The position numbers were made by a program, and so were the translations under genes. The notes beneath the pieces were generated by a model. That model ran no database searches. It was not told where the DNA came from and saw only the letters and a list, made by a program, of their open reading frames with translations. DNA of 64,000 nucleotides from a virus. The DNA is taken from positions 32,001 through 96,000 of the IMG/VR virus record IMGVR_UViG_3300032116_000033; one strand, 5' to 3'. Below, one piece after another: positions 1 through 64,000 of the stretch (position 1 is its first letter; each line of letters begins with the position of its first letter).

Positions 1-739
1 CGACTATATCGGCGGTGAGATGCTTGAGCTGATTCAGGATGGCGCACCGATCAAGGCCATTGTGATCGATTCGATTAAGTCGATCAGATATCCTAAGGAC
101 GTACGCAAGCAGACCACTGACCAAATTATGGGTGGTAGTGGATCCCAGTACCTCGGCTCTGCGTTGAAACTCGTGGTCCCCGTAGTTGCAGAACATAAAC
201 TATTAACCCTGTTTATTCAACAAGTTACGGCGCAAATGGACCCGATGAAGGCACTGCGCAACCCGTACGTCATCTCAGAAGGCCACGCGCTCAAGCACGC
301 GGCAGATCTTATGCTTGAGATCACACGCGTTGACTCTAAGAAGGGCGTGATCGAGTCAGGCGAGACCATAACCGGCGCAGCGGCTCAAGTAGGCCACAAG
401 GTTCGCGTAAAGGTGAAGAAGAACCGGATGGGCGCGCCTGCTCGCCAGGCAGAGTTCACGTTCCACTACGACCTAGGCGTCATCGACACGGGAGGCGAGA
501 TCTTCGAGCTCGCTAAAGCATTGGGTGTCATCAAGCATCCTACAAACCCAGACACAGGCAGAGAGAACCCGCAGATGTGGTGCTTCGCAAACGAGGCACC
601 GGTTCGCGGCGAGCAGAACATCAAGAACATGGTGATAGGGGACAAAGATCTCCAGAACCGTATCCTAAGTGCCTGCTACGAGCATCAGGACGCCAAGGTC
701 GAGATCGACTCGTCTGGGTTTGTGGAAGACGACGTATGA
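1..739 (+). CDS. recA: RecA/UvsX-like recombinase (5'-truncated by window edge)
   Basis: Walker B VIDSI, LFIQQV, GHALKHAADLMLEI (cf. GGxALKFYA) and VKVKKNRMGAP motifs of the RecA family. Confidence 0.85.
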   Translation, partial: DYIGGEMLELIQDGAPIKAIVIDSIKSIRYPKDVRKQTTDQIMGGSGSQYLGSALKLVVPVVAEHKLLTLFIQQVTAQMDPMKALRNPYVISEGHALKHAADLMLEITRVDSKKGVIESGETITGAAAQVGHKVRVKVKKNRMGAPARQAEFTFHYDLGVIDTGGEIFELAKALGVIKHPTNPDTGRENPQMWCFANEAPVRGEQNIKNMVIGDKDLQNRILSACYEHQDAKVEIDSSGFVEDDV

Positions 740-900
740 ACACCTTAGCGAACCACAACCTAAGACGATTAGTAAAGGGCCGTTTCCTGATTGTCAGGGT
801 TGTGTACGCGTTCTGCAGACTCAAGATGAGTAGAAGCATCGCTATATCGGATCCAGAGATAGAGCGACTGCTTTCGATAGCAGGAAGTCGCGGTCTATGA
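736..900 (+). CDS. small hypothetical protein (54 aa)
   Basis: ATGA overlap with the recA stop; ORF MNTLANHN...GSRGL. Confidence 0.5.
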   Translation: MNTLANHNLRRLVKGRFLIVRVVYAFCRLKMSRSIAISDPEIERLLSIAGSRGL

Positions 901-1034
901 TGCGTGATCCTGACGACGACTATGATCTAGACTCGTTTGAGGCATACATGGTGTATGTGTGCTTCATACGAGCCATAGAGCGACTCAAGATAGTCAAGAG
1001 CATCGACTCGATAAATCTCAGCTTCAAGATCTGA
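897..1034 (+). CDS. small hypothetical protein (45 aa)
   Basis: ATGA overlap with the previous ORF; MMRDPDDDYDL...SFKI; fills the gap before the nuclease gene. Confidence 0.45.
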   Translation: MMRDPDDDYDLDSFEAYMVYVCFIRAIERLKIVKSIDSINLSFKI

Positions 1035-1043
1035 AGGAAAGAT

Positions 1044-2036
1044 ATGACTAGAATCCTGCTCATCGGCGACCCACATATCCGCCACACCCATCTTTCAGAG
1101 GGCAAGGCCCTACTGGAGTGGGTGGAGTTTATCGCCGAGACCAAGAAGCCAGACTTGATCGTAAACCTAGGCGACACGTTCGACACCCACGCCATTATCC
1201 GAGCAGAGGTGATGTGTACGGTCTCTAGGCATCTCGACCGTCTCCTCGAGCTCAAGATCCCGACCGTGCTTCTCCTAGGCAACCACGACATGCATAAACC
1301 CAACTCAAGCGAGTATCACGCGCTCGAGCCTTTCGAGAGTAAAAACCTGATAGTGGCCGACGTCGTCACCGTGGCAGACGGCATAACGTATGTCCCCTAC
1401 GTCCATGACCCAAGAGACTGGCCTAAGATCTCAACCAGCGTCGCGATAACGCACAACACATTCATAGGCGCAGACTATGGCTTCAAGACGGCTACTGACG
1501 GAATCTCAACTGATGTCTTGGATTGCGACCTTGTCGCATCTGGGCATATTCACAAGAAGCAGGTTCTCGAGTATGGACCGATGGGATCTGGCAGAGTTCT
1601 ATACCCAGGTACGCCTATGTGTCTATCTGCAGGCGATGCGGGACAGACCAAAGGACTCACCATACTAGACATATCCGATATGTCCCAGGAGTTCATAGAG
1701 TCACCCTTTCCTATGTGGCGGACCCTAGACTTCGAGGTCGGCAAAGATTCTGCTATGAACATAAACTCGACAGACATGTGGATAGTAAAACTTATAGGGC
1801 CAAGGGCAGAGGTCAAGGCCATGCTCGAGTCCAAAGAGATCAAGGAACTCAAGAAAGTGGCCCACGTGACCTTCAAGACCGAGTTCACGGACACGGCAAG
1901 ATCATCCAGGGTCTCTATATCGGCTCCTACGATCGAGACTATGACCGACCAGTACGTAGACAAGGTCTACGCTGGAGGAATCGACAGGGACACCCTTAAG
2001 TCAACCCTGAGACACTACACGAGGACGGATCGATGA
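1044..2036 (+). CDS. SbcD/Mre11/gp47-like metallophosphoesterase recombination nuclease
   Basis: GDPH, NLGDTFD, LLGNHD, THN and SGHIH calcineurin-like motifs; next to RecA. Confidence 0.85.
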   Translation: MTRILLIGDPHIRHTHLSEGKALLEWVEFIAETKKPDLIVNLGDTFDTHAIIRAEVMCTVSRHLDRLLELKIPTVLLLGNHDMHKPNSSEYHALEPFESKNLIVADVVTVADGITYVPYVHDPRDWPKISTSVAITHNTFIGADYGFKTATDGISTDVLDCDLVASGHIHKKQVLEYGPMGSGRVLYPGTPMCLSAGDAGQTKGLTILDISDMSQEFIESPFPMWRTLDFEVGKDSAMNINSTDMWIVKLIGPRAEVKAMLESKEIKELKKVAHVTFKTEFTDTARSSRVSISAPTIETMTDQYVDKVYAGGIDRDTLKSTLRHYTRTDR

Positions 2037-2458
2037 GCACGGTATCCAGCGAGTACCTAGACCAGCAGCGCTGGCTTATGAACAGCGGCCTCTTCACCGA
2101 CAACGCCAAAGACACGCTTTTCATGTACGGCAGCATCGTCAACAAGCACATTACAGCACTGGAACTATCGATAGATCCAGACAATAAGCGCGTACACTAC
2201 GTCTTGTATGCGGCCCCATCCTTGGTCAAAGCTTATAATAAGTATCAAGAGCTCAAGAGTCTAGGCTCTGTATGGGCTATGTGGAGAACAAGACGTATCC
2301 TTAGCAATAACGGAAACCTTGAGTTTCAGCAGTTGCTGTCGACGTTTGTGCGGTCGTATTGTGGCCCGGGATGGGCCACATCAATGGAGTTAAAGAAGAG
2401 TTCTGAGTATGAGGAACAAAGATCCAAAGATAATGATGATAAAGGAAAAGATCGATAG
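2033..2458 (+). CDS. hypothetical protein
   Basis: 141-aa ORF translationally coupled (ATGA) to the nuclease gene. Confidence 0.6.
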   Translation: MSTVSSEYLDQQRWLMNSGLFTDNAKDTLFMYGSIVNKHITALELSIDPDNKRVHYVLYAAPSLVKAYNKYQELKSLGSVWAMWRTRRILSNNGNLEFQQLLSTFVRSYCGPGWATSMELKKSSEYEEQRSKDNDDKGKDR

Positions 2459-2843
2459 ACTTTCGACCAACGAGGACGATCGTCAGGATCTTTGGGTGCG
2501 ATACCTAGAAAACCCTGACTCTGATTTATACAGTAATATCGAAGACATAAGCTTCAGAAACTCTATAAGAGACAGGATCGCCGACGACATAGTGAACCTC
2601 TACACCTCAACGCTTAAGGTCGGCTTTGTTCAGAATATACTCAGTAATTTCACCGACCTAGAGCGCTCAATCATAGTTCTCATCCTTTTAGGTCTATCCA
2701 ACGAGCAGATATCAAGGTATAAGATGATAGGGTTGCTGCGTCTAAATCAGACGCTGCACAACATCTCTTTGCACCCAGTGTGGGAGACCTTGCGTGTCGA
2801 AGAAAAAGCTAAGCTCGGAGCAGAAGCACGGGCTGACCGGTGA
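2409..2843 (+). CDS. sigma-factor-like protein (region 4-type HTH)
   Basis: DDRQDLWVRYLE and LSNFTDLERSIIVLILLGLSNEQIS resemble degenerate sigma70/ECF regions 2 and 4. Confidence 0.4.
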   Translation: MRNKDPKIMMIKEKIDRLSTNEDDRQDLWVRYLENPDSDLYSNIEDISFRNSIRDRIADDIVNLYTSTLKVGFVQNILSNFTDLERSIIVLILLGLSNEQISRYKMIGLLRLNQTLHNISLHPVWETLRVEEKAKLGAEARADR

Positions 2844-3405
2844 ACAGATCGCAGAGATCGAGCGTTACCTTCGTCAGCCGACTGCGTCAGGCGCGATAGA
2901 CAAACAAGAAGCATCACCGATATACGAGCTGTTCCTGATCGGCTACAGCACCGAGGAACTTGCCGCTCGATTTCCGCAGTACTCCAAGTCGCGCATACTG
3001 TACACGGCTGCCGCCGGCGGATGGGTGAAGGACAAGGAAAGGCTGGCGAGCTCGATATACGACCGCATCAGGGCCAGGATAATCAGGTCCACCGTAGAGC
3101 AGGTCGAGTTCCTGACCGACATGATAACCGTTTCGTCGGTCGAGAACGCGGACGAGATAAGGAAGTTCCTTGACGATCCCAAGAACAACCCGCTGCCGAA
3201 CATGCGCATAAAGAACTTCAAAGAGTACCAGCAGGTCATCGACACCTTGGCCAAGGTCACCGACTCGGTCCGCTCGCTCACCAACCCGAACGCGCAGCAG
3301 GAGGCGAGGGTGGTAAAGACTAAGTCGACGAAGAAGCTTCTGCCAAAGTCAGAAGAGGCCATGCTCCTTGAGCAGCTCGTGCAGGTAGACGACGATGGAC
3401 AGTAA
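2794..3405 (+). CDS. putative terminase small subunit
   Basis: Overlaps the TerL start; helical, with an HTH-like segment (GYSTEELAARF); assigned by synteny only. Confidence 0.45.
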   Translation: MSKKKLSSEQKHGLTGEQIAEIERYLRQPTASGAIDKQEASPIYELFLIGYSTEELAARFPQYSKSRILYTAAAGGWVKDKERLASSIYDRIRARIIRSTVEQVEFLTDMITVSSVENADEIRKFLDDPKNNPLPNMRIKNFKEYQQVIDTLAKVTDSVRSLTNPNAQQEARVVKTKSTKKLLPKSEEAMLLEQLVQVDDDGQ

Positions 3406-5650
3406 GAACAGGACATGCACCGTAGAAGGCTGCAGCAAACCGTTGAAGTCCAGAGGCTACTGCACCGGGCACTATAAGTCTATAATCGACCGACCAAAGA
3501 TCAAGCAGAAGAAGATCGAGGAGACCAAGGCTGCGCGCCAGGAGGTGATAAACCGCAAGATCTCAGAGAACGCGTCCAAGTTTACGCCAGAGCAGCTGGA
3601 GCGTATACTGCTAACGCCGTGCCGCACGGAGAAAGACCTCAAGAACTTTATCCGGTACTTCTTCAACCTACACCTGCCAGACTGCAAGGTCTCCAGGTAT
3701 GCAGACACCACTCCTTTTCATGCAGTTTGGGACGTGTACGACATATGCACGAACAACAACAATCCGCAAAATATCCAAGAATTACTGTATGTTGCAGGAA
3801 GGGGCAGCGGTAAGTGCGTTTCGCAAGATACTGTAATCATTACCAATAGTGGTACCAAATATGTACAAAACGTTAAGGTTGGCGATTTAGTTTGGACCGG
3901 CTGGTCCTGGAAACCCGTGGTCGAAACTTTTGACGAAGGCATTAAAGATGGCGTAACCATTACTACCAAACATCTTACCAAAGATGGCGCATGGTCTTTG
4001 ACTGGTTCCTTAAAGCATCGTGTTCAAGCCCTTGACCCCGAGACCGGCAAGATCGACTGGGTCTACATGAAAAATCTTATTCCGGGCCAGTTGATCTATA
4101 GGTCCTTAGAGTCACTAGGTGCCTTAGTAGACACGTCTTCTAACGATTACGAACTAGGATGGCTTGTTGGCTGCATAACCGGAGATGGTTCTGTTAGTCG
4201 CTTTGATAATGCCATATCTTTTGCCGCAAAAGATAAAGATCAATTAGCAATATATATAGATACTATAGTCAAACATTTTGGCGTAGAACCAAAAGTGAAA
4301 TATGACAAAAGATCGCCAAATCTCAGTATAGCTGGTATCTGTAGCAAGGCTTTAAGAGAATACTGCGACTCCATTATCGAGGGCGAACTCTGCTATTTCA
4401 AAAAGCTGAAGACATTGAACCATAGTCCAAGTTTTCTGGCTGGTTTTATATCTGGAATGATGGAGACCGATGGCTCCAAAGACTCGATAACGTTAGCCAA
4501 TCCAGAGCTCATAAAACAAATAGCTCAGATTTTGAATTTATTCGGTGTTCATGCCGTCATCAACAAAAAACGACGCAAGCCTTCTACAACTAAGTTTGTT
4601 AAAGACCACGTAGTGGAGTATCACTGCGTCGATTATAAAACCGCTCTACCAGAATATTTGATGCCATTGTTCTCTAAGCGCGAGGCCTTCAAGATCTACA
4701 GCGCTAAGATGAACGAGCAGTTTCGCTATCCGTCTAAATTGTTGAAACCCTTTGCATCTTTTATAAAAGACAAGTATGAGATCGCGAATGGATACTGGCG
4801 TCTCGAGGCGGGAAAAAAGACCCACTCCGATATAAAGTATTCTAAAGATCTTTGGGGATCTGGCGAGAAGGCTAAGGAGCTTTATGTCTACGGTTACAAG
4901 ATCGATTATTTCATAGATCTAGCGAAACGCCTAGAGGAATATGATTGGGCCGACTACCTTTCCTTCGTCAGGAGGGGGTGTTACGAGACCGTAGATTCAG
5001 TTGCCTTTGGCAAACATTACTTCTACGATCTTGAAGTAGACGTCGATCACGCGTACTGGTCGAACGGCTTCATCAGCCACAACACCCTCGGCATGGCCAT
5101 AGCTGAGCTTCTAGTGCTGATGCACGATCAGCGCGATGTGGTGCACGTGGGCGCGATCCTTTCTCAGGCAAAACGATGCTACGAGTATCAGCAGAAATTC
5201 CTTCTTTCAGACCGAATAAAGCCGATAGTGAACCCACCGAAGGTCAGCGAAGAGAACAAGATCCTAGAGAAGATGACGATGGAGAAGTCAGTGTTCAACA
5301 TCAAGAGTGAGAAAGTCACACTTGAAGTGCTCCCGTGCACGCTGCGAGCGTGCCTGGTTTCCTCCGCTACGTCAACCGATGTGCATGGTACAATAAGATC
5401 ATTGGCAGATTTCAAGCCAGGCGATTTTATCAAAGACACCACCGGCTTCGTCGAGGTCCTCGGCAACGAGCTAGAAGACGCCGAGTGCATAAGGATAGAG
5501 CTAGAAGATGGAAGAGTCATCGAAGGAACCCTCGACCACAAAGTCTGGACCCAGCGCGGATGGATCGAGCTTCAGCACCTCACCGACGCCGACGAGATCT
5601 CATCCTTGGAAAGCACCTCAACGCGAGCGCATGCAGAAGTTAAAGCGTAA
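3395..5650 (+). CDS. terL: terminase large subunit, N-terminal fragment (cis-intein plus N-half of a split intein)
   Basis: Walker A AGRGSGK|T is interrupted by an intein; the ORF ends in an N-intein; lies upstream of the portal gene. Confidence 0.9.
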   Translation: MDSKNRTCTVEGCSKPLKSRGYCTGHYKSIIDRPKIKQKKIEETKAARQEVINRKISENASKFTPEQLERILLTPCRTEKDLKNFIRYFFNLHLPDCKVSRYADTTPFHAVWDVYDICTNNNNPQNIQELLYVAGRGSGKCVSQDTVIITNSGTKYVQNVKVGDLVWTGWSWKPVVETFDEGIKDGVTITTKHLTKDGAWSLTGSLKHRVQALDPETGKIDWVYMKNLIPGQLIYRSLESLGALVDTSSNDYELGWLVGCITGDGSVSRFDNAISFAAKDKDQLAIYIDTIVKHFGVEPKVKYDKRSPNLSIAGICSKALREYCDSIIEGELCYFKKLKTLNHSPSFLAGFISGMMETDGSKDSITLANPELIKQIAQILNLFGVHAVINKKRRKPSTTKFVKDHVVEYHCVDYKTALPEYLMPLFSKREAFKIYSAKMNEQFRYPSKLLKPFASFIKDKYEIANGYWRLEAGKKTHSDIKYSKDLWGSGEKAKELYVYGYKIDYFIDLAKRLEEYDWADYLSFVRRGCYETVDSVAFGKHYFYDLEVDVDHAYWSNGFISHNTLGMAIAELLVLMHDQRDVVHVGAILSQAKRCYEYQQKFLLSDRIKPIVNPPKVSEENKILEKMTMEKSVFNIKSEKVTLEVLPCTLRACLVSSATSTDVHGTIRSLADFKPGDFIKDTTGFVEVLGNELEDAECIRIELEDGRVIEGTLDHKVWTQRGWIELQHLTDADEISSLESTSTRAHAEVKA
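3815..5083 (+). mobile_element. cis-splicing intein with LAGLIDADG endonuclease (423 aa) in the TerL Walker A motif
   Basis: Starts CVSQDT, ends FYDLEVDVDHAYWSNGFISHN|T; LAGLIDADG motifs LVGCITGDG and FISGMMETDG. Confidence 0.92.
5351..5647 (+). mobile_element. N-terminal half of a naturally split intein (99 aa)
   Basis: Block A CLVSSAT and block B IEGTLDHKVWTQRGW, acidic tail, then a stop codon with no C-terminal HN. Confidence 0.88.
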
Positions 5651-6428
5651 AGCCGACTACTGTGAATCCTGCCAGAAGCCTCTCTACAAGAATGTCTACA
5701 CGACGTGCAAGGAATGCCGCCTAGATAAAGGCTGCACCAAGTGTGGTTCCTCTATCTTTCGCAGGGGCATGTGTAGGTCCCATTACGATAAAGATAGATT
5801 TGCAACTCGACCTAGATGCTCCGAATATGACTGCAAAGAAAATGCAAAGCACAACGGGCTTTGTTCTGTGCACTACAACGCCAACAAACTAAAACAGGCC
5901 CCAGAGTGCTCAATTTCTGGGTGCACAAAGAAGGTTGAGAAAAAAGGCTTATGTGGCACGCATTATCAAGCGTGGCGAATTAGGCAACCTAAAAAGAAAT
6001 GCTCCCATGCTTCATGCGACAACAATGCCTTCAAGCATAAACTTTGTTTTTCACACTGGAAGATATTCGATCCAGAAACGGCTTTCGTGCGCGGCATAAG
6101 GGTGAGGATAACCAACTCGATCAACAGGCGCTACAAGAAGAACGACAAGGCCGAGAAGCTGTTGGGGCTCAACATAGAGGGAGTTAGAAGACACCTGGAG
6201 TCCTTGTTCCAGCCGGGGATGTCGTGGGACAACTTTGGTAGCTGGCACATCGACCACATATGTCCTTGTTCTCAGGCTCAGAACGAAGAAGAGCTCATAA
6301 AGCTGCAGCACTACACCAACCTTAGCCCGATGTGGAAAGACGAGAACTTCGCAAAGCGTGACACTGCTACGGAGCAAGCAATAGCATCGTGCAGTAGGCT
6401 TCTGGGAAGGGGGTGGATTGGTCCATGA
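5631..6428 (+). CDS. free-standing HNH endonuclease with N-terminal Cys/His zinc-finger repeats
   Basis: Repeated CxxxxC...GxCxxHY units; PGMSWDNFGSWHIDHICP...HYTNLSPMW; ATG at 5631 overlaps the TerL-N end. Confidence 0.85.
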   Translation: MQKLKRKADYCESCQKPLYKNVYTTCKECRLDKGCTKCGSSIFRRGMCRSHYDKDRFATRPRCSEYDCKENAKHNGLCSVHYNANKLKQAPECSISGCTKKVEKKGLCGTHYQAWRIRQPKKKCSHASCDNNAFKHKLCFSHWKIFDPETAFVRGIRVRITNSINRRYKKNDKAEKLLGLNIEGVRRHLESLFQPGMSWDNFGSWHIDHICPCSQAQNEEELIKLQHYTNLSPMWKDENFAKRDTATEQAIASCSRLLGRGWIGP

Positions 6429-6481
6429 GCTGCTTTGTAAAAAAAATGCACCGTAATCAAGGCTAATTGATAAATATCGGG

Positions 6482-6511
6482 TATAATCCCTATGGCACTA
6501 AGGGGATTATA
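6482..6511 (+). promoter_or_regulatory. TATAAT box within an RBS-occluding hairpin
   Basis: TATAATCCC (6482-6490) pairs perfectly with GGGATTATA (6503-6511), covering SD AAGGGGA just before TTG 6512. Confidence 0.65.
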
Positions 6512-8170
6512 TTGTCTAACGTCAGGACATCACCAGACAAGATACGGCAGCTTCTGCTGGAGAAGCACGGCGGCCTAGTGTCTATAGACGTCTCAACCTT
6601 CTGCGGCATGAACAAGAAAGCCAAGTTCATCGACGTAGACCACGGAGAGTGGTGGGCGACGCCTACGAAGGTGGTCACATGCGGCCAAAAGCACCCCAAT
6701 AGAAGAAAGATATCGCTTGCGGACATAATCGCCGCACTCGATACAAACCATCAAGGTCTAGTTTTTATAGACTCAAGCTCGTACTCTTCCTCCAACAAGA
6801 AAGCCAAGTTCATCGACGTAGACCACGGAGAGTGGTGGGCTCCGGTGTACAAGGTTGCTTTCTACGGTCAGTCTCATCCTGGAAGAAAGTCTAAGAAGCT
6901 GTCGGACAGCCGTGCGTCGACCCACACCACAGACGACTTCAGGGCAAAGATGAGTCAGAGGATAAAGGAAAAATACCACGACATAGCGAGCACGAACCTC
7001 CAGCGGTACGGCGTGTCCACTCCGCTGCTCCTGCCAGAGACGATAGACAAGAACAGGTCCCGCTTCCTTAGCCCTGAGGCCTTGAAGAAGAAAGAAGAGA
7101 CCAGAGCCGAAAGAAGATTAAGACTAAACGAGAGAAAGAGATCTAAAAGGACAAAGGCGGATCCAGCGGATAGGCTACGAAAACTTCAAGAGATCGGCGT
7201 AGCTAAGAGCTTAGACGGAAGATCCATCAAAGATATATGGAAGCTCAACTTCGCAGACAAGATAAGCTACTCGTTCGTGTGCAAGATCTATGCCAAGCAC
7301 CTACCAGCTACGGAGAGCGATTTTATCAGCCTAGTCGAAGAGCACTTTACCATGAGCGACATAGAAACGCTAATGAGCTCAAATCCTATGTTATCAAGGT
7401 TCGATAAGTTCCCGGCAAAAGGATGCAACATAAGACCTGACTTCAAGGTCTCCGATCGCGTCTACGTCAACGTCGACGGTCTATACTGGCACTCGGACAA
7501 AACATTACACAAGAAATACCACCTGAAGGCAAGGCTAAAAGCAGAAGAGTTTAACTTAAGGCTCCTGCAGTTCAGGGCAGACGAGGTGATCTACAAGCGG
7601 TCGATCGTCGACTCTATGATAGCGGTAAAGGCTGGCGCGGTGAAAGATAAACTCCATGCCAGGAAGCTTGATATAAGACAAGTGACCGCACCGGAGGCGA
7701 AGACCTTCCTCAAGGCCAACCATCTCATGGGGTTCGCGTCCGCTTCCGTGTATCTGGCCCTCAAGGACGTAGATCAGATAAAAGTCCTGCTCTCCTTAAG
7801 GTTCGAGGGCAGTCAAGTAAAAATAGTAAGGTTCGCTTCTGCGCTGAGCACCGTGGTCGTTGGCGGTTACTCCAAGCTGCTCAAGTATGCTATAAAGACG
7901 TTCGATATAGATAAGATCTACACGTTCGTCGACCTGCGGTACGGCGACGTCGCCTCGCTCAAGGACATGGGCTTCGTGCACGTCGGCACCACGCTGGGAT
8001 GGAAGTGGACCGACTACGACAAGACCTACAATCGTCTGTTCTGCAAGGCTAACATGGACGAGAGAAAATTGACACAGAAAGAGTACGCCAAAGAGCTTGG
8101 CTTGGTCAAGATCTACGACGCGGGTCAGGCGAAGATGGTCTTAAGCGTTGACAGAGGTTCAGATGGCTAA
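6512..8170 (+). CDS. Hef-like / Vsr-like PD-(D/E)XK homing endonuclease
   Basis: RPDF...VNVDGLYWHS; ARKLDIRQV..FLKANHLMG; C-terminal IYDAGQ; paralogue of 21015-22556; start placed at the TTG after the SD. Confidence 0.75.
   Translation: MSNVRTSPDKIRQLLLEKHGGLVSIDVSTFCGMNKKAKFIDVDHGEWWATPTKVVTCGQKHPNRRKISLADIIAALDTNHQGLVFIDSSSYSSSNKKAKFIDVDHGEWWAPVYKVAFYGQSHPGRKSKKLSDSRASTHTTDDFRAKMSQRIKEKYHDIASTNLQRYGVSTPLLLPETIDKNRSRFLSPEALKKKEETRAERRLRLNERKRSKRTKADPADRLRKLQEIGVAKSLDGRSIKDIWKLNFADKISYSFVCKIYAKHLPATESDFISLVEEHFTMSDIETLMSSNPMLSRFDKFPAKGCNIRPDFKVSDRVYVNVDGLYWHSDKTLHKKYHLKARLKAEEFNLRLLQFRADEVIYKRSIVDSMIAVKAGAVKDKLHARKLDIRQVTAPEAKTFLKANHLMGFASASVYLALKDVDQIKVLLSLRFEGSQVKIVRFASALSTVVVGGYSKLLKYAIKTFDIDKIYTFVDLRYGDVASLKDMGFVHVGTTLGWKWTDYDKTYNRLFCKANMDERKLTQKEYAKELGLVKIYDAGQAKMVLSVDRGSDG
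6611..6840 (+). repeat. perfect 47-bp direct repeat (6611-6657 and 6794-6840)
   Basis: aacaagaaagccaagttcatcgacgtagaccacggagagtggtgggc occurs twice, encoding NKKAKFIDVDHGEWWA. Confidence 0.95.
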
Positions 8171-8294
8171 GGTAACGAAAATCGAGCGCACGGGCATAAA
8201 GCAAATAGCGAAATTGGAGGTTCGTTCAAGCGACGATCCGACCAATCCGATGTCAAATTCGTTTGTTACAGCTGACGGCACCATCAACCACAAC
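8163..8294 (+). mobile_element. C-terminal half of the split intein (44 aa)
   Basis: MAKVTKIERTGIKQIAKLEV...SFVTADGTINHN|C; basic N-terminus, terminal His-Asn, +1 Cys. Confidence 0.88.
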
Positions 8295-10826
8295 TGCAAT
8301 GGACCACACGTGCCGCTGGTCGTGGTGGACGAGATTGATACAGTATCAGGCGAGGGGCTTAGAGCCTACAAAGAAATCTCCGGTATGCTCGACTCCAAGC
8401 GCGGCCGTAAGCCGCTGCGCGTGGGCATATCGACCAGAAAGTCGCGATACGGTCTCATGAACCAAGCCATCGAGAACGCCGAGAAGCAGGGCAGACATGT
8501 TCGTCGCTGGACCGCATTTGAGTTCACCGAGCGATGCCCAGACTCACGATCTGGAACGCAGCGCCAAGAATACTACATCGATCAGCAGTCGTTCGACGTG
8601 AGATCTCCGTCAGAGTTCGAGAAGCTCGGCGAGCAGAGGAAGAAAGAGTACGAGAGATACGAGATGTACATAGGCTGCGGGAAATGCCCACTCGCTCCTA
8701 TATGCCTCGGCGACGCCAAGAATCAAGTCTCAGAATCGCCGATGCTCAAGTCTATAGACGAGCTCGCGCAGAAGGTCTTGTCAGAGGGTCCTGACTGGGC
8801 GATGTCCCAGCTGATGAATCTAAAGCCGTCGGTCGAGGGGATCATCTACAAAGAGTTCGACGAGCGCATGCACGTCAAGACCTGGAACCAGATGTGGTTG
8901 TCGCTGACCGGAAAAGAGTTTCCTGGCGAGTGCAACCACGATATATTCGTCAAGAAATGCTTCAGTGACGACACTGAGGTTTTGACGAACAACGGCTTTA
9001 AGCTTTTTAAAGATCTTACTGAGTATGACACTCTAGCCACCCTAGACAACGGTGGTGTGTTAAACTACCAGAAACCGATAGAGCACATCTCGTATCACTA
9101 TAAGGGAAAGATGGTAAACCTTTACAATGAGATAGGCGGAGGCAAGCACCATCTCGACCTTCTGGTTACTCCCAACCACGATGTCGAGTACCTTCACGGT
9201 AGAAACTTCAGAAAGAAGCAAGAGATAAAGCTTTTGAAGCAGCGAGCAGACTCTCTTGACGAGCTGAACGATTTTTACATACCGGCTACCTGGCTTTCCG
9301 GCTCTACAGCAAACAACATGGACATAAAATCTCCTATAAGCTTCATGACCGGCGATCAGTTTATGGCCTTCATGGGGCTTTGGCTGAGCGAAGGCTCTAT
9401 GAGTTCGACAAGAGCAAACGACGAGTGGGGGCACAACAAGGTAGAGGTTTCTCAGTCTAAGAGCAGAGACGCCTCTGACAAGGTTGAGCGGCTTATGGCA
9501 TCGATAGCTTGGCCCAACAAGCTTCACAGAGAGTCTGATGCTCGGGATCAGGTTGACTATACGACAAACTGGTCCGTATACAACAAAGAACTATATAATT
9601 ACTTAAAGCCTTTAAAGTTTGCCGTCAACAAGTTGATATCTAGGAACATACTTGAACAAGCTTCCCGCAGGCAGCTATCGATCCTTTTGGAGTGGCTATG
9701 CTTCGGGGACGGCTCGTACATGTTCGACGGATCAAGGCAACAGCCTTATTATTCAACAGGCTCTGAGCAGCTTGCCAACGATGTTCAAGAGCTATGCTTT
9801 AGATTGGGATATAAGAGTTCTCTTTCAATGCAGGGTAATCAAGGCAAAACGCACAAGAACACAGGGACTGAGTACCTAAGACGTTTTAGAGTTAATTTTC
9901 ACTTTAAGACAAACAACAAGCCAGCAGATCGTTCGTACTACATCAACAACGGAACCAACAAGAGCGAATATTCTAATAAAACACAAGGAAACATAGGTGA
10001 AGTAGACTACGATGGAATGGTCTATTGTGTAACGATGCCCTCGTCTAGGTTATTTGTTCGCCGCAACGGAGTAATATCGCTGAGCGGCAACTGTCACAAC
10101 ATGGGTCTTCCAGCGTACGCCGGCATCGACTGGGGATGGTCAAACCCGCACACGCTCGTGGTATTTTTCGTGGACGCAAAAGAGAACATATACGTCGTAA
10201 GATGCGACGGCATGACGTATATATCAAGGCCCACGTGGATGCACCACATCAAGAACAAGTGGCATCAGCCATACCGTATCCAACTCTACTTTCCTGACCA
10301 AGCGGATCCTGGTGACGCAGTAGAGATGAGGAAGCTTGGCCTTCCGACTTCGACAAACACAGACAAGGGCAACATCAACACCGGCATACAGATCATAAAG
10401 AAGTGGCTTAAGATTCCAGGCACTGCCGAGTCTAAGCTTTTCATTGCTCAGGAGACATGTCAGGCTCTGATAAGGGAGTTCCAGCTCTACCACTACAAAA
10501 CCGATGCCGCTGGCCAGATATCAGACACTCCAGACAGCGAGCACGATCACTGGCTGGATGCTTTACGATACCCGCTGACGAACCTTTTCGGCAAGAACCA
10601 GATCGTGCTTTCATCTGCCGGTTTGGACGTCGATATGGCAAAACTGGTTGATAACAATGGAAATTTCTTCAAGGCGCCCACTCCAGAAGAGTACGCGAAA
10701 CTCAACAACCTGCCGTTTAATCCAGAGGTTAATGCCGATAAGCTTGGTAAAATAGGAAGGCTGTCTGAGATCGATGACGAGGAAGACGATAAGTCTGTAG
10801 ACGGTGGATTTCTTTGGACGTTTTGA
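8163..10826 (+). CDS. terL: terminase large subunit, C-terminal fragment (C-half of the split intein, Walker B, cis-intein, nuclease domain)
   Basis: Walker B VVVDEID, coupling motif ISTR, RNase H-like nuclease GIDWGWSNP and DHWLDALRY; SD GAGGT before ATG 8163. Confidence 0.9.
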   Translation: MAKVTKIERTGIKQIAKLEVRSSDDPTNPMSNSFVTADGTINHNCNGPHVPLVVVDEIDTVSGEGLRAYKEISGMLDSKRGRKPLRVGISTRKSRYGLMNQAIENAEKQGRHVRRWTAFEFTERCPDSRSGTQRQEYYIDQQSFDVRSPSEFEKLGEQRKKEYERYEMYIGCGKCPLAPICLGDAKNQVSESPMLKSIDELAQKVLSEGPDWAMSQLMNLKPSVEGIIYKEFDERMHVKTWNQMWLSLTGKEFPGECNHDIFVKKCFSDDTEVLTNNGFKLFKDLTEYDTLATLDNGGVLNYQKPIEHISYHYKGKMVNLYNEIGGGKHHLDLLVTPNHDVEYLHGRNFRKKQEIKLLKQRADSLDELNDFYIPATWLSGSTANNMDIKSPISFMTGDQFMAFMGLWLSEGSMSSTRANDEWGHNKVEVSQSKSRDASDKVERLMASIAWPNKLHRESDARDQVDYTTNWSVYNKELYNYLKPLKFAVNKLISRNILEQASRRQLSILLEWLCFGDGSYMFDGSRQQPYYSTGSEQLANDVQELCFRLGYKSSLSMQGNQGKTHKNTGTEYLRRFRVNFHFKTNNKPADRSYYINNGTNKSEYSNKTQGNIGEVDYDGMVYCVTMPSSRLFVRRNGVISLSGNCHNMGLPAYAGIDWGWSNPHTLVVFFVDAKENIYVVRCDGMTYISRPTWMHHIKNKWHQPYRIQLYFPDQADPGDAVEMRKLGLPTSTNTDKGNINTGIQIIKKWLKIPGTAESKLFIAQETCQALIREFQLYHYKTDAAGQISDTPDSEHDHWLDALRYPLTNLFGKNQIVLSSAGLDVDMAKLVDNNGNFFKAPTPEEYAKLNNLPFNPEVNADKLGKIGRLSEIDDEEDDKSVDGGFLWTF
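8958..10091 (+). mobile_element. cis-splicing intein with LAGLIDADG endonuclease (378 aa)
   Basis: CFSDDTEVLT, block B VTPNH, FMGLWLSEG and LEWLCFGDG, ends VYCVTMP...RRNGVISLSGN|C. Confidence 0.92.
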
Positions 10827-10865
10827 TAAGTATAATAAATAAAAGCGCATATTATTGGAGACTTT

Positions 10866-12785
10866 ATGTCTTGGATTGAAGATATCAAGAAAGCGGTTAC
10901 CGACTCGATTCGCAAGGACATAGAGGACTTAACAAAAGTCGACGCAGACGACGCGCCAGACAAATCCCAAAGTCAGCCGGGCACCGGCGAGCTCGTAGGC
11001 GCCAAGGCCATACTGACCGACCCGTTCTACGACCACGCGGTCCACAACTACTTTCTCTCAAAGAGCAGGGTCTCTCGCATATCTAACAGAACCCTGCGCG
11101 AGATATCGATGCGCGACTGGCTCGTGAACACGATCCTTCAGATCCGCTGCGATACGGTCCTGAGGTTCTCTCGCCCCCAGCACAAGCGCTTCGACATGGG
11201 ATACAAGTTCGTCAAGACAGACCACTCGGCCATGTCTCAGGAAGACATCGACAACATCCGCATGCTGGAAGACTTCGTCTACCACTGCGGTCGCATAGAC
11301 GGAACGCCTCGCGGCGAGGAGATGCTCTTCGGCGAGTTCGTCAAGCTCATCGTGTGGGACGCGCTCTGCTTCGGCCACATCGCGTGCGAGAAGGTCCTGA
11401 CCAGGAAAGGCGGCCTTCACAGGTTCCGTCCCCTGCCCGCGGAGACGGTCTACAAGGTAAACCCCAACATCAACCGAGCCACGGTAGAGGGCCAGGCCAA
11501 GGTCGCCGTAGACCTGTATCACAAGAAAAGATCCGACAACGACTCGTCTAACCGCGGCCACGTAAACACGCCCGAGATCGAGTACTTCAAGTACGTCCAG
11601 CAGTCGGTCGACAACCGAGTCCTCAACGTCTTCGGCGACGAGGACATGATCTTCAAGCTGTTCAATCCCAAGAACTTTGCAGACTCGAACGGTTACGCCA
11701 TATCCATGGTCGAGCAGTCGGTGATAATGATCACGAACCACCTTAACGTGGAATCATACAATGCGAACTACTTCACCCATGGCTACGCTGCACGAGGAAT
11801 ACTACACCTTAAGGGCACGGTTACTCAGAACACTCTTGCATCTTTCCGTCGTCAGTTCTACAACACTATATCAGGATCCAACAATGCTTGGCGGACGCCT
11901 ATAGTCGCCGGCCTAGACGACGTGCAGTGGATACCGATGTCTGGTTCGGCCAAGGAGATGGAGTACATCAACTTCAACTCCCACATCATGCGAAGCATAT
12001 GCGCGCAGTTCCAGATCGACCCCATCGAGGTCGGCCTCGACTACCTTACCACGGCGAACGGTCGCGCGGCCTCTCAGGCCAAAGAGTCAGGCCAGTTCAA
12101 GATCACGTACTCTCGCGAGCGTGGTCTGCTGCCGATACTGTTCTTCATCGAGGACCTGATAAACCAAGATGTCGTTCCTGCGCTGGACAAAACGCTGGCA
12201 GAGCGCTATAAGTTCAAGTTCGTAGGCTACACGGACGATACACCTCAGACAGATATATCGCTCAGACAAGCGCAGCAGACAGTTTTTGCTTCTATGAACG
12301 ATCTTCTGAAAAATGAAGACAAAAAACCCCTTAGTCATCCAATTGCAGATCTTCCTCTTAATCAGTCGTTCTGGACTCTTGTAGACAAGATGATGACCAA
12401 GGGAGAGCAACGTGAGTTCTTTCTGGGTGATACTGGAGCAACAAATAGAAATGAATTAAAATATCTACCAGGCGATCCTATGTTCCTTCAATTTCAAAAT
12501 CTGCTTATGACAAAGCAGGCCCATAAAGAAGCAAAAGATCAACAGCAGCAACAGATGGAAATGCAGCAGCAACAGCTTCAGTCTCAGCAAGATGTCGTCG
12601 ATGGTCAGGCTGAAAGACAAAAACAAGCAGATGCTCAGGCAGCGGTTCGGCAAAGCAAGCAAGAGTCTCCTGTACAGCAGCTTCAGGAATCCGCTAAGCA
12701 GTACGGCGCAACTCGAGCTGGAAGCGTAGAAGGCCAGGTCATGCGCAACCCGATAAACGCCGCCGCAGAAGCCGAAAAAGAGTGA
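10866..12785 (+). CDS. portal protein
   Basis: Follows TerL; NANYFTHGYAARGILHL, NAWRTPIV, KEMEY, ICAQFQIDPIEVG and SRERGLLP resemble SPO1/Twort-type portals. Confidence 0.88.
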   Translation: MSWIEDIKKAVTDSIRKDIEDLTKVDADDAPDKSQSQPGTGELVGAKAILTDPFYDHAVHNYFLSKSRVSRISNRTLREISMRDWLVNTILQIRCDTVLRFSRPQHKRFDMGYKFVKTDHSAMSQEDIDNIRMLEDFVYHCGRIDGTPRGEEMLFGEFVKLIVWDALCFGHIACEKVLTRKGGLHRFRPLPAETVYKVNPNINRATVEGQAKVAVDLYHKKRSDNDSSNRGHVNTPEIEYFKYVQQSVDNRVLNVFGDEDMIFKLFNPKNFADSNGYAISMVEQSVIMITNHLNVESYNANYFTHGYAARGILHLKGTVTQNTLASFRRQFYNTISGSNNAWRTPIVAGLDDVQWIPMSGSAKEMEYINFNSHIMRSICAQFQIDPIEVGLDYLTTANGRAASQAKESGQFKITYSRERGLLPILFFIEDLINQDVVPALDKTLAERYKFKFVGYTDDTPQTDISLRQAQQTVFASMNDLLKNEDKKPLSHPIADLPLNQSFWTLVDKMMTKGEQREFFLGDTGATNRNELKYLPGDPMFLQFQNLLMTKQAHKEAKDQQQQQMEMQQQQLQSQQDVVDGQAERQKQADAQAAVRQSKQESPVQQLQESAKQYGATRAGSVEGQVMRNPINAAAEAEKE

Positions 12786-12794
12786 CATCTCAAA

Positions 12795-12839
12795 CATATA
12801 GATCCCATGTGTATAATATGATGCATGGAGGTCTATATG
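12795..12839 (+). promoter_or_regulatory. hairpin with TATAAT in the loop and SD+ATG in the 3' arm
   Basis: CATATAGATC-CCATG pairs with CATGG-A-GGTCTATATG; TATAAT at 12812. Confidence 0.65.
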
Positions 12840-13655
12840 GCTCTGATCATAATCGAAGGCATCGATCGTTCGGGCAAGAGTACGCTTGCGAAAGCATATG
12901 AGGCCCAAGGCTACCGCTACATTCATTTCTCCGCTCCTGATAAAAAATACTACCAGCCAGGCTACACTGGGCCATCATATCTTGACGATATGATCGATAC
13001 CCTAGTGTCATTGTCTGGGCAAGATGTCGTACTAGACAGATCGCACTACGGTGAGTGCGTGTGGCCTTACGTATACCGGCGAAATCCGCTACTCTCAGAC
13101 GACGATCTAGAGATCCTTCGCGAGATCGAGCAGCAGAACGACGTCACCCGCATCCTGATGTACGATGACAACATCGAGGCGCACTGGAAAAGGTGCGTCG
13201 ACAACAACGAGCCCCTGACGCGAACAGACTTTGATTCTGCCATTCAGCTCTACGATGCGCTTGCCTATAAGTACGGTTTCGTAAAACTGACTAAGCAAGA
13301 CATCGCCCCGATACTCAATGAAGCCAAGACGTCAACACCCGAGAAGGTAGAAGATATGGCACAGGCACAGGAAAAACTTCCAGAGTCAAACGTCGTGAAG
13401 ATAGACACTACATCCAAGCTAACGCCAGAGCAGCTCAAGCTGCAGCAAGCCAACGCGATCAACGATATCCTGTCGTCAAGGATCATCAAGCGCAAGGGCA
13501 ACGAGTACGAGATCATCGAGAACAAGATCAGAGAGTTCTTGAACGTAGAGCTGGCCCAGCTGCTGGGTACCGGCAGATCCGTTCCTCAGCTGTCTACAGA
13601 AGACATCGCCATACTTAAGGCACTAGCAGACCGAGTCCGCGAGAAGCGAGCTTGA
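12837..13655 (+). CDS. thymidylate/dNMP kinase-like P-loop protein with C-terminal extension
   Basis: IIIEGIDRSGKST and VVLDRSH motifs; SD GGAGG before ATG 12837. Confidence 0.8.
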   Translation: MALIIIEGIDRSGKSTLAKAYEAQGYRYIHFSAPDKKYYQPGYTGPSYLDDMIDTLVSLSGQDVVLDRSHYGECVWPYVYRRNPLLSDDDLEILREIEQQNDVTRILMYDDNIEAHWKRCVDNNEPLTRTDFDSAIQLYDALAYKYGFVKLTKQDIAPILNEAKTSTPEKVEDMAQAQEKLPESNVVKIDTTSKLTPEQLKLQQANAINDILSSRIIKRKGNEYEIIENKIREFLNVELAQLLGTGRSVPQLSTEDIAILKALADRVREKRA

Positions 13656-13674
13656 TCAACATAAACCGGGAGGC

Positions 13675-14259
13675 ATGATGAGAATTATGGACCACAAGAA
13701 CAAGAAACGAGTAGTGAGCACCTCGGAGAGACTCGAAGCCCTCGAGAAAGAGGCCACGAACCTTTCCTTGGCCATCAGAGTAAATCAGGCGCTGATGAAG
13801 CAGCTGATGGAGCAGCTCCGCCCGATGCAGGACGATCTTACCCGCTTCTACGGGGCGCTGAACGACACCCAGTACAAGCTAAACGCGATCGTCTCTACGC
13901 TGAACGTAGACAAGACCCTACTAGCAAAAGAGGCAGACAGGTTCAAGCTCGAGGACTGGCAGTCGGCGTCGGACCGAGACGACACCGCTCGCGGACTGGA
14001 AGCCGCCACGGTCGTGTCCTCTCCTGAGGACATCGTCATCATCACGTCGACGACGCCCGACGAGCCCGAAGACAGAGGCATCTTCAGGTCAAAGACCGCG
14101 CTGAGCGAGATCTCTAACAAGGACATCGTGGACGGTTTCCTGGGCAAGTCCGTCGGCCACACGGTCGAGACGAGCATCAACGGATCACGCCACATCGTAG
14201 AGCTTATCGGTGTCAGGTCGGCACCTAAGGCAACAACCCAGCAAGCAGAGGCACAGTGA
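13675..14259 (+). CDS. coiled-coil protein with a GreA/GreB-like C-terminal domain
   Basis: N-terminal heptads; C-terminal GFLGKSVGHTVETSINGSRHIVELIGV. Confidence 0.4.
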   Translation: MMRIMDHKNKKRVVSTSERLEALEKEATNLSLAIRVNQALMKQLMEQLRPMQDDLTRFYGALNDTQYKLNAIVSTLNVDKTLLAKEADRFKLEDWQSASDRDDTARGLEAATVVSSPEDIVIITSTTPDEPEDRGIFRSKTALSEISNKDIVDGFLGKSVGHTVETSINGSRHIVELIGVRSAPKATTQQAEAQ

Positions 14260-14462
14260 TGAAAGTAGATCTAAAAGTTTTACTGCGATACGCGTCGGCG
14301 ACGATCCTGGCCCTGGTGGTCGGGTTCCTGCTAGGAGACGAGGTCCTTAACCGATTAGACCGCCACGTCTACCGCGACCGCTGCGTAGACATGCACGTTC
14401 AGACCATGGGTGCAGAAGCCCTGCCGCTGATCGAGATGAAGTGCCACCAGCTCTTTCCCTGA
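14256..14462 (+). CDS. small membrane protein
   Basis: Hydrophobic stretch ATILALVVGFLLG; coupled start. Confidence 0.5.
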   Translation: MMKVDLKVLLRYASATILALVVGFLLGDEVLNRLDRHVYRDRCVDMHVQTMGAEALPLIEMKCHQLFP

Positions 14463-14474
14463 TAGGCTTCAAAG

Positions 14475-14639
14475 ATGTCTGACGAAGAGAACCTCTTCAA
14501 CCTAGACGACTACCGACGCATATGGTGCGTCGGTTTTCTCGAATGCCGATCCTGCCGCCATCAGCAGATAACAATATGGAAAACAGGAACAAAGACGCTG
14601 GAGTGCCCGTGCTGCGGGGGTCCGATAGACCTTTCGTGA
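14475..14639 (+). CDS. small zinc-ribbon protein
   Basis: MSDEENLF...ECRSCRH...ECPCCGG (54 aa, read manually). Confidence 0.5.
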   Translation: MSDEENLFNLDDYRRIWCVGFLECRSCRHQQITIWKTGTKTLECPCCGGPIDLS

Positions 14640-14688
14640 GTATAACTTTGCTGACTGCGCAAAAAAGCAGACGTAAAGTGAGGATTCA

Positions 14689-15339
14689 GTGGGCGATCTA
14701 GAATTTAATCAGCAATGCACATGCGGACAGCCTGTATCTCATAAAAGATATAGGCTGTGTAGCAATTGCTATAAAGATAAAAGAAAACAAGATTGGAAAA
14801 TAAACGAACAAATTCGTAGAGCAAATGATCCAGATAGAGTTCGCAAAATATCGGAAGCAAAATCAAATAAATATAAAGAACTTAAGGTCCTTAGACCTAA
14901 AGTGCCTAAAAAATGTGCATGCGGAAACGTTGCTCTAAAAGGATCTAGGCGTGTATTGTGTGAAACCTGCTCGAAAGAAAATAGAAGAACTAAGAAAATA
15001 AAATATCAAAACAATAGAAAGAAAACTCACACACCCTCAAAGATTCGTGAAAATATTAAAAGTAGACTCAAAAGAGCATTAAAAAGCAATAAGTCTATGT
15101 CTATTGTTGAATACTTAGGTTGCTCTATGGATTTTTATATAAAATACTTAGAATCTAAATTCTTACCCGGCATGACTTGGGAAAACTATGGTATAAATGG
15201 ATGGCACATAGATCATATAATTCCATTAAGTACAGATTATAGTAATTTAGATTTGCATAACTATAAGAATACTCAGCCTATTTGGGAAAACGACCACTTA
15301 TTAAAAACCTCACAAGAAAACAAAAGAGAGGGAACTTAA
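14689..15339 (+). CDS. HNH endonuclease (AT-rich)
   Basis: YLGCS...PGMTWENYGINGWHIDHIIP...YKNTQPIW. Confidence 0.85.
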   Translation: MGDLEFNQQCTCGQPVSHKRYRLCSNCYKDKRKQDWKINEQIRRANDPDRVRKISEAKSNKYKELKVLRPKVPKKCACGNVALKGSRRVLCETCSKENRRTKKIKYQNNRKKTHTPSKIRENIKSRLKRALKSNKSMSIVEYLGCSMDFYIKYLESKFLPGMTWENYGINGWHIDHIIPLSTDYSNLDLHNYKNTQPIWENDHLLKTSQENKREGT

Positions 15340-15340
15340 A

Positions 15341-15754
15341 GTGGGTGATCTGGACAAAAGATTCAAGGCCAGATGCCCGAGGCAGCTTAAGGCGCTGCCG
15401 GACACGTGGTGCCCTTTGGCCGTGCTTAGGCTGAAGACCATAAAGGCACTTGGTCGTGAACCCACAGAAGACGAAGAGGCAAGGATGCCGGGCTGCCCCT
15501 GGGCCATCGCGCACCAACTTTCAGGATACTGCTGGTTCAAGTACGAGGCCCACTTCATGTACGACTCACCCTCGTCCGACCTCGACATCGCCGCGCTCCT
15601 GCAGATCTCCGTAGACACCGTCAAGAAAACATCAGAGAAATCAATCGCTAAGCTTCAAGACAAGACCAGCGTGGCAGAGCTGAAGTCATTGTTCAACGAC
15701 GAGAGCGTCATAGAGGACTCATCGATAAGCGACGACAGCATATACTGCGAGTAG
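15341..15754 (+). CDS. Cys-rich protein with a sigma region 4-like HTH
   Basis: DLDIAALLQISVDTVKKTSEKSIAKL. Confidence 0.45.
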   Translation: MGDLDKRFKARCPRQLKALPDTWCPLAVLRLKTIKALGREPTEDEEARMPGCPWAIAHQLSGYCWFKYEAHFMYDSPSSDLDIAALLQISVDTVKKTSEKSIAKLQDKTSVAELKSLFNDESVIEDSSISDDSIYCE

Positions 15755-15827
15755 CAGTGTCAGCGTAAGGCTTTGATATGGTATAATAAAGATGCCTATT
15801 TAGGCTATTTTTATTATTGAGGTGTAT

Positions 15828-16604
15828 ATGAGGAAAGCTTGGAACTACGTAGAGATAGAAGCTGGCACTAGATTTGGTCAACTGGTTGTCGTAGAAGAAA
15901 CAAGTACCGATCGTCAAAATAGACGCTTTAAATGCTTATGCGACTGCGGAAAAGAACACGAAACAAGCTATGCCTGCCTGCGATACGGCAAGTCTAAATC
16001 TTGCGGCTGCTTAAAAATAAGAGAAACAATAGAACGACACAACTCAACCCGCGGCTCTACTGTAGTCGGTCTTGCTAACGGTTCATGGGTGGTTTTCTCT
16101 TATTCTGGTCGCACGTACAATTGTCGCTGCGAAGTTTGCGGCAGCGAGAAAAGCTTCAACGAGTCATCCTTTAAGTGCGGCGGCATATCGTCGTGTTGTA
16201 GACCGGTCTCTAGGAATCATGTCTATTACAAAAGATCGCTGCGGACGTGCATCGGCATGGCTATAGGCAAGCAATATAAGAAAACTCAAAAATCCGCGGA
16301 TATGCTTGGTATGCCTATAGACGAAGTGCTTAAGCACATAGAGTCGCTGTGGCAGCCTGGCATGAGTTGGAAAAATAAAGGCAAACGTGGACCAGATGGC
16401 TGGGACATCGATCATATATGTCCTTGCTCTCAAGCGCAGAACGAAGAAGAGCTAATAAAGTTACAGCATTACACAAACTTGAGGCCGATGTGGGCGATCG
16501 ATAACAGGACTAAGAATGATTTTAAAACCCCAGAGGGAGAAGACATATGCCAAAAACTTCTGGGGCGAGAGTGGATAGATAAACCTAAGTGGTACAATCT
16601 ATAA
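15828..16604 (+). CDS. HNH endonuclease
   Basis: N-terminal GTRFGQLVV..CLCDCG..SCGC module; WDIDHICPCSQAQNEEELIKLQHYTNLRPMW; SD GAGGTG. Confidence 0.85.
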   Translation: MRKAWNYVEIEAGTRFGQLVVVEETSTDRQNRRFKCLCDCGKEHETSYACLRYGKSKSCGCLKIRETIERHNSTRGSTVVGLANGSWVVFSYSGRTYNCRCEVCGSEKSFNESSFKCGGISSCCRPVSRNHVYYKRSLRTCIGMAIGKQYKKTQKSADMLGMPIDEVLKHIESLWQPGMSWKNKGKRGPDGWDIDHICPCSQAQNEEELIKLQHYTNLRPMWAIDNRTKNDFKTPEGEDICQKLLGREWIDKPKWYNL

Positions 16605-16629
16605 AGATAGTAAGGTAGGGAGATCTATA

Positions 16630-17517
16630 GTGGCCACAAAATTTGATGCAGTTGCTGGATCCCAGCTACGAGATACACAAGGCGAGATCCTTGATGTTGG
16701 AGGCGCTGATATTTCAGAACTTGAAGCTGGTCGTGGCATAATAAATGATAACCATTCTAATAAGTTACCTGATGTAATCGGTCGTATTACTGGTGTAAAG
16801 AAGATCTTTGGTTTAGAAGACTGCGATACCGATCGTCACAGATACTACTGGAACAAGATAAAGGCACCGTATATCTACACAGAAGGTCTACTCTTCGACG
16901 ACGAAGACCATCGCTCTGCCAAAGCCGCTGCCGCTATAATCAAGCACCAGTTCAGAACTGATTCTCCGCTTAAGATGAAATGCTCGGTCGAAGGCGGCAT
17001 CGTCGAACGCGGCAAGAAGGACGAACGTATACTGGCCAGGACAAAGATCAGGGGGCTAGCGCTTACGTTTACGCCGGCAAACAACGCCACCCTAGTCGAA
17101 GGCCTAGACCTCGCTAAGTCTGCCCCAACGCTCGACGAGATCGACCTGATCAAATCCTACGCGCCGTATGCTACAGTCAACGTCCCGGCCCTTATCGACC
17201 TTTCCCAGAGGTCCTCGATCGCCAAGATCCGCGGCAACATCGAGAAGATCCACGACATAGTTGATGGCTTAAAAAAAAACAGTAGATTAGATAAAGCCCT
17301 AACCGCTGGTTACGGCGGAGCAGGATCGCCCACCAGCCTCACCGGGGGCGGAGTGTTTCAGACCGAGAGCGTAGAAGGATCAAGGACTTTCAAGTATATC
17401 GACTGCCCGGCTTGCGGAAAAGAGCAGCCGTACATGAAATACCAAGTGAAATGCCGATCCTGCGGCAAGAGTCTGCCGTTCGACACATTGGCAAAGTTCT
17501 TTATATCGCACAAGTGA
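16630..17517 (+). CDS. prohead (maturation) protease with a C-terminal MCP-like arm and zinc ribbon
   Basis: RDTQGEIL, INDNH, CSVEG and LALTFTPAN motifs; between portal and MCP. Confidence 0.82.
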   Translation: MATKFDAVAGSQLRDTQGEILDVGGADISELEAGRGIINDNHSNKLPDVIGRITGVKKIFGLEDCDTDRHRYYWNKIKAPYIYTEGLLFDDEDHRSAKAAAAIIKHQFRTDSPLKMKCSVEGGIVERGKKDERILARTKIRGLALTFTPANNATLVEGLDLAKSAPTLDEIDLIKSYAPYATVNVPALIDLSQRSSIAKIRGNIEKIHDIVDGLKKNSRLDKALTAGYGGAGSPTSLTGGGVFQTESVEGSRTFKYIDCPACGKEQPYMKYQVKCRSCGKSLPFDTLAKFFISHK

Positions 17518-17524
17518 TCATAGC

Positions 17525-18169
17525 ATGAAGACGTGCAGTAAGTGTAAAGAGTCTAAGAGTTTAGATAGTTTTGCAGGAGACAACAAAAGATCCGACGGAA
17601 AGCGCCCTTCCTGCAAGCAGTGCAATAGGGCTTTCTATAAGCAAAACTACAGCAAGGGCGACATACCGACGCCGATGACCGAAGAAGAGAAGCGCAAGAT
17701 AAGATCAGACTACTACAAAGACAACAAAGATATGCTGCTGGCCAAACATGCCAAGTGGAGATCAGAGAACAAAGATACAATAAAAGGGCTGAATCGCGCC
17801 TGGTACGAGAAGAACGGCAAGCAGTACTATAAAGACCGCTATGAAAATGATCTAAACTTCAGGATGTTGAAGGTGATAAGGTCTCGCTTAAACTCCGCGA
17901 TAAAAAACTGCGCCAAGACCGGATCGGCGGTGTCCTCGCTTGGCTGCTCGATAGAGGAGCTCAAGTCGCACCTGGCCGAGATGTTCCAGCCTGGTATGTC
18001 GTGGGACAACTGGGGCAAAGGCGATGGAAAATGGAACATAGACCACATCATTCCATTGAGCTCGTTCGACCTGTCGAATCCTGACGAATTCAACAAAGCC
18101 TGCAATTATAAAAACTTACAACCGCTGTGGGAGTTTGACAATCTTTCCAAGAAAGACAGACTAATTTAA
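17525..18169 (+). CDS. HNH endonuclease
   Basis: CSKC..CKQC zinc finger; LGCSIEELK..PGMSWDNWG..WNIDHIIP..YKNLQPLW. Confidence 0.85.
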   Translation: MKTCSKCKESKSLDSFAGDNKRSDGKRPSCKQCNRAFYKQNYSKGDIPTPMTEEEKRKIRSDYYKDNKDMLLAKHAKWRSENKDTIKGLNRAWYEKNGKQYYKDRYENDLNFRMLKVIRSRLNSAIKNCAKTGSAVSSLGCSIEELKSHLAEMFQPGMSWDNWGKGDGKWNIDHIIPLSSFDLSNPDEFNKACNYKNLQPLWEFDNLSKKDRLI

Positions 18170-18287
18170 AATAAAGCATACTACTAGCGATAGTATAATC
18201 TTGAGGTTATAGGTTTGCTGCTTAACTACAGCAGCGTGATATAGTAAATTACGAATGTTTAAATGCATTCACTTAAAGGAGTGAAAA

Positions 18288-18671
18288 ATGAGCAATCCAG
18301 TTCAAGTACTCGACAAAATTAAGAGAAACCTCGACGCAGTAGGCGTTGCGGCTACTCGAAATGCTACCTCAGTTACAGCAGCTGGTTTGACCATCAGCTA
18401 CACAGACGCGTCGATCCAGTCCCCGATGGGCGGCATCAACGACACAACATCTCCTTTCCTAGGTATCGGCATCGGCAACCCAGGGACGATCAAGATCAAA
18501 GGTGCAGCCGGCGAAAACAGCATCGCAGCCATCTTTGTGAACGCCTCAGACCTTGCAGTACTCGCTTGCTGCACCCGCTTCACTAACGACGTAGTCCTCG
18601 AAGCCGGTGACACGACGACCGAACTCGCTCGTCTTGCTGGTCACCCAGATATGAAGATGATGGGCCAATAA
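18288..18671 (+). CDS. putative virion (head) protein
   Basis: Strong SD AAGGAG; first gene of the scaffold-MCP unit. Confidence 0.5.
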   Translation: MSNPVQVLDKIKRNLDAVGVAATRNATSVTAAGLTISYTDASIQSPMGGINDTTSPFLGIGIGNPGTIKIKGAAGENSIAAIFVNASDLAVLACCTRFTNDVVLEAGDTTTELARLAGHPDMKMMGQ

Positions 18672-18691
18672 GGTTAAAGAGGAACAAACCG

Positions 18692-19390
18692 ATGGAAAAC
18701 AATCTCGCTAAAAGTCTCACCGATCTGATCGACGAGACGCTGGCTGAGATCGAGGCCCTTAAGAAGAGCGATCGCTTCGCAGCAGAAGAGATCGAGATGG
18801 GCCACGACGCAGACGGCGACATGCGCACTGAAGAAGTTGCAGCAAAAGCAGAAGACGAAGACGAAAAAGAAGAAGAGCACGAAGACGAAGAAGAGCACGA
18901 AGACGAAGCCAAGAAAGCTGAAAAAGCTTATTCTAAAGCAGAAGAAGAGTGCGAAAAAGCCGAGCACGCTTACAAAGAAGCTATGAAGAAGCGCGAGATG
19001 TGCAAGGCTGAGTGCGACAAATACATGGGCAAGAAAGAAGACAAGGACGACAAGGACGACAAAGAAGACAAGAAAGAAGACAAGGACGAGCTTTCCAAGT
19101 CGATCGACGCCAAGATCGCTCCTATCCAAAGTCAGATCTCTGAGCTTCTTAGCGCGGTAAAGCAGCTGGCGGAAGCGCCTGTTCCTGCTCGCGGCGCAAC
19201 CTACAAGCACGTTCAAGCCTTGGCTAAAGGTGCAGTAGAAGAAGAGCCGCTCAACAAGGCCCAGGTCCTGAACGAACTGATCACACTCAAGAAATCTGGA
19301 AAAGAAGTTTCTATCGAGGACGTCCTGAAGGCTGAGATCGGCGGAGCCGGCGAGCTTCAAGACATCGCTAACAAGTACGGCATCAAGTAA
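18692..19390 (+). CDS. putative scaffolding protein
   Basis: Highly charged and helical, immediately upstream of MCP, several LxKS/A motifs. Confidence 0.65.
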   Translation: MENNLAKSLTDLIDETLAEIEALKKSDRFAAEEIEMGHDADGDMRTEEVAAKAEDEDEKEEEHEDEEEHEDEAKKAEKAYSKAEEECEKAEHAYKEAMKKREMCKAECDKYMGKKEDKDDKDDKEDKKEDKDELSKSIDAKIAPIQSQISELLSAVKQLAEAPVPARGATYKHVQALAKGAVEEEPLNKAQVLNELITLKKSGKEVSIEDVLKAEIGGAGELQDIANKYGIK

Positions 19391-19408
19391 CTAAGGGAGA
19401 TATGAGAG

Positions 19409-20863
19409 ATGTATCAAGACGCAATGAATCAGATTATGCAAGGCTTGGAGCAGGGTCTCGTCTCCCAGGCTGAGATCGAGAACCTCAACAAGGCCCTCAG
19501 CGCTGGCTACGGCTACGCTGGTCGTCCGACCGACCTCACCTACGGTGGCGTTATCCAAACTGAATCGCTGGAATCTACTCTCAAAGTAGTGACCTTCGAC
19601 ATGAAGAACCTGAAGCTGTGGCCTGCCCTCAGCATCGACAAAGCCTACAACCTGTTCGAGCAGTACAACCGCTTGGTAGGCTACGGCTCCGACGCTTCTC
19701 CGTACATCGGCGAAGGCGGCAGCGGACAAGAAGAAGATTCAACATACGTACGCGACGGCCAACGGATCGCTTTCTTCAGCAAGCGTCGTAAGGTCTCGCA
19801 CCAGATGACACTCGTTCGCACCTCCGTAGGCGACGTAGTTGCTCAGCAGGCAAAAGAAGGAACGATGGACCTTCTGAAGAACGTCGAGCGCGAACTCTAC
19901 TGGGGCCACGCACACTTCACCGACGCCAACGGCGACCAGACCGGTGCAACCGCCGATCTTCCAGTAAACAGCATCGCGATGTCCGGCCTTCTCCAGCAGA
20001 TCCTGAAAGGTGACCGCGACAGCCAGTTCATCTCTAAAGACTTTGAAGGCTGGGGCGCTGAGTCGACCTCGATCGTCAAAGACCTCGCCGGCGCAAGCTT
20101 CGCGCAGGACGACGTAGAAGACCTCGCAGTAAAAGCACTCGAGAACTTCGGTGCACCGACCCAGTTCCACGCCGAGCCGCTCGCGATCTCGACCTTCGTA
20201 CGCCAGTTCTATCCTCAGTTCCGTAGCGAGCCAGGTCTCTCCGGTCAGACCGTAGGTTACGACGTTTCTAAGGTTACGACCACGGCGGGCGCGATCGACC
20301 TCAAGCCGAACCTCTTCCTCCGTCCTCGTCAGCAGGTTCGCTCGAGCGCAGTAAACGCAAGCGCACCAAGCATCGCAGGCCTCAGCATCGCTGGTACTGC
20401 TGCTGGTTCAGGATCTGATCTCGCCGCTGGTGCTTACAGCTACGCGTTGACCTTGGTTAACGACTTCGGTGAGTCTGCTCCAGTGTTGACTGCATCGGCT
20501 GTCAGCCCAACGGCTGGCCAACGCGTGACCATCGCCATCACCGGCTCGGTTCCGTCTACCGCCAAGTACTACAAGCTGTACCGCTCGGCTAACGGCGCCG
20601 CTGCTAGCACGGCTCAGTTCATCGGTAACTACCGCGTAGGCATCTCGGCTATCGTTGATGCTGGTCGTAAGCGTCCAGGCCTCGGCGAAGCATTCTTGCT
20701 GGATCTCGGCGCTGAGTCGATGAAGTTTAAGCAACTTGCCCCATTGGCTAAGATGAACCTAGCGGTAGTCACTACTGCTTTGGAATTCTTGCTCTTGATG
20801 TACGGAGCGCTTTTCGTGTATGCTCCTCGCTTCCAAGGCGTCATGAGAAACGTTGGCAAATAA
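19409..20863 (+). CDS. major capsid protein (SPO1/Twort-like)
   Basis: KALSAGYG..ESLESTLK N-arm, EQYN, ERELYWG, Ig-like insertion (YSYALTLVNDFGESAP), QLAPLAKMNLA; biased codons; terminator downstream. Confidence 0.88.
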   Translation: MYQDAMNQIMQGLEQGLVSQAEIENLNKALSAGYGYAGRPTDLTYGGVIQTESLESTLKVVTFDMKNLKLWPALSIDKAYNLFEQYNRLVGYGSDASPYIGEGGSGQEEDSTYVRDGQRIAFFSKRRKVSHQMTLVRTSVGDVVAQQAKEGTMDLLKNVERELYWGHAHFTDANGDQTGATADLPVNSIAMSGLLQQILKGDRDSQFISKDFEGWGAESTSIVKDLAGASFAQDDVEDLAVKALENFGAPTQFHAEPLAISTFVRQFYPQFRSEPGLSGQTVGYDVSKVTTTAGAIDLKPNLFLRPRQQVRSSAVNASAPSIAGLSIAGTAAGSGSDLAAGAYSYALTLVNDFGESAPVLTASAVSPTAGQRVTIAITGSVPSTAKYYKLYRSANGAAASTAQFIGNYRVGISAIVDAGRKRPGLGEAFLLDLGAESMKFKQLAPLAKMNLAVVTTALEFLLLMYGALFVYAPRFQGVMRNVGK

Positions 20864-20893
20864 GTTCTTAAGATTGTTGACTAAATGATCTTT

Positions 20894-20922
20894 AGGGTAC
20901 CGTTTATACGGTACCCTTTTTC
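20894..20922 (+). terminator. intrinsic terminator after MCP
   Basis: AGGGTACCGT-TTAT-ACGGTACCCT followed by a T-tract. Confidence 0.85.
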
Positions 20923-20980
20923 TTTATCAGTATACGAACAGCGTGCCATATAAGATCTCCATTTCTCCCACTGCTTAATT

Positions 20981-21010
20981 CATCTTCTGTGTATAATAAT
21001 ACCAGAGGTG
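20981..21010 (+). promoter_or_regulatory. TATAAT box within an RBS-occluding hairpin
   Basis: CATCTTCTGTGTAT pairs imperfectly with ATACCAGAGGTG (SD); TATAAT at 20992. Confidence 0.55.
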
Positions 21011-21014
21011 AGAT

Positions 21015-22556
21015 ATGTCTAGACTTACAGCAAAAGCAAACGATAAATACAATAGATGGACTTTCGTAGAAAAGAAACTTGGAGACGACGGTCGCCAGGT
21101 TGGATGGATCTGTAGGTGTGACTGTGGAACAGAGCGATTGATAAAGACGCCCAACACTATTCTTCACGGTAAGTCTCAGTCTTGTGGCTGCTACAAATCA
21201 GAGTTCTTTTCTGAAAACAATCCAATGTACAGAGAAGATATTGTTGAAAAAGTAAGACAATCTATGAAGTCTGATCCTAACAGACCAGAGATCTTAAAAA
21301 GGGCAGTCGAAGCCTCCAAGTCTCAACAGACCAAAAACAAAAGAAAGTCCACTAATCAGCTCAAATACGGCGGAGCAGCTCCTGCATGCAGCCCTGATAT
21401 CAAGGATAAGATCAAGTCTACCAATATTGACCGCTACGGAACTTCTGCTCCAAGTCAAAATAAAGAAGTGTTCGCAAAGATGTCTATGACAAACTTAGAA
21501 CGCTACGGTGTAGAAAATGCTATGCTCAACAAAGACGTAGCAATGAAGGTTGCAAGTTCTATATCTCAAACTCTAAGAGAAAAGGGAATTCAATCTTTTC
21601 CAGATGGCAGGATAGTCGTCGATTCCTGTAAAGAAAAAGGAGTAAGGCCTACTTCGCTTCGCAATGTCGCTAGAGAGCTTGGATGGGACGCTGCGCAAGA
21701 CTGGTTGGATAATTATCATAAACATCGTTCTTCTTTGGAGCTTCTGTCAATAAACATGTTTAAGAACAGCGGGTTAGATGCAGAGGCTTACAATCTTGGC
21801 GTCCCAGAGATGCTGGAAAAAGGTATTAGATATAGGCCAGATATCATATTGAAGCACGACAATAAAACTATATATGTAGATGTAGACGGACTATATTCAC
21901 ACTCGATGCGCGACAAACAATACCACATTAAAAAGGCATATACATATAAAGAAAACAACGTGCGTCTACTTCAGTTTCGCCAGGACGAAATAAAGAATAC
22001 TCCTGACATAGTCTGTTCTATGGTCGCCAATGTATTGGGTTTAAGCAAAAAGATAGGAGCTAGAAAACTTGAAGTTAAAAGCATCTCGGTCGACGATGCC
22101 GCTGCCTTTATGCAAAGCAACCATCTTATGGGCTCAGCAAGATGCTCGACTGCTATTGCTTTGGTCCTTAACTCAGAACCAATGATGGTTATAACGTATC
22201 GTCGTCACAAGGATGGCATAGACTTGGTCAGAGTCGCAACAAAGATTGGTTTTCAGATTCAGGGCGGATTGTCTCGTCTTCTGAAGCGTATAGAAACGTT
22301 ATCTAAACCACGATTCATTCAGTCGTTTGTAGATCTGCGCTACGCTGACGGTTCCAGCTTAAAGGCTGTAGGTTTTAATTTGATGTCTGTGACCTTAGGA
22401 TGGCAGTGGACAGACAATCATAATACGTTTAATAGACTGCGTTGTCGCGCAAATATGGACGACAGGCTGCTGTCAGAGAAACAACACGCAGAAGAACTTG
22501 GATGGACAAGGCTATATGACGCAGGTCAGGCAAAGTATGTTATGTATTGTGTTTAA
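21015..22556 (+). CDS. Hef-like / Vsr-like homing endonuclease
   Basis: CRCDCG..SCGC N-terminus, TNxxRYG repeats, RPDI..VDVDGLYSHS, GARKL..NHLMG, LYDAGQ; paralogue of 6512-8170. Confidence 0.75.
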   Translation: MSRLTAKANDKYNRWTFVEKKLGDDGRQVGWICRCDCGTERLIKTPNTILHGKSQSCGCYKSEFFSENNPMYREDIVEKVRQSMKSDPNRPEILKRAVEASKSQQTKNKRKSTNQLKYGGAAPACSPDIKDKIKSTNIDRYGTSAPSQNKEVFAKMSMTNLERYGVENAMLNKDVAMKVASSISQTLREKGIQSFPDGRIVVDSCKEKGVRPTSLRNVARELGWDAAQDWLDNYHKHRSSLELLSINMFKNSGLDAEAYNLGVPEMLEKGIRYRPDIILKHDNKTIYVDVDGLYSHSMRDKQYHIKKAYTYKENNVRLLQFRQDEIKNTPDIVCSMVANVLGLSKKIGARKLEVKSISVDDAAAFMQSNHLMGSARCSTAIALVLNSEPMMVITYRRHKDGIDLVRVATKIGFQIQGGLSRLLKRIETLSKPRFIQSFVDLRYADGSSLKAVGFNLMSVTLGWQWTDNHNTFNRLRCRANMDDRLLSEKQHAEELGWTRLYDAGQAKYVMYCV

Positions 22557-22596
22557 TTTAAAAAGCACCTCCGACGAAGTACTCGCATACCTTCGC

Positions 22597-23517
22597 TCAG
22601 TATATCCCAAGCGAGTCTAGTCCGTCTATGAACCTCGCAGCGGTCATCTTGGTCACACACTCCGCAAGATCCATCTTCCTCGGGCAGTTGTTGAAGTTCC
22701 AGAAGTTAAGGTTCCAGTCTGACTCGCAGAAGTTACAGTGAATGTTCGGCACCACCGCTATTGTCTTTGCGTTGCCCCTGAACGGTACGCGATACTCAGG
22801 CCGAACCGTCGTAAATCCGCACACCACCGGGGTCTGGGTCGTGAAGGCGATGTGTATGGGCCCGCTGTCCATGCCGACGACGGCTTTCGACCTTGCCATC
22901 ACCGAGGCCAGCTCGCGGAACGTGGTCTGATTCCGTAGGTCAACGCCGAATCCTGGATACTCGAAGTCCGATATGGCCAGGTTCTTCTTCCATATGCTTA
23001 TCGCACCGGTTTTTCCGACGTACACCGGCGTCAGTCCCTTCGAGGCGACGTACTGCGAGATCTTGAGGATCTCGTCCGGCAAGATGCTCCGCTGTCTGTC
23101 GCGGTAAGTCGTTATTATGACTACTGCTTTATCGAAGTCTACGCCGTAGCGCGAGACGTCCACCGGCTCCAGCGGCACGTACTGCAGCTCGACGTCGTTC
23201 AGGACCTTGGCCATTAAGTTTATCGACCCGTAGTGCGCGAGCTTCATCCTGGACGGCGTAATCTTGCAGACGTTGCTTTTGTCTCTGGGCGGGTTCAGGA
23301 AGCGGACCGAGTAATCGCTGGGATAGTCTGGCGTTATGGCCACGAACCTGTCCGCCGGCACGAACGGAAACAGGTCCTTGAAGTCGTCGTATATCCCCAC
23401 CAGGTACGGTGTCTTGGCGTGGTAGTTGTCTATGGTGTACTTCAGCGTCGGTGCGGCCGCCACGAGATCGCCCACCGCGGCGCTGTTTAGTGCGTATACG
23501 GTCTTGTTGGCGAACAT
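22597..23517 (-). CDS. glycosyltransferase family 9 (heptosyltransferase-like)
   Basis: AVGDLV N-terminal motif; DLRNQTTFRELASVMARSKAVVGMDSGPIHIA. Confidence 0.82.
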   Translation of the reverse strand: MFANKTVYALNSAAVGDLVAAAPTLKYTIDNYHAKTPYLVGIYDDFKDLFPFVPADRFVAITPDYPSDYSVRFLNPPRDKSNVCKITPSRMKLAHYGSINLMAKVLNDVELQYVPLEPVDVSRYGVDFDKAVVIITTYRDRQRSILPDEILKISQYVASKGLTPVYVGKTGAISIWKKNLAISDFEYPGFGVDLRNQTTFRELASVMARSKAVVGMDSGPIHIAFTTQTPVVCGFTTVRPEYRVPFRGNAKTIAVVPNIHCNFCESDWNLNFWNFNNCPRKMDLAECVTKMTAARFIDGLDSLGIY

Positions 23518-23602
23518 TCATCGTCTCCTGGTGATGTGCGTCGTTTGTGCACATCGTGTTTGTACAAAGTATAAGATCGTAGTAACGCAACGTGAGGATC
23601 GT

Positions 23603-23971
23603 ATGGCGCTCGTTACCTTATCAGCATCGGCATCAAAAGGCGGTTCCGTGGTCGTGACCCTGGACAAGACTACACTTTTTGGACTATCGCCCGTTTCCGG
23701 CGACCCGTACTGGTCGGACGACTTCAACGTCGACCGCGTGCTCGTCCACTACGCGTCTGCTGCAAACAAGCAGCGCAAGATCTTGACTTTTCACGTAGAA
23801 GACGCCCAGCCAGAGGCCGATGTATTCTTCTCGCTGTCGGCGGACGACGAGTTTCAGCTGGACCTGATAACCCTTATCGACTACGACGGCGCGACCTTCA
23901 CCTTAGGCAGACCCGCGCTCGCCACCGCCATACCTACCATCTCATCGCTGGACATAAGCGTAGGCGAGTGA
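23603..23971 (+). CDS. putative virion protein, resembling the C-terminal domain of 36257-41812
   Basis: SD GAGGA before ATG 23603; terminator downstream; pattern shared with the adhesin C-terminus. Confidence 0.55.
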   Translation: MALVTLSASASKGGSVVVTLDKTTLFGLSPVSGDPYWSDDFNVDRVLVHYASAANKQRKILTFHVEDAQPEADVFFSLSADDEFQLDLITLIDYDGATFTLGRPALATAIPTISSLDISVGE

Positions 23972-23992
23972 ACGCAGTGAGATCCTCCTTTT

Positions 23993-24020
23993 GGGTTCGG
24001 CCTTTAGGTCGGACCTTTTT
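23993..24020 (+). terminator. intrinsic terminator
   Basis: GGTTCGGCC-TTTA-GGTCGGACC followed by a T-tract. Confidence 0.75.
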
Positions 24021-24088
24021 GCTTTTTACCGATGTCATTAACTTCGGTTGATAGTATAATTGATATAGCTTTGATAAGGAGAGCCTAG

Positions 24089-24400
24089 ATGGCACGCGCT
24101 ATAAATTTACCAACCGGAGCGAGCAGGATCGCAGACGTTGGGCTGGTTTGGCAAGAGATCAAGTCCGGCGGTGGATCGACCACCTTCGAGGTTCCAAAGT
24201 ACTGCGCCGTTCGCGTGCGGTCTGCCATCGCGAGCCTTACGGTCTCGTTCGACTCTGTTCTTTCGGCGACGATGGCGGACACAGAGGTCCTGATCTTCAA
24301 CAGCGGTCGCGGATTGAACTCCGACACGAAAGACACCGTCACCCTTACGGTCAGCGGCAACTGCTTTATCCAACTAGGCATAGAAGTAGACAGGGCATAA
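24089..24400 (+). CDS. hypothetical beta-rich virion protein
   Basis: TATAAT at 24055 and SD AAGGAG upstream. Confidence 0.55.
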   Translation: MARAINLPTGASRIADVGLVWQEIKSGGGSTTFEVPKYCAVRVRSAIASLTVSFDSVLSATMADTEVLIFNSGRGLNSDTKDTVTLTVSGNCFIQLGIEVDRA

Positions 24401-24401
24401 C

Positions 24402-25475
24402 ATGCGCACTCTTGCTTCGTTTCGCGAGCTTCTGCTCAGGAAAACAGACGACAACGATTTACGGTATCTGATAAAGACGGCCGCAGACGAAGTCATAGCG
24501 GATCATGTTCTCGAGTCGCTCGAGAAGATGGCGACGAACAAGAGCGCCGGATCTCACGCGAACGCCGCGATCCGGGATCTGGGTTCGCAGATGGACCCAG
24601 AGCTCGAGCCAGCGATGATACGCGAAGCGCTCGGGCACCACGCGTCTCGCTACAAAGCTGCGCTGCAGGGCGAAAATCAGGGCATGGCAAACAAGCACGC
24701 CGAGCAGTTCTTTAAACTACTGGACATGGTGCACAAGCTTCAGCCTCACTCTGGCGGAAAACTTCACGCCGACGCTGTAGACATAAAGCCGTGGGAGCGA
24801 ACGCATTCCTCTAAGTCCGAGACTTTCGCGCAGCGCATAGCACGCGATCCTGAGTACGCCAAAGACAACCCGGTCACTCGCGGCAAGAAAAAACCGCACC
24901 AGTTCGTCAACGACACAGAAGGCTTCTCCTTCAAGCCTAAAGGAAACGACTGGTCCTTCCTTCAGGGCAACCCTCACGAGGCGTACGCAGGCGAGACGCT
25001 CAAGACAGGCCACACCGGCGCATACCCGATGGAGCGGACCAAGATCAACGGAAAACACATTCCCATAGAAGACGTGTCAGAGATTCACGACGGAAATTTC
25101 AACCATCCGTTCGACCATCACCCTATAATGTCTCACTACAACGAGTCTAGCAAGAGCCGCTCTCCTGAGCGAGACTCTCAGTATGTCTCTCAAAGAGACG
25201 CGTATATGGACTCTGAGCATGTCGGACGCCATCTTCAGCACCAAGAAGATCTTCACGGCTCTGGTCAGCTCGAGGGAAGAGGCCGTACGTTCGGCGCACC
25301 GGTCCACGGTGAAAAAACACCGGCGCCAGCACAACCGGTTCCAGCACCAGCGCAACCGGCTCCAGCCCAGGCGCCTGTCGTTCGCAGATCCGCCGGTTCA
25401 GCCGTGACTCCGTCCGGCGACGTCGATATGTCCAAGCTTTCACCCGCCGCACGCGCGTTGCTCGGAGGTAAATGA
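24402..25475 (+). CDS. hypothetical protein, probable internal head protein
   Basis: Hydrophilic; PA-rich tail; in the late operon. Confidence 0.5.
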   Translation: MRTLASFRELLLRKTDDNDLRYLIKTAADEVIADHVLESLEKMATNKSAGSHANAAIRDLGSQMDPELEPAMIREALGHHASRYKAALQGENQGMANKHAEQFFKLLDMVHKLQPHSGGKLHADAVDIKPWERTHSSKSETFAQRIARDPEYAKDNPVTRGKKKPHQFVNDTEGFSFKPKGNDWSFLQGNPHEAYAGETLKTGHTGAYPMERTKINGKHIPIEDVSEIHDGNFNHPFDHHPIMSHYNESSKSRSPERDSQYVSQRDAYMDSEHVGRHLQHQEDLHGSGQLEGRGRTFGAPVHGEKTPAPAQPVPAPAQPAPAQAPVVRRSAGSAVTPSGDVDMSKLSPAARALLGGK

Positions 25476-25476
25476 T

Positions 25477-26838
25477 ATGCCAAAAGGTGTCGTAGAGACT
25501 CAAGCCCAAGAGAAGAAGTGGGAGCGAGCAAAAGACATCGCAGAGAAGCAGGGCAAAGGAAAGCGGTGGCCCTTGATAATGCACATCTTCAAGGAACTTG
25601 GAGGCATGTCAAAGGTCGAGGGCGAGGACAGGAACGTGCTCATCGAGCGCGCCCTTGAGCGCCAAGGAAAAAAGACCGTCATGCCAGACGAGGTTCATCA
25701 GGTTCTTCACTCGTGGTGGAACGACAACAATGCAAAGAAGCTCACACATGAGCAGCATCAGGCTTTAGCGGACATCAAGACCGCAAAGAACAAGCCAAAG
25801 CCTAACTTGAAGCTCGCTAAGGCGCGCGAGCTAGAGGGCCTGTATGGTGCACTTAGCGCGCTTCGTCAGGTGATCGCAGAAGACCTGCGCAAAGACAGCA
25901 AGAAGTCATCGTCTCGCGAGTGGGAGATGAGCAAGAACCACACTCCTCAGGAGATGGCCGAGATGAACAAGCTGATCCAGGAGGGATACCATCCTCGCGA
26001 GGCAGCGCATCTTGTGTCTAAGGGACTAGGCGGCCGCGGCGAGCCTCGCGACTTCATGCGTGCTCTGACCAGCGGTGTAAAGCCAACCATGATGTCAGAC
26101 AAGATGATGGGCGAGATGCGCGACGTCGCCAGACAGTGGCTCGACAACTACCACACCAAGACGGCAAAATACCTCGAGCCAGAGAAGAATCCCATCAAGC
26201 ACGCTTCGGCGCAGATGAAGGCAGCTCACCAGGGCAGATCGGCAAAGTTCGACAAAGAGTTCTCAGATTTCCTTGCTTCGGACGAGCTCAAGGGAAAATC
26301 TCCCATGGAGCGACACAAAGCGGTCCAAGCCTGGAAAACCGACTGGCGCTCCAAGAACCCAGAGCACGACGCCTCGATAGTCGACGTAAACCAGGCCGGA
26401 AAGCAGTTCAAGGAATCTGAGGCCGCTCGTCGTCAACACGTCGACGAGATCAAGGCGCATCTCGTTCACGGCGGCATGCCGGTCGAGTCTGCGTCTGGCG
26501 AGGAGTTCGAATCTGCACCGATGACCGGTCGCGCGGTGGCCGAGCACATGGGCCTAAAGCAGGACGAGGAAGGCGGCATGCAGTACGCTACGACAAAAGA
26601 TCCTGCGATGCAGTTTGCCGGTGCCCACAAGAAGTTCATCGAGAGCCAGCTTGCTCCTCAGGTTCGCGCAAAGCAGGCACAGCAAGCACCCGCAGCGCCC
26701 GTAGCAGTGTCGGCAGAGCCGAAACCCGCAGCGCCGGCTGAGCCAGCGAAAGCAGTCATAAGACGCCGAGCCTCGCCAGAGCAGGTCGAGCGAATGTCCC
26801 GCATAGACGCAGCCAAGATGGCAGAGAAGAAGGGGTAA
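25477..26838 (+). CDS. hypothetical protein, probable internal head protein
   Basis: K/E/M-rich; N-terminal EKKWERAKDIAEKQG module; PA-rich tail like the previous gene. Confidence 0.5.
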   Translation: MPKGVVETQAQEKKWERAKDIAEKQGKGKRWPLIMHIFKELGGMSKVEGEDRNVLIERALERQGKKTVMPDEVHQVLHSWWNDNNAKKLTHEQHQALADIKTAKNKPKPNLKLAKARELEGLYGALSALRQVIAEDLRKDSKKSSSREWEMSKNHTPQEMAEMNKLIQEGYHPREAAHLVSKGLGGRGEPRDFMRALTSGVKPTMMSDKMMGEMRDVARQWLDNYHTKTAKYLEPEKNPIKHASAQMKAAHQGRSAKFDKEFSDFLASDELKGKSPMERHKAVQAWKTDWRSKNPEHDASIVDVNQAGKQFKESEAARRQHVDEIKAHLVHGGMPVESASGEEFESAPMTGRAVAEHMGLKQDEEGGMQYATTKDPAMQFAGAHKKFIESQLAPQVRAKQAQQAPAAPVAVSAEPKPAAPAEPAKAVIRRRASPEQVERMSRIDAAKMAEKKG

Positions 26839-26841
26839 GAC

Positions 26842-27675
26842 ATGGCAATCAGCAACTCGCCGAACAATCCTCCGTTTCCGTTCATGGAGGGCGAAGAGAA
26901 AGAACCAGGGAGTGTGACCCGCTACCTGTCGCTTCCTACTGCCCAGACGCTCAAGGATACTAGTCTGTTCGGCATACCGCTGAAGTCTGCGCTCACCGGG
27001 CAGACCTTGTCAGACGACACGCTCGATAAGTACATCATTAAAGCGATCTCGAGCCTAGAGCACACCCTCAATATGTTCATAACTCCTGTGCACTTCGAGG
27101 AGAGACACGACTACGATCGCGAGATCTGGACGCAGCAGTACGCCTGGGTTAAACTGAACAACTCGCCCATACTCGACGTGCAGTCGGTCCAGCTCAGCTT
27201 CGGCAACGGAACCCCGCTTCCTCCGCTGGTAGAATTTCCTTTGGAATTCGTGTACGTCAACGGTCAAGAAGGTGCGATTCGTTTAGTTCCTGTTTTAGGA
27301 ACGCCTACGTCTGGTTTTGTTCTGTCTTCTTTCGCGGGCGCGCAGTTCATGGCTTTGATCGCCATGGGGATCTGGAACTTTCCTGGTGCGGTGCTTGTTA
27401 AATATCGCGCTGGATTCGAGCCAAACAAAGTCCCAGCGATGATATCGGGCTTGATAGAGAAGATGGCAGCGTACATGGTTTTGAGCACGATAGGGCATCT
27501 ACTGTTTCCATACAGTTCGGTAGGGATATCACTAGACGGGACCGGGCAAAATGTGGGCCTTCCCGGCCCGCAGTTTCTAGCAGCCAGACTGCAGCAACTG
27601 CAACAGCAGATTCAAGAAGAGACCGATGCGGCTAAAAACTACTATTTAAAGAAGTTCCTGATCGACCATATCTGA
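26842..27675 (+). CDS. putative neck / head-tail adaptor protein
   Basis: YIIKAISSLEHTL, SPILDVQSV, VKYRAGF and SISLDG-like (VGISLDG) patterns. Confidence 0.6.
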   Translation: MAISNSPNNPPFPFMEGEEKEPGSVTRYLSLPTAQTLKDTSLFGIPLKSALTGQTLSDDTLDKYIIKAISSLEHTLNMFITPVHFEERHDYDREIWTQQYAWVKLNNSPILDVQSVQLSFGNGTPLPPLVEFPLEFVYVNGQEGAIRLVPVLGTPTSGFVLSSFAGAQFMALIAMGIWNFPGAVLVKYRAGFEPNKVPAMISGLIEKMAAYMVLSTIGHLLFPYSSVGISLDGTGQNVGLPGPQFLAARLQQLQQQIQEETDAAKNYYLKKFLIDHI

Positions 27676-27693
27676 AACACCAAGGATCGACGT

Positions 27694-28554
27694 ATGCCGA
27701 AAGCACTGCATAAAAAGAAATGGCACAATATCTCAGACATCGAGAAGTGCGAAGACGGCTTCAGATACCAGCTCGAAGGCATCGACGGCAAAGTTTACGC
27801 CAAAGACATCGACGACGTGAAGATGTCTAAAGCTGAGATGCACGAGATCAAGAACCCAGACGGATCCATCACGAGAGGCCCTGGCAAAGAACCGCTCATG
27901 AAGCCGATGAAGAAATCCATCCACGAGCGGTGGGAGATGATAAAGGCGATGATAAGCCACGAGCAAGCTTTCATGCCCATGGAAGATCAAGACGAAGATC
28001 AGCAGCCTCAGGAAGATCAAGACCAACCTACGCAGGCTGGCATAAAGGGCCCAGACGTGGACGACGCGTCAGATGCGGTGGACGCCAGCCAACTAGGAGG
28101 ACAAGATGGTCTGGTATCGGGAGGAAGCGATGATGGACAGCAGCTCCAAGGCGATGCTGTTCAGGATGGTGCTGGCGTCGCTCAGGATAGTGGCGGGTCC
28201 GAAGTGGACCAAGATGCCGGTTCAGACCTACTCGGTGAAGAGGAACTCGCCCAGCTCCTAGAGCAGGAAGGGTACTCTCCAGCAGAGATTGCCCACATCG
28301 TCCACGGCCACACACCGGTGCAAGACCCAGCCGCGCAGCAGATGGATCTTGAGCAGGCGCGCGAGCAGGAGAAGCATGACCACAAGATGGATCACAGCCG
28401 CAGCGAGAGCGACTTAAAGCTCGACCACGCAAAGCGCATGGCAGACCTGGAGCACGACCACGCCAAGCGCGAGAAAGAGATGAGACTTAAATATCTAGAG
28501 GAAGAGCTCAAATCAAAAGTTGAGAACCTCAAGAACAGATCTAAAGGTGAGTGA
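27694..28554 (+). CDS. acidic hypothetical protein
   Basis: D/Q-rich low-complexity middle; H-rich coiled C-terminus. Confidence 0.55.
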   Translation: MPKALHKKKWHNISDIEKCEDGFRYQLEGIDGKVYAKDIDDVKMSKAEMHEIKNPDGSITRGPGKEPLMKPMKKSIHERWEMIKAMISHEQAFMPMEDQDEDQQPQEDQDQPTQAGIKGPDVDDASDAVDASQLGGQDGLVSGGSDDGQQLQGDAVQDGAGVAQDSGGSEVDQDAGSDLLGEEELAQLLEQEGYSPAEIAHIVHGHTPVQDPAAQQMDLEQAREQEKHDHKMDHSRSESDLKLDHAKRMADLEHDHAKREKEMRLKYLEEELKSKVENLKNRSKGE

Positions 28555-28555
28555 T

Positions 28556-28906
28556 ATGGAAAAGCTTATCAAGTCAGACAACGGCCAGTGGGCGCTGGTA
28601 AAAGCGGCACCAAAGGGCGTAAACAAAGAAAAATGGGATCGCTGCGTAGAAGACGTCAAGGCAGAAGGTAAAGTAGAGAGCCCGCATGCTGTCTGCACCG
28701 CTGCTATGGCAAAGGAAGAAGACCACGACTCGAAGATGCTCTTCTCACAGCTCGAGGCGATCATGCACCATATCAAAGAAATAAGAGAAGCGATGTCTCC
28801 TGAGGAAGATGCTCCGGACTGGGTTGATGCCAAGATCACAGAAGCGGCCAAGCAGTTGTCAGACGTCGCGCACTACATCCAGGGCGAGAAAGCCGCGAAG
28901 AAGTAA
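28556..28906 (+). CDS. probable internal head protein
   Basis: NGQWALVKA leader, KWDRCVEDVK and PDWVDAKIT modules. Confidence 0.5.
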   Translation: MEKLIKSDNGQWALVKAAPKGVNKEKWDRCVEDVKAEGKVESPHAVCTAAMAKEEDHDSKMLFSQLEAIMHHIKEIREAMSPEEDAPDWVDAKITEAAKQLSDVAHYIQGEKAAKK

Positions 28907-28916
28907 GGACAGCAAC

Positions 28917-29594
28917 ATGTCAGAAGTCGAAAAGATAGCGGATCTACTGAAAGCGATGCTTAGGAGCGACCAGCCTAACGTCCGCAAGCCTACTCCTTCT
29001 CAGTGGAAGAGCTTGAGCCAAGGCCAGCTGCAGCAGATGGGCACCAAATGGAAAGACACCATACCAAAAGATCATCCCGATCACGCGGCGATGGTCTCTC
29101 ACGTAAACTTTCTGATCGGCTCGGGTAACATACAGGACGCTGGGCAGCTAAGCGATCGGTACCTCACAGGCGGCGGGGACCACGCCAAAGACAGACCCAT
29201 GAACAAGTCCTTAGACGATTCTTCAATAAACATAATAGCTTACTCAGACGGTACCGTGGATCTAGAGTTCGGTCCTGACGTTTCAGAAGTCTTAGAAAAG
29301 TCCGCTGTAGAATATATAAGGTCTCAAGGTTACGAGGAGATACTGGACAAAGGCCTTAAGGCAGAGCACAAGAGCCCCAAAGGCGGCATGACCGCTGCTG
29401 GAGTAAAGGCTTACCGCCGCGAGAATCCAGGATCAAAGCTTCAGACCGCGGTCTCAGAGAAGAACCCAAAGGGCAAGCGGGCCAAGCGCAGGAGATCTTT
29501 CTGCGCCAGGATGTCCGGCATGCCGGGGCCGATGAAGGACAAAAAAGGTAGACCGACCCGCAAAGCTCTAGCACTTAGGAGATGGCGATGCTGA
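28917..29594 (+). CDS. probable internal head protein with a basic C-terminal module (DUF6321-like)
   Basis: GGMTAAGVKAYRRENPGSKLQTAV..RRRSFCARMSG..ALRRWRC, a module recalled from T4-like cyanophages. Confidence 0.55.
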   Translation: MSEVEKIADLLKAMLRSDQPNVRKPTPSQWKSLSQGQLQQMGTKWKDTIPKDHPDHAAMVSHVNFLIGSGNIQDAGQLSDRYLTGGGDHAKDRPMNKSLDDSSINIIAYSDGTVDLEFGPDVSEVLEKSAVEYIRSQGYEEILDKGLKAEHKSPKGGMTAAGVKAYRRENPGSKLQTAVSEKNPKGKRAKRRRSFCARMSGMPGPMKDKKGRPTRKALALRRWRC

Positions 29595-29902
29595 CCGTTA
29601 AGGAAGAGTTGATGGCCCTTTACAAGGCAAAGCCGGAGCTTATCGAAGAGCATAAGCGACTGGTCGGCGTACTTCGTTCTGGCTCTAAAAAAGAGCAGAT
29701 CGACGAAGCCAAGCGTCAGCTAAAAGAACTTAAAGAGATGATGGCCAAGAAAGAGCGCTGCTGGGAAGGCTACGAGCCCACCCCAGGTAAGAAGCCTTAC
29801 GAGAAGGGCTCATGTCAGCCGATCAAGAAAGACGACGAGGTCCTCAAGGTAGAGACAAACGGCCAGTGGTCGTTGGGTAAGTCTAAATTAAGATATAAAT
29901 AA
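29582..29902 (+). CDS. probable internal head protein
   Basis: CWEGY..GSC module; NGQWSLGKS near the C-terminus. Confidence 0.5.
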   Translation: MAMLTVKEELMALYKAKPELIEEHKRLVGVLRSGSKKEQIDEAKRQLKELKEMMAKKERCWEGYEPTPGKKPYEKGSCQPIKKDDEVLKVETNGQWSLGKSKLRYK

Positions 29903-29946
29903 TATTGTCTTATTAAGAGCTAATAGTGGCTTAAGGATTTCTAAAT

Positions 29947-30528
29947 ATGCAGGTAATTGTTTGCAACAATTGTAAAAATACAAAATCTATAGATTGTTTC
30001 TATAGTTATAGTTTAACTAAATGTAAAGCTTGTTTTTCTGAATATCAAAAAGCATATCATGCTGCGAACAAAGACAAAAGATCAGAATATGCAAAAGAGC
30101 ATTATAAAGCAAATAGAGAAAATCATTTACTTAAAAACAAACAGTATTATTTAGAAAATAAGCTCAAACACCAAGAGGCATGTAGGTTAAGATCTCTTGA
30201 AAGAAGGCGCTCTGATATACAATATAAGTTGACTAAATTGTTAAGAAAAAGATTAAATAGCGCCATAAAGAACAAAGCTAAATCAGGCTCTGCTGTTAGA
30301 GATGTTGGGTGTACAATTGAGGAATTAAAGACTTATTTGGAGTCTAAATTTCAACCTGGCATGACATGGGAAAATTGGTCGCTAACTGGCTGGCACATAG
30401 ATCATATAGTTCCATTAAGTAAATTTGATCTAACCGATTCAGATCAACTAAGAAAAGCATGTCATTATACTAATTTGCAACCAATGTGGGCGAAAGACAA
30501 TCTTATAAAGAGTAATAAATATGTCTAA
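29947..30528 (+). CDS. HNH endonuclease (AT-rich)
   Basis: GCTIEELK..PGMTWENW..WHIDHIVP..HYTNLQPMW. Confidence 0.85.
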   Translation: MQVIVCNNCKNTKSIDCFYSYSLTKCKACFSEYQKAYHAANKDKRSEYAKEHYKANRENHLLKNKQYYLENKLKHQEACRLRSLERRRSDIQYKLTKLLRKRLNSAIKNKAKSGSAVRDVGCTIEELKTYLESKFQPGMTWENWSLTGWHIDHIVPLSKFDLTDSDQLRKACHYTNLQPMWAKDNLIKSNKYV

Positions 30529-31015
30529 TGAAAAAATAATCACATCGCCAAATGGCCAATGGTCTCTTGTTAAATCCAACTACGGCCCCAAGGACATGGG
30601 TCTCTACAACCCTGTAGACAACATCAAGCGCAAGCAGACCAGGACCGGCGAAGAGCTGGAGCACGTAGGGCAGAACAAAGGCGTCCGCGAGTACACTTCT
30701 GCTCTGCAGGGTACCGCTAGCCAGCAGGCGTCCGCCCAGGCAAAAGCAGACAAGAAGCGCTCCAAGGAAAACCCCGTCAAGACCATGAAAGACATGACTT
30801 CTGAGGAACTGGAGTCTATAAAGGCAAAGTACGCTTCCAAGGCAGAGCTGCACAAGACTCTCACAGATGCAGAGGCTGCAGATCTTATGCGCCATGTGTC
30901 TATGCGTCAGCCGTCCGACAGCGAGATCGCCATGCTGCTTGAGTACAACCATAGAAGAATCGAGCAAGCACAGCAAGCTCAAGTCAAACAACCAGAGGAA
31001 GAGTTCGGATACTGA
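30521..31015 (+). CDS. probable internal head protein
   Basis: NGQWSLVKS leader shared with the 28556 and 29582 ORFs. Confidence 0.5.
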   Translation: MSNEKIITSPNGQWSLVKSNYGPKDMGLYNPVDNIKRKQTRTGEELEHVGQNKGVREYTSALQGTASQQASAQAKADKKRSKENPVKTMKDMTSEELESIKAKYASKAELHKTLTDAEAADLMRHVSMRQPSDSEIAMLLEYNHRRIEQAQQAQVKQPEEEFGY

Positions 31016-31016
31016 T

Positions 31017-31766
31017 ATGCTAGAGAAATTCTGGAAAGAGGTGCCATCGCAGTTCTTTACCGCCACCGGAACATCGGACGGCGTTGTGACCGTTGCTGCG
31101 ACCTCACCGTTCAAGATCAAGCAGTTCGTGGTCGTGCTTAACCCGAGTCTTCCGTCCATAGTCGGCGAGATAAAGGCGATACTGTCCGAGACGCAGATTG
31201 CCATCGGGCCTCAGGGGCCAAACCCCAACATGCGCATAGATTTCTCTTCCTACGGAACCAGCTCGACCATAAGTGCGCCGGAGCAGCCTAGGCCGTCGAT
31301 CCCCATCCAGGAGATCGATCGCTGGACCTACGAGGAAGAGCCGACCGTTGCTCGCAGGACCATACCCGTCGACGAAGCGGGCAATATCCTGAAGTTCGTG
31401 AGATCTGCACCGGGCCAGGCTAAGAGCATGGCGGTAAACGTAGACAACCTTACCTTCACCACGTTCAACGAGGCAAGGGTATCAGACTCGCTGCAGGGCA
31501 ACGCTCAGGGGCAGGCTATAAGCGTAGGCAACAGCCCCATAGAGGCTAAAGGCGGCGCTACCGCGCTTGCCACTCGCAAGGGCCTCTTCATCATGCCCAT
31601 AGACAAGAACATGTACATGGGATTCAGCAACGCTGTGACTGTCGTCAACGGCATGCCGATCTTCATAAACCAGATGATCTATATCCCTGCCACCGCTCAG
31701 ATGAGCATATGGCTCGTGCACAACCACTCAGGAAGTGCTGAAGCTAGGATCTGGGAGGTCGGTTAA
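31017..31766 (+). CDS. putative virion structural protein
   Basis: Beta-rich ORF; ATG follows the previous stop. Confidence 0.5.
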   Translation: MLEKFWKEVPSQFFTATGTSDGVVTVAATSPFKIKQFVVVLNPSLPSIVGEIKAILSETQIAIGPQGPNPNMRIDFSSYGTSSTISAPEQPRPSIPIQEIDRWTYEEEPTVARRTIPVDEAGNILKFVRSAPGQAKSMAVNVDNLTFTTFNEARVSDSLQGNAQGQAISVGNSPIEAKGGATALATRKGLFIMPIDKNMYMGFSNAVTVVNGMPIFINQMIYIPATAQMSIWLVHNHSGSAEARIWEVG

Positions 31767-32482
31767 TGTTTAACACGTTCTTTACACCGACCGCTGAGTC
31801 TATTCCGGTATCCGGAAGCGGTCTTGGTTCATTGAACGTGCTAGACGCGTTAAAGAAGCTCGCGTTCCTGACGCAGGCGTCTAACCTTCTGAACCAGGAC
31901 GGAGACATCGTCCTAAGGATCGGCGCCTCACCGACCTCGGTGATACTGTCTAGTCCCGTAGGGCGCTGGGAGGTTAAGGCGACCGACGAAGGCGAGCTCT
32001 ACACTAGGCTCATGGACGAAGAAGAGTCAGGCATAGTGACGTACTGGCAGTTCACCAGGCCAGACGACTCCATAGCATCTATAGAGGTGAACTCCGACGG
32101 AGAGCTGATCATGGTAAGTCCACCCAGCTCCGAAGGCGTAGACATAAGCAAGATCTTCGTGGCAAGCGACAGCGGGTATATGTTTGGTCTGGGCGTAACC
32201 GACGCTGGCGAGTTCTACACCGAAACGGCTTCAACACCGTTTCCAGCGTTCAAGATCGTCAACCAGCAGGACGACGTACTTTTCAGCACTGTTCAGCAGC
32301 AGGACTCAGGTTCGCTTAGTTATATGTCAGTGTACGAGAAGAACAGCTTACCTACGAGCCCTGTGAGTATAAATAATACGTTACCGTGGGTCTTCGTTAA
32401 AGACGGCGAAACCAGTCAGCCGGCTTTCTACGACGGTACCGCTTGGAGATACTTTAGCACTGGCGGGTTGGTCATATCATGA
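31766..32482 (+). CDS. putative virion structural protein
   Basis: Three x-D-x-G-E-(L/F) beta-hairpin repeats (TDEGEL, NSDGEL, TDAGEF); TAATG coupling. Confidence 0.5.
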   Translation: MFNTFFTPTAESIPVSGSGLGSLNVLDALKKLAFLTQASNLLNQDGDIVLRIGASPTSVILSSPVGRWEVKATDEGELYTRLMDEEESGIVTYWQFTRPDDSIASIEVNSDGELIMVSPPSSEGVDISKIFVASDSGYMFGLGVTDAGEFYTETASTPFPAFKIVNQQDDVLFSTVQQQDSGSLSYMSVYEKNSLPTSPVSINNTLPWVFVKDGETSQPAFYDGTAWRYFSTGGLVIS

Positions 32483-32880
32483 CTAGGAAAGTACATTTAA
32501 CAAAGCAAGAAGACGGCGTGTCTGAGAAGGCCCTACAGATCCGCACAACAGATCCATCTTCTCCTGCTGAGAACCAGCTGTGGATCAATGTAAACACCAA
32601 CTCAATAAACATCGCTAGAACAGGCGGGATCATACGCTTGAACGATACGTCTTTCTCAGAGACTGTTGTCGTTACTGCAGCAAATCTTCTTACAAAAACT
32701 CTAACAGTTTCAAAGATGATCCAGTACCCTTCAAGAACTAAGATTTTTCCTCAGGGCGGACCAGCCCAGATCTACGCTCAAGATTTCACAGTAGTATCTC
32801 CCGCGACCATAACATGGGGCGGAATGGGATTAGACGGTCTTTTAGAGGAAGGCGATAGTCTCGTGATAGAATACTCCTAG
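32479..32880 (+). CDS. small fibre-associated protein
   Basis: DPSSPAENQLWIN fibre motif; C-terminal domain like that of the next gene (DFTV..ITW..LEEGDSLVIEY). Confidence 0.55.
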   Translation: MTRKVHLTKQEDGVSEKALQIRTTDPSSPAENQLWINVNTNSINIARTGGIIRLNDTSFSETVVVTAANLLTKTLTVSKMIQYPSRTKIFPQGGPAQIYAQDFTVVSPATITWGGMGLDGLLEEGDSLVIEYS

Positions 32881-32909
32881 TGCACAACCTCACTGGGAGA
32901 GTCTCCGAT

Positions 32910-35900
32910 ATGTCACAAATTAAAAAGAAGTTTATTGAAGATAATGCCATAGACGGCCTTAAGCTTCAACTGTTGAACGGTCAGGGGTTTAGAGTAAAGA
33001 ACACTGACGGTTCAGACCGTACCCTTTTTCATTTCAACAGCAGCAACGAGTGGCAGTTCAGCATCGCTCCTAAGTTGTCTGTTGACCCAAGCGCACAGAA
33101 CGACCTCGTTCGCAAGAAGTACGTAGACGACGAGATCAACGCCGAAGAATCTGCTCGTGCAGCAGCGATCGCCGCAGAAGAATCTGCCCGTATCGCAGCC
33201 GACAATGCACTTGATGGTCGCTTAGACGTCCTCGAAGGCAACGACAGTACTTCTGGTTCCGTAGCCAAAGCGCTTAAAGATGCCAAAGCCTACGCTGACC
33301 AAAAGATCTCAGACCTCGTTGATGGAGCCCCAGGCCTCCTCGACACGCTGAACGAGCTGGCTGCAGCTATCGGCGACGACGAGAGCTTCGCAACTTCGAT
33401 TGCTAACCAGATCGCAGGACTAAGCGGCGACATCACCGCCCTTCAAAACGCAAGCGGCTTAGACCTCGACGCAGAAGAATCAGCCCGTATCGCCGCTGAC
33501 AACGCCCTTGACGGTCGCTTAGACATCCTTGAAGGTGCTGATACTGTAGTAGGTTCTGTAGCCAAAGCGCTGAAAGACGCTAAGGCTTATACCGACTCTG
33601 AGGTCTCTGCCGAAGAATCTGCACGTGTCGCAGCCGACGACGCCGAGCAAAGCGCTCGTATCGCCGCAGACAACGCCCTTGACGGACGCCTAGACATCCT
33701 CGAAGGCAACGACAGTACTGCTGGTTCCGTAGCTAAGGCATTGAAAGATGCCAAAGACTACACCGATCAAGAAGTCACTGCCGAAGAATCTGCCCGTATC
33801 GCAGCCGACAACGCCCTCGACGGAAGACTTGACATCCTCGAAGGCGCTGATACCGTAGCCGGCTCCGTAGCTAAGGCCTTGAAAGATGCCAAAGACTACA
33901 CCGACTCTGAGGTTTCCGCAGAAGAGTCCGCCCGTATCGCTGCAGTCTCTGCTGAAGAATCTGCCCGTATCGCAGCTGATAACTCCCTCGACGGCCGCCT
34001 CGACATCATCGAAGGTGCCGACACGGTAGTTGGCTCTATCGCCAAAGCACTGAAAGATGCCAAAGCATACGCAGACGCCATCGACACCGACCTTCAGGGT
34101 CAGATCGACTCCTTGGACGGCTACACCCTCGACCTCCGCGGCGACCTCGACCAAGAGATCAGCGACCGCATCGCTGCAGTCTCTGCTGAAGAATCTGCTC
34201 GTATCGCAGCCGATAACGCCCTCGACGGTCGTCTTGACACCCTTGAAGGTGCCGATACTGTAGTTGGTTCCGTAGCTAAGGCCCTCAAGGATGCTAAGGC
34301 TTACACAGACCAGGAAGTAGACGCAGAAGAAAGCGCCCGCATCGCTGCTGACAATGCCCTCGATGGCCGCTTAGACATCCTTGAAGGTGCCGATACCGTA
34401 GCAGGTTCCGTAGCCAAAGCCCTCAAAGATGCCAAAGACTACACCGACTCTGAGGTTTCCGCAGAAGAATCCGCACGTATCGCAGCTGTCTCTGCAGAAG
34501 AGTCCGCACGTATCGCTGCCGACAACGCTCTTGATGGCCGCCTCGACGTCCTTGAAGGTGCAGACACCGTAGTCGGTTCCGTAGCCAAAGCACTGAAAGA
34601 TGCTAAGGCTTACACTGACTCTGAAGTTTCAGCTCTAGTAAACGGTGCTCCTGCTCTGCTCGACACACTCAAAGAACTCGCTGACGCCATCAACGAAGAC
34701 GAGAACTTTGCAGTCACCGTTGCAAACAACATCGCCAGCGAGCAGTCCGCCCGTATCGCTGCCGACAATGCCCTTCAGGGTGACATCGACGCCGAAGAAT
34801 CTGCTCGTATCGCGGCTGACAATGCCCTCGATGGTCGCTTAGACGTCCTCGAAGGCGCTGATACCGTAGTCGGTTCCGTAGCTAAGGCCTTGAAAGACGC
34901 CAAAGCTTACACTGACCAGGAAGTCACCGCAGAAGAGTCCGCACGAATCGCTGCCGACAATGCCCTTCAGGGTGACATCGACGCAGAAGAATCTGCTCGT
35001 ATCGCTGCAGTCTCCGCAGAAGAATCCGCACGTATCGCCGCCGACAACGCTCTCGACGGTCGCTTAGACGTCCTCGAAGGCGCTGATACAGTAGTTGGTT
35101 CCGTTGCTAAGGCACTCAAAGACGCCAAAGACTACACCGACGTAGAGACCTCTGCACGTATCGCCGCTGTCTCCGCTGAAGAATCTGCTCGCATCGCCGC
35201 CGATAACGCACTCGATGGAAGACTTGACGTCCTCGAAGGCGCTGATACAGTAGTTGGTTCTGTAGCCAAAGCATTGAAAGATGCCAAAGCATACACCGAC
35301 TCTGAGGTTTCTGCTGAAGAATCTGCTCGCATCGCGGCAGACGGCACGCTGCAAGGCAACATCGACGCAGAAGAATCTGCTCGTATCGCTGCAGATAACG
35401 CCCTCGACGGAAGACTTGATGTCCTCGAAGGCGCAGACAACGTCGTTGGCTCCGTAGCCAAAGCGCTCAAAGATGCCAAAGCCTACACCGATCAGGAAGT
35501 CTCCGCAGAAGAGACCGCCCGCATCGCTGCTGACGGCGTGCTTCAGAGCAACATCGACGCCCTCGACGGCCGCTTAGACATCCTCGAAGGCGCAGACACT
35601 GTCGCTGGCTCGGTTGCTAAGGCACTCAAAGATGCTAAGGCTTACACCGATTCAGAAGTCACCGCCGAAGAATCTGCCCGTATCGCTGCTGACAACGCTC
35701 TTGATGGCCGTTTAGACGTCCTCGAAGGTGCAGACAACGTCGCTGGTTCGGTTGCTAAAGCACTCAAAGATGCTAAAGCATACACCGATTCAGAAGTTGC
35801 AGCCGAAGCTTCGACCCGCTCGACCGCCGACGCCGCTCTCCAGAGCGCGATCGACGCACTCGAAGCGATCGTACACGAGAAAGAGAAGTTCGTCCTCAGC

Positions 35901-36122
35901 TCGACAAACATCACCAACGGATACATCAACCTCTCTCATCAGGCGATCGAGAAATCCATCCTGATGACCGTTGATCGTCTGGTCGCTCACGCAGGTGACG
36001 ACTACACAGTATCGGTTGTAGGTGGCGTAACTCGCATCACCTTCGCAGGAAGCCTTGTCGTAGGTGAAGAAGAAGAGCTGGTCGCAGGCGACGTCGTTCG
36101 CGTGATGTACCGCTACTCGTAA
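32910..36122 (+). CDS. long coiled-coil fibre protein with 14 tandem repeats
   Basis: 14 LDGRLD-containing units (AEESARIAADNALDGRLDxLEGADTVxGSVAKALKDAKxYTD) and two LVxGAPxLLDTLxELAxAI tail-fibre motifs. Confidence 0.75.
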   Translation: MSQIKKKFIEDNAIDGLKLQLLNGQGFRVKNTDGSDRTLFHFNSSNEWQFSIAPKLSVDPSAQNDLVRKKYVDDEINAEESARAAAIAAEESARIAADNALDGRLDVLEGNDSTSGSVAKALKDAKAYADQKISDLVDGAPGLLDTLNELAAAIGDDESFATSIANQIAGLSGDITALQNASGLDLDAEESARIAADNALDGRLDILEGADTVVGSVAKALKDAKAYTDSEVSAEESARVAADDAEQSARIAADNALDGRLDILEGNDSTAGSVAKALKDAKDYTDQEVTAEESARIAADNALDGRLDILEGADTVAGSVAKALKDAKDYTDSEVSAEESARIAAVSAEESARIAADNSLDGRLDIIEGADTVVGSIAKALKDAKAYADAIDTDLQGQIDSLDGYTLDLRGDLDQEISDRIAAVSAEESARIAADNALDGRLDTLEGADTVVGSVAKALKDAKAYTDQEVDAEESARIAADNALDGRLDILEGADTVAGSVAKALKDAKDYTDSEVSAEESARIAAVSAEESARIAADNALDGRLDVLEGADTVVGSVAKALKDAKAYTDSEVSALVNGAPALLDTLKELADAINEDENFAVTVANNIASEQSARIAADNALQGDIDAEESARIAADNALDGRLDVLEGADTVVGSVAKALKDAKAYTDQEVTAEESARIAADNALQGDIDAEESARIAAVSAEESARIAADNALDGRLDVLEGADTVVGSVAKALKDAKDYTDVETSARIAAVSAEESARIAADNALDGRLDVLEGADTVVGSVAKALKDAKAYTDSEVSAEESARIAADGTLQGNIDAEESARIAADNALDGRLDVLEGADNVVGSVAKALKDAKAYTDQEVSAEETARIAADGVLQSNIDALDGRLDILEGADTVAGSVAKALKDAKAYTDSEVTAEESARIAADNALDGRLDVLEGADNVAGSVAKALKDAKAYTDSEVAAEASTRSTADAALQSAIDALEAIVHEKEKFVLSSTNITNGYINLSHQAIEKSILMTVDRLVAHAGDDYTVSVVGGVTRITFAGSLVVGEEEELVAGDVVRVMYRYS

Positions 36123-36128
36123 CCCTTA

Positions 36129-36161
36129 GTGGGGTACCCCTGCGCGGGGTGCCCCATTTTT
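36129..36161 (+). terminator. intrinsic terminator
   Basis: GTGGGGTACCCC-TGCGC-GGGGTGCCCCAT followed by a T-tract. Confidence 0.8.
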
Positions 36162-36256
36162 ACACCAGTTTAAAGACCGCACGCGTTAAACAGAACTATA
36201 CGCCGTGGATTGTTGCATCTGCCAGTTCCATGGCTTATAAATAAAAGGAACCTGAG

Positions 36257-39200
36257 ATGAGCTTCACGGCCACCTACCTCGAGAAGATATCGGCTTCAAA
36301 CTCTGTCGGCGGAAACCATTACGGAAGCTCGGTCGCGATATCTGCAGACGGAAACACGATGGCTGCGGCCGTATCGTACGTTTCAAGTTCCTCAAACCAA
36401 GCAAACGGCGCAGTAAGGATACTCACCAAGTCTGGTGGAGCATGGTCCCAGAGCGCGTCCATAATCACCCCAAGCAGCAGCAACGACGATTACCTAGACT
36501 ACGCGGTCGCTCTGTCATACGACGGAACCACGCTGGTCGTAGGTGTTATGTCTGTCGACGGCGCCGCTGCGGACCAAGGCGCGGCTTACGTCTACAAGCT
36601 CTCAGGCGGAACATGGTCGCTCGTGCAGGCAATCTCTAATCCTGACGAAGGCGCAGACGACAACTTCGGCATCAGCGTTGCCGTATCTGGCACAGGCGAC
36701 ATTATCGCTGTCGGCGCGACCAGGGGCGACAAGTCCGGCGTAAACCCAGACTCGGGCACGGTCTACACGTACGTGCACAACGGCACCTCGTATGCTTACG
36801 CTCAGAAACTGAACGGATCCGACTCATCTTTCGGCGACGTCTTCGGTCACTCTATATCGATGTCGTACGACGGAAACTACATAGCGGTGGGAGCGATAGG
36901 CGAGTTCACGGGCTCAAACCCTCAGGGCGCTGTGTATGTTTATCTCAGGTCCTCTGGGACATGGGCTCAGCAGCAGAAGATAACGGCGGTTCAGGCTTCT
37001 TCAGGAAACTACTTTGGCTACTCGGTGTCGATGTCATCTGACGGCACCACTCTGGCCGTCGGAGCCTCGTCGGCCGACGACAGCAACACCGCAAATCTCT
37101 CTGCGCTCTGTGTGCTGAAGCGCACGTCGACCACGTGGTCGGTAGAGGGAGGTCTCCTTAAGTCCTCTTCTGGCTCTACTGCCGAGTACATGGCGCACGC
37201 AGTGTCCACGTCCTTCGACGGCGACACGGTCCTAGTAGGCGTGTGGGAAGGCGACACGGTCGCATCGGCGGAGTCTGGTTCGGCCTACGTTTTCAGAAGA
37301 TCATCAGGCACATGGTCTCAGGCGCAGAGGATCGTTCCTTCTGATGCAGATCTTGCGACATACTTCGGCTACTCGGTCGCGCTCGCTTCGAACCTTTCGA
37401 GCATGGTCGTGACCGCACCTTACAGCAGCGACGTCCCTTCGTCGAACGCCGGAAACATCTACTCGTACTCGGTTGCTCTGACCGCTTCTGACGTGTACAG
37501 TCCGCTCGTGATCTCGAGCAAGACCATAACCGTCACAGCATCAACCATGACGTCGATCTCCGTGTCCTGGGAAAAAGCCATCGACAACATCAGTCTTCCT
37601 TCTGGCCTTCAGTACGAGGTGCGCTACTCGACCCTCGCCAACGTTTCGACCGTAGAAGACTTTGAGGCAAACGGCACGATCGCCATGGCTTACACGGCCG
37701 ACGTAAGCTCGTACACCATAACGAACCTCTACCCAGGTCGTCAGTACCACATAAACGTGGCCGTAAAAGACGCCGCAGGAAACAAGACGCTGTACACGAC
37801 CAGGAACACCGGCGCTCAGGCAGACACAACCGCTCCTGTTCCAGGCGGATCTGGTGCCCTCAGTTTCTCGAACGTCGGCGTATCGTCTGTGACAGTAAAC
37901 TGGCAGAAAGCCACCGACAACTACAGCACAGGCGACCTCATATCCTACGCGGTCTACTACTCTACATCCAACAACATCGGCACCGCTGCCAACGCCGCGG
38001 CCAACGGTACGCGAGCGCTCAATTTTACGGCAGACATAAGCAGCCACACCATAAACGACCTTGTGCCAGATACGACATACTACTTCAACGTGGTGGCCCA
38101 GGACGAGTTCGCAGTAAAGGCCGCGTACGTTTCGTCCAGCACCTCTACTCAGGCAGACACATCCGCTCCTTCGCCGGGCGTCCTGTCGGTCTCTGCTTTA
38201 AATCTCACGCAGATCTCCGTGTCGTGGACCGCCGCGACAGACAACTACAGCACATCGCTGAACATATCCTACGCGGTCTACTACTCGACCTCCGACAACA
38301 TCTCTACCGTAGCAGACGCAGAGACGAACGGCACGCTGATCAGAGACTACGCGAACACTCCTAGAACCTACCAGCTTACCGGCCTTGTGCCAGACACGAC
38401 CTACTACTTCAACGTGGTGGCCAAAGACGAGTACGGCAACAAGGTCGCCTACTCTGCGATAAGCCAGAAGACGATCGCAGACACTTCGGCGCCTGTTCCT
38501 GGAAACTCTGGCATAATATCTGCCGTAGCAGTGTCAGAGACCGAGATCGAGGTTTCGTGGACAGCAGCGACAGACAACTACTCTACCGGCAGCAACGTGA
38601 CGTACGCTGTGTACCGCTCGACATCCAACAACATCTCGACCGTGGCAAACGCAGAGACGAACGGTACGCTTATAATGGGCTACACCGCGAACACCACCAC
38701 CTACTCGGCGACGGGTTTGTCGTACAACACGCAGTACTACTTCAACGTGATAGTCAAGGATCAGTACGGAAACAAAGCAGTCTACACTTCAGCTAGCGAG
38801 TCTACCTTGGGCGACTCCGGTTCGCCTGTTCCAGGCAACTCGGGAACGATAGCCGCAACGCCGATGTCCGAGCGTCGCATCGATCTCTCGTGGACCGCAG
38901 CCACAGACAACCTTGTTGCTGCTTCTGCGCTAGAGTACGCTGTGTATCTGTCAAGCTCCAACAATATCTCGACCGTTGCCGACATGGAGTCGAACGGAAC
39001 CAAGGTGATGGACTTCACTGCCGACACCACGTACAAGATGGTCGGCAGTCTCACAAAAGACACACAGTACTACTTCAACGTTATGGTGCGCGACGTGGCC
39101 GGAAACAAGGCAGCGTACTCGATGACCAACGCGACCACGCAGGCAGATACGACCGTACCGGTCCTCGGCTCGCCGACCAGCATCGCCGTCACGAACCTTG

Positions 39201-41812
39201 CCGACATCTCGCTCACGCTAAGCTGGAACAGGTCGAGCGACAACTACGACATCTCTACCGCGCTGGTCTACAAGGTCTACAGATCCACCAGCAACGTTCT
39301 TACGTCGATCAACCAGACAGAGACCAACGGTACACTGATAGGAACCGGCATAAACATAGAGACCTTCAACGTTACCGGACTTACGCCGGCGACCACGTAC
39401 TACTTCAACGTGATCGTGTCGGACTCGTCGGGCAACAAGTCGCTGTACTCGTCGGTGAACGCAACGACCGCAACCGACGCCCAAGCACCAACTCCTGGTG
39501 GTTCGGGCAATGTGTCTACGTCTGGCATCACCGTATCGAGCATCAACGTGTCTTGGGCAGCAGCCTCTGACAACATCACTGCGGCAGCCAGCCTTCAGTA
39601 CGCTCTCTACAGATCTACTTCCAACAACATCTCGACCGTGGCAGACGCAGAGACGAACGGCGTTGTCGTCATGAACTACACCGCCAACACGACCAGCTTC
39701 ACAGCATCCGGTCTAGTTCCTGCTACGTCTTACTTCTTCAACGTTGTCGTACGCGACGCGACCGGCAACAAGTCAGCTTACGTTCCTTCCAGCGCCATGA
39801 CTCAGGCAGACATCACGCCACCGGTTCCGGGATCTTCTGGAACAATATCAGTAAGCTACGTTACTAAATCAAGTCTCGTACTTTCGTGGACAAAAGCGGT
39901 CGACAACCACACCGCTCAGTCTGGTCTAAGGTACGAGGTCAGAAGGTCGACGTCCAACAACATAGGAACGGTCGCCACCTTCAGGAACGGTACGGTTGTC
40001 AGAGCTTTCACGACCGACATAAACACCGTGTCTGTAGAAGGCCTTCTGCCGAACACTCAGTACTACTTCAACGTGCTGGTCATGGACGCTTTCGGAAACA
40101 GGGCCGTATACTCGATGGCCAACGCAACGACGCTGGTCGACGCACAAGGACCGACTCCTGGAAACTCTGGTCTCATCAGCTTCACCGGAACCACTCTTCA
40201 AGAAACTGTCGTCAGCTGGGCAAGAGCATCAGACGAGGCGACATACTTCGAGGATCTCGAGTACGCGCTATATTATAGCACTTCTCCCAACATCTCAACC
40301 GTAGCCGGTGCAGAGACGAACGGTACGCTGGTGATGGACTACGATCTCTACGCGAGCCCGTATCCTATGACGGACCTGACACCGGGCACGACGTACTACT
40401 TCAACGTCATCGCGCGAGACGAGCAGGGCAACAAGTCTGCGTACTCGATGTCTAACGTGTCTATGCTTCCAGACGTCACGGCACCGGTTCCAGACAACTC
40501 CGGAACCATACTGCCGAACGACACCACCACCAGCAGCGTGACGCTGAGATGGTTCAAGGCCGTAGACAACGTAACAGAAGAGCAGGACATGATGTACGCT
40601 GTGTACAGATCTATGTCCAACAACATGACCACCGTCAACCAGACAGAGACGAACGGCACCAAGATAATGGACTGGGCGGCAGACGTTCTGGAGCTTGAGA
40701 TCTCGGATCTTACTCCGTCTTACACGTACTACTTCAATGTCCTAGCAAGGGACGAGGCCGGAAACAAGGCAGCGTACTCTACAGCAAAAGTGACAACGGT
40801 CTCCGACACGTCCGTACCTTCTCCGGGCGGATCCGGCGTACTGGGTGCAAGTCTCGTTACGCCTAGCACCGTGACCGTATCTTGGACAAAGGGAACCGAC
40901 AACGTAACGGACGCAGGCTTCCTGATGTACGGCGTATACTACTCCAAGCTCAACAACATCTCCACCATCGCAGACATCGACGCCAACGGCACGCTTGCGA
41001 GACCTTTCTCAAGAGACATAGCGGTACAGACCGTAACGGGCCTAGACTCAGACGAGACGTACTACTTCAACGTGATGATCAGAGACTCTGCCGGTAACAG
41101 GTCTTGCTACAGCACGGTTCAGGCCACGACGCTCGAGGACATCGAAGCTCCTGTTCCGGGCGGATCCGGCGTAATAACCGCAAGCAACGTAGGCCTGACA
41201 GGGATGATACTCAGCTGGAACCCTGCCGTAGACAACGCCTCGTCGCCGCCTAACCTTCAGTACCAGGTCAGGATATCTTCGCTGAACAACATCTCGACCG
41301 TGGTGAGCGCGGAGGCAAACGGGACCATCGTGAGCGCGTACTCGTCTCTCACGTACGCTACGGTGAGCGGGCTAAACTCAGGCGAGACCTACTACTTCAA
41401 CGTCATAGTAAAAGACGCCAAAGGCAACAAGTCCATATACGCGACCAAGACCCAGAGAACCAGAAACGACGTCGTCGAGGTCCCGAGCACTCCGGTTGCC
41501 GTAAACCAGGCCGTAGTGGTCGAGAGCTCCATAGACAAGATCAAGACTCTGCCTCAGGTTGTGTCAAACCCTACGCTGTCTAAGCCGCGTAACTGGGCAA
41601 AGGTCCACATCATCTACAAATCAACCACGTCGGCCAAGCGTGTCGTCGTCTCGATCACGGACTTCTCTCAGATGCTGGGGACCTTCAGAGCCAAAAACGC
41701 TGAGATTTTCGCTGTGCACAAGGTCATCGTAGAAGACGCCAACAACAACTTCGTCACGGTTCCGGCATCGTTCATAATGAACGCTAACAACTGGAACATA
41801 GACGTCGATTAG
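36257..41812 (+). CDS. giant adhesin-like virion protein: FG-GAP beta-propeller plus 12 fibronectin type III repeats
   Basis: Repeated (F/Y)GxSV(A/S)xSxDG..VG blades; 12 ~110-aa units with W..AxDN and YYFNV..D..GN. Confidence 0.8.
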   Translation: MSFTATYLEKISASNSVGGNHYGSSVAISADGNTMAAAVSYVSSSSNQANGAVRILTKSGGAWSQSASIITPSSSNDDYLDYAVALSYDGTTLVVGVMSVDGAAADQGAAYVYKLSGGTWSLVQAISNPDEGADDNFGISVAVSGTGDIIAVGATRGDKSGVNPDSGTVYTYVHNGTSYAYAQKLNGSDSSFGDVFGHSISMSYDGNYIAVGAIGEFTGSNPQGAVYVYLRSSGTWAQQQKITAVQASSGNYFGYSVSMSSDGTTLAVGASSADDSNTANLSALCVLKRTSTTWSVEGGLLKSSSGSTAEYMAHAVSTSFDGDTVLVGVWEGDTVASAESGSAYVFRRSSGTWSQAQRIVPSDADLATYFGYSVALASNLSSMVVTAPYSSDVPSSNAGNIYSYSVALTASDVYSPLVISSKTITVTASTMTSISVSWEKAIDNISLPSGLQYEVRYSTLANVSTVEDFEANGTIAMAYTADVSSYTITNLYPGRQYHINVAVKDAAGNKTLYTTRNTGAQADTTAPVPGGSGALSFSNVGVSSVTVNWQKATDNYSTGDLISYAVYYSTSNNIGTAANAAANGTRALNFTADISSHTINDLVPDTTYYFNVVAQDEFAVKAAYVSSSTSTQADTSAPSPGVLSVSALNLTQISVSWTAATDNYSTSLNISYAVYYSTSDNISTVADAETNGTLIRDYANTPRTYQLTGLVPDTTYYFNVVAKDEYGNKVAYSAISQKTIADTSAPVPGNSGIISAVAVSETEIEVSWTAATDNYSTGSNVTYAVYRSTSNNISTVANAETNGTLIMGYTANTTTYSATGLSYNTQYYFNVIVKDQYGNKAVYTSASESTLGDSGSPVPGNSGTIAATPMSERRIDLSWTAATDNLVAASALEYAVYLSSSNNISTVADMESNGTKVMDFTADTTYKMVGSLTKDTQYYFNVMVRDVAGNKAAYSMTNATTQADTTVPVLGSPTSIAVTNLADISLTLSWNRSSDNYDISTALVYKVYRSTSNVLTSINQTETNGTLIGTGINIETFNVTGLTPATTYYFNVIVSDSSGNKSLYSSVNATTATDAQAPTPGGSGNVSTSGITVSSINVSWAAASDNITAAASLQYALYRSTSNNISTVADAETNGVVVMNYTANTTSFTASGLVPATSYFFNVVVRDATGNKSAYVPSSAMTQADITPPVPGSSGTISVSYVTKSSLVLSWTKAVDNHTAQSGLRYEVRRSTSNNIGTVATFRNGTVVRAFTTDINTVSVEGLLPNTQYYFNVLVMDAFGNRAVYSMANATTLVDAQGPTPGNSGLISFTGTTLQETVVSWARASDEATYFEDLEYALYYSTSPNISTVAGAETNGTLVMDYDLYASPYPMTDLTPGTTYYFNVIARDEQGNKSAYSMSNVSMLPDVTAPVPDNSGTILPNDTTTSSVTLRWFKAVDNVTEEQDMMYAVYRSMSNNMTTVNQTETNGTKIMDWAADVLELEISDLTPSYTYYFNVLARDEAGNKAAYSTAKVTTVSDTSVPSPGGSGVLGASLVTPSTVTVSWTKGTDNVTDAGFLMYGVYYSKLNNISTIADIDANGTLARPFSRDIAVQTVTGLDSDETYYFNVMIRDSAGNRSCYSTVQATTLEDIEAPVPGGSGVITASNVGLTGMILSWNPAVDNASSPPNLQYQVRISSLNNISTVVSAEANGTIVSAYSSLTYATVSGLNSGETYYFNVIVKDAKGNKSIYATKTQRTRNDVVEVPSTPVAVNQAVVVESSIDKIKTLPQVVSNPTLSKPRNWAKVHIIYKSTTSAKRVVVSITDFSQMLGTFRAKNAEIFAVHKVIVEDANNNFVTVPASFIMNANNWNIDVD

Positions 41813-41849
41813 GATATAATGGATGTAGACTCCGAGTGAGAGGGCCTAT

Positions 41850-42269
41850 ATGCGCGACGATAAGATCGATTTGATCAGTAAAGACATCGAGTTTGTCAAG
41901 GACATCGTTCAAGACACTAGCCGTCGCGTCTCTAGCCTAGAGGAGGCTACTGGCCAGTTCTCTAGGGACTTTCACGAGCACATAGCCACAGACCGTCAGA
42001 TGAACGTAGAGATCGCACGCATAGGCCGCATCCTAGAGAAGAACACCGACTCCCTGGTCGAGCACATGCGTCGCACAGACATAAACGAGATGAGCATCAG
42101 CGAGCTCAAGAACATCAGTCTAAGATTAGATCAAAGATTGCAGCCGCTTGAAAGTTCATACACGCAGCGTAAAACGATGATGATTCTCATTGCTAAGATT
42201 GCCGCCGTGGTTGCAGCGTTGGCAGGGTTTGCAAAATTCTTGTACGAGATCTACGTCTTGAAGCTGTAG
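41850..42269 (+). CDS. coiled-coil protein with a C-terminal TM helix (holin/hemolysin-like candidate)
   Basis: TM ILIAKIAAVVAALAGFAKFL; TATAAT at 41815. Confidence 0.45.
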   Translation: MRDDKIDLISKDIEFVKDIVQDTSRRVSSLEEATGQFSRDFHEHIATDRQMNVEIARIGRILEKNTDSLVEHMRRTDINEMSISELKNISLRLDQRLQPLESSYTQRKTMMILIAKIAAVVAALAGFAKFLYEIYVLKL

Positions 42270-42338
42270 CAGATGATAATATAAGCATATAGTGACGCGG
42301 TAATAATGCCGCGCCCTGAAGAATCATGGAGATACACT

Positions 42339-42629
42339 ATGTCACTCATGTCCTCTAAGACAAAAAGAATCCTGGAAGTTGCCCTCGCAAACCGCGTTGC
42401 CAAGAACGAGATGGTCTCTGCCTTCGGCTCGCACGCAGTCGTTCTCTGCGTTGTAGCGACCAGCACCTCTACGACCGTAGACTTCGGCGCCCTCAAGGTC
42501 GGTGATTTCTTGGTTCGCATCAAGGCTGGCGCAACCGGCGGCGCTCTGTTCGATGTCTGCGTAGCAGACGGAACCGCTCCTGCTGCTGCAGTGATAGGCG
42601 ACCTCTACATCGCTCTTCGTCTGGTCTAA
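42339..42629 (+). CDS. small putative virion protein
   Basis: SD GGAG before ATG 42339; A/G/V-rich; last + strand gene. Confidence 0.5.
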   Translation: MSLMSSKTKRILEVALANRVAKNEMVSAFGSHAVVLCVVATSTSTTVDFGALKVGDFLVRIKAGATGGALFDVCVADGTAPAAAVIGDLYIALRLV

Positions 42630-42835
42630 TCGACCGGGAGGGCGTCTTCTGCGCCCTCTTCTTTTAAGATCTCGTCTAGAGCCTGAATAGCCCCCGTGAT
42701 CTGCGAGAGTCTCGTCTCGAAGCTTGAGATCTCGCCCTTCAGAACCTCGATCTTCTCTGATATCGCCCAAGCCTCAGAGCTGAGCATGTTTATCTTGTTG
42801 ATTATCTTTTCGCGCATGATCCACATCCTTGCCAT
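42626..42835 (-). CDS. small coiled-coil hypothetical protein
   Basis: Heptad pattern; converges on the late operon. Confidence 0.5.
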   Translation of the reverse strand: MARMWIMREKIINKINMLSSEAWAISEKIEVLKGEISSFETRLSQITGAIQALDEILKEEGAEDALPVD

Positions 42836-43000
42836 CTAAGGACAAACACGCCGCAGCAGATGTCTTCGTTGTCTGAAGGCTCCAGCATGCCGCAGCACGT
42901 GACCTTTACGCTGTAGCCGTTGAAGCAGGCGATCTCGTAGCCGTTTATGTGATTGTCAGGCATGTCCTGAAGCTTGAGTACACGGAGAAGTTCCATGAAC

Positions 43001-43489
43001 TCATACAGCAGCGACGACTGCAGAGAACCAAGCTGGGTGGCCACGGTTTGTCCACTTTGGCTCTCGCTTGTCGTTTGCCCACTTGATGTGGAAGCCGAGT
43101 CGGTAAGCTTCGATGACATCGCTTATGTCCTTTCTTAGCGAGCAGTTGGGAAACTGCTGAAGTCCCAGGCTCGGGAGTATGTGCACCTGAGCCTTAAGCG
43201 ATGCGTAGCCTGCAAGAAACGACGCGTGATCTTTCTTGTACCTGTGCACAAACTCATCGTTCATCGCCTTTAGGTGCTCGAGGTGCCACTCGAAGTTCTC
43301 GAGGGAGTCGCCGGACCAGAGCGTGCAAGGATGCTTGGTCCAGGCGACTCGATACACGGGAGTTCCGCCGTGGCGGGCGATCGCGGACGACAGCATCTGC
43401 ACGGACTCGATCGGCATCTTTACCAGGCGCTTGTCGTCCAGCGCTCTAGCACATTCTACCGGATCGTTTGATGTGAAGAAGATGTTCAC
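43001..43489 (-). CDS. pyrimidine-dimer DNA glycosylase / endonuclease V-like protein
   Basis: MNIF..DPVECARALDDKRLVKMPIESVQMLS, HPCTLW, KWTNR. Confidence 0.78.
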   Translation of the reverse strand: MNIFFTSNDPVECARALDDKRLVKMPIESVQMLSSAIARHGGTPVYRVAWTKHPCTLWSGDSLENFEWHLEHLKAMNDEFVHRYKKDHASFLAGYASLKAQVHILPSLGLQQFPNCSLRKDISDVIEAYRLGFHIKWANDKREPKWTNRGHPAWFSAVVAAV

Positions 43490-43507
43490 GACGAAACTCC
43501 TTTTACG

Positions 43508-43810
43508 TTAGATCACGTTCTTTACCACGAACTCGATCGATCGGCCTACGCTCGGCTTACGCAGACCCTGCGGCCATTCGGTGGCGATCAGCGTAGGGCC
43601 TGATCCTGTGCGGTTCTGGCGGAACTTGACTTGGTAGGTCGTGTTGATGTTGCTCTTGCTGGAGATGAACAGTGTTACGTATCCGTTCTTGACTGAGACC
43701 TTGCCGAACTTCTCGGTCAGACGAGCGAGCGTTACGGTTGGGTACTTGTCGTTGGCGGACTTCTTCGTGAACTTGACGGATACGACTGAGGTTACTGTAG
43801 ACAGGGTCAT
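43508..43810 (-). CDS. basic hypothetical protein
   Basis: SD AAGGAG before ATG 43810. Confidence 0.55.
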   Translation of the reverse strand: MTLSTVTSVVSVKFTKKSANDKYPTVTLARLTEKFGKVSVKNGYVTLFISSKSNINTTYQVKFRQNRTGSGPTLIATEWPQGLRKPSVGRSIEFVVKNVI

Positions 43811-43967
43811 AGATGCTCCTTTTATTGCCTTTCGGCGTTGTGGATGTTGTGGTGGGGACGCCGGTCGATCTCCATCCCCTTTTTCAGCCTCAACCAGGTC
43901 CGACATCTCTGCAAAGACGGAGAGCCCGGTATATACATGAACTTGCAGGTACATGTTGCGCCTGTGA

Positions 43968-44393
43968 TCATATTATACCCTCGTTTATATATTTCGTCAG
44001 TGATTCCTTGGTGTTGCGCACAGTATCAGGATCGTTGAGCTTTCGGTTCATCCCGCTGGGATGCGGAAGTGCCAGAAAGCCGCTTACGCCTGCTTCTGCT
44101 AAAGCTCTGGCTGCGGTCTTGCCCAGCGAGACCATCTTGGCGTCTGGATGCTGCGCGAGCTTTGCGATAAGGGAGTCTCTGGCCTCTCTTATCTGAGCTA
44201 CGGACAAAGGTTTGTTTCCTTCGGTCTTGTCGTCGCAGACGTTGATGAACGTGAAGTTGGCGTTTAAGTTCTCGATCCAGCTTTCGAGCGTTTTTCTTGA
44301 TCTGACTGAGACGTGGAAAGGAGAGGAGTCTGGACTAGACGAGCTGGGGTTCGAGCCTACGAACACTACGTTCACTACGTTCACTGTGCTCAT
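43968..44393 (-). CDS. uracil-DNA glycosylase superfamily protein
   Basis: VFVGSNPS, VSLGKTA and LPHPSGMNR motifs. Confidence 0.75.
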   Translation of the reverse strand: MSTVNVVNVVFVGSNPSSSSPDSSPFHVSVRSRKTLESWIENLNANFTFINVCDDKTEGNKPLSVAQIREARDSLIAKLAQHPDAKMVSLGKTAARALAEAGVSGFLALPHPSGMNRKLNDPDTVRNTKESLTKYINEGII

Positions 44394-45177
44394 CTTATTC
44401 TCCTTGGTTAAGGAGGCATTTTTTGCTTACGATCTCTAGCATGAACGGGCCTGCGGTGAAGATCTTGCACCCGCACGCGGACTTTATGTGTCTGGGTCGC
44501 CATATGTCGATCGAAGGCGTCAAAAGGTAATGCGCGTACGTGATCACTATTCGTGGTGAGAGTCTGTAAGTCTTCATGTTAGCCTCAGCAGTACTGAACG
44601 CCGTTGATCCAAATTCCCTCGTTGGGTCTGCACGGCAGCTCCCTGAGCTTGTCTGGTTCGGCGTCGCAGATAAATACTCTTGTTTCGGTCTGATTCTGAT
44701 CGCACCTTGCCCAGACCTGGATCTTCACCTGCTGGTTCTCGCCGTAGATCTCGCCTGTGCTCACGAGCCCGAGAGCCCTGTCGCCCGGAAGAGACACGGT
44801 CACGTATACGTTTCTTCTGGGCTCGAGCAGAAGATACTCGATACCCGCAGCAGACGGGGTCGCGCTCTGTATGACGAACCAGCCTTTGAAAAACATCAGA
44901 GACAAGGACATATGATCATCTCCTGCACGTGAGGCTCATCCACAGCTCCCCGCCGTGGCTGAACGAAACTTGACCGGACGGTGTTTTTTCACTGCACACA
45001 AGCTCTATGGACTCTATATACGGGCTTATTGTCCCGCTGTCTCGGTCGAAGTTGGATCTTCCGGTGTCGCACGTGATCTTTGCGTGGCATCTGCTGTCCG
45101 ATATCTCGGGTCTGCAGACGTACACCGGGTTCATGGCGATGACCAGAATCCTGCCGCATATGTCTATCATAATGGTA

Positions 45178-45630
45178 TCAATCATGCTTCACCTTGTATA
45201 TGAGGTCTATGTATTGATCCTCGTTTCGGATATCGATCTTTAGGTCCCTCATAGCAAGGATGTCGTCGAAGTCCCGGTACCTTGTCTTAGCCACTACGCG
45301 CGTCACGCCGCTCTGCCACAGAAGCCTCATGCACACCTTGCACGGCGTCATCGTGCACACAACGAAGCAGTTCTCCATCGAGATGCCGTGGCGGGCGCAG
45401 TTGGCGATCAGGTTCATCTCACTGTGAACGATGTAGTCGTACTTGTCTGGACGAGTGCTCGGAAGAGAGTCGTCGTCTGCCCCTCGTACGAAGCCGTTGC
45501 AGCCGGTCGCAAGTATTGCACCCGTCGATTCTTTGATCAGGACGGATCCCACCTTTGTCTCTGAGTCGTGTGATCTCTGAGAGGCAGCTTCGGCCATCAT
45601 CATGTAGGTCTCTATCTTAGAAGGCTTCAT
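45178..45630 (-). CDS. dCMP deaminase
   Basis: KVGSVL, GCNG, HSEMN and PCKVC zinc motifs. Confidence 0.9.
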   Translation of the reverse strand: MKPSKIETYMMMAEAASQRSHDSETKVGSVLIKESTGAILATGCNGFVRGADDDSLPSTRPDKYDYIVHSEMNLIANCARHGISMENCFVVCTMTPCKVCMRLLWQSGVTRVVAKTRYRDFDDILAMRDLKIDIRNEDQYIDLIYKVKHD

Positions 45631-46040
45631 TTCTTTTCCTTGGGTTTTCTTTGCGCAGGATACTCGTCGAAGAATTCCCTGCCGATTATCAGAGAATCCA
45701 GATAATGCTGGTCCATCTCTATGGCGATGTACGATAGCGAGTTTATAGACCTTAGGACCCCGTACTTGTTGCGCCCCCTCACCCGTCTGGCGAGTATCAT
45801 GTTGAACATGACCGACTCGACCTTGTAGCGCACGTTTATGCCTAAGGCGTTCTTTTCTATAGAGTTAGATTGCTTCAGTCTTCTTACGACGTAGTCGCCT
45901 TTGCTGAAGCCCGTGGTGTTTGTGTTTGGGATGCCGAACATCACGCACCGTCGCACGAAGTCAAAATCCCTAGCGTTGAGGAACTGGATGTCGACCCAGT
46001 CTATCCCGTACCTCTCGAACATCTCCTCAAGATAGTTCAT
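45627..46040 (-). CDS. hypothetical protein
   Basis: 137-aa ORF coupled to its neighbours. Confidence 0.55.
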   Translation of the reverse strand: MNYLEEMFERYGIDWVDIQFLNARDFDFVRRCVMFGIPNTNTTGFSKGDYVVRRLKQSNSIEKNALGINVRYKVESVMFNMILARRVRGRNKYGVLRSINSLSYIAIEMDQHYLDSLIIGREFFDEYPAQRKPKEKK

Positions 46041-46223
46041 CTGATGATTCCGTCTTTAAGATCTCTAGTTCGTAAGCTGAAGTTTTATCAGGCGCTTTCT
46101 GTGTCTTGAGTCTCTTGACCTTGACGCGCTCTGTTACTTTGCCTCGCTTAGGGCACACGTACGATATGTCTTCGTAGTACGTAGACTCGACTTCGTCTTT
46201 CTTCGGTTCTTCCTTCTTTCTTC

Positions 46224-46799
46224 TCATCTCTGTATGAACCTCTTTATGTCTTCAAGATTCTTGTATTCTATCGAGACCGCGTCGTGCACGGCTCTTTGAT
46301 ATTGCTTGACTATCGGATGAAGGTCCTTGGCAAACATGAACCTGGACCACTCGCCCATGCTCGCGTACATCACGCCTTCCCAGTAAGCGGAAACAGGCGT
46401 AGTGACGGACGCCACAAAAGCGTTGCAGCCGTCGTGTACGTAAGATTTCTGATTAAGCATCAGCGACTCGACCGTCATCTTCATCGACTCCGAGATGTCG
46501 CGATCGTTAGCAGTAGACCCTGACGCGATCATGTCCACGGTGGGGCAGAAAGCGTCGCTGGCCTGGCTCACGGACGACGTGCACCGTATGCCGGACGACA
46601 CCATCGGGATAAGGATGAAGTACGGGCACTTTACCTGTAGGTGGACGTATATCATGTCTATGGCCTGCGACGTGAGCCTGTTCCTGAACATCGAGGATCT
46701 TATCTCTAGATGGTCGCTGTAGGACGGCGAGCACGACATCAGCGACACGTAGCCGTGGTCTAGAACAGGCAGTCTATTTAGCTTTGTTCTTTCGCTCAT
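46224..46799 (-). CDS. degenerate ThyX-fold protein lacking the RHR motif
   Basis: VLDHGYVSLM N-terminus, VKCPYFI and TPVSAYWEG follow the ThyX layout, but RHRxxxxxxxS is absent. Confidence 0.55.
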   Translation of the reverse strand: MSERTKLNRLPVLDHGYVSLMSCSPSYSDHLEIRSSMFRNRLTSQAIDMIYVHLQVKCPYFILIPMVSSGIRCTSSVSQASDAFCPTVDMIASGSTANDRDISESMKMTVESLMLNQKSYVHDGCNAFVASVTTPVSAYWEGVMYASMGEWSRFMFAKDLHPIVKQYQRAVHDAVSIEYKNLEDIKRFIQR

Positions 46800-47547
46800 C
46801 GATGAGTCCTCGTTCTCTTAGGATCTTGAGCACGGTGAGAAAGTTGGCGTAGAAGTTTCTGCTGGCGACGCCGAACCGTGGGCCGTCATACTGCTCTATG
46901 ATGGTACATATGTCGCGGCTGCCCGTCTCCTCTACCGCTCGCTGCACGCCCCTTAGGCCGTGGTTGTATGCCGTTATGGCAAGCGGCCAAGACTTCAGCA
47001 CTCTGTATTTCTCTACGAGGACGTGGATGCCGACCTTGGTGTTGTACTCGGGATCTTTGAGCTTCTTGGGGTCAAAGCCGTACATCTTTGCGGTACCGGG
47101 CATGACCTGCCACATGCCCACTGCACCGACCTTGGACCGTGCCTTGGGATTGTATCCGGACTCGACGTGCGGCAAGACCTTGATCTCGAGCGGGATGCCT
47201 TTGGCCTTTATGTTCTTGACGACCATCTTCTTGTGGGTCTTGTAGCGCGTGATCCCTTCCTCGAACATCGATTTCACGCCCTTCTGGACGCGGATCTTGA
47301 CGCCTTTTTTCTCGTACTTTGCCTTTATGGCCTTAACGAGTTCTGTCCTCTTCTTGTCGTCATCTGGAAGATCCACGATCTCCATGATCTCGAGCGTCTC
47401 TTTCTCGAAGACGATGCCCTTGTCCTCGTCGTACTTCGTGTAGACGTCGTACCAGAAGTCTACCGCCTTGGCGAGACAGGCGGGTTCCTTGAAGTTCTCG
47501 GCGCGTGCCGATCCGGCGATGAGCATGAGTGCCATTACGATTCTCAC
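46774..47547 (-). CDS. MltD-like lytic transglycosylase with signal peptide
   Basis: LPHVESGYNPKARSKVGAVGMWQVM, LAITAYNHG, FGVASRNFYANF. Confidence 0.88.
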   Translation of the reverse strand: MRIVMALMLIAGSARAENFKEPACLAKAVDFWYDVYTKYDEDKGIVFEKETLEIMEIVDLPDDDKKRTELVKAIKAKYEKKGVKIRVQKGVKSMFEEGITRYKTHKKMVVKNIKAKGIPLEIKVLPHVESGYNPKARSKVGAVGMWQVMPGTAKMYGFDPKKLKDPEYNTKVGIHVLVEKYRVLKSWPLAITAYNHGLRGVQRAVEETGSRDICTIIEQYDGPRFGVASRNFYANFLTVLKILRERGLIDERKNKAK

Positions 47548-47739
47548 TGTTGATCTCCGTAGTCCAGATTACGTTCAAGCTCGAACATGATCATGTGCGC
47601 GACGAACCATCTTTGGGCCTGCCTAGTGTCCGACTGTATCCTAGACAGAAGCCACTCCTGGCGGTCTCCTCGCGGGACATCGTCGTCGATCTGTCGGCGA
47701 GCTTCCTTGAAGAGCTCCAGAGCCTCAAGATCTTCTTCC

Positions 47740-47937
47740 TCATCTTCCATTATCCATGTTGCCATTTTCGACCTCTATATCAAGCATCTCGTACTCGCTG
47801 CCAGAGACGCCGTATCTCGCGTAGTCTCCCCCGCCGTCGATGAAGCACGACTTACACTTGCACCAGCGACAGTCGTGGCGATGCCGAGACCACACTATGT
47901 CGTTACACTTCAGGCACTTTATCGCCGGCACCATCAT
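47740..47937 (-). CDS. small Cys-rich phage protein
   Basis: CLKCNDIVWSRHRHDCRWCKC..IDGG. Confidence 0.6.
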   Translation of the reverse strand: MMVPAIKCLKCNDIVWSRHRHDCRWCKCKSCFIDGGGDYARYGVSGSEYEMLDIEVENGNMDNGR

Positions 47938-48159
47938 CGCTCGGCTCCTTGTACTCGTAGGGTTTCCAGTAAGCGATCCAGTCGTCTACCGGGATTCTCA
48001 CGCTCTGAGTGATGTCCATCGGCCATGGTCTGTGGCGTTCGCCGATGTTCCACCACTCCACCTTCATCTTCAGGAGTCGCTTCTCTTTCGCGTAGAAGCA
48101 CTTCAAGACCTTCAGCGCGACGTCTTTGTTGTTGACGTGCTTGAACATTCCTGTAGGTC

Positions 48160-48972
48160 TCATAGATCGCTCTTGAGAAGGTTTTCCATGAAAGCCACGT
48201 CGTGGCCGCACGAGTCTTTCCATGCATGCTCTGCGTCCTCGCGCTCCCACGCCCACTGCCGCATGCTGCCCTGACCGCTGACGGCGATGTGGCCTTTTAC
48301 GATGGCAAGTAGCGCAGAGGCCCTCGCGTCGTCTCCGGCAAGCCATGCAAAGAAGGCGTTCTCGGGCTGACGAGAAGTGAGCTTCTTGGCTGCTTTCTTT
48401 GCGAGCCACGAGATCTTCGACCGGCCTCTTCTAGCGATCACAAGCGACAAGAGCGTCACACCCACCAGGTGAAGCGTGTATCCCAGCGGGTTGAATCTCG
48501 CAGAGACGTACACGTACGGGACGTGTAGGAACTTGGTGAGTCTGTAGACGAGCGGCACGATCCGCACGCCTGCCTCGATGGCCATCCAGTAGACGCCGGG
48601 CGTCATGACGCAGCGACCGTCCGTGTCGTCGTTGCAGGCTTTGCAGCCGTTGTCGAGCGTGTGCTGGACCCAGCGATGGTAAGCGCCAAGAACGCTGGAG
48701 CCGAACTGGGTCGTGTTCGCTTTTACTGCCGCAAGGCTGAGGCCGGTGGCCATGTCTCGGCTGAACGAGTTGATATGGCGCATGCCTTTGTCGGCCTGCT
48801 CTCGCTTGAGCGGAGACCTGAAGAAAGCACCGTCCTTGCCCTCGCAGCCCAAGATGCCGCTAGAGACGTCTTCGCCTGAGGCGTACATCAGCGCACCCCA
48901 CAGAAGCGAGTCTCCGTCGTCTTGTCCGCCTTTGCACGGGATGCCCTCTACGTACTCTCGGTTCATGTCCAC
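48160..48972 (-). CDS. hypothetical protein
   Basis: 270-aa ORF in the operon; GDSLLWG and FSRDM motifs of unknown role. Confidence 0.6.
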   Translation of the reverse strand: MDMNREYVEGIPCKGGQDDGDSLLWGALMYASGEDVSSGILGCEGKDGAFFRSPLKREQADKGMRHINSFSRDMATGLSLAAVKANTTQFGSSVLGAYHRWVQHTLDNGCKACNDDTDGRCVMTPGVYWMAIEAGVRIVPLVYRLTKFLHVPYVYVSARFNPLGYTLHLVGVTLLSLVIARRGRSKISWLAKKAAKKLTSRQPENAFFAWLAGDDARASALLAIVKGHIAVSGQGSMRQWAWEREDAEHAWKDSCGHDVAFMENLLKSDL

Positions 48973-49343
48973 TCCTTCTCTTGATCAAGTAGACCCGCCT
49001 CGCATGTGTACTCCTGCTCTTTAGAGAGGATACGGTCCATCACGATGTCAGCGCAGCGGATCTGTATGTAGTCGATCGTGTTGCTGTCTAGCCACTTCGG
49101 CTTGTTCTTGGGGTTCTTGTCTAGGACGTAGACCTTCGCGTTGTTCTGGTCCTCTATCCACATCCTGCTGACTTCGCCGATCATCTCGTCGAAGTCGTAT
49201 GGGCCGTGTATGGTCTTGGCCAACAGCCTGCCGTCGTCCCTGGCACCGGTAGACACGGCGACGATGAAGGTCTTGTCGTACAGACCTCGTAGGTCCATGC
49301 TCTCTACCTGAGGTACAAAAGTGCGTTCTGACGAGTCGTTCAT
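48963..49343 (-). CDS. hypothetical protein
   Basis: 126-aa ORF with SD GAGG. Confidence 0.55.
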   Translation of the reverse strand: MNDSSERTFVPQVESMDLRGLYDKTFIVAVSTGARDDGRLLAKTIHGPYDFDEMIGEVSRMWIEDQNNAKVYVLDKNPKNKPKWLDSNTIDYIQIRCADIVMDRILSKEQEYTCEAGLLDQEKEWT

Positions 49344-49421
49344 CTTGACCTCTTGATCGTTTGCGATTGGTCTAACGTTATATACAAAACGTTGATGTCT
49401 TGATACGGAGATGTGGTGGAT

Positions 49422-49928
49422 CTAGGAGTCGAACCAGAACACGAACCTGAACTCGGTCTTGTTGCTGCAGCCCAGAAGAAGGTTCTCTGCCTTCTCCCAG
49501 TCGATGAGCTTGTTGACGTAGTCGATGGCCGAGTAGTCGATCCTCCAGGGTTGGTCGAAGGGGCCGATGTCAAGCGGTACGGTGTCAGACCACTCGGGAT
49601 CTTTTTTGACGATCTTGAAGTATCGGTCGAGCACGCGCTTAAGCTCCTTAGGCGTCAGCCACGACGAGCTGTGGAAGCCGCACTCGTGGGAGTCGGCCCA
49701 CAGCTCGCTCACGAACTCGCACGTGCCTTCAGGTATGCCTCTTGCTGGATATATGGGGCTGTGGTAGGATCTTACGCCGGAAAGGAGACCGAAGAAGACG
49801 TAAGATCTTCCTTCGAGGGAGATGACCGAGCCGTAGTGATCGCTTTCTGGGCTTTTCTTGCCGTCCTCGAGCTGCCATGGACCTTTGTTCGTGCGTTTCT
49901 CCAGGAAGAAATGTACGTCTGTGCCCAC
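49422..49928 (-). CDS. conserved phage hypothetical protein
   Basis: MGTDVH..RSYVFFGLLSGVR..ARGIP..HSSSWLT..RFVFWFDS pattern. Confidence 0.65.
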   Translation of the reverse strand: MGTDVHFFLEKRTNKGPWQLEDGKKSPESDHYGSVISLEGRSYVFFGLLSGVRSYHSPIYPARGIPEGTCEFVSELWADSHECGFHSSSWLTPKELKRVLDRYFKIVKKDPEWSDTVPLDIGPFDQPWRIDYSAIDYVNKLIDWEKAENLLLGCSNKTEFRFVFWFDS

Positions 49929-49941
49929 GTGCAGCCTCTTG

Positions 49942-50712
49942 TCAGTTGATTATGATGTAGTCAGCTTTGTCGGGTCTTTCCTTAAGATCCAGCTCTGCCT
50001 GCTTCTCTTTGCTTGCCTTGATGCTCTGTCTGCTGACTTCTTCGCTGAAGATCCCGTCTGGTGCATCGATCACGTCGACGATCTTGAGCCACCCATCGTT
50101 CGTTTCGGAAACGAGATCGGAGGCGATCCACATGGTCTCCTGGTCGAAATGGAGCTTAAACCACTTCTTTCCGTTTTCGCTTAGGGCATCGAACCTTCTT
50201 CCTGCGATCATCACAGAGATCTCGTCCAGTCCTCTGCGGTCGATCTTGCGCATCTCTCTGGCCAGGATCTCTGCCATGTCTGCGGTGATAACTGCCTGCA
50301 TCACGAACACCCTCGACGGGTGAAACAGAAGCAGCGAGTTCGGCATGGCGTACCGCTCGGTGCAGTGCGGCAGAAGCTGGAAGGCCATGGAAGCCGCCAT
50401 CGTGCCTACGGCGCAGATCACCGGAACGTCTCTTGCTCTTGCGATATCAAGCGCTTGAGTCAGCTGATATCCCGCGAAGACGGATCCACCGGGCGAGTTG
50501 ATGATCACGTAGATCGGGTCCTTAGACTTTGCCGAAAGACGCTCGATCTTGTGAGCCAGATCTATAGCGTTGCCGCCTATCGCACCGATGACGGCTACGG
50601 TTCTTTCTCCGCTAGGCACCTTGAGGTACGTCGGTCCCTTGTGCTTATCGGCAAGCGCCGAAGAAGCCACAAGACTGGCCACAAGCATTACAAACAATCT
50701 TAATTTCTTCAT
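49942..50712 (-). CDS. ClpP/crotonase-like serine protease with signal peptide
   Basis: IINSPGGSV, AASMA (Ser), LLFHP (His); N-terminal MKKLRLFVMLVASLVASSALA. Confidence 0.78.
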   Translation of the reverse strand: MKKLRLFVMLVASLVASSALADKHKGPTYLKVPSGERTVAVIGAIGGNAIDLAHKIERLSAKSKDPIYVIINSPGGSVFAGYQLTQALDIARARDVPVICAVGTMAASMAFQLLPHCTERYAMPNSLLLFHPSRVFVMQAVITADMAEILAREMRKIDRRGLDEISVMIAGRRFDALSENGKKWFKLHFDQETMWIASDLVSETNDGWLKIVDVIDAPDGIFSEEVSRQSIKASKEKQAELDLKERPDKADYIIIN

Positions 50713-50798
50713 GACTTCTCCATCCTTTAGTAAAAGCACCTAAAGGATGGTTATACTCGCTTTATTTAACTTTGCTCAAGGCCAACCAAGCATCTTCT

Positions 50799-51653
50799 TC
50801 ATCTGAGGAAGATCGCGCTTTTAAGCTCTTCGTACAGCAGCCAAGGATCTTCAATCTCAATTTGATTGCTTTTACGCATGTTGACTTTATGATTCAAAGG
50901 GCGTAAGTTTCTAAGACTGTTCACTATTTTTACATCAAATACTTTGTTTTTTATAAACCAGTCAACAGGCAGGATATGGTCTATCGACCAACCTTCACGT
51001 CCATAGTTGCTCCAAGACATGTCTTCATTGAACTGGGCCTCTATGTGCTCTTTAAACTCTTTCCAAGAGTATCCGAGCATCTCTGTGGTTTTATTTTTAT
51101 TCTTAGTGATGCCGCCTGACTTACATACATTGGCCATAATGCCAGAGAGCATCTTTCTAGCCTTGACGCATTCTAAATAAAAATCCCTATCGTTGCTTAT
51201 GAACCTGCCGTTTTTGACACTGCTACGTAGGCCTGAACTAAAGGAGCATGATCTGCACATCTTTGCGCCATGTGATTTCTTTTTGCCGCATTCGCATACA
51301 TGCTTACCGGTCCAAGCAGGATTAGAAGAGCCTCTAGATCTAGCTGACATACGCTCAGCCTTGAGGATCTGGCACGAATCTTTGCTGCAGTATTTTAATG
51401 AAGTTCTTACCGGATCTCCGCATGAGGCGCATTTGCCCTTTACCTTCTGGGTCTTACCGAACTTATCGCCCATCATCTTGCCGCGAATCTTACCTATACA
51501 CGACGCGCATCTTCCGTTCCAGGCAGGAAGATCGCGACTTATCTTTTCGTATTCTTTGTCGCATTCATCGCATTTAACACATATCTTGTCATAAGCTCTA
51601 GCTTCCTTGACATCATATCCTTTTACTTCTACTGTCTTTTCATATAATATCAT
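50799..51653 (-). CDS. HNH endonuclease (AT-rich)
   Basis: Multiple CxxC; LGYSWKEFKEHIE..MSWSNYG..WSIDHILP..NLRPL. Confidence 0.85.
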   Translation of the reverse strand: MILYEKTVEVKGYDVKEARAYDKICVKCDECDKEYEKISRDLPAWNGRCASCIGKIRGKMMGDKFGKTQKVKGKCASCGDPVRTSLKYCSKDSCQILKAERMSARSRGSSNPAWTGKHVCECGKKKSHGAKMCRSCSFSSGLRSSVKNGRFISNDRDFYLECVKARKMLSGIMANVCKSGGITKNKNKTTEMLGYSWKEFKEHIEAQFNEDMSWSNYGREGWSIDHILPVDWFIKNKVFDVKIVNSLRNLRPLNHKVNMRKSNQIEIEDPWLLYEELKSAIFLR

Positions 51654-51700
51654 TAGATTTTCTCCATGAGATCTAATGATATTATATCAGATCATTAGAC
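51642..51700 (-). promoter_or_regulatory. 17-bp perfect hairpin sequestering the HNH start codon, with TATAAT in its 5' arm
   Basis: 51642-51658 is the exact reverse complement of 51671-51687; SD GGAG in the loop; a third TCTAATGAT copy at 51691-51699. Confidence 0.75.
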
Positions 51701-52471
51701 CTAAATGCCAAGCATCTTCTTCATCTGAGGAAGATCGCGCTCGTAGATGTGCATGGAGTGCGCAGTGTGGGTGTAGGTGCCTTTGGTTAAGTTAGGGTAC
51801 GTTGGTTTGAGCTCTTGAACCAGTCGATCCATCAGGCCGACGAACCACGACAGGTCATACACCAACCCCTTGGACAAATCGTTACTCCTCATAACTATCG
51901 ATAAACTCAGGCGATCTTCGCGAATAAGCCAGTTGCCATGCAGGGTGCACACCTGATCCTTGTTTCCGACCCAGCGGTGCTCAGGTAGAGCGAATGCCAT
52001 AACGGCTTGCCGCGTGTCTTTGTCGGCGATGAGGGCCTGCTTGGCCCATTCCCAGGGAGTACGGTGCGCTTCGCTGAACAGCGGAAACTTCCCGTCATAC
52101 GGATCGCCGAACTCGTAGAGTGCGTTGCCTTGACTGGCGTTCTTCCAGATCAGGTACCCGTAAGCAGAGTTGATCGTCCCGTCTGGGTTAGCGATCTTCT
52201 CCCAGAACTTAGAAGCCTTGGCGAAGTCCTCGACCGAGTTAGAGCAGGAATCGTACAGATCCATCTCTTTTGCCGTGTACTCGGCGATCACTCGGTTGCG
52301 CTCTGGGTCTCTGGTGACGACGGGCTCTGAGACAGGAGACGTGACCCTGAACGTGTAGTCGGTCTTCTCGAGGATCTTCTGCCCGCGCGGGGCACACACG
52401 AAGTCTGGGTTCTCGAGCACGTCTTCTATGGTGCCTAGGTACGCTTCATGGATGTTGCCGTAGATCTTCAT
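51701..52471 (-). CDS. thymidylate-synthase-fold dCMP hydroxymethylase-like enzyme (T4 gp42-like)
   Basis: INSAYGYLIW, DQVCT and MRSNDLSKGLVYD, with Asp at the position of ThyA Asn177; SMHIYE. Confidence 0.75.
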   Translation of the reverse strand: MKIYGNIHEAYLGTIEDVLENPDFVCAPRGQKILEKTDYTFRVTSPVSEPVVTRDPERNRVIAEYTAKEMDLYDSCSNSVEDFAKASKFWEKIANPDGTINSAYGYLIWKNASQGNALYEFGDPYDGKFPLFSEAHRTPWEWAKQALIADKDTRQAVMAFALPEHRWVGNKDQVCTLHGNWLIREDRLSLSIVMRSNDLSKGLVYDLSWFVGLMDRLVQELKPTYPNLTKGTYTHTAHSMHIYERDLPQMKKMLGI

Positions 52472-53075
52472 CGCTCACTCCTTCCTGTCGATCCCGCAGT
52501 GCTTGCAGGCTTCTTTAACAAAGTTGAAGGAGACGTTCACCCACTCGTGCTTGCAGACCTCGGCGTCGCCTTCTTTCCAGTACTTGGAGAAGTACTGGTC
52601 CATGGGGGAGCTGCCGTGGCCGGTGTCGCGGTCCAGCTCGTCCAGGTACCAGGTGTAGCCCGGCGAGTACGGGATGTTGATCTTGCTCTCAGAGTCAGAC
52701 ATCGCTTTATCCTCACTCGTATAGTTCGTCGTCGGCCCGCATCATCATCTCCTGCTTCAGGAACTCGAGTATGCCGATCCACTCGAGGTAGTTGGTGCCC
52801 GCAGGGATGAACTTGTACTGATGTATACCGCTGTCGTTCTTGCCGTTGATTATCAGCATCATGCTGTCGATGTCGTCTCGCTCGATGTGGTCCTTGATCG
52901 CCGGGATGATCTCGCTGAGCATTTCCTGGACCTTGCCGATGTCTCTGAGTGTCATGTTTGCCTCTGTTAGATGGCGTTGTTGCCGTGTTTCTCGCTTATG
53001 AAGGTCAGCGCCTCTCGGATGTACGAGAGCTCGTTTCCTGCGTCTTCGGCGTACAGCGTGAGCACGTAGCCGTAC

Positions 53076-53585
53076 TCACTGTGAAAGACGTTGGCCCCGT
53101 TGTCCTCCGACGGCTGCACGTAGAGCTTGTGGTTCAGTCGGTTCGCGATCAGGTTCACCTTTGACACCAGGGATTCGCTTGTCATGCTGTGCTCCATCAA
53201 GTGAGTCTGCGATCTTGTTTGAGTATCTTATGGCCGCTCTCTCGTGCGGCCTTCGGCTCCAGGGCATCTTGTTTATGCTGCTCAGCTTCTTGTTCTTGTA
53301 GGTCCACCCGGAGCTGGTGCGGCGTATGGCCCCGCTGCGGACCTGGTAGAGGTGGTACGTCTCGTGCGCGACCGTCTTCACCATGTCCCTGTCGGTCGTT
53401 TCGGGGCAGAGCCTGACGACGATCAGGTCTCTGTCGAAGAATATTACCCCGGTCGTGTCGAGGCTTCGCTTGCACCAGCTCGGCCAGCGGTCGACGACCA
53501 CGACCTCTGCAGGAGCGATTCCGAGCGACATGCACATCAGTCTGTGCCATGCTTTTGCCTCTGCGGTCTTCTTTCTCAGCAGCAT
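53076..53585 (-). CDS. putative zinc metallopeptidase
   Basis: TVAHETYHLYQ (HExxH) and PHERAA. Confidence 0.6.
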   Translation of the reverse strand: MLLRKKTAEAKAWHRLMCMSLGIAPAEVVVVDRWPSWCKRSLDTTGVIFFDRDLIVVRLCPETTDRDMVKTVAHETYHLYQVRSGAIRRTSSGWTYKNKKLSSINKMPWSRRPHERAAIRYSNKIADSLDGAQHDKRIPGVKGEPDREPTEPQALRAAVGGQRGQRLSQ

Positions 53586-53948
53586 CTCTAACCTCGTCTA
53601 GTTGCATCGACCCACGATCTTCATCCTGTCGTTGCCGTCTTTCGGCACGAGGATCAGGCAGTCGCCTACGTCCACACCTCTCATCGCGTGGTCGTTGCTG
53701 AGTATCAGCGATTTCTTAAGCGTCTTGAGATCGACCACCGCGACACGATACTTGGCCTCGTCGTCGGGTCTCTTGGGCAGATTTATCGCTATAAAGAGCA
53801 CTATGACCTTCACAGTCTTCCTCCCTTCTTTATGTTTTCGTAAAAACTACGCATACTCTGCTTATAGCGCTGCATCCTACACAGCTCTGAGCATGTCTTG
53901 TAGTTAGACTGCTTTGCGATAAAGCTAAGGCCGCACACTGCGCAAGCT

Positions 53949-54335
53949 TTATTCATCGCTTAGGTCGCCTACGGCTTGCTCGATCTGGGAGGTCCAGACG
54001 CCGTACCCGTAGCGGCGCTTCGTGAGTTTCTTTAAGATCTGACCGCCGCGGTTGTAGATGTGCGTGAATATGAAGGTGGACTCTTTCACCGAGCGACCGT
54101 CCTCGGTGCGGTAGTCTGGGTTGTAGTTGCTGAGCGCGACGCAGACCTCCATGAGGAGGTACTGGCGGATGTCGCGTATGCTCATACCGGTGTTGCCGAG
54201 GGCCACGTCCTGCTTGTGGGGTGAGAGCGAGGCCTCGTTCCAGTTTTTGAGCACCGACTTTCGTATGTACGAGTCGACCATCGGCATGTACTTCTTGATG
54301 TCTTCGTCAGTTAGAGTTCTTTTTATCTTTGTCAT
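53949..54335 (-). CDS. sigma70 region 2-like protein
   Basis: IKKYMPMV..DIRQYLLMEVCVALSNYNPD..KESTFIFTHIYN; no region 4. Confidence 0.55.
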   Translation of the reverse strand: MTKIKRTLTDEDIKKYMPMVDSYIRKSVLKNWNEASLSPHKQDVALGNTGMSIRDIRQYLLMEVCVALSNYNPDYRTEDGRSVKESTFIFTHIYNRGGQILKKLTKRRYGYGVWTSQIEQAVGDLSDE

Positions 54336-54879
54336 GCTTCACCTTTAAGAGGTTGTCTTTTTCCCACAACGGTCGAAGGTTCGTGTAGTGACACGCTTGC
54401 CTGAGCTGCTCATGCACCGAGAGATCGAAGCTGCACAGCGGCACGGCGTGGTCTATGTTCCATCTGTCTTTGCCTTTGCCGTAGTTCTCCCAGGACATGC
54501 CTGGTTCCCACAGTTTCTCTAGATGAGACCTGAGCTCCTCGATCGAGCACCCAAGATCGGCTACGGCAGATCCGTCTTTGGATCGGTTTCTGATCGCGTT
54601 GGCGAGCCTGCTCCTGAGGTTGCAGGAGATCTTGAAGCTTAGGTCCGACTCGAGCTTCTGGCGCCGCTTCTCGTAGAGGTCCTGCTTGTTTCTCTGGAAC
54701 CATCTCGCCTTGGTCTCTGCGACCCTGTCGCTGTTTTTTGCATGCCACTCCGCAGAGCTTTGCTTGGCTTTTTCTTTGTTCTTGGCGTACCACTCTTTCT
54801 TGTTGCATCCGGCGCACTGGGTCTTGTTCTTGTACCATCTCGACGACTCGACCCGGTCGCAGTAGAGGCACCTGGTCAT
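54307..54879 (-). CDS. HNH endonuclease
   Basis: LGCSIEELRSHLE..PGMSWENYG..WNIDHAVP..HYTNLRPLW. Confidence 0.85.
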   Translation of the reverse strand: MTRCLYCDRVESSRWYKNKTQCAGCNKKEWYAKNKEKAKQSSAEWHAKNSDRVAETKARWFQRNKQDLYEKRRQKLESDLSFKISCNLRSRLANAIRNRSKDGSAVADLGCSIEELRSHLEKLWEPGMSWENYGKGKDRWNIDHAVPLCSFDLSVHEQLRQACHYTNLRPLWEKDNLLKVKHDKDKKNSN

Positions 54880-55379
54880 GTCTTCTTCGCCTCGAAGGCG
54901 GCGATCTTGCCGAAGACTACGTTTATGGTCTCTTCGTTGAGCTTGTCAGGATCGATCAGACCGGCGCGCAGTATGAGCTCGGAGAGCCTCTCGTCCGATG
55001 TCGCGATCCTGAACACGTTATCGCGTCTCAGGAGGTTCTTGAACGCCTGTTTCTGTTCCTTGACCTTCTTTGTCTTGCTTGAGCTTCTCTTGAGGTCCAT
55101 CCATCTCATGAGGATGCGATCTCCGGCCAGCTCCACGAAGAACTTGACCAGATCGTACATAGATGTCTTGACCTCGGAGTTGGAGGCGAAATGATCGTAG
55201 ATCACCTTCACGTAGAGGGACCCGTCGTCGACCTCGCTGAACTCTTTGAGCCACGGCGTGTAAGAGTGAGACAAGCGCAGATCGCCGAAGTATTCGTGGA
55301 AGATGATGGTCGCGATATTTTCCTGCTCGAGCGTTTGGCTCTCTACGTACCTGATTGCCTCGATCATAGACGATACCAT
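54876..55379 (-). CDS. hypothetical protein
   Basis: 167-aa ORF with SD GAGG; coupled to the HNH gene. Confidence 0.55.
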   Translation of the reverse strand: MVSSMIEAIRYVESQTLEQENIATIIFHEYFGDLRLSHSYTPWLKEFSEVDDGSLYVKVIYDHFASNSEVKTSMYDLVKFFVELAGDRILMRWMDLKRSSSKTKKVKEQKQAFKNLLRRDNVFRIATSDERLSELILRAGLIDPDKLNEETINVVFGKIAAFEAKKT

Positions 55380-55380
55380 G

Positions 55381-56127
55381 TCACAACCTCGATATCTTGT
55401 ATATGGGTTTGTTGCTTCTGGCTATGGCTTTGATGTGTATGAGATTTATCTTGGCGAGATGGTAGTTCGACCCGCTGCCGGACGCGACCTGCGACACCAG
55501 GCTCGCCACGTCGAACATCGCTTCCGAGGATCGGATGCGCCACTGGTTCGACCTGATCTTGGTCTCTAGGGCCCCACAGATAAGATCTCGCCAGTACTTT
55601 TGGCCCTTGCGGCGTCGCTCGCACGGTACGTCCAGGAGATCTGCAAGGTCTGATAATCGCTGAATATCTTCTGTGTCCAGCTCAGACGGTGTGTATATGT
55701 TATCGCACGCTTTTTCTAAGACGTAGTCGATGATCTTGGACTCGCTTGTGTCGAGCTTGGAGATCAAGATGTCGGACTCTTTGACCACTGCGCCTTTGTT
55801 CGTGTTGTACGAGAAGCATCCGTCGCTGAGATCGACCTTCAGGGATCTGTTGAACATGGACCTGTAGGCAGAGCAAATTGTCGTACTATCTTCCTCGAAG
55901 ATCTCGTTTCGACCGTACATCACGTGTGCTATCAGCTTGTCTAGGCCTAAGTAGAATGAGCCGGATTTACACATCTTGGTCATGAAGGGTCTTACCTGGT
56001 CTCTGGTCAGGACGAACGACTGGTCGAGTTTAGAGAGCTCGTCTAACACCGGGCACTGGAACGGCTCGACCATCTGCGATATTGGGTCTAGACTGTCGTA
56101 TGTCTCGTCGGCGAACAAGGCAACCAT
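55381..56127 (-). CDS. hypothetical protein
   Basis: 248-aa ORF with SD GGAGGAG. Confidence 0.6.
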   Translation of the reverse strand: MVALFADETYDSLDPISQMVEPFQCPVLDELSKLDQSFVLTRDQVRPFMTKMCKSGSFYLGLDKLIAHVMYGRNEIFEEDSTTICSAYRSMFNRSLKVDLSDGCFSYNTNKGAVVKESDILISKLDTSESKIIDYVLEKACDNIYTPSELDTEDIQRLSDLADLLDVPCERRRKGQKYWRDLICGALETKIRSNQWRIRSSEAMFDVASLVSQVASGSGSNYHLAKINLIHIKAIARSNKPIYKISRL

Positions 56128-56267
56128 GGCTCCTCCGTGGATCGGGTGAAAGTGACACGATCGCTATTTTGTCCATTGCGATGGACAAAATGCACGCTTA
56201 TGATCACTATATTGGTCATTATGACGTATAGGCTGCATCATCGAATAGGATCGGGATTGACCGAGAG

Positions 56268-56663
56268 TCAGGCAGTGATATCGCCGCTTATCAGCGCTTG
56301 GATCGCGATATCGGCCTCGTGCGTCTCGGCCATCAGAGTGATGTCATGTTTGTTGATCATCAGAAAGTGCCTGTCTTTGAGGGCCACCACTATCAAGTCG
56401 TAGCCTGCATTCTTGTCGCTGATCAGGCGGGCGTTCTCTAGCTTTAGGAGCTGTCTCAGTCTTTTGGTGTAGACATTGAGCGCTTCCTTCTCGGAGTTGA
56501 CGGCGCGAAACTGCTCCTTGAGGAGTCTGATCCTGCTTGACCAGGGGCTCCACCCCTTTAAGGTCTCGTAATAGTAGATCTTGCTGCGTATCTTTCCTCT
56601 TCTGGAGGCCCAGATGTTTCGCTTGTTGACTATCCAACAGATCTCTGATAAGTTGGGATTCAT
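56268..56663 (-). CDS. hypothetical protein
   Basis: 131-aa ORF. Confidence 0.5.
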   Translation of the reverse strand: MNPNLSEICWIVNKRNIWASRRGKIRSKIYYYETLKGWSPWSSRIRLLKEQFRAVNSEKEALNVYTKRLRQLLKLENARLISDKNAGYDLIVVALKDRHFLMINKHDITLMAETHEADIAIQALISGDITA

Positions 56664-56695
56664 GGTCTTGCCTTATCTAGGGTTCGCGGTGTCGT

Positions 56696-57199
56696 TTACA
56701 CACTAACAGTCGCGTCGATGATCATCTCGCTGAGATAGATGTTGAGTAGATCGTAAGGTGTGAGGTCATATTTTGCAGCATAAGCAGCATAAGCAGCAGC
56801 AGCAGCATCAGCATAAGCATAAGCAGCATAAGCAGCATCAGCAACAGCATCATCAGCAGCAGCATCATCAGCAGCATCAGCAGCAGCATCAGCAGCAGCA
56901 TAAGCAGCAGCAGCAGCATAAGCAGCAGCAGCATCAGCAGCAGCATCATCAGCAGCAGCATAAGCAGCAGCAGCAGCAGCATAAGCATCAGCATAAGCAG
57001 CATAAGCAGCATTAGCAGCATTAGCAGCATTAGCAGCATAAGCAGCCTCGCTAGGATCTAGTATCCACTTCTCTGCTGCTTGTATAGCTGCTGCGACCCT
57101 AGGGTCAGTGTTTATATGCTGTACCCTCTTAGCGCACCATACCGCAAACTTAACGCAGTCCATCTGACTCCAAGTAGATAGAATCTTTTTAATTTCCAT
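56696..57199 (-). CDS. Ala-rich repeat protein (Imm5-like pattern)
   Basis: FAVWCAKRV..DPRVAAAIQAAEKW followed by an A/Y/D tract. Confidence 0.6.
   Translation of the reverse strand: MEIKKILSTWSQMDCVKFAVWCAKRVQHINTDPRVAAAIQAAEKWILDPSEAAYAANAANAANAAYAAYADAYAAAAAAYAAADDAAADAAAAYAAAAAYAAADAAADAADDAAADDAVADAAYAAYAYADAAAAAYAAYAAKYDLTPYDLLNIYLSEMIIDATVSV
56774..57046. repeat. imperfect trinucleotide tract (GCT/GAT/TAT codons on - strand)
   Basis: ~270 bp of (AGC)n interspersed with ATA/ATC. Confidence 0.95.
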
Positions 57200-58067
57200 G
57201 ATTCACTCCGGCACGCTGAAGCCAAGCTCCTTGGCCTTCTTGACCGACAGCGACCCGCGAGCCTCACCTGGGCGCTTGGTGCGCTCCACGCCGTAGCGCT
57301 CGAAGTTCACCCACTTGCCATCTAGCTCGACGAGCTGGTAGACGATGCCCTGATCGTCCTGAAAAGCGTGGTTGACGCCGTACTCCTTGACCAAAGCCTC
57401 GACAGCGGTCTTGTAGTCGTCGAAGAATCGCTTGATCTCTTCGCGCCGACGGTCCAGAAGAATAAGCTGAGCGTGCAACGGTGACATATCACTCTCCTTT
57501 GCTGTTGATCTTTTCGACGTAGAGATGCGCGACCTGAAACGCTTGATCGAGCGTCATCCTCGTGCTTCGTTTGAAATCTTCGTTTCGGTACACGACACTA
57601 GGCATCGTGCAGAACTCAAGGTCAGGATAGAGAACTTCGTCGCGCTCGTTGAAGATCGAGAAACATCTCGCTTCCTTGGTGGCGATCTTGCGGATCCATA
57701 TACCGTACTTCTTGGAGAATAGGAACTCGGTGGCCATGCCGAGCATGGCTTTGTTGTCGTACTTCACGATGTGTCCCTCGATTATTTTGGAGGAGTTTCT
57801 TGATCTTTATCGGATCGGATGATCTTAAGGTTGGAGCGTTTATGCTTCTTGGCAGACGAGCCCGCTACGGTGAAGTCTTTTGCGGAGCCTGCGATGTACT
57901 CGAGGTACGTGCGGTGGGTCTTCTCGATCTCCTTCATGGCGACGTCGTACATCTTGGCGATCTGCTTCCTGGCGCGTATGCTTGCGATAAGATATCCGGC
58001 GACGTAGGCCGAAACACCGATGCACATAGTCAGCACTATCAGAGAAGCGACTCCTGCGTACTCCATG

Positions 58068-58580
58068 TTAATCTCCGTTGCTTGAGTTTTCTTCAAACCT
58101 TACATACAGCAGAGCTGCGAGCTCGTCTTCGGTGATCTCGGCCTTCTTCAGGCGCTTCTTCCATTCCTTGATCTTCTTCTCGTCGGCGTTGTGGCGGCCT
58201 CTGTTTAGGTGCTCAGGAATGGCTCTAGTGTTCTTGCAGCTGTAGCCCTCTGAGTTGTCCTTGCGGTCCGGCGAAAGTTTCTGTCCGTTCTTCTTCTCGG
58301 CCCTCTGGTGGCGATCGGATATGTCGCTCCAGTCTCCGTTTCCTTTGGAGGTCCCAGGTGCGGTGCCGTTCTTGCCCTTCTGGCGTCGGGTGGCGTCGTC
58401 GGCCTTACGCCAGGCACGCTCTTTTGTACCAGCAGTGTGGCGCAGTCTTGTGAGCTTGTCCATGCACGACTTGCAGCGCGAGCCCTTAGATCCGCCGGAA
58501 ACTTCGGTACCGCAGCGGACGCACTTAGACTTAACGAGTTCCTCTACCAAGTCCCATATTCTTTCGTCTAGATCGCTCAT
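58068..58580 (-). CDS. zinc finger plus beta-beta-alpha-Me nuclease-like protein
   Basis: CVRC..CKSC; LSPDRKDNSEGYSCKN..N resembles the SxDRxDxxxGY HNH variant. Confidence 0.5.
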   Translation of the reverse strand: MSDLDERIWDLVEELVKSKCVRCGTEVSGGSKGSRCKSCMDKLTRLRHTAGTKERAWRKADDATRRQKGKNGTAPGTSKGNGDWSDISDRHQRAEKKNGQKLSPDRKDNSEGYSCKNTRAIPEHLNRGRHNADEKKIKEWKKRLKKAEITEDELAALLYVRFEENSSNGD

Positions 58581-58915
58581 TTTATCCCTCGGGCAAGATC
58601 GGTGCTATAATATTTTACCCCAAGAGTGTGCTCTAGATGGTCTGTATGCTTTTTATCTCTTGTATCAAGAGTTTAATCTGCCTGATCTGAAGCCTACGTA
58701 TGAGGTTTGCGTCGGCGATCTTGAGCTTGAAGAGAACCCTAGACGCACCGATGAGCACGTCCTCGCTGATCATCAGCTTACCTCTGTCGGAGAGAAGGAA
58801 TCGATCATCCTTGTCTGAAGGTCGTACATCGTCTGGCGAGACACGATCTTGAGCTGGATGAGCGTGGATGCTGCGAGTAGCACGGTCCTGTAGGACCCGA
58901 GGCTGCGGATCTCGT

Positions 58916-59434
58916 TCATGCGTTTCTCGTCTTCTTGAGTCTTCTCATTATCATGTCTTTCTTGATCCTTGAGGCCTTCTCGACCAGGGTCTTGCCGTCG
59001 AGGTGGTCGATCTCGTGCTGGAGGCACGCGGCCATCAGCCCTGTGGCTCTGATCTCTTTGTGCTCGCCGGACAGGTTCTGGTATCGCACCGTGACCTGGT
59101 CGAAGCGCTTGACGACGTCGATGACGTCCGGCAGCGACAGGCACCCCTCGCGGGACATGACGTCGACCTCTGCCTCCAGCAGGATCGGGTTGACGAGCAC
59201 GATCGGGATGTTGTGGTAGGGCTCCGACATGTCGCCGAGTAGCCTAGGGACCTCGGTGACCGCCACCCTCCTGGAGTCGCCGACCTGGTTGGCCGAAAGG
59301 CCGATGCCGCCCTCGGCCCGCATCGTCTCGATCATGTCCCGAGCGAGCCGCTCGAGGTCGTCGTCGAACACCGACACCGCTAGGCAGCGCGTTCGTAGCA
59401 TAGGGTCTGGCCATTTTCTTATCTTGAGAATCAC
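58916..59434 (-). CDS. def: peptide deformylase
   Basis: GIGLSANQVG, EGCLS, QHEIDHLDG. Confidence 0.93.
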   Translation of the reverse strand: MILKIRKWPDPMLRTRCLAVSVFDDDLERLARDMIETMRAEGGIGLSANQVGDSRRVAVTEVPRLLGDMSEPYHNIPIVLVNPILLEAEVDVMSREGCLSLPDVIDVVKRFDQVTVRYQNLSGEHKEIRATGLMAACLQHEIDHLDGKTLVEKASRIKKDMIMRRLKKTRNA

Positions 59435-59513
59435 GTCTCACCTCACGGAAACGTTCTGTAAAGGATCTGGCATATCTTGTACACAACGAGCTTGATCTTC
59501 TCTTTTAGTCTGG

Positions 59514-61310
59514 TCATGTTAAGCCTTTCTTAGGGATCTTGATGGTGCTACCGATCCTCGCGAGCGGGTGGTCGGCGTGCCCGCCTTCGGATATGATCCA
59601 CAGGGTCTGTGGGAACTTCTGACCGGGCCTCATCGAGGCTTCGATATCGACGTCGGAGTAGCAGCCGTCCGTTATTATCAGCGAGAGGTCCGGGCTTGTC
59701 TCGAGTATGCGCTTGAGTGACGAGCCGAGGTGCGTGCCGCCCATGCTCACGGCTTTCTTGATCTGCTCCTGCGTAGACCGGTCTCCGAGCTTGTACTTTG
59801 CCGTGTGGTAGTTGACGTCGCTGAAGAGGTTGATCTCGCACTTCCTGGAGCCGACCTTCAGGAACTGGTCGACGATGTCTAGGAAGACGTTCAGCTCCTC
59901 GATCGAGATCGAGCCCGACGTGTCGAGGAAGAGGCTCAGCTTAGGGAGCTCGCCTTCGCGGGTGCCCGGCGACATATTGCCGTACCTGCGGGATCTTCTG
60001 GACCACGTGTGGGCGCGATCGTGGCCGGAGGCCGACCGCTTGATGGCGGACAGTATCAGCGCGCGGTAGTTGAGCTCGGCGCGCCTCGTCTTGATCGAGT
60101 CTAGAAGCTCTTTGACCGAGCCGGGGAGATCGTCGTAGCTTAGGCCTTGCTTCACCATGGCCCGCTTGACCAGCTCCTCGGTCGCGTCTAGGATCTCGCT
60201 CTCCTCGGCGTTGGCGTGCCAGTCGTGCACGTCGAACTGGCGTGGGAGCCCCTTGCCCTTGCCGCTGCTCTTGCCTTTTGCGGGCACCCACTCCATGTCG
60301 TCGACGTCGACGTCGAGCTTCTTGCCGGCCTCGCCCTGGATGGCCCAGGCCTTGCCCTTGTTCGCGGTGCCGTAGCGGGGGACCGCACCGTCGCCGCGCT
60401 TCACGATGCCGGCGTCGTCGTGGCCGTCGTGGGCCTCGAGACGAGTCAACACGACCGGCGAGGTCTGCGACCCCGGATCTGACACGACGTATATGCCGTT
60501 GTCCTTGAGATCGGTCTGATCCTTGACGAGGATGTTCTGGCCGACACCTAAGGTCCTGCCGTCGATGGTCTGCTCGCCGTCTGCGTTGAACGTCAGGGTC
60601 TTGCCGCGCTTTGATCCACTGGGCACGACGTCGAGGTTGTCGGTGGTCGCGACGGACACGAGGATGCTCTTGTTGTCTGGATCTTCCTCGGGCTCGTCGT
60701 AGTGTTCCATGAGCTTCTCGAAGTAGTACTCCATGGGCTTGTTCTTGGGCCACGGCGTTTTCTTGCCGGTGCTCTCGCTCGTGTCGTAGTAGTCGGACAC
60801 GTCGAGGCACATGCCGGGGCACTGAGGGTTCTCGCAGGCTTCACCTTGTTTCTGAAGTTCGACAGGAGGGCATTGGCTGCAGCCGCGCGGAAGGTTCTGG
60901 ATTGTCTGATTGATCGAAAGATCGCCTGCAAAGTTGAGTAGCATGCGCTTGTGATCTGACACGGACATGAACGGAACACGGATGAGGTGCTTGTTGAGGA
61001 TGTGATACATCTCGTGGATCAAGACGGCGACGCGCTGTTTGTCGCTTAGGGACCGACAAAAGAACGACGGGTTGATGTACATCTCATAGCGTTTCATGTC
61101 TGCATTGAACGTCACACCGGCAGTCGGCACCATGTACGAGTACATAATATTCATGATCTGAAGCGTAGACCCTACAAACGGATGCTGTCGCGTCAGCTCG
61201 TACAAAGCCGTATTGAGGCACTGCTGCATCACGTCCGCCGGCACATCATCCTTGATCGCTTTCTGGAGTGCGGCCTTCTTCGTCACTGTGCTGGGCTGAG
61301 CTTGAGACAT
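59514..61310 (-). CDS. DUF2201-like metallopeptidase plus VWA-domain protein with an inserted fibre-like domain
   Basis: LIHEMYH, DLSIN; MIDAS DTSGS, GGT, ITDG; SD GGAGG before ATG 61310. Confidence 0.8.
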   Translation of the reverse strand: MSQAQPSTVTKKAALQKAIKDDVPADVMQQCLNTALYELTRQHPFVGSTLQIMNIMYSYMVPTAGVTFNADMKRYEMYINPSFFCRSLSDKQRVAVLIHEMYHILNKHLIRVPFMSVSDHKRMLLNFAGDLSINQTIQNLPRGCSQCPPVELQKQGEACENPQCPGMCLDVSDYYDTSESTGKKTPWPKNKPMEYYFEKLMEHYDEPEEDPDNKSILVSVATTDNLDVVPSGSKRGKTLTFNADGEQTIDGRTLGVGQNILVKDQTDLKDNGIYVVSDPGSQTSPVVLTRLEAHDGHDDAGIVKRGDGAVPRYGTANKGKAWAIQGEAGKKLDVDVDDMEWVPAKGKSSGKGKGLPRQFDVHDWHANAEESEILDATEELVKRAMVKQGLSYDDLPGSVKELLDSIKTRRAELNYRALILSAIKRSASGHDRAHTWSRRSRRYGNMSPGTREGELPKLSLFLDTSGSISIEELNVFLDIVDQFLKVGSRKCEINLFSDVNYHTAKYKLGDRSTQEQIKKAVSMGGTHLGSSLKRILETSPDLSLIITDGCYSDVDIEASMRPGQKFPQTLWIISEGGHADHPLARIGSTIKIPKKGLT

Positions 61311-61518
61311 ATGTTGGACCTCCGGTTTGAGGATCATTAGATTCGGAAATATATTTGAAGACATAACCGCCAGCAGACTTTCTTCTGCCCGCTAAGACGG
61401 AAGATATGTTTGACTGACATATCCCTAACTCTTTTGAAGCTGTAGCCTTATTTTCAAACCGACAAACTTCAATACCATCCTTGATCTGCTTGAGGACTCT
61501 GGATGTGGTTCCTGTCAT
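61246..61518 (-). CDS. stand-alone NUMOD1-like DNA-binding protein
   Basis: RFENKATASKELGICQSNISSVLAGRRKSAGGYVFKY. Confidence 0.6.
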   Translation of the reverse strand: MTGTTSRVLKQIKDGIEVCRFENKATASKELGICQSNISSVLAGRRKSAGGYVFKYISESNDPQTGGPTYVSSSAQHSDEEGRTPESDQG

Positions 61519-61820
61519 CTTCGTTTCGCCAGCTGCACGACGTCGACTATGTCTTCTGCGTCGATCCATATGAACCTTGAGATCTCTTGGTCGTTGACGA
61601 CGCACCTTGTCTTTACGATGTACGCTTCTGCTGCAGCGTCCTCTTCCCAGCTTTTGCGCATCTCCATCACCACGCCGACGTTAGAGCAAGCGTCGGCATA
61701 GAAGAGGTTTCTCTGCTTGAACTCGAACTTTACGGTGTCGCCTAGTCTGAATTCTTTGTGCCTGATCTCTCCTGAGAAGCACGACGAAAGTAGTAGAGCC
61801 GTAGCTATGTAGAGCCTCAT
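61515..61820 (-). CDS. putative lipoprotein
   Basis: MRLYIATALLLSSC lipobox. Confidence 0.55.
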   Translation of the reverse strand: MRLYIATALLLSSCFSGEIRHKEFRLGDTVKFEFKQRNLFYADACSNVGVVMEMRKSWEEDAAAEAYIVKTRCVVNDQEISRFIWIDAEDIVDVVQLAKRR

Positions 61821-62046
61821 CGGTCCCTCATGAATGTTAAAACTATGAGCAATATCGCAGCAGCGACGTACAGCAATTCCGGTATCTGTCTGTTTCTGTT
61901 TGGAAAAAGTTTGTCAAACGCCTTGCGAAACATCAGTCCCTCATGAACATGATAAACGCCAGCACCATGGGCAGTATGCAGACACCAAAAAACACTACCA
62001 AAAACTCAATGAACTTCATCATCTCGGGTGTCATGTCGCACATCTT

Positions 62047-62712
62047 CTACTCCACGAATAGACTTGGAAAATAATCCTTTAGCGCATCTTTACAAGCCAC
62101 AGCGATGTCGCGGTGCTCTTTCTGAGTCGAAGGATCCGACCTCACGGCGATATAGTGCATCCAGCTCCTCACAGATCCAGACATATAGAGCCTAGTCCTA
62201 GACGACAGCGGCAACACGAACCTCGCGCACTCCTTGGCTATACCGTTGTCTAGTGCCCATTTGTAATGCTCGAAGCATACTTTCCAGGCATCCAGTTGAC
62301 GTATGGACCACTCGTCCTTGATGTCTGGCGGAAGGTCGTCTATGGAGTTCTGCTTGTTCTTGAGATCCTGGCGTCGTGCCGCATAGAGCACCACGCCTGA
62401 ATCGTCGAGCGACTGGTAGCGCTGACTGAACTCTTGAAACGAGAAGCTGCGATGTCTGAGGATCTGGGGCGCGATGCCGCGCGAGGTGTCGATCTCGATC
62501 GTCACGTGGCTCATCTCGAACGGAGACCAGTGCTTGTGGTCCTGAAGATATTTCAGAAGTTTTGGCATGGTGTCGGTGTTGATTTGGTTGTTTGGGTTGG
62601 ACACTCTAGCGCAGTAGGCTATTATGTCTTCTTGGTCGAGGTGATCGATGTCTTGTGCGACCGGCTTTGTGACCGATATGACTCGAACTGAGTACTCATT
62701 GCTCGTCGTCAT
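62047..62712 (-). CDS. thyX: flavin-dependent thymidylate synthase
   Basis: YCARVS, HWSPFE, QILRHRSFSFQEFSQRY, ECARFVLP, TQKEHR. Confidence 0.93.
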   Translation of the reverse strand: MTTSNEYSVRVISVTKPVAQDIDHLDQEDIIAYCARVSNPNNQINTDTMPKLLKYLQDHKHWSPFEMSHVTIEIDTSRGIAPQILRHRSFSFQEFSQRYQSLDDSGVVLYAARRQDLKNKQNSIDDLPPDIKDEWSIRQLDAWKVCFEHYKWALDNGIAKECARFVLPLSSRTRLYMSGSVRSWMHYIAVRSDPSTQKEHRDIAVACKDALKDYFPSLFVE

Positions 62713-62960
62713 CTTTCTTTTCCGTAAGTGATATGATCTTGTCTATGGCTTCGCTGAGCGAGTTCATGTAAGCAGCGAACAAGTCTTCCTGACGCTTCGC
62801 TGCTATCTTGCGCTTTACAGCGCGCTTGCGCTCTATTATCTTGCGGCGCCTCAGTGCGCCTATGTCAGATACGTCACCCATGACTTTACTTACGTCTGTT
62901 GCACATATCTATATCTTAACAGACAGAAGGTCGAAGCATCCGTGCTTCCGACCATATACA

Positions 62961-63689
62961 TCATCGTGCAGCAAGTCTCTCTCGCGCGATGCGAAGTTCT
63001 TCCTTCATGTCAAACAGTTGGGCAACGTAGTCGTCTGTCTCGTGCACGCCTCGGCCACCGCCGCGGATCATGCTGGTCACAGTAGCGCCTGCAGGACCGC
63101 CGTTGTACGCTGCATAAGCGCGGGCGATGTTGCCGTTGTACTTCTCGGCAAGGCTCTTGAAGTGCTGATATCCCAGGAAGATGTTGATCTCAGGGTCGTT
63201 TAGGTCGTCGGGAGTAAGCTTGCCGAGGTCTACTTTGTCTGCTTCGGCCTGTGCTGTAGCAGGCATAAGCTGAGCGATACCCATGGCGCCGGCAGGTGAT
63301 CTTACTGTCGGTCTATACTGACTTTCTTTGCACATCAAGGCGATGAAAGCTTCCTGCACGTGGCGGTCGCCACCGATCTGGCTGAGGATGCGGTCCACCT
63401 GACGAGCCCGGATGACGCGCTGTGCCTGGCTCGGCAGCGTTGCCTTCGATCCCTGACATTTAGGCTGGTCCATCATCCACATGACGATGTCCTGAAGAGA
63501 CTCTTTTTCTTGCTGTACGACCTCTGCTACAGCAGGCGACCGCTGGCTTGGTGCGGGCTCTGCTAAGCTCGAAGACTGGAAAGCACCAAGCGCTTGAGCG
63601 ATGCCGATGCTTACAGCAGCAAATGAAACTCCGCCGGCCACCATGAAGAAGATTTTGCTTGACTTGACTTTTTTAAAGAAAGATTTCAT
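62961..63689 (-). CDS. SLT-family lytic transglycosylase with an N-terminal membrane anchor
   Basis: KESQY..SPAGAMGIAQLMPATA, AYAAYNGG, ETDDYV; G/A-rich TM. Confidence 0.88.
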   Translation of the reverse strand: MKSFFKKVKSSKIFFMVAGGVSFAAVSIGIAQALGAFQSSSLAEPAPSQRSPAVAEVVQQEKESLQDIVMWMMDQPKCQGSKATLPSQAQRVIRARQVDRILSQIGGDRHVQEAFIALMCKESQYRPTVRSPAGAMGIAQLMPATAQAEADKVDLGKLTPDDLNDPEINIFLGYQHFKSLAEKYNGNIARAYAAYNGGPAGATVTSMIRGGGRGVHETDDYVAQLFDMKEELRIARERLAAR

Positions 63690-63704
63690 AAAAGCTCCTT
63701 TGCT

Positions 63705-63971
63705 TTAGTTTTCTGATAGTATGTCGTCTACGATGCTGCTTGCTATAGCATCTGCAAGATCTTCGATTCGGTATCCGACATAACTTTCGTCCACTTTTAC
63801 AACGGCTAAAAAGTAGGGACCGGTGCCTTTAGGGGACTGTCTCGTCATCAGCTTTATCGAGAACCTTGAGCGAACCTTAGCGATCTTGAATTTGCAGTTC
63901 TTGTTGAAAAAGGTTATGTTCGTTTGGTGCTCATCTATGAGCCTTGACACGATCTCGATAATCTCACTCAT
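63705..63971 (-). CDS. hypothetical protein
   Basis: 88-aa ORF. Confidence 0.45.
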   Translation of the reverse strand: MSEIIEIVSRLIDEHQTNITFFNKNCKFKIAKVRSRFSIKLMTRQSPKGTGPYFLAVVKVDESYVGYRIEDLADAIASSIVDDILSEN

Positions 63972-64000
63972 GGCTTCGTTGAACGAGTCTTTTCGATATA

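What the first reader, a model, noticed from the sequence alone, without database searches (positions are those of the whole stretch)
3395..10826. Fractured large terminase that needs three protein-splicing events, one in trans through a natural split intein
Seen: TerL is two ORFs 2.5 kb apart. ORF1 ends with a 99-aa N-intein (CLVSSAT..GTLDH, acidic tail, stop). ORF2 begins with a 44-aa basic C-intein ending HN|C. Joining the exteins gives LEVLPCTLRA-CNGPHVPLVVVDEID, restoring the ATPase strand that leads into Walker B. Each half also has its own LAGLIDADG cis-intein (3815-5083 in Walker A; 8958-10091 before the nuclease domain). Known: fractured phage genes with split inteins and intervening endonucleases have been described, and the TerL split inteins I know of are atypically split with a short N-half. 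Inference: this is a conventionally split pair at a site next to Walker B, combined with two cis-inteins, so DNA packaging would depend on trans-splicing. It may be a new orthogonal split intein.
Basis: partly seen in the sequence, partly recalled or inferred. Interest (0 to 1): 0.9.

Follow-up and report, generated by a model that had tools for sequence, protein, structure and literature searches.

The report
Phage terminase gene rejoined by inteins
An uncultured freshwater phage encodes its DNA-packaging enzyme as two separate genes that most likely have to be joined after translation by a two-piece self-splicing protein element, with two further one-piece elements also to be removed; this kind of layout is already known, and this is a well-supported new example.

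Summary
ORF1 (3395-5650) is TerL extein, a 423-aa LAGLIDADG intein after the Walker A lysine (GK|T), more extein, then a 99-aa N-intein. ORF2 (ATG 8163-10826) is a 44-aa C-intein, extein with Walker B, a 378-aa LAGLIDADG intein, then the nuclease domain. An HNH gene and a Vsr/DUF559-like endonuclease gene lie between the halves.

I compared 90 related viral contigs. Empty alleles read straight through all three sites with no gap. Site b is occupied in 19 of 76 contigs that cover it, and 17 of these carry homologous split halves with varied genes in the gap. The +1 residue is Cys in 20 of 20 occupied alleles and in 5 of 54 empty ones. C1, TLDH and the terminal HN never vary. dN/dS is about 0.1. 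The halves dock in a predicted complex (0.68, best control 0.01). The nearest solved relatives are the gp41-1 and NrdJ-1 split inteins.

No RNA intron signal was found. Splicing itself is inferred, not shown.

This is a "fractured gene" in the sense of Dassa et al. 2009. The published TerL split inteins I found are atypically split; this one is conventionally split. This scan has noted split-intein terminases before, on other DNA. None of the 70 relatives covering all three sites has all three occupied.

The parts
3395..3814 (+). TerL extein part 1 (140 aa). It has an N-terminal Cys/His zinc-ribbon-like motif and runs to the Walker A lysine (VAGRGSGK).
   Evidence: It aligns with intact TerL genes of relatives. 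Residues 4-53 hit phrog_5351.
3815..5083 (+). Cis-intein 1: 423 aa, LAGLIDADG type, C1...SHN|T, inserted between Lys and Thr of Walker A.
   Evidence: Pfam LAGLIDADG_3 at 1.4e-9. NCBIfam intein_Cterm at 20.8 bits, above its 15.6 cut-off. 12 of 72 related contigs carry an intein at this site and 60 empty alleles read GK|T.
5084..5350 (+). TerL extein part 2 (89 aa), ending LEVLPCTLRA.
5351..5650 (+). N-half of the split intein (99 aa plus stop): C1, block B TLDH, net charge -11.
   Evidence: Alignment A1. PDB profile hits gp41-1 at 9.7e-4 and NrdJ-1 at 5.6e-3. NCBIfam intein_Nterm at 23.6 bits, just under its 24.5 cut-off. dN/dS 0.08-0.17.
5631..6428 (+). Free-standing HNH-type endonuclease gene with repeated Cys/His zinc-ribbon motifs. 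The start is uncertain: ATG 5631, or 5508 overlapping the N-intein.
   Evidence: phrog_5351 'HNH endonuclease' at 2.1e-7. A WHIDH...N...N motif is visible in the translation. Homologues sit in the same gap in L015, L024 and L103.
6467..8170 (+). Free-standing homing-endonuclease-like gene (567 aa). It has two N-terminal repeats, a Vsr/DUF559-like nuclease core at about residues 300-388 (nt 7364-7630), and a C-terminal domain with a GNAT-like fold.
   Evidence: phrog_3339 'homing endonuclease' at 1e-38. Homologues P0030 and P0031 hit Pfam DUF559 (1.8e-8, 1.2e-6) in a region that maps to residues 289-388. Model pLDDT is 83.6, and the best Foldseek hits are GNAT acetyltransferases and phage Mu Mom.
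8163..8294 (+). C-half of the split intein (44 aa): block F LEV, block G ...INHN, followed by Cys +1.
   Evidence: Alignment A2. Predicted complex with the N-half. dN/dS median 0.09.
8295..8957 (+). TerL extein part 3 (221 aa): Cys+1, NGPH, Walker B LVVVDE, and the rest of the ATPase domain.
   Evidence: Fold of the intact relative.
8958..10091 (+). Cis-intein 2: 378 aa, LAGLIDADG type, C1...SGN|C, with glycine at the penultimate position. It sits just before the first strand of the nuclease domain.
   Evidence: Pfam LAGLIDADG_3 at 4.3e-6. 3 of 83 related contigs carry it, all ending SGN|C, and 77 empty alleles read KK|C.
10092..10826 (+). TerL extein part 4 (244 aa plus stop): RNase H-like nuclease domain.
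   Evidence: phrog_5653 'terminase large subunit' at 1.2e-20. PDB hit to D6E TerL. tblastn hits annotated terminase genes.

Best explanation
The phage's only detected large-terminase gene is a 'fractured gene'. The two halves are translated separately from one strand. The 99-aa N-intein at the end of ORF1 and the 44-aa C-intein at the start of ORF2 associate into one HINT domain and carry out class-1 protein trans-splicing: Cys1 thioester, transfer to Cys+1, Asn44 cyclisation. This forms the peptide bond ...LEVLPCTLRA-CNGPHVPLVVVDE..., 12 residues before the Walker B aspartate. The two LAGLIDADG inteins, one in Walker A and one before the nuclease domain, remove themselves in cis. Three splicing events together give a TerL of about 694 aa, colinear with the intact TerL of relatives. 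The split arose, or is kept, because free-standing endonuclease genes occupy the position inside the intein where endonuclease domains normally sit; here these are an HNH gene and a Vsr/DUF559-like gene. Shown here: the anatomy, the colinearity, the conservation, the population polymorphism and the predicted docking. Inferred: the chemistry, and that packaging depends on it.
For: (1) Colinearity. All 54 empty contigs join E2 to E3 with no gap, and there are 22 distinct empty junction sequences.

(2) The +1 residue is Cys in 20 of 20 occupied alleles (window included) and in 5 of 54 empty ones; the other 49 have Leu, Val or Thr. In 5 phylogenetically independent pairs, Cys went the same way in 4.7 on average and never the other way. 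The sign test gives median p 0.0625, which cannot reach 0.05 with 5 pairs.

(3) C1, T60-L-D-H63 and H43-N44 are invariant in 10 of 10 aligned homologues that are down to 40% and 37% identical.

(4) Purifying selection. dN/dS for the N-half is 0.08-0.17 (median 0.115; 11 of 21 pairs usable). For the C-half the median is 0.092 (6 of 21 usable). The remaining pairs are saturated at synonymous sites.

(5) The N-half profile hits the gp41-1 intein (9.7e-4), the NrdJ-1 intein (5.6e-3), Pab PolC and the DnaE inteins in the PDB. It hits 1446 proteins at E<=1e-3 among 1.84 billion representatives. In 64 of the best 150, the match lies at the protein's C-terminus.

(6) Predicted complex. The score is 0.68 against a best control of 0.01. 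That mark was reached by 58 of 80 solved complexes and 2 of 110 mismatched pairs. The runs share at least 95% of contacts and the partner's pLDDT is at least 79. Solved split-intein complexes exist, so this pass may only reflect likeness.

(7) 17 related contigs keep homologous halves at this site while the gap content differs.

(8) Only one TerL nuclease domain was found in the 134.9-kb record, which is 81% complete.

(9) The intact relative L016 folds as a two-domain large terminase (Foldseek: D6E TerL 1e-10, T4 gp17 2.6e-9).

(10) The fragment lengths (99 and 44 aa) fall within the 88-105 and 33-54 ranges of the fractured-gene split inteins (passages of PMC2677866).
Against: There is no experimental splicing data for this intein or any relative.

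The C-half alone matches no solved structure or family model.

The C-half is barely basic (+1), so the charge complementarity described for other split inteins is only partial.

Cis-intein 2 has Gly instead of the usual penultimate His, which might slow or block its C-terminal step. The Gly is, however, conserved in relatives only 50% identical.

The independent-pairs test does not reach significance.

The record is about 81% complete, so a second intact TerL elsewhere is not excluded.
Confidence: 0.8

Rival explanations
1. The intein halves only hold the two TerL fragments together. They act as a high-affinity dimerisation module without peptide-bond formation, and the terminase works as a non-covalent complex.
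For: Docking is predicted. Fractured phage enzymes that assemble without splicing are cited in the discussion of PMC2677866 (Aeh1 NrdA; passage seen).
Against: Association alone would not require C1, TLDH, HN and Cys+1 to be invariant. It would also not require Cys at +1 in 20 of 20 occupied alleles against 5 of 54 empty ones. The break lies inside the ATPase core, right before the Walker B strand.
Confidence: 0.08
2. The gene is dead. The phage genome is defective, or one of the three inteins (for example cis-intein 2 with its Gly-Asn end) no longer splices, so no functional TerL is made from this locus.
For: Three obligatory splicing events multiply the risk of failure. Cis-intein 2 has an unusual penultimate Gly. 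The record is incomplete. The endonuclease has Asn where more distant relatives have Glu or Asp.
Against: All four extein parts and all three inteins are open. Where measured, the two split-intein halves and exteins E2 and E3 are under strong purifying selection (E2 median dN/dS 0.065 and E3 0.040, on 3 and 2 usable pairs). The stretch 5000-8600 is held nearly word for word (share >=0.97) by 17 runs of 13 studies dated 2017-2025, though each of these may be the source. SGN|C is conserved at 50% identity.
Confidence: 0.05
3. The 2.5-kb insert is removed at the RNA level as a group I or group II intron, and the intein-like ends are coincidental.
For: Endonuclease-bearing introns are common in phage genes. 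Vsr-like endonuclease ORFs also occur in group I introns (PMC2677866).
Against: No Rfam family matched at gathering score in the whole window, and none matched at E<=1 in 5200-8400. Both ends code for conserved intein motifs under purifying selection. One contig from an RNA library runs colinear over 8007-8302 without a joint; this is weak evidence, because DNA carry-over or unspliced precursor would look the same.
Confidence: 0.02
4. Misassembly: the two halves and the endonuclease genes are not really adjacent.
For: The record is a metagenome assembly.
Against: 17 other viral contigs carry the same split at the same codon. 17 of 24 listed runs hold at least 0.97 of the sampled words of 5000-8600 in their own contigs. 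A 99%-identical copy of the endonuclease protein stands for a cluster of 17 member sequences.
Confidence: 0.01

Closest known systems
'Fractured genes' of Dassa, London, Stoddard, Schueler-Furman and Pietrokovski 2009 (PMC2677866; passages read): gp41-1, gp41-8, NrdJ-1, IMPDH-1, NrdA-2 and others
   Same: A phage gene is cut in two on one strand. Split-intein halves of about 100 and 40 aa are broken at the endonuclease position. A free-standing endonuclease gene, including the Vsr-like type, lies between them. Cys1, TxxH, HN and Cys+1 are present. The nearest solved relatives of the N-half are gp41-1 and NrdJ-1. One of their loci (DnaE-1) also carried part of an additional in-frame intein.
   Different: The host protein and site differ: TerL, 12 residues before the Walker B aspartate. 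There are two endonuclease genes in tandem (HNH plus Vsr/DUF559-like with a GNAT-like domain). No significant RNA hairpin lies before the endonuclease starts. Two complete cis-inteins sit in the same gene.
GOS-TerL (the fractured terminase of Dassa 2009) and AceL-TerL atypically split inteins (review PMC11766414, passages)
   Same: They are natural split inteins in phage large terminase genes found in metagenomes.
   Different: Their N-fragments are 37 and 25 aa and their C-fragments 115 and 104 aa. Here the fragments are 99 and 44 aa. I could not compare sequences or insertion sites: the primary papers are not in the library and supplements are closed.
Cis-inteins of mycobacteriophage TerL (Kelley et al. 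2016, PMC5050341, passages)
   Same: Cis-intein 1 sits at the 'classic' P-loop site between the invariant Lys and the Thr, like TerL1-a. Their TerL1-e intein lies in the Walker B motif, and site b here lies 12 residues before the Walker B aspartate.
   Different: All seven sites in that survey lie in the ATPase domain and none is split ('split' occurs 0 times in the text). Cis-intein 2 here lies at the start of the nuclease domain.
Trichodesmium erythraeum split dnaE with multiple inteins (Liu and Yang 2003; only the reference title was seen; details recalled)
   Same: One protein needs a trans-splicing event plus further cis-splicing events.
   Different: It is a cellular replicative polymerase whose halves are far apart in the genome, with no endonuclease genes between them (recalled, not checked).

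Membership tests
Class-1 intein (HINT domain), canonically split | Nucleophile (Cys, Ser or Thr) at intein position 1 | tested here: met
   C1 is invariant in 10 of 10 aligned N-halves.
Class-1 intein (HINT domain), canonically split | Block B TxxH | tested here: met
   T60-L-D-H63 is invariant in 10 of 10. NCBIfam intein_Nterm scores 23.6 bits, just under its 24.5 cut-off.
Class-1 intein (HINT domain), canonically split | C-terminal His-Asn followed by a Cys, Ser or Thr at +1 | tested here: met
   H43-N44 is invariant in 10 of 10. Cys+1 is present in 20 of 20 occupied alleles.
Class-1 intein (HINT domain), canonically split | Exteins are colinear with intein-free alleles once the element is removed | tested here: met
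   The gap is 0 in 54 empty contigs.
Class-1 intein (HINT domain), canonically split | The break lies at the endonuclease-insertion position (N-part about 88-105 aa, C-part about 33-54 aa) | tested here: met
   The fragments are 99 and 44 aa. The ranges come from PMC2677866.
Class-1 intein (HINT domain), canonically split | The two halves fold together into one HINT domain | tested here: met
   This is a prediction only. The score is 0.68 against a best control of 0.01 (mark reached by 58 of 80 solved complexes and 2 of 110 mismatched pairs). Contacts agree at 95% or more and partner pLDDT is at least 79. Likeness to solved split inteins may explain the pass.
Class-1 intein (HINT domain), canonically split | Protein trans-splicing activity | not testable with these tools
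   Needs co-expression and detection of the ligated product.
Fractured gene (Dassa et al. 2009) | Both gene halves are adjacent on one strand with a free-standing endonuclease ORF between the intein halves | tested here: met
   ORFs 5631-6428 and 6467-8170 lie on the + strand between the halves.
Fractured gene (Dassa et al. 2009) | The endonuclease is of the GIY-YIG or Vsr-like type | tested here: inconclusive
   The window's protein reaches no Pfam nuclease model. Homologues P0030 and P0031 hit DUF559, with a weak Vsr hit at 0.008, in the region that aligns with residues 289-388. D325, D337, H342 and E373 are conserved. The fold search was dominated by the GNAT-like domain. The other ORF in the gap is HNH, a type not reported in their loci.
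Fractured gene (Dassa et al. 2009) | RNA hairpin upstream of the endonuclease start (15 of 16 of their loci) | tested here: not met
   z-scores are -0.80, +1.52 and +0.90 for the three start regions.
Fractured gene (Dassa et al. 2009) | Complementary charge of the halves (N negative, C positive) | tested here: inconclusive
   The N-half is -11. The C-half is +1 overall and +3 in its first 20 residues.
Atypically split TerL inteins (AceL-TerL, GOS-TerL) | Short N-fragment (25-37 aa) and long C-fragment (104-115 aa) | tested here: not met
   The fragments here are 99 and 44 aa. The published values come from PMC11766414.
LAGLIDADG cis-inteins (both insertions) | An in-frame insertion bounded by C1 and a terminal Asn plus a nucleophile, carrying a LAGLIDADG domain and absent from empty alleles | tested here: met
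   Intein 1 is C...HN|T. Intein 2 is C...GN|C, lacking the penultimate His, and this is conserved in 3 relatives.
Large terminase (TerL) | Walker A, Walker B with catalytic Glu, and a C-terminal RNase H-like nuclease domain | tested here: met
   GRGSGK|T and LVVVDE are visible in the translation. PHROG terminase families hit at 1.2e-20. The intact relative's model matches D6E, T4, HK97 and Sf6 TerL.

The most novel reading that the evidence does not exclude
The site-b split intein may be a long-lived module rather than a passing parasite. On this reading, its gap serves as a landing pad where unrelated genes are exchanged: HNH, Vsr-like nuclease, PolX-like nucleotidyltransferase plus an unknown ORF, and a trypsin-like peptidase. 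One lineage (L059/L062) would have gone a step further to a natural three-piece intein, with block A fused to an HNH domain, then TAA-ATG, then the rest of the N-half as its own ORF, then the C-half. If these forms all splice, the family is a natural series of canonical, cargo-bearing and three-piece split inteins at one site, and a source of new orthogonal ligation tools.
Probability: 0.25. Interest if true: 0.7.

Novelty: new member of a known kind. Interest (0 to 1): 0.45.

Why it matters
DNA packaging in this phage would depend on three protein-splicing events, one of them between two separate polypeptides. That makes terminase maturation a possible bottleneck or control point in the late phase of infection.

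For protein engineers, the family offers a conventionally split Cys1/Cys+1 intein from a host protein where the papers I found describe only atypically split ones. Ten natural allelic pairs, 37-95% identical to the window's, are ready for rate and orthogonality tests.

For the evolution of mobile elements, the 90 related contigs show empty, mini, full, split and possibly three-piece states side by side at three sites of one gene. They also show non-nuclease cargo in the gap of a split intein.

Tried and rejected
- Megablast of 3395-10826 against phage records found no match. Only distant TerL hits below 31% identity came from tblastn.
- Rfam gave nothing on the whole window at gathering score and nothing on 5200-8400 at E<=1. 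The intron reading is set aside.
- The tRNA scan found none.
- Promoter-like and terminator-like sites occur at the number expected by chance (9 against 9.0; 11 against 7.9), so nothing can be said about separate transcription.
- Hairpins before the three starts are not better than shuffles.
- PDB sequence searches found nothing related for the C-half profile (only de novo TIM barrels and a DnaB intein at E 1.2), the endonuclease, cis-intein 1 or cis-intein 2.
- NCBIfam found nothing for the C-half or for either endonuclease.
- The fold search on the endonuclease model returned GNAT folds, so it could not test whether the nuclease core is Vsr-like.
- Raw-read DNA run X22 laid 0 reads, which is no test.
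- The RNA-library contigs are too short and too few to show transcription or to exclude splicing.
- Look-ups of this scan's notes by place and by sequence returned nothing.
- The primary papers on AceL-TerL and GOS-TerL are not in the searchable library, and supplements are closed. I therefore could not compare with the terminase locus in Supplementary Figure S1 of PMC2677866, which may bear on whether site b is already on record.
- Searches for a conventionally split TerL intein in print found none. This holds only for the held library.
Full report
WHAT IS THERE

The window is bases 32001-96000 of a 134,893-base virus record, estimated 81% complete. Upstream of the finding lies a 203-aa ORF that is conserved next to TerL in relatives. 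Downstream lies a portal gene (Pfam Phage_portal 4.3e-16).

Between them, four + strand ORFs fill 3395-10826.

ORF1 (3395-5650, 751 aa) consists of:
- extein part E1, ending VAGRGSGK;
- a 423-aa insertion, CVSQD...FISHN, followed by T;
- extein part E2, ending LEVLPCTLRA;
- a 99-aa tail, CLVSSAT...GTLDH...AEVKA, then the stop.

ORF2 starts at TTG 8148 or, more likely, at ATG 8163. The ATG has AGAGG 7 nt upstream, and ten homologues all begin at this position. ORF2 consists of:
- a 44-aa head, MAKVTK...GTINHN;
- extein part E3, beginning CNGPHVPLVVVDEID;
- a 378-aa insertion, CFSDD...SLSGN, followed by C;
- extein part E4.

IT IS A LARGE TERMINASE

E4 hits PHROG terminase families (1.2e-20), annotated terminase genes in 121 phage records at under 31% identity, and the D6E TerL in the PDB.

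An uninterrupted relative, L016 (693 aa, 80-88% identical to E2-E4 and 65% to E1), was folded with 11 aligned sequences. Mean pLDDT is 64, with the ATPase core mostly above 80. Foldseek matched it over both domains to D6E TerL (1e-10), T4 gp17 (2.6e-9), HK97 and Sf6 TerL.

On that model the three insertion sites map as follows:
- Site a is the P-loop, K140|T141.
- Site b (A229|L230) lies between strand 216-224 and the Walker B strand 237-241. The Walker B Asp and the catalytic Glu are residues +12 and +13 after the splice site.
- Site c (K450|C451) lies just before the first nuclease-domain strand, which carries the invariant GIDWG.

COMPARATIVE EVIDENCE

Two scans of IMG/VR returned 107 loci from 90 distinct contigs. 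I laid ten pieces of the window's locus on them by tblastn and measured the gap at each site.

| Site | Contigs covering it | Occupied |
|---|---|---|
| a | 72 | 12 |
| b | 76 | 19 |
| c | 83 | 3 |

Empty alleles have a gap of exactly 0 at each site. None of the 70 contigs that cover all three sites has all three occupied. L022, L024 and L103 have a+b, and L029 has a+c. The window's triple state is therefore the only one seen.

At site b, 17 contigs have homologous N- and C-halves in separate ORFs. One (L072) has a contiguous 398-aa LAGLIDADG intein. One (L059) has a three-ORF form.

On a tree of E3 with the +1 residue left out (74 rows), occupancy changes at least 9 times, of which at least 5 are forced by well-supported branches. 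This is the patchy pattern expected of a mobile element.

EVIDENCE THAT THE HALVES ARE A WORKING INTEIN

- The +1 residue is Cys in 20 of 20 occupied alleles. In the 54 empty ones it is Leu 18, Val 30, Thr 1 and Cys 5. The five empty alleles with Cys form one clade with the occupied L102.
- Five independent contrasts go the same way (4.7 on average, none opposite). Five pairs cannot reach p 0.05; the median p is 0.0625.
- C1, TLDH and the terminal HN are invariant across ten alleles down to 37-40% identity.
- dN/dS is about 0.1 for both halves wherever synonymous sites are not saturated. That is 11 of 21 pairs for the N-half and 6 of 21 for the C-half.
- The N-half profile finds the gp41-1 intein (9.7e-4), NrdJ-1 (5.6e-3), Pab PolC and the DnaE inteins among solved structures. 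It finds 1446 proteins at E<=1e-3 among 1.84 billion representatives, 35 at <=1e-10 and none at <=1e-30. Three of the 45 best that I listed (P0044, P0047, P0049) carry TerL extein sequence; they score 92, 77 and 75 bits, and some extein-less fragments score as high. Of ten other C-terminal hits scanned with Pfam, five are DNA polymerase III alpha fragments (PHP, DNA_pol3_alpha or finger domains). The best-scoring of the ten is P0054 at 67.5 bits, which shows only a weak intein hit. So this is a distinct allele family within the intein superfamily.
- The predicted complex of the two halves scored 0.68 against a best control of 0.01. That mark was reached by 58 of 80 solved complexes and 2 of 110 mismatched pairs. 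At least 95% of contacts are shared between runs, and the partner's pLDDT is at least 79. Split-intein complexes have been solved, so this shows likeness rather than proof.

THE GAP

ORF 5631 (or 5508) to 6428 is an HNH endonuclease. It hits phrog_5351 at 2.1e-7, shows a WHIDH...N motif, and has four Cys/His ribbon repeats.

ORF 6467-8170 hits phrog_3339 'homing endonuclease' at 1e-38. Of its 41 database homologues, 17 carry DUF7487, of which two also carry DUF559. The DUF559 stretch, which also gives a weak Vsr hit, maps onto residues 289-388 of the window's protein. That region includes the conserved RPDF, VDGLYWH and E373.

The model of this protein (pLDDT 83.6) has a C-terminal domain whose best PDB neighbours are GNAT acetyltransferases and phage Mu Mom.

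In relatives the gap holds different genes:

| Gap content | Contigs |
|---|---|
| Vsr-like gene alone | 4 |
| Vsr-like gene alone, opposite strand | 1 |
| HNH gene alone | 1 |
| HNH plus reversed Vsr-like gene | 1 |
| HNH plus a partial Vsr-like gene | 1 |
| PolX-like nucleotidyltransferase plus an unknown 300-aa ORF | 8 |
| Trypsin-like peptidase (L102) | 1 |

For the PolX-like group I read the ORFs in L001 and L008 only, and ran Pfam on L001 only.

ALTERNATIVES

An RNA intron is unsupported: no Rfam match was found, even at E<=1.

Misassembly is unlikely, given 17 independent contigs with the same split. In addition, 17 of 24 listed runs from 13 studies (2017-2025) hold at least 0.97 of the sampled words of 5000-8600, though each is flagged as a possible source.

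Six short contigs from three RNA libraries match at 100%. One runs colinear over 8007-8302. This neither shows transcription nor excludes splicing.

Non-covalent assembly and a dead gene cannot be excluded without experiments. Both fit the conservation pattern poorly.

COMPARISON WITH WHAT IS KNOWN

Dassa et al. 2009 (PMC2677866; passages read) defined exactly this layout. They listed a phage terminase among the hosts, but with an unusual break and a 122-residue C-part.

The review PMC11766414 (passages) gives GOS-TerL as 37/115 aa and AceL-TerL as 25/104 aa.

Kelley et al. 2016 (PMC5050341; passages) describe seven cis-intein sites in mycobacteriophage TerL. These include the classic P-loop K|T site and a Walker B site, all in the ATPase domain, and none is split.

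I found no paper describing a conventionally split TerL intein. The primary AceL and GOS papers and all supplements were out of reach.

This scan's own notes list 141 earlier findings with these words in at least 118 genomes. Split-intein terminases are therefore common in phage metagenomes, even if they are thin in print.

VERDICT

This is a new, well-documented member of a known kind. It has three uncommon features: a conventional split in TerL, two tandem endonuclease genes in the gap, and three inteins in one gene. Trans-splicing remains inferred.

Noticed in passing
L059:5045-7076, and L062:1-1204 (99.1% identical DNA from another metagenome): At the same TerL site the N-half is itself broken. 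ORF1 ends with block A (CLTENSKV...) fused in frame to an HNH domain. TAA is followed directly by ATG, opening a 140-aa ORF that holds the rest of the N-half (GTLDH). A third ORF starts with the C-half (...LHHN|C). This is a possible natural three-piece split intein, or a decaying one.
   Followed up: partly
L102:9125-9865; L001:7706-9113 and L008:7674-9138: In relatives the gap between the split-intein halves holds non-nuclease genes. L102 has a trypsin-like peptidase (Pfam Trypsin_2 1.5e-6). L001 has a DNA polymerase beta-like nucleotidyltransferase (thumb 3.3e-12, palm 6.6e-5) plus an unknown ORF of about 300 aa.
   Followed up: partly
L072:8144-9337: A contiguous 398-aa LAGLIDADG intein sits at exactly site b. 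It ends in Gln (SLQ|C), has no TxxH at block B, and is only weakly like the split N-half (18.9 bits).
   Followed up: partly
L043:1249-2336: An insertion of about 1.1 kb lies inside extein part 3 of a relative. This may be a fourth intein site in this TerL family.
   Followed up: no
window 3404-3553 (ORF1 residues 4-53) and 5631-6200: TerL starts with a C-x2-C...C-x2-H ribbon motif that matches the repeated motif of the neighbouring HNH protein (phrog_5351, 2.6e-6). It is present in the closer relatives (L016, L032, L035, L039) and absent from more distant ones (L038, L042, L096).
   Followed up: partly
window 7640-8150 (endonuclease residues about 390-560): The homing-endonuclease-like protein ends in a domain with a GNAT acetyltransferase-like fold. 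The best PDB neighbours include phage Mu Mom (1.6e-5). Its role in a homing enzyme is unexplained.
   Followed up: partly
window 10086-10091: Cis-intein 2 ends Gly-Asn rather than His-Asn. The Gly is kept in three relatives, two of them only 50% identical, so it is a feature of this intein family and not a recent defect.
   Followed up: yes
L103:3142-3558: A 139-aa mini-intein without an endonuclease domain sits at the Walker A site, beside full-length 414-424-aa alleles in eleven other contigs.
   Followed up: partly
L038, L096, L098, L100, L106 (site b): Five empty alleles keep Cys at +1 and form one clade with the occupied L102. This is consistent with recent precise loss of the intein, or with a pre-adapted site.
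   Followed up: partly
window 7469 (endonuclease residue 335): The acidic residue before VDG (Glu or Asp in 9 of 23 aligned homologues) is Asn in the window's protein and in 13 others. Dassa et al. describe an invariant Glu in the active-site region of their Vsr-like family. Whether this is the same position was not established.
   Followed up: partly
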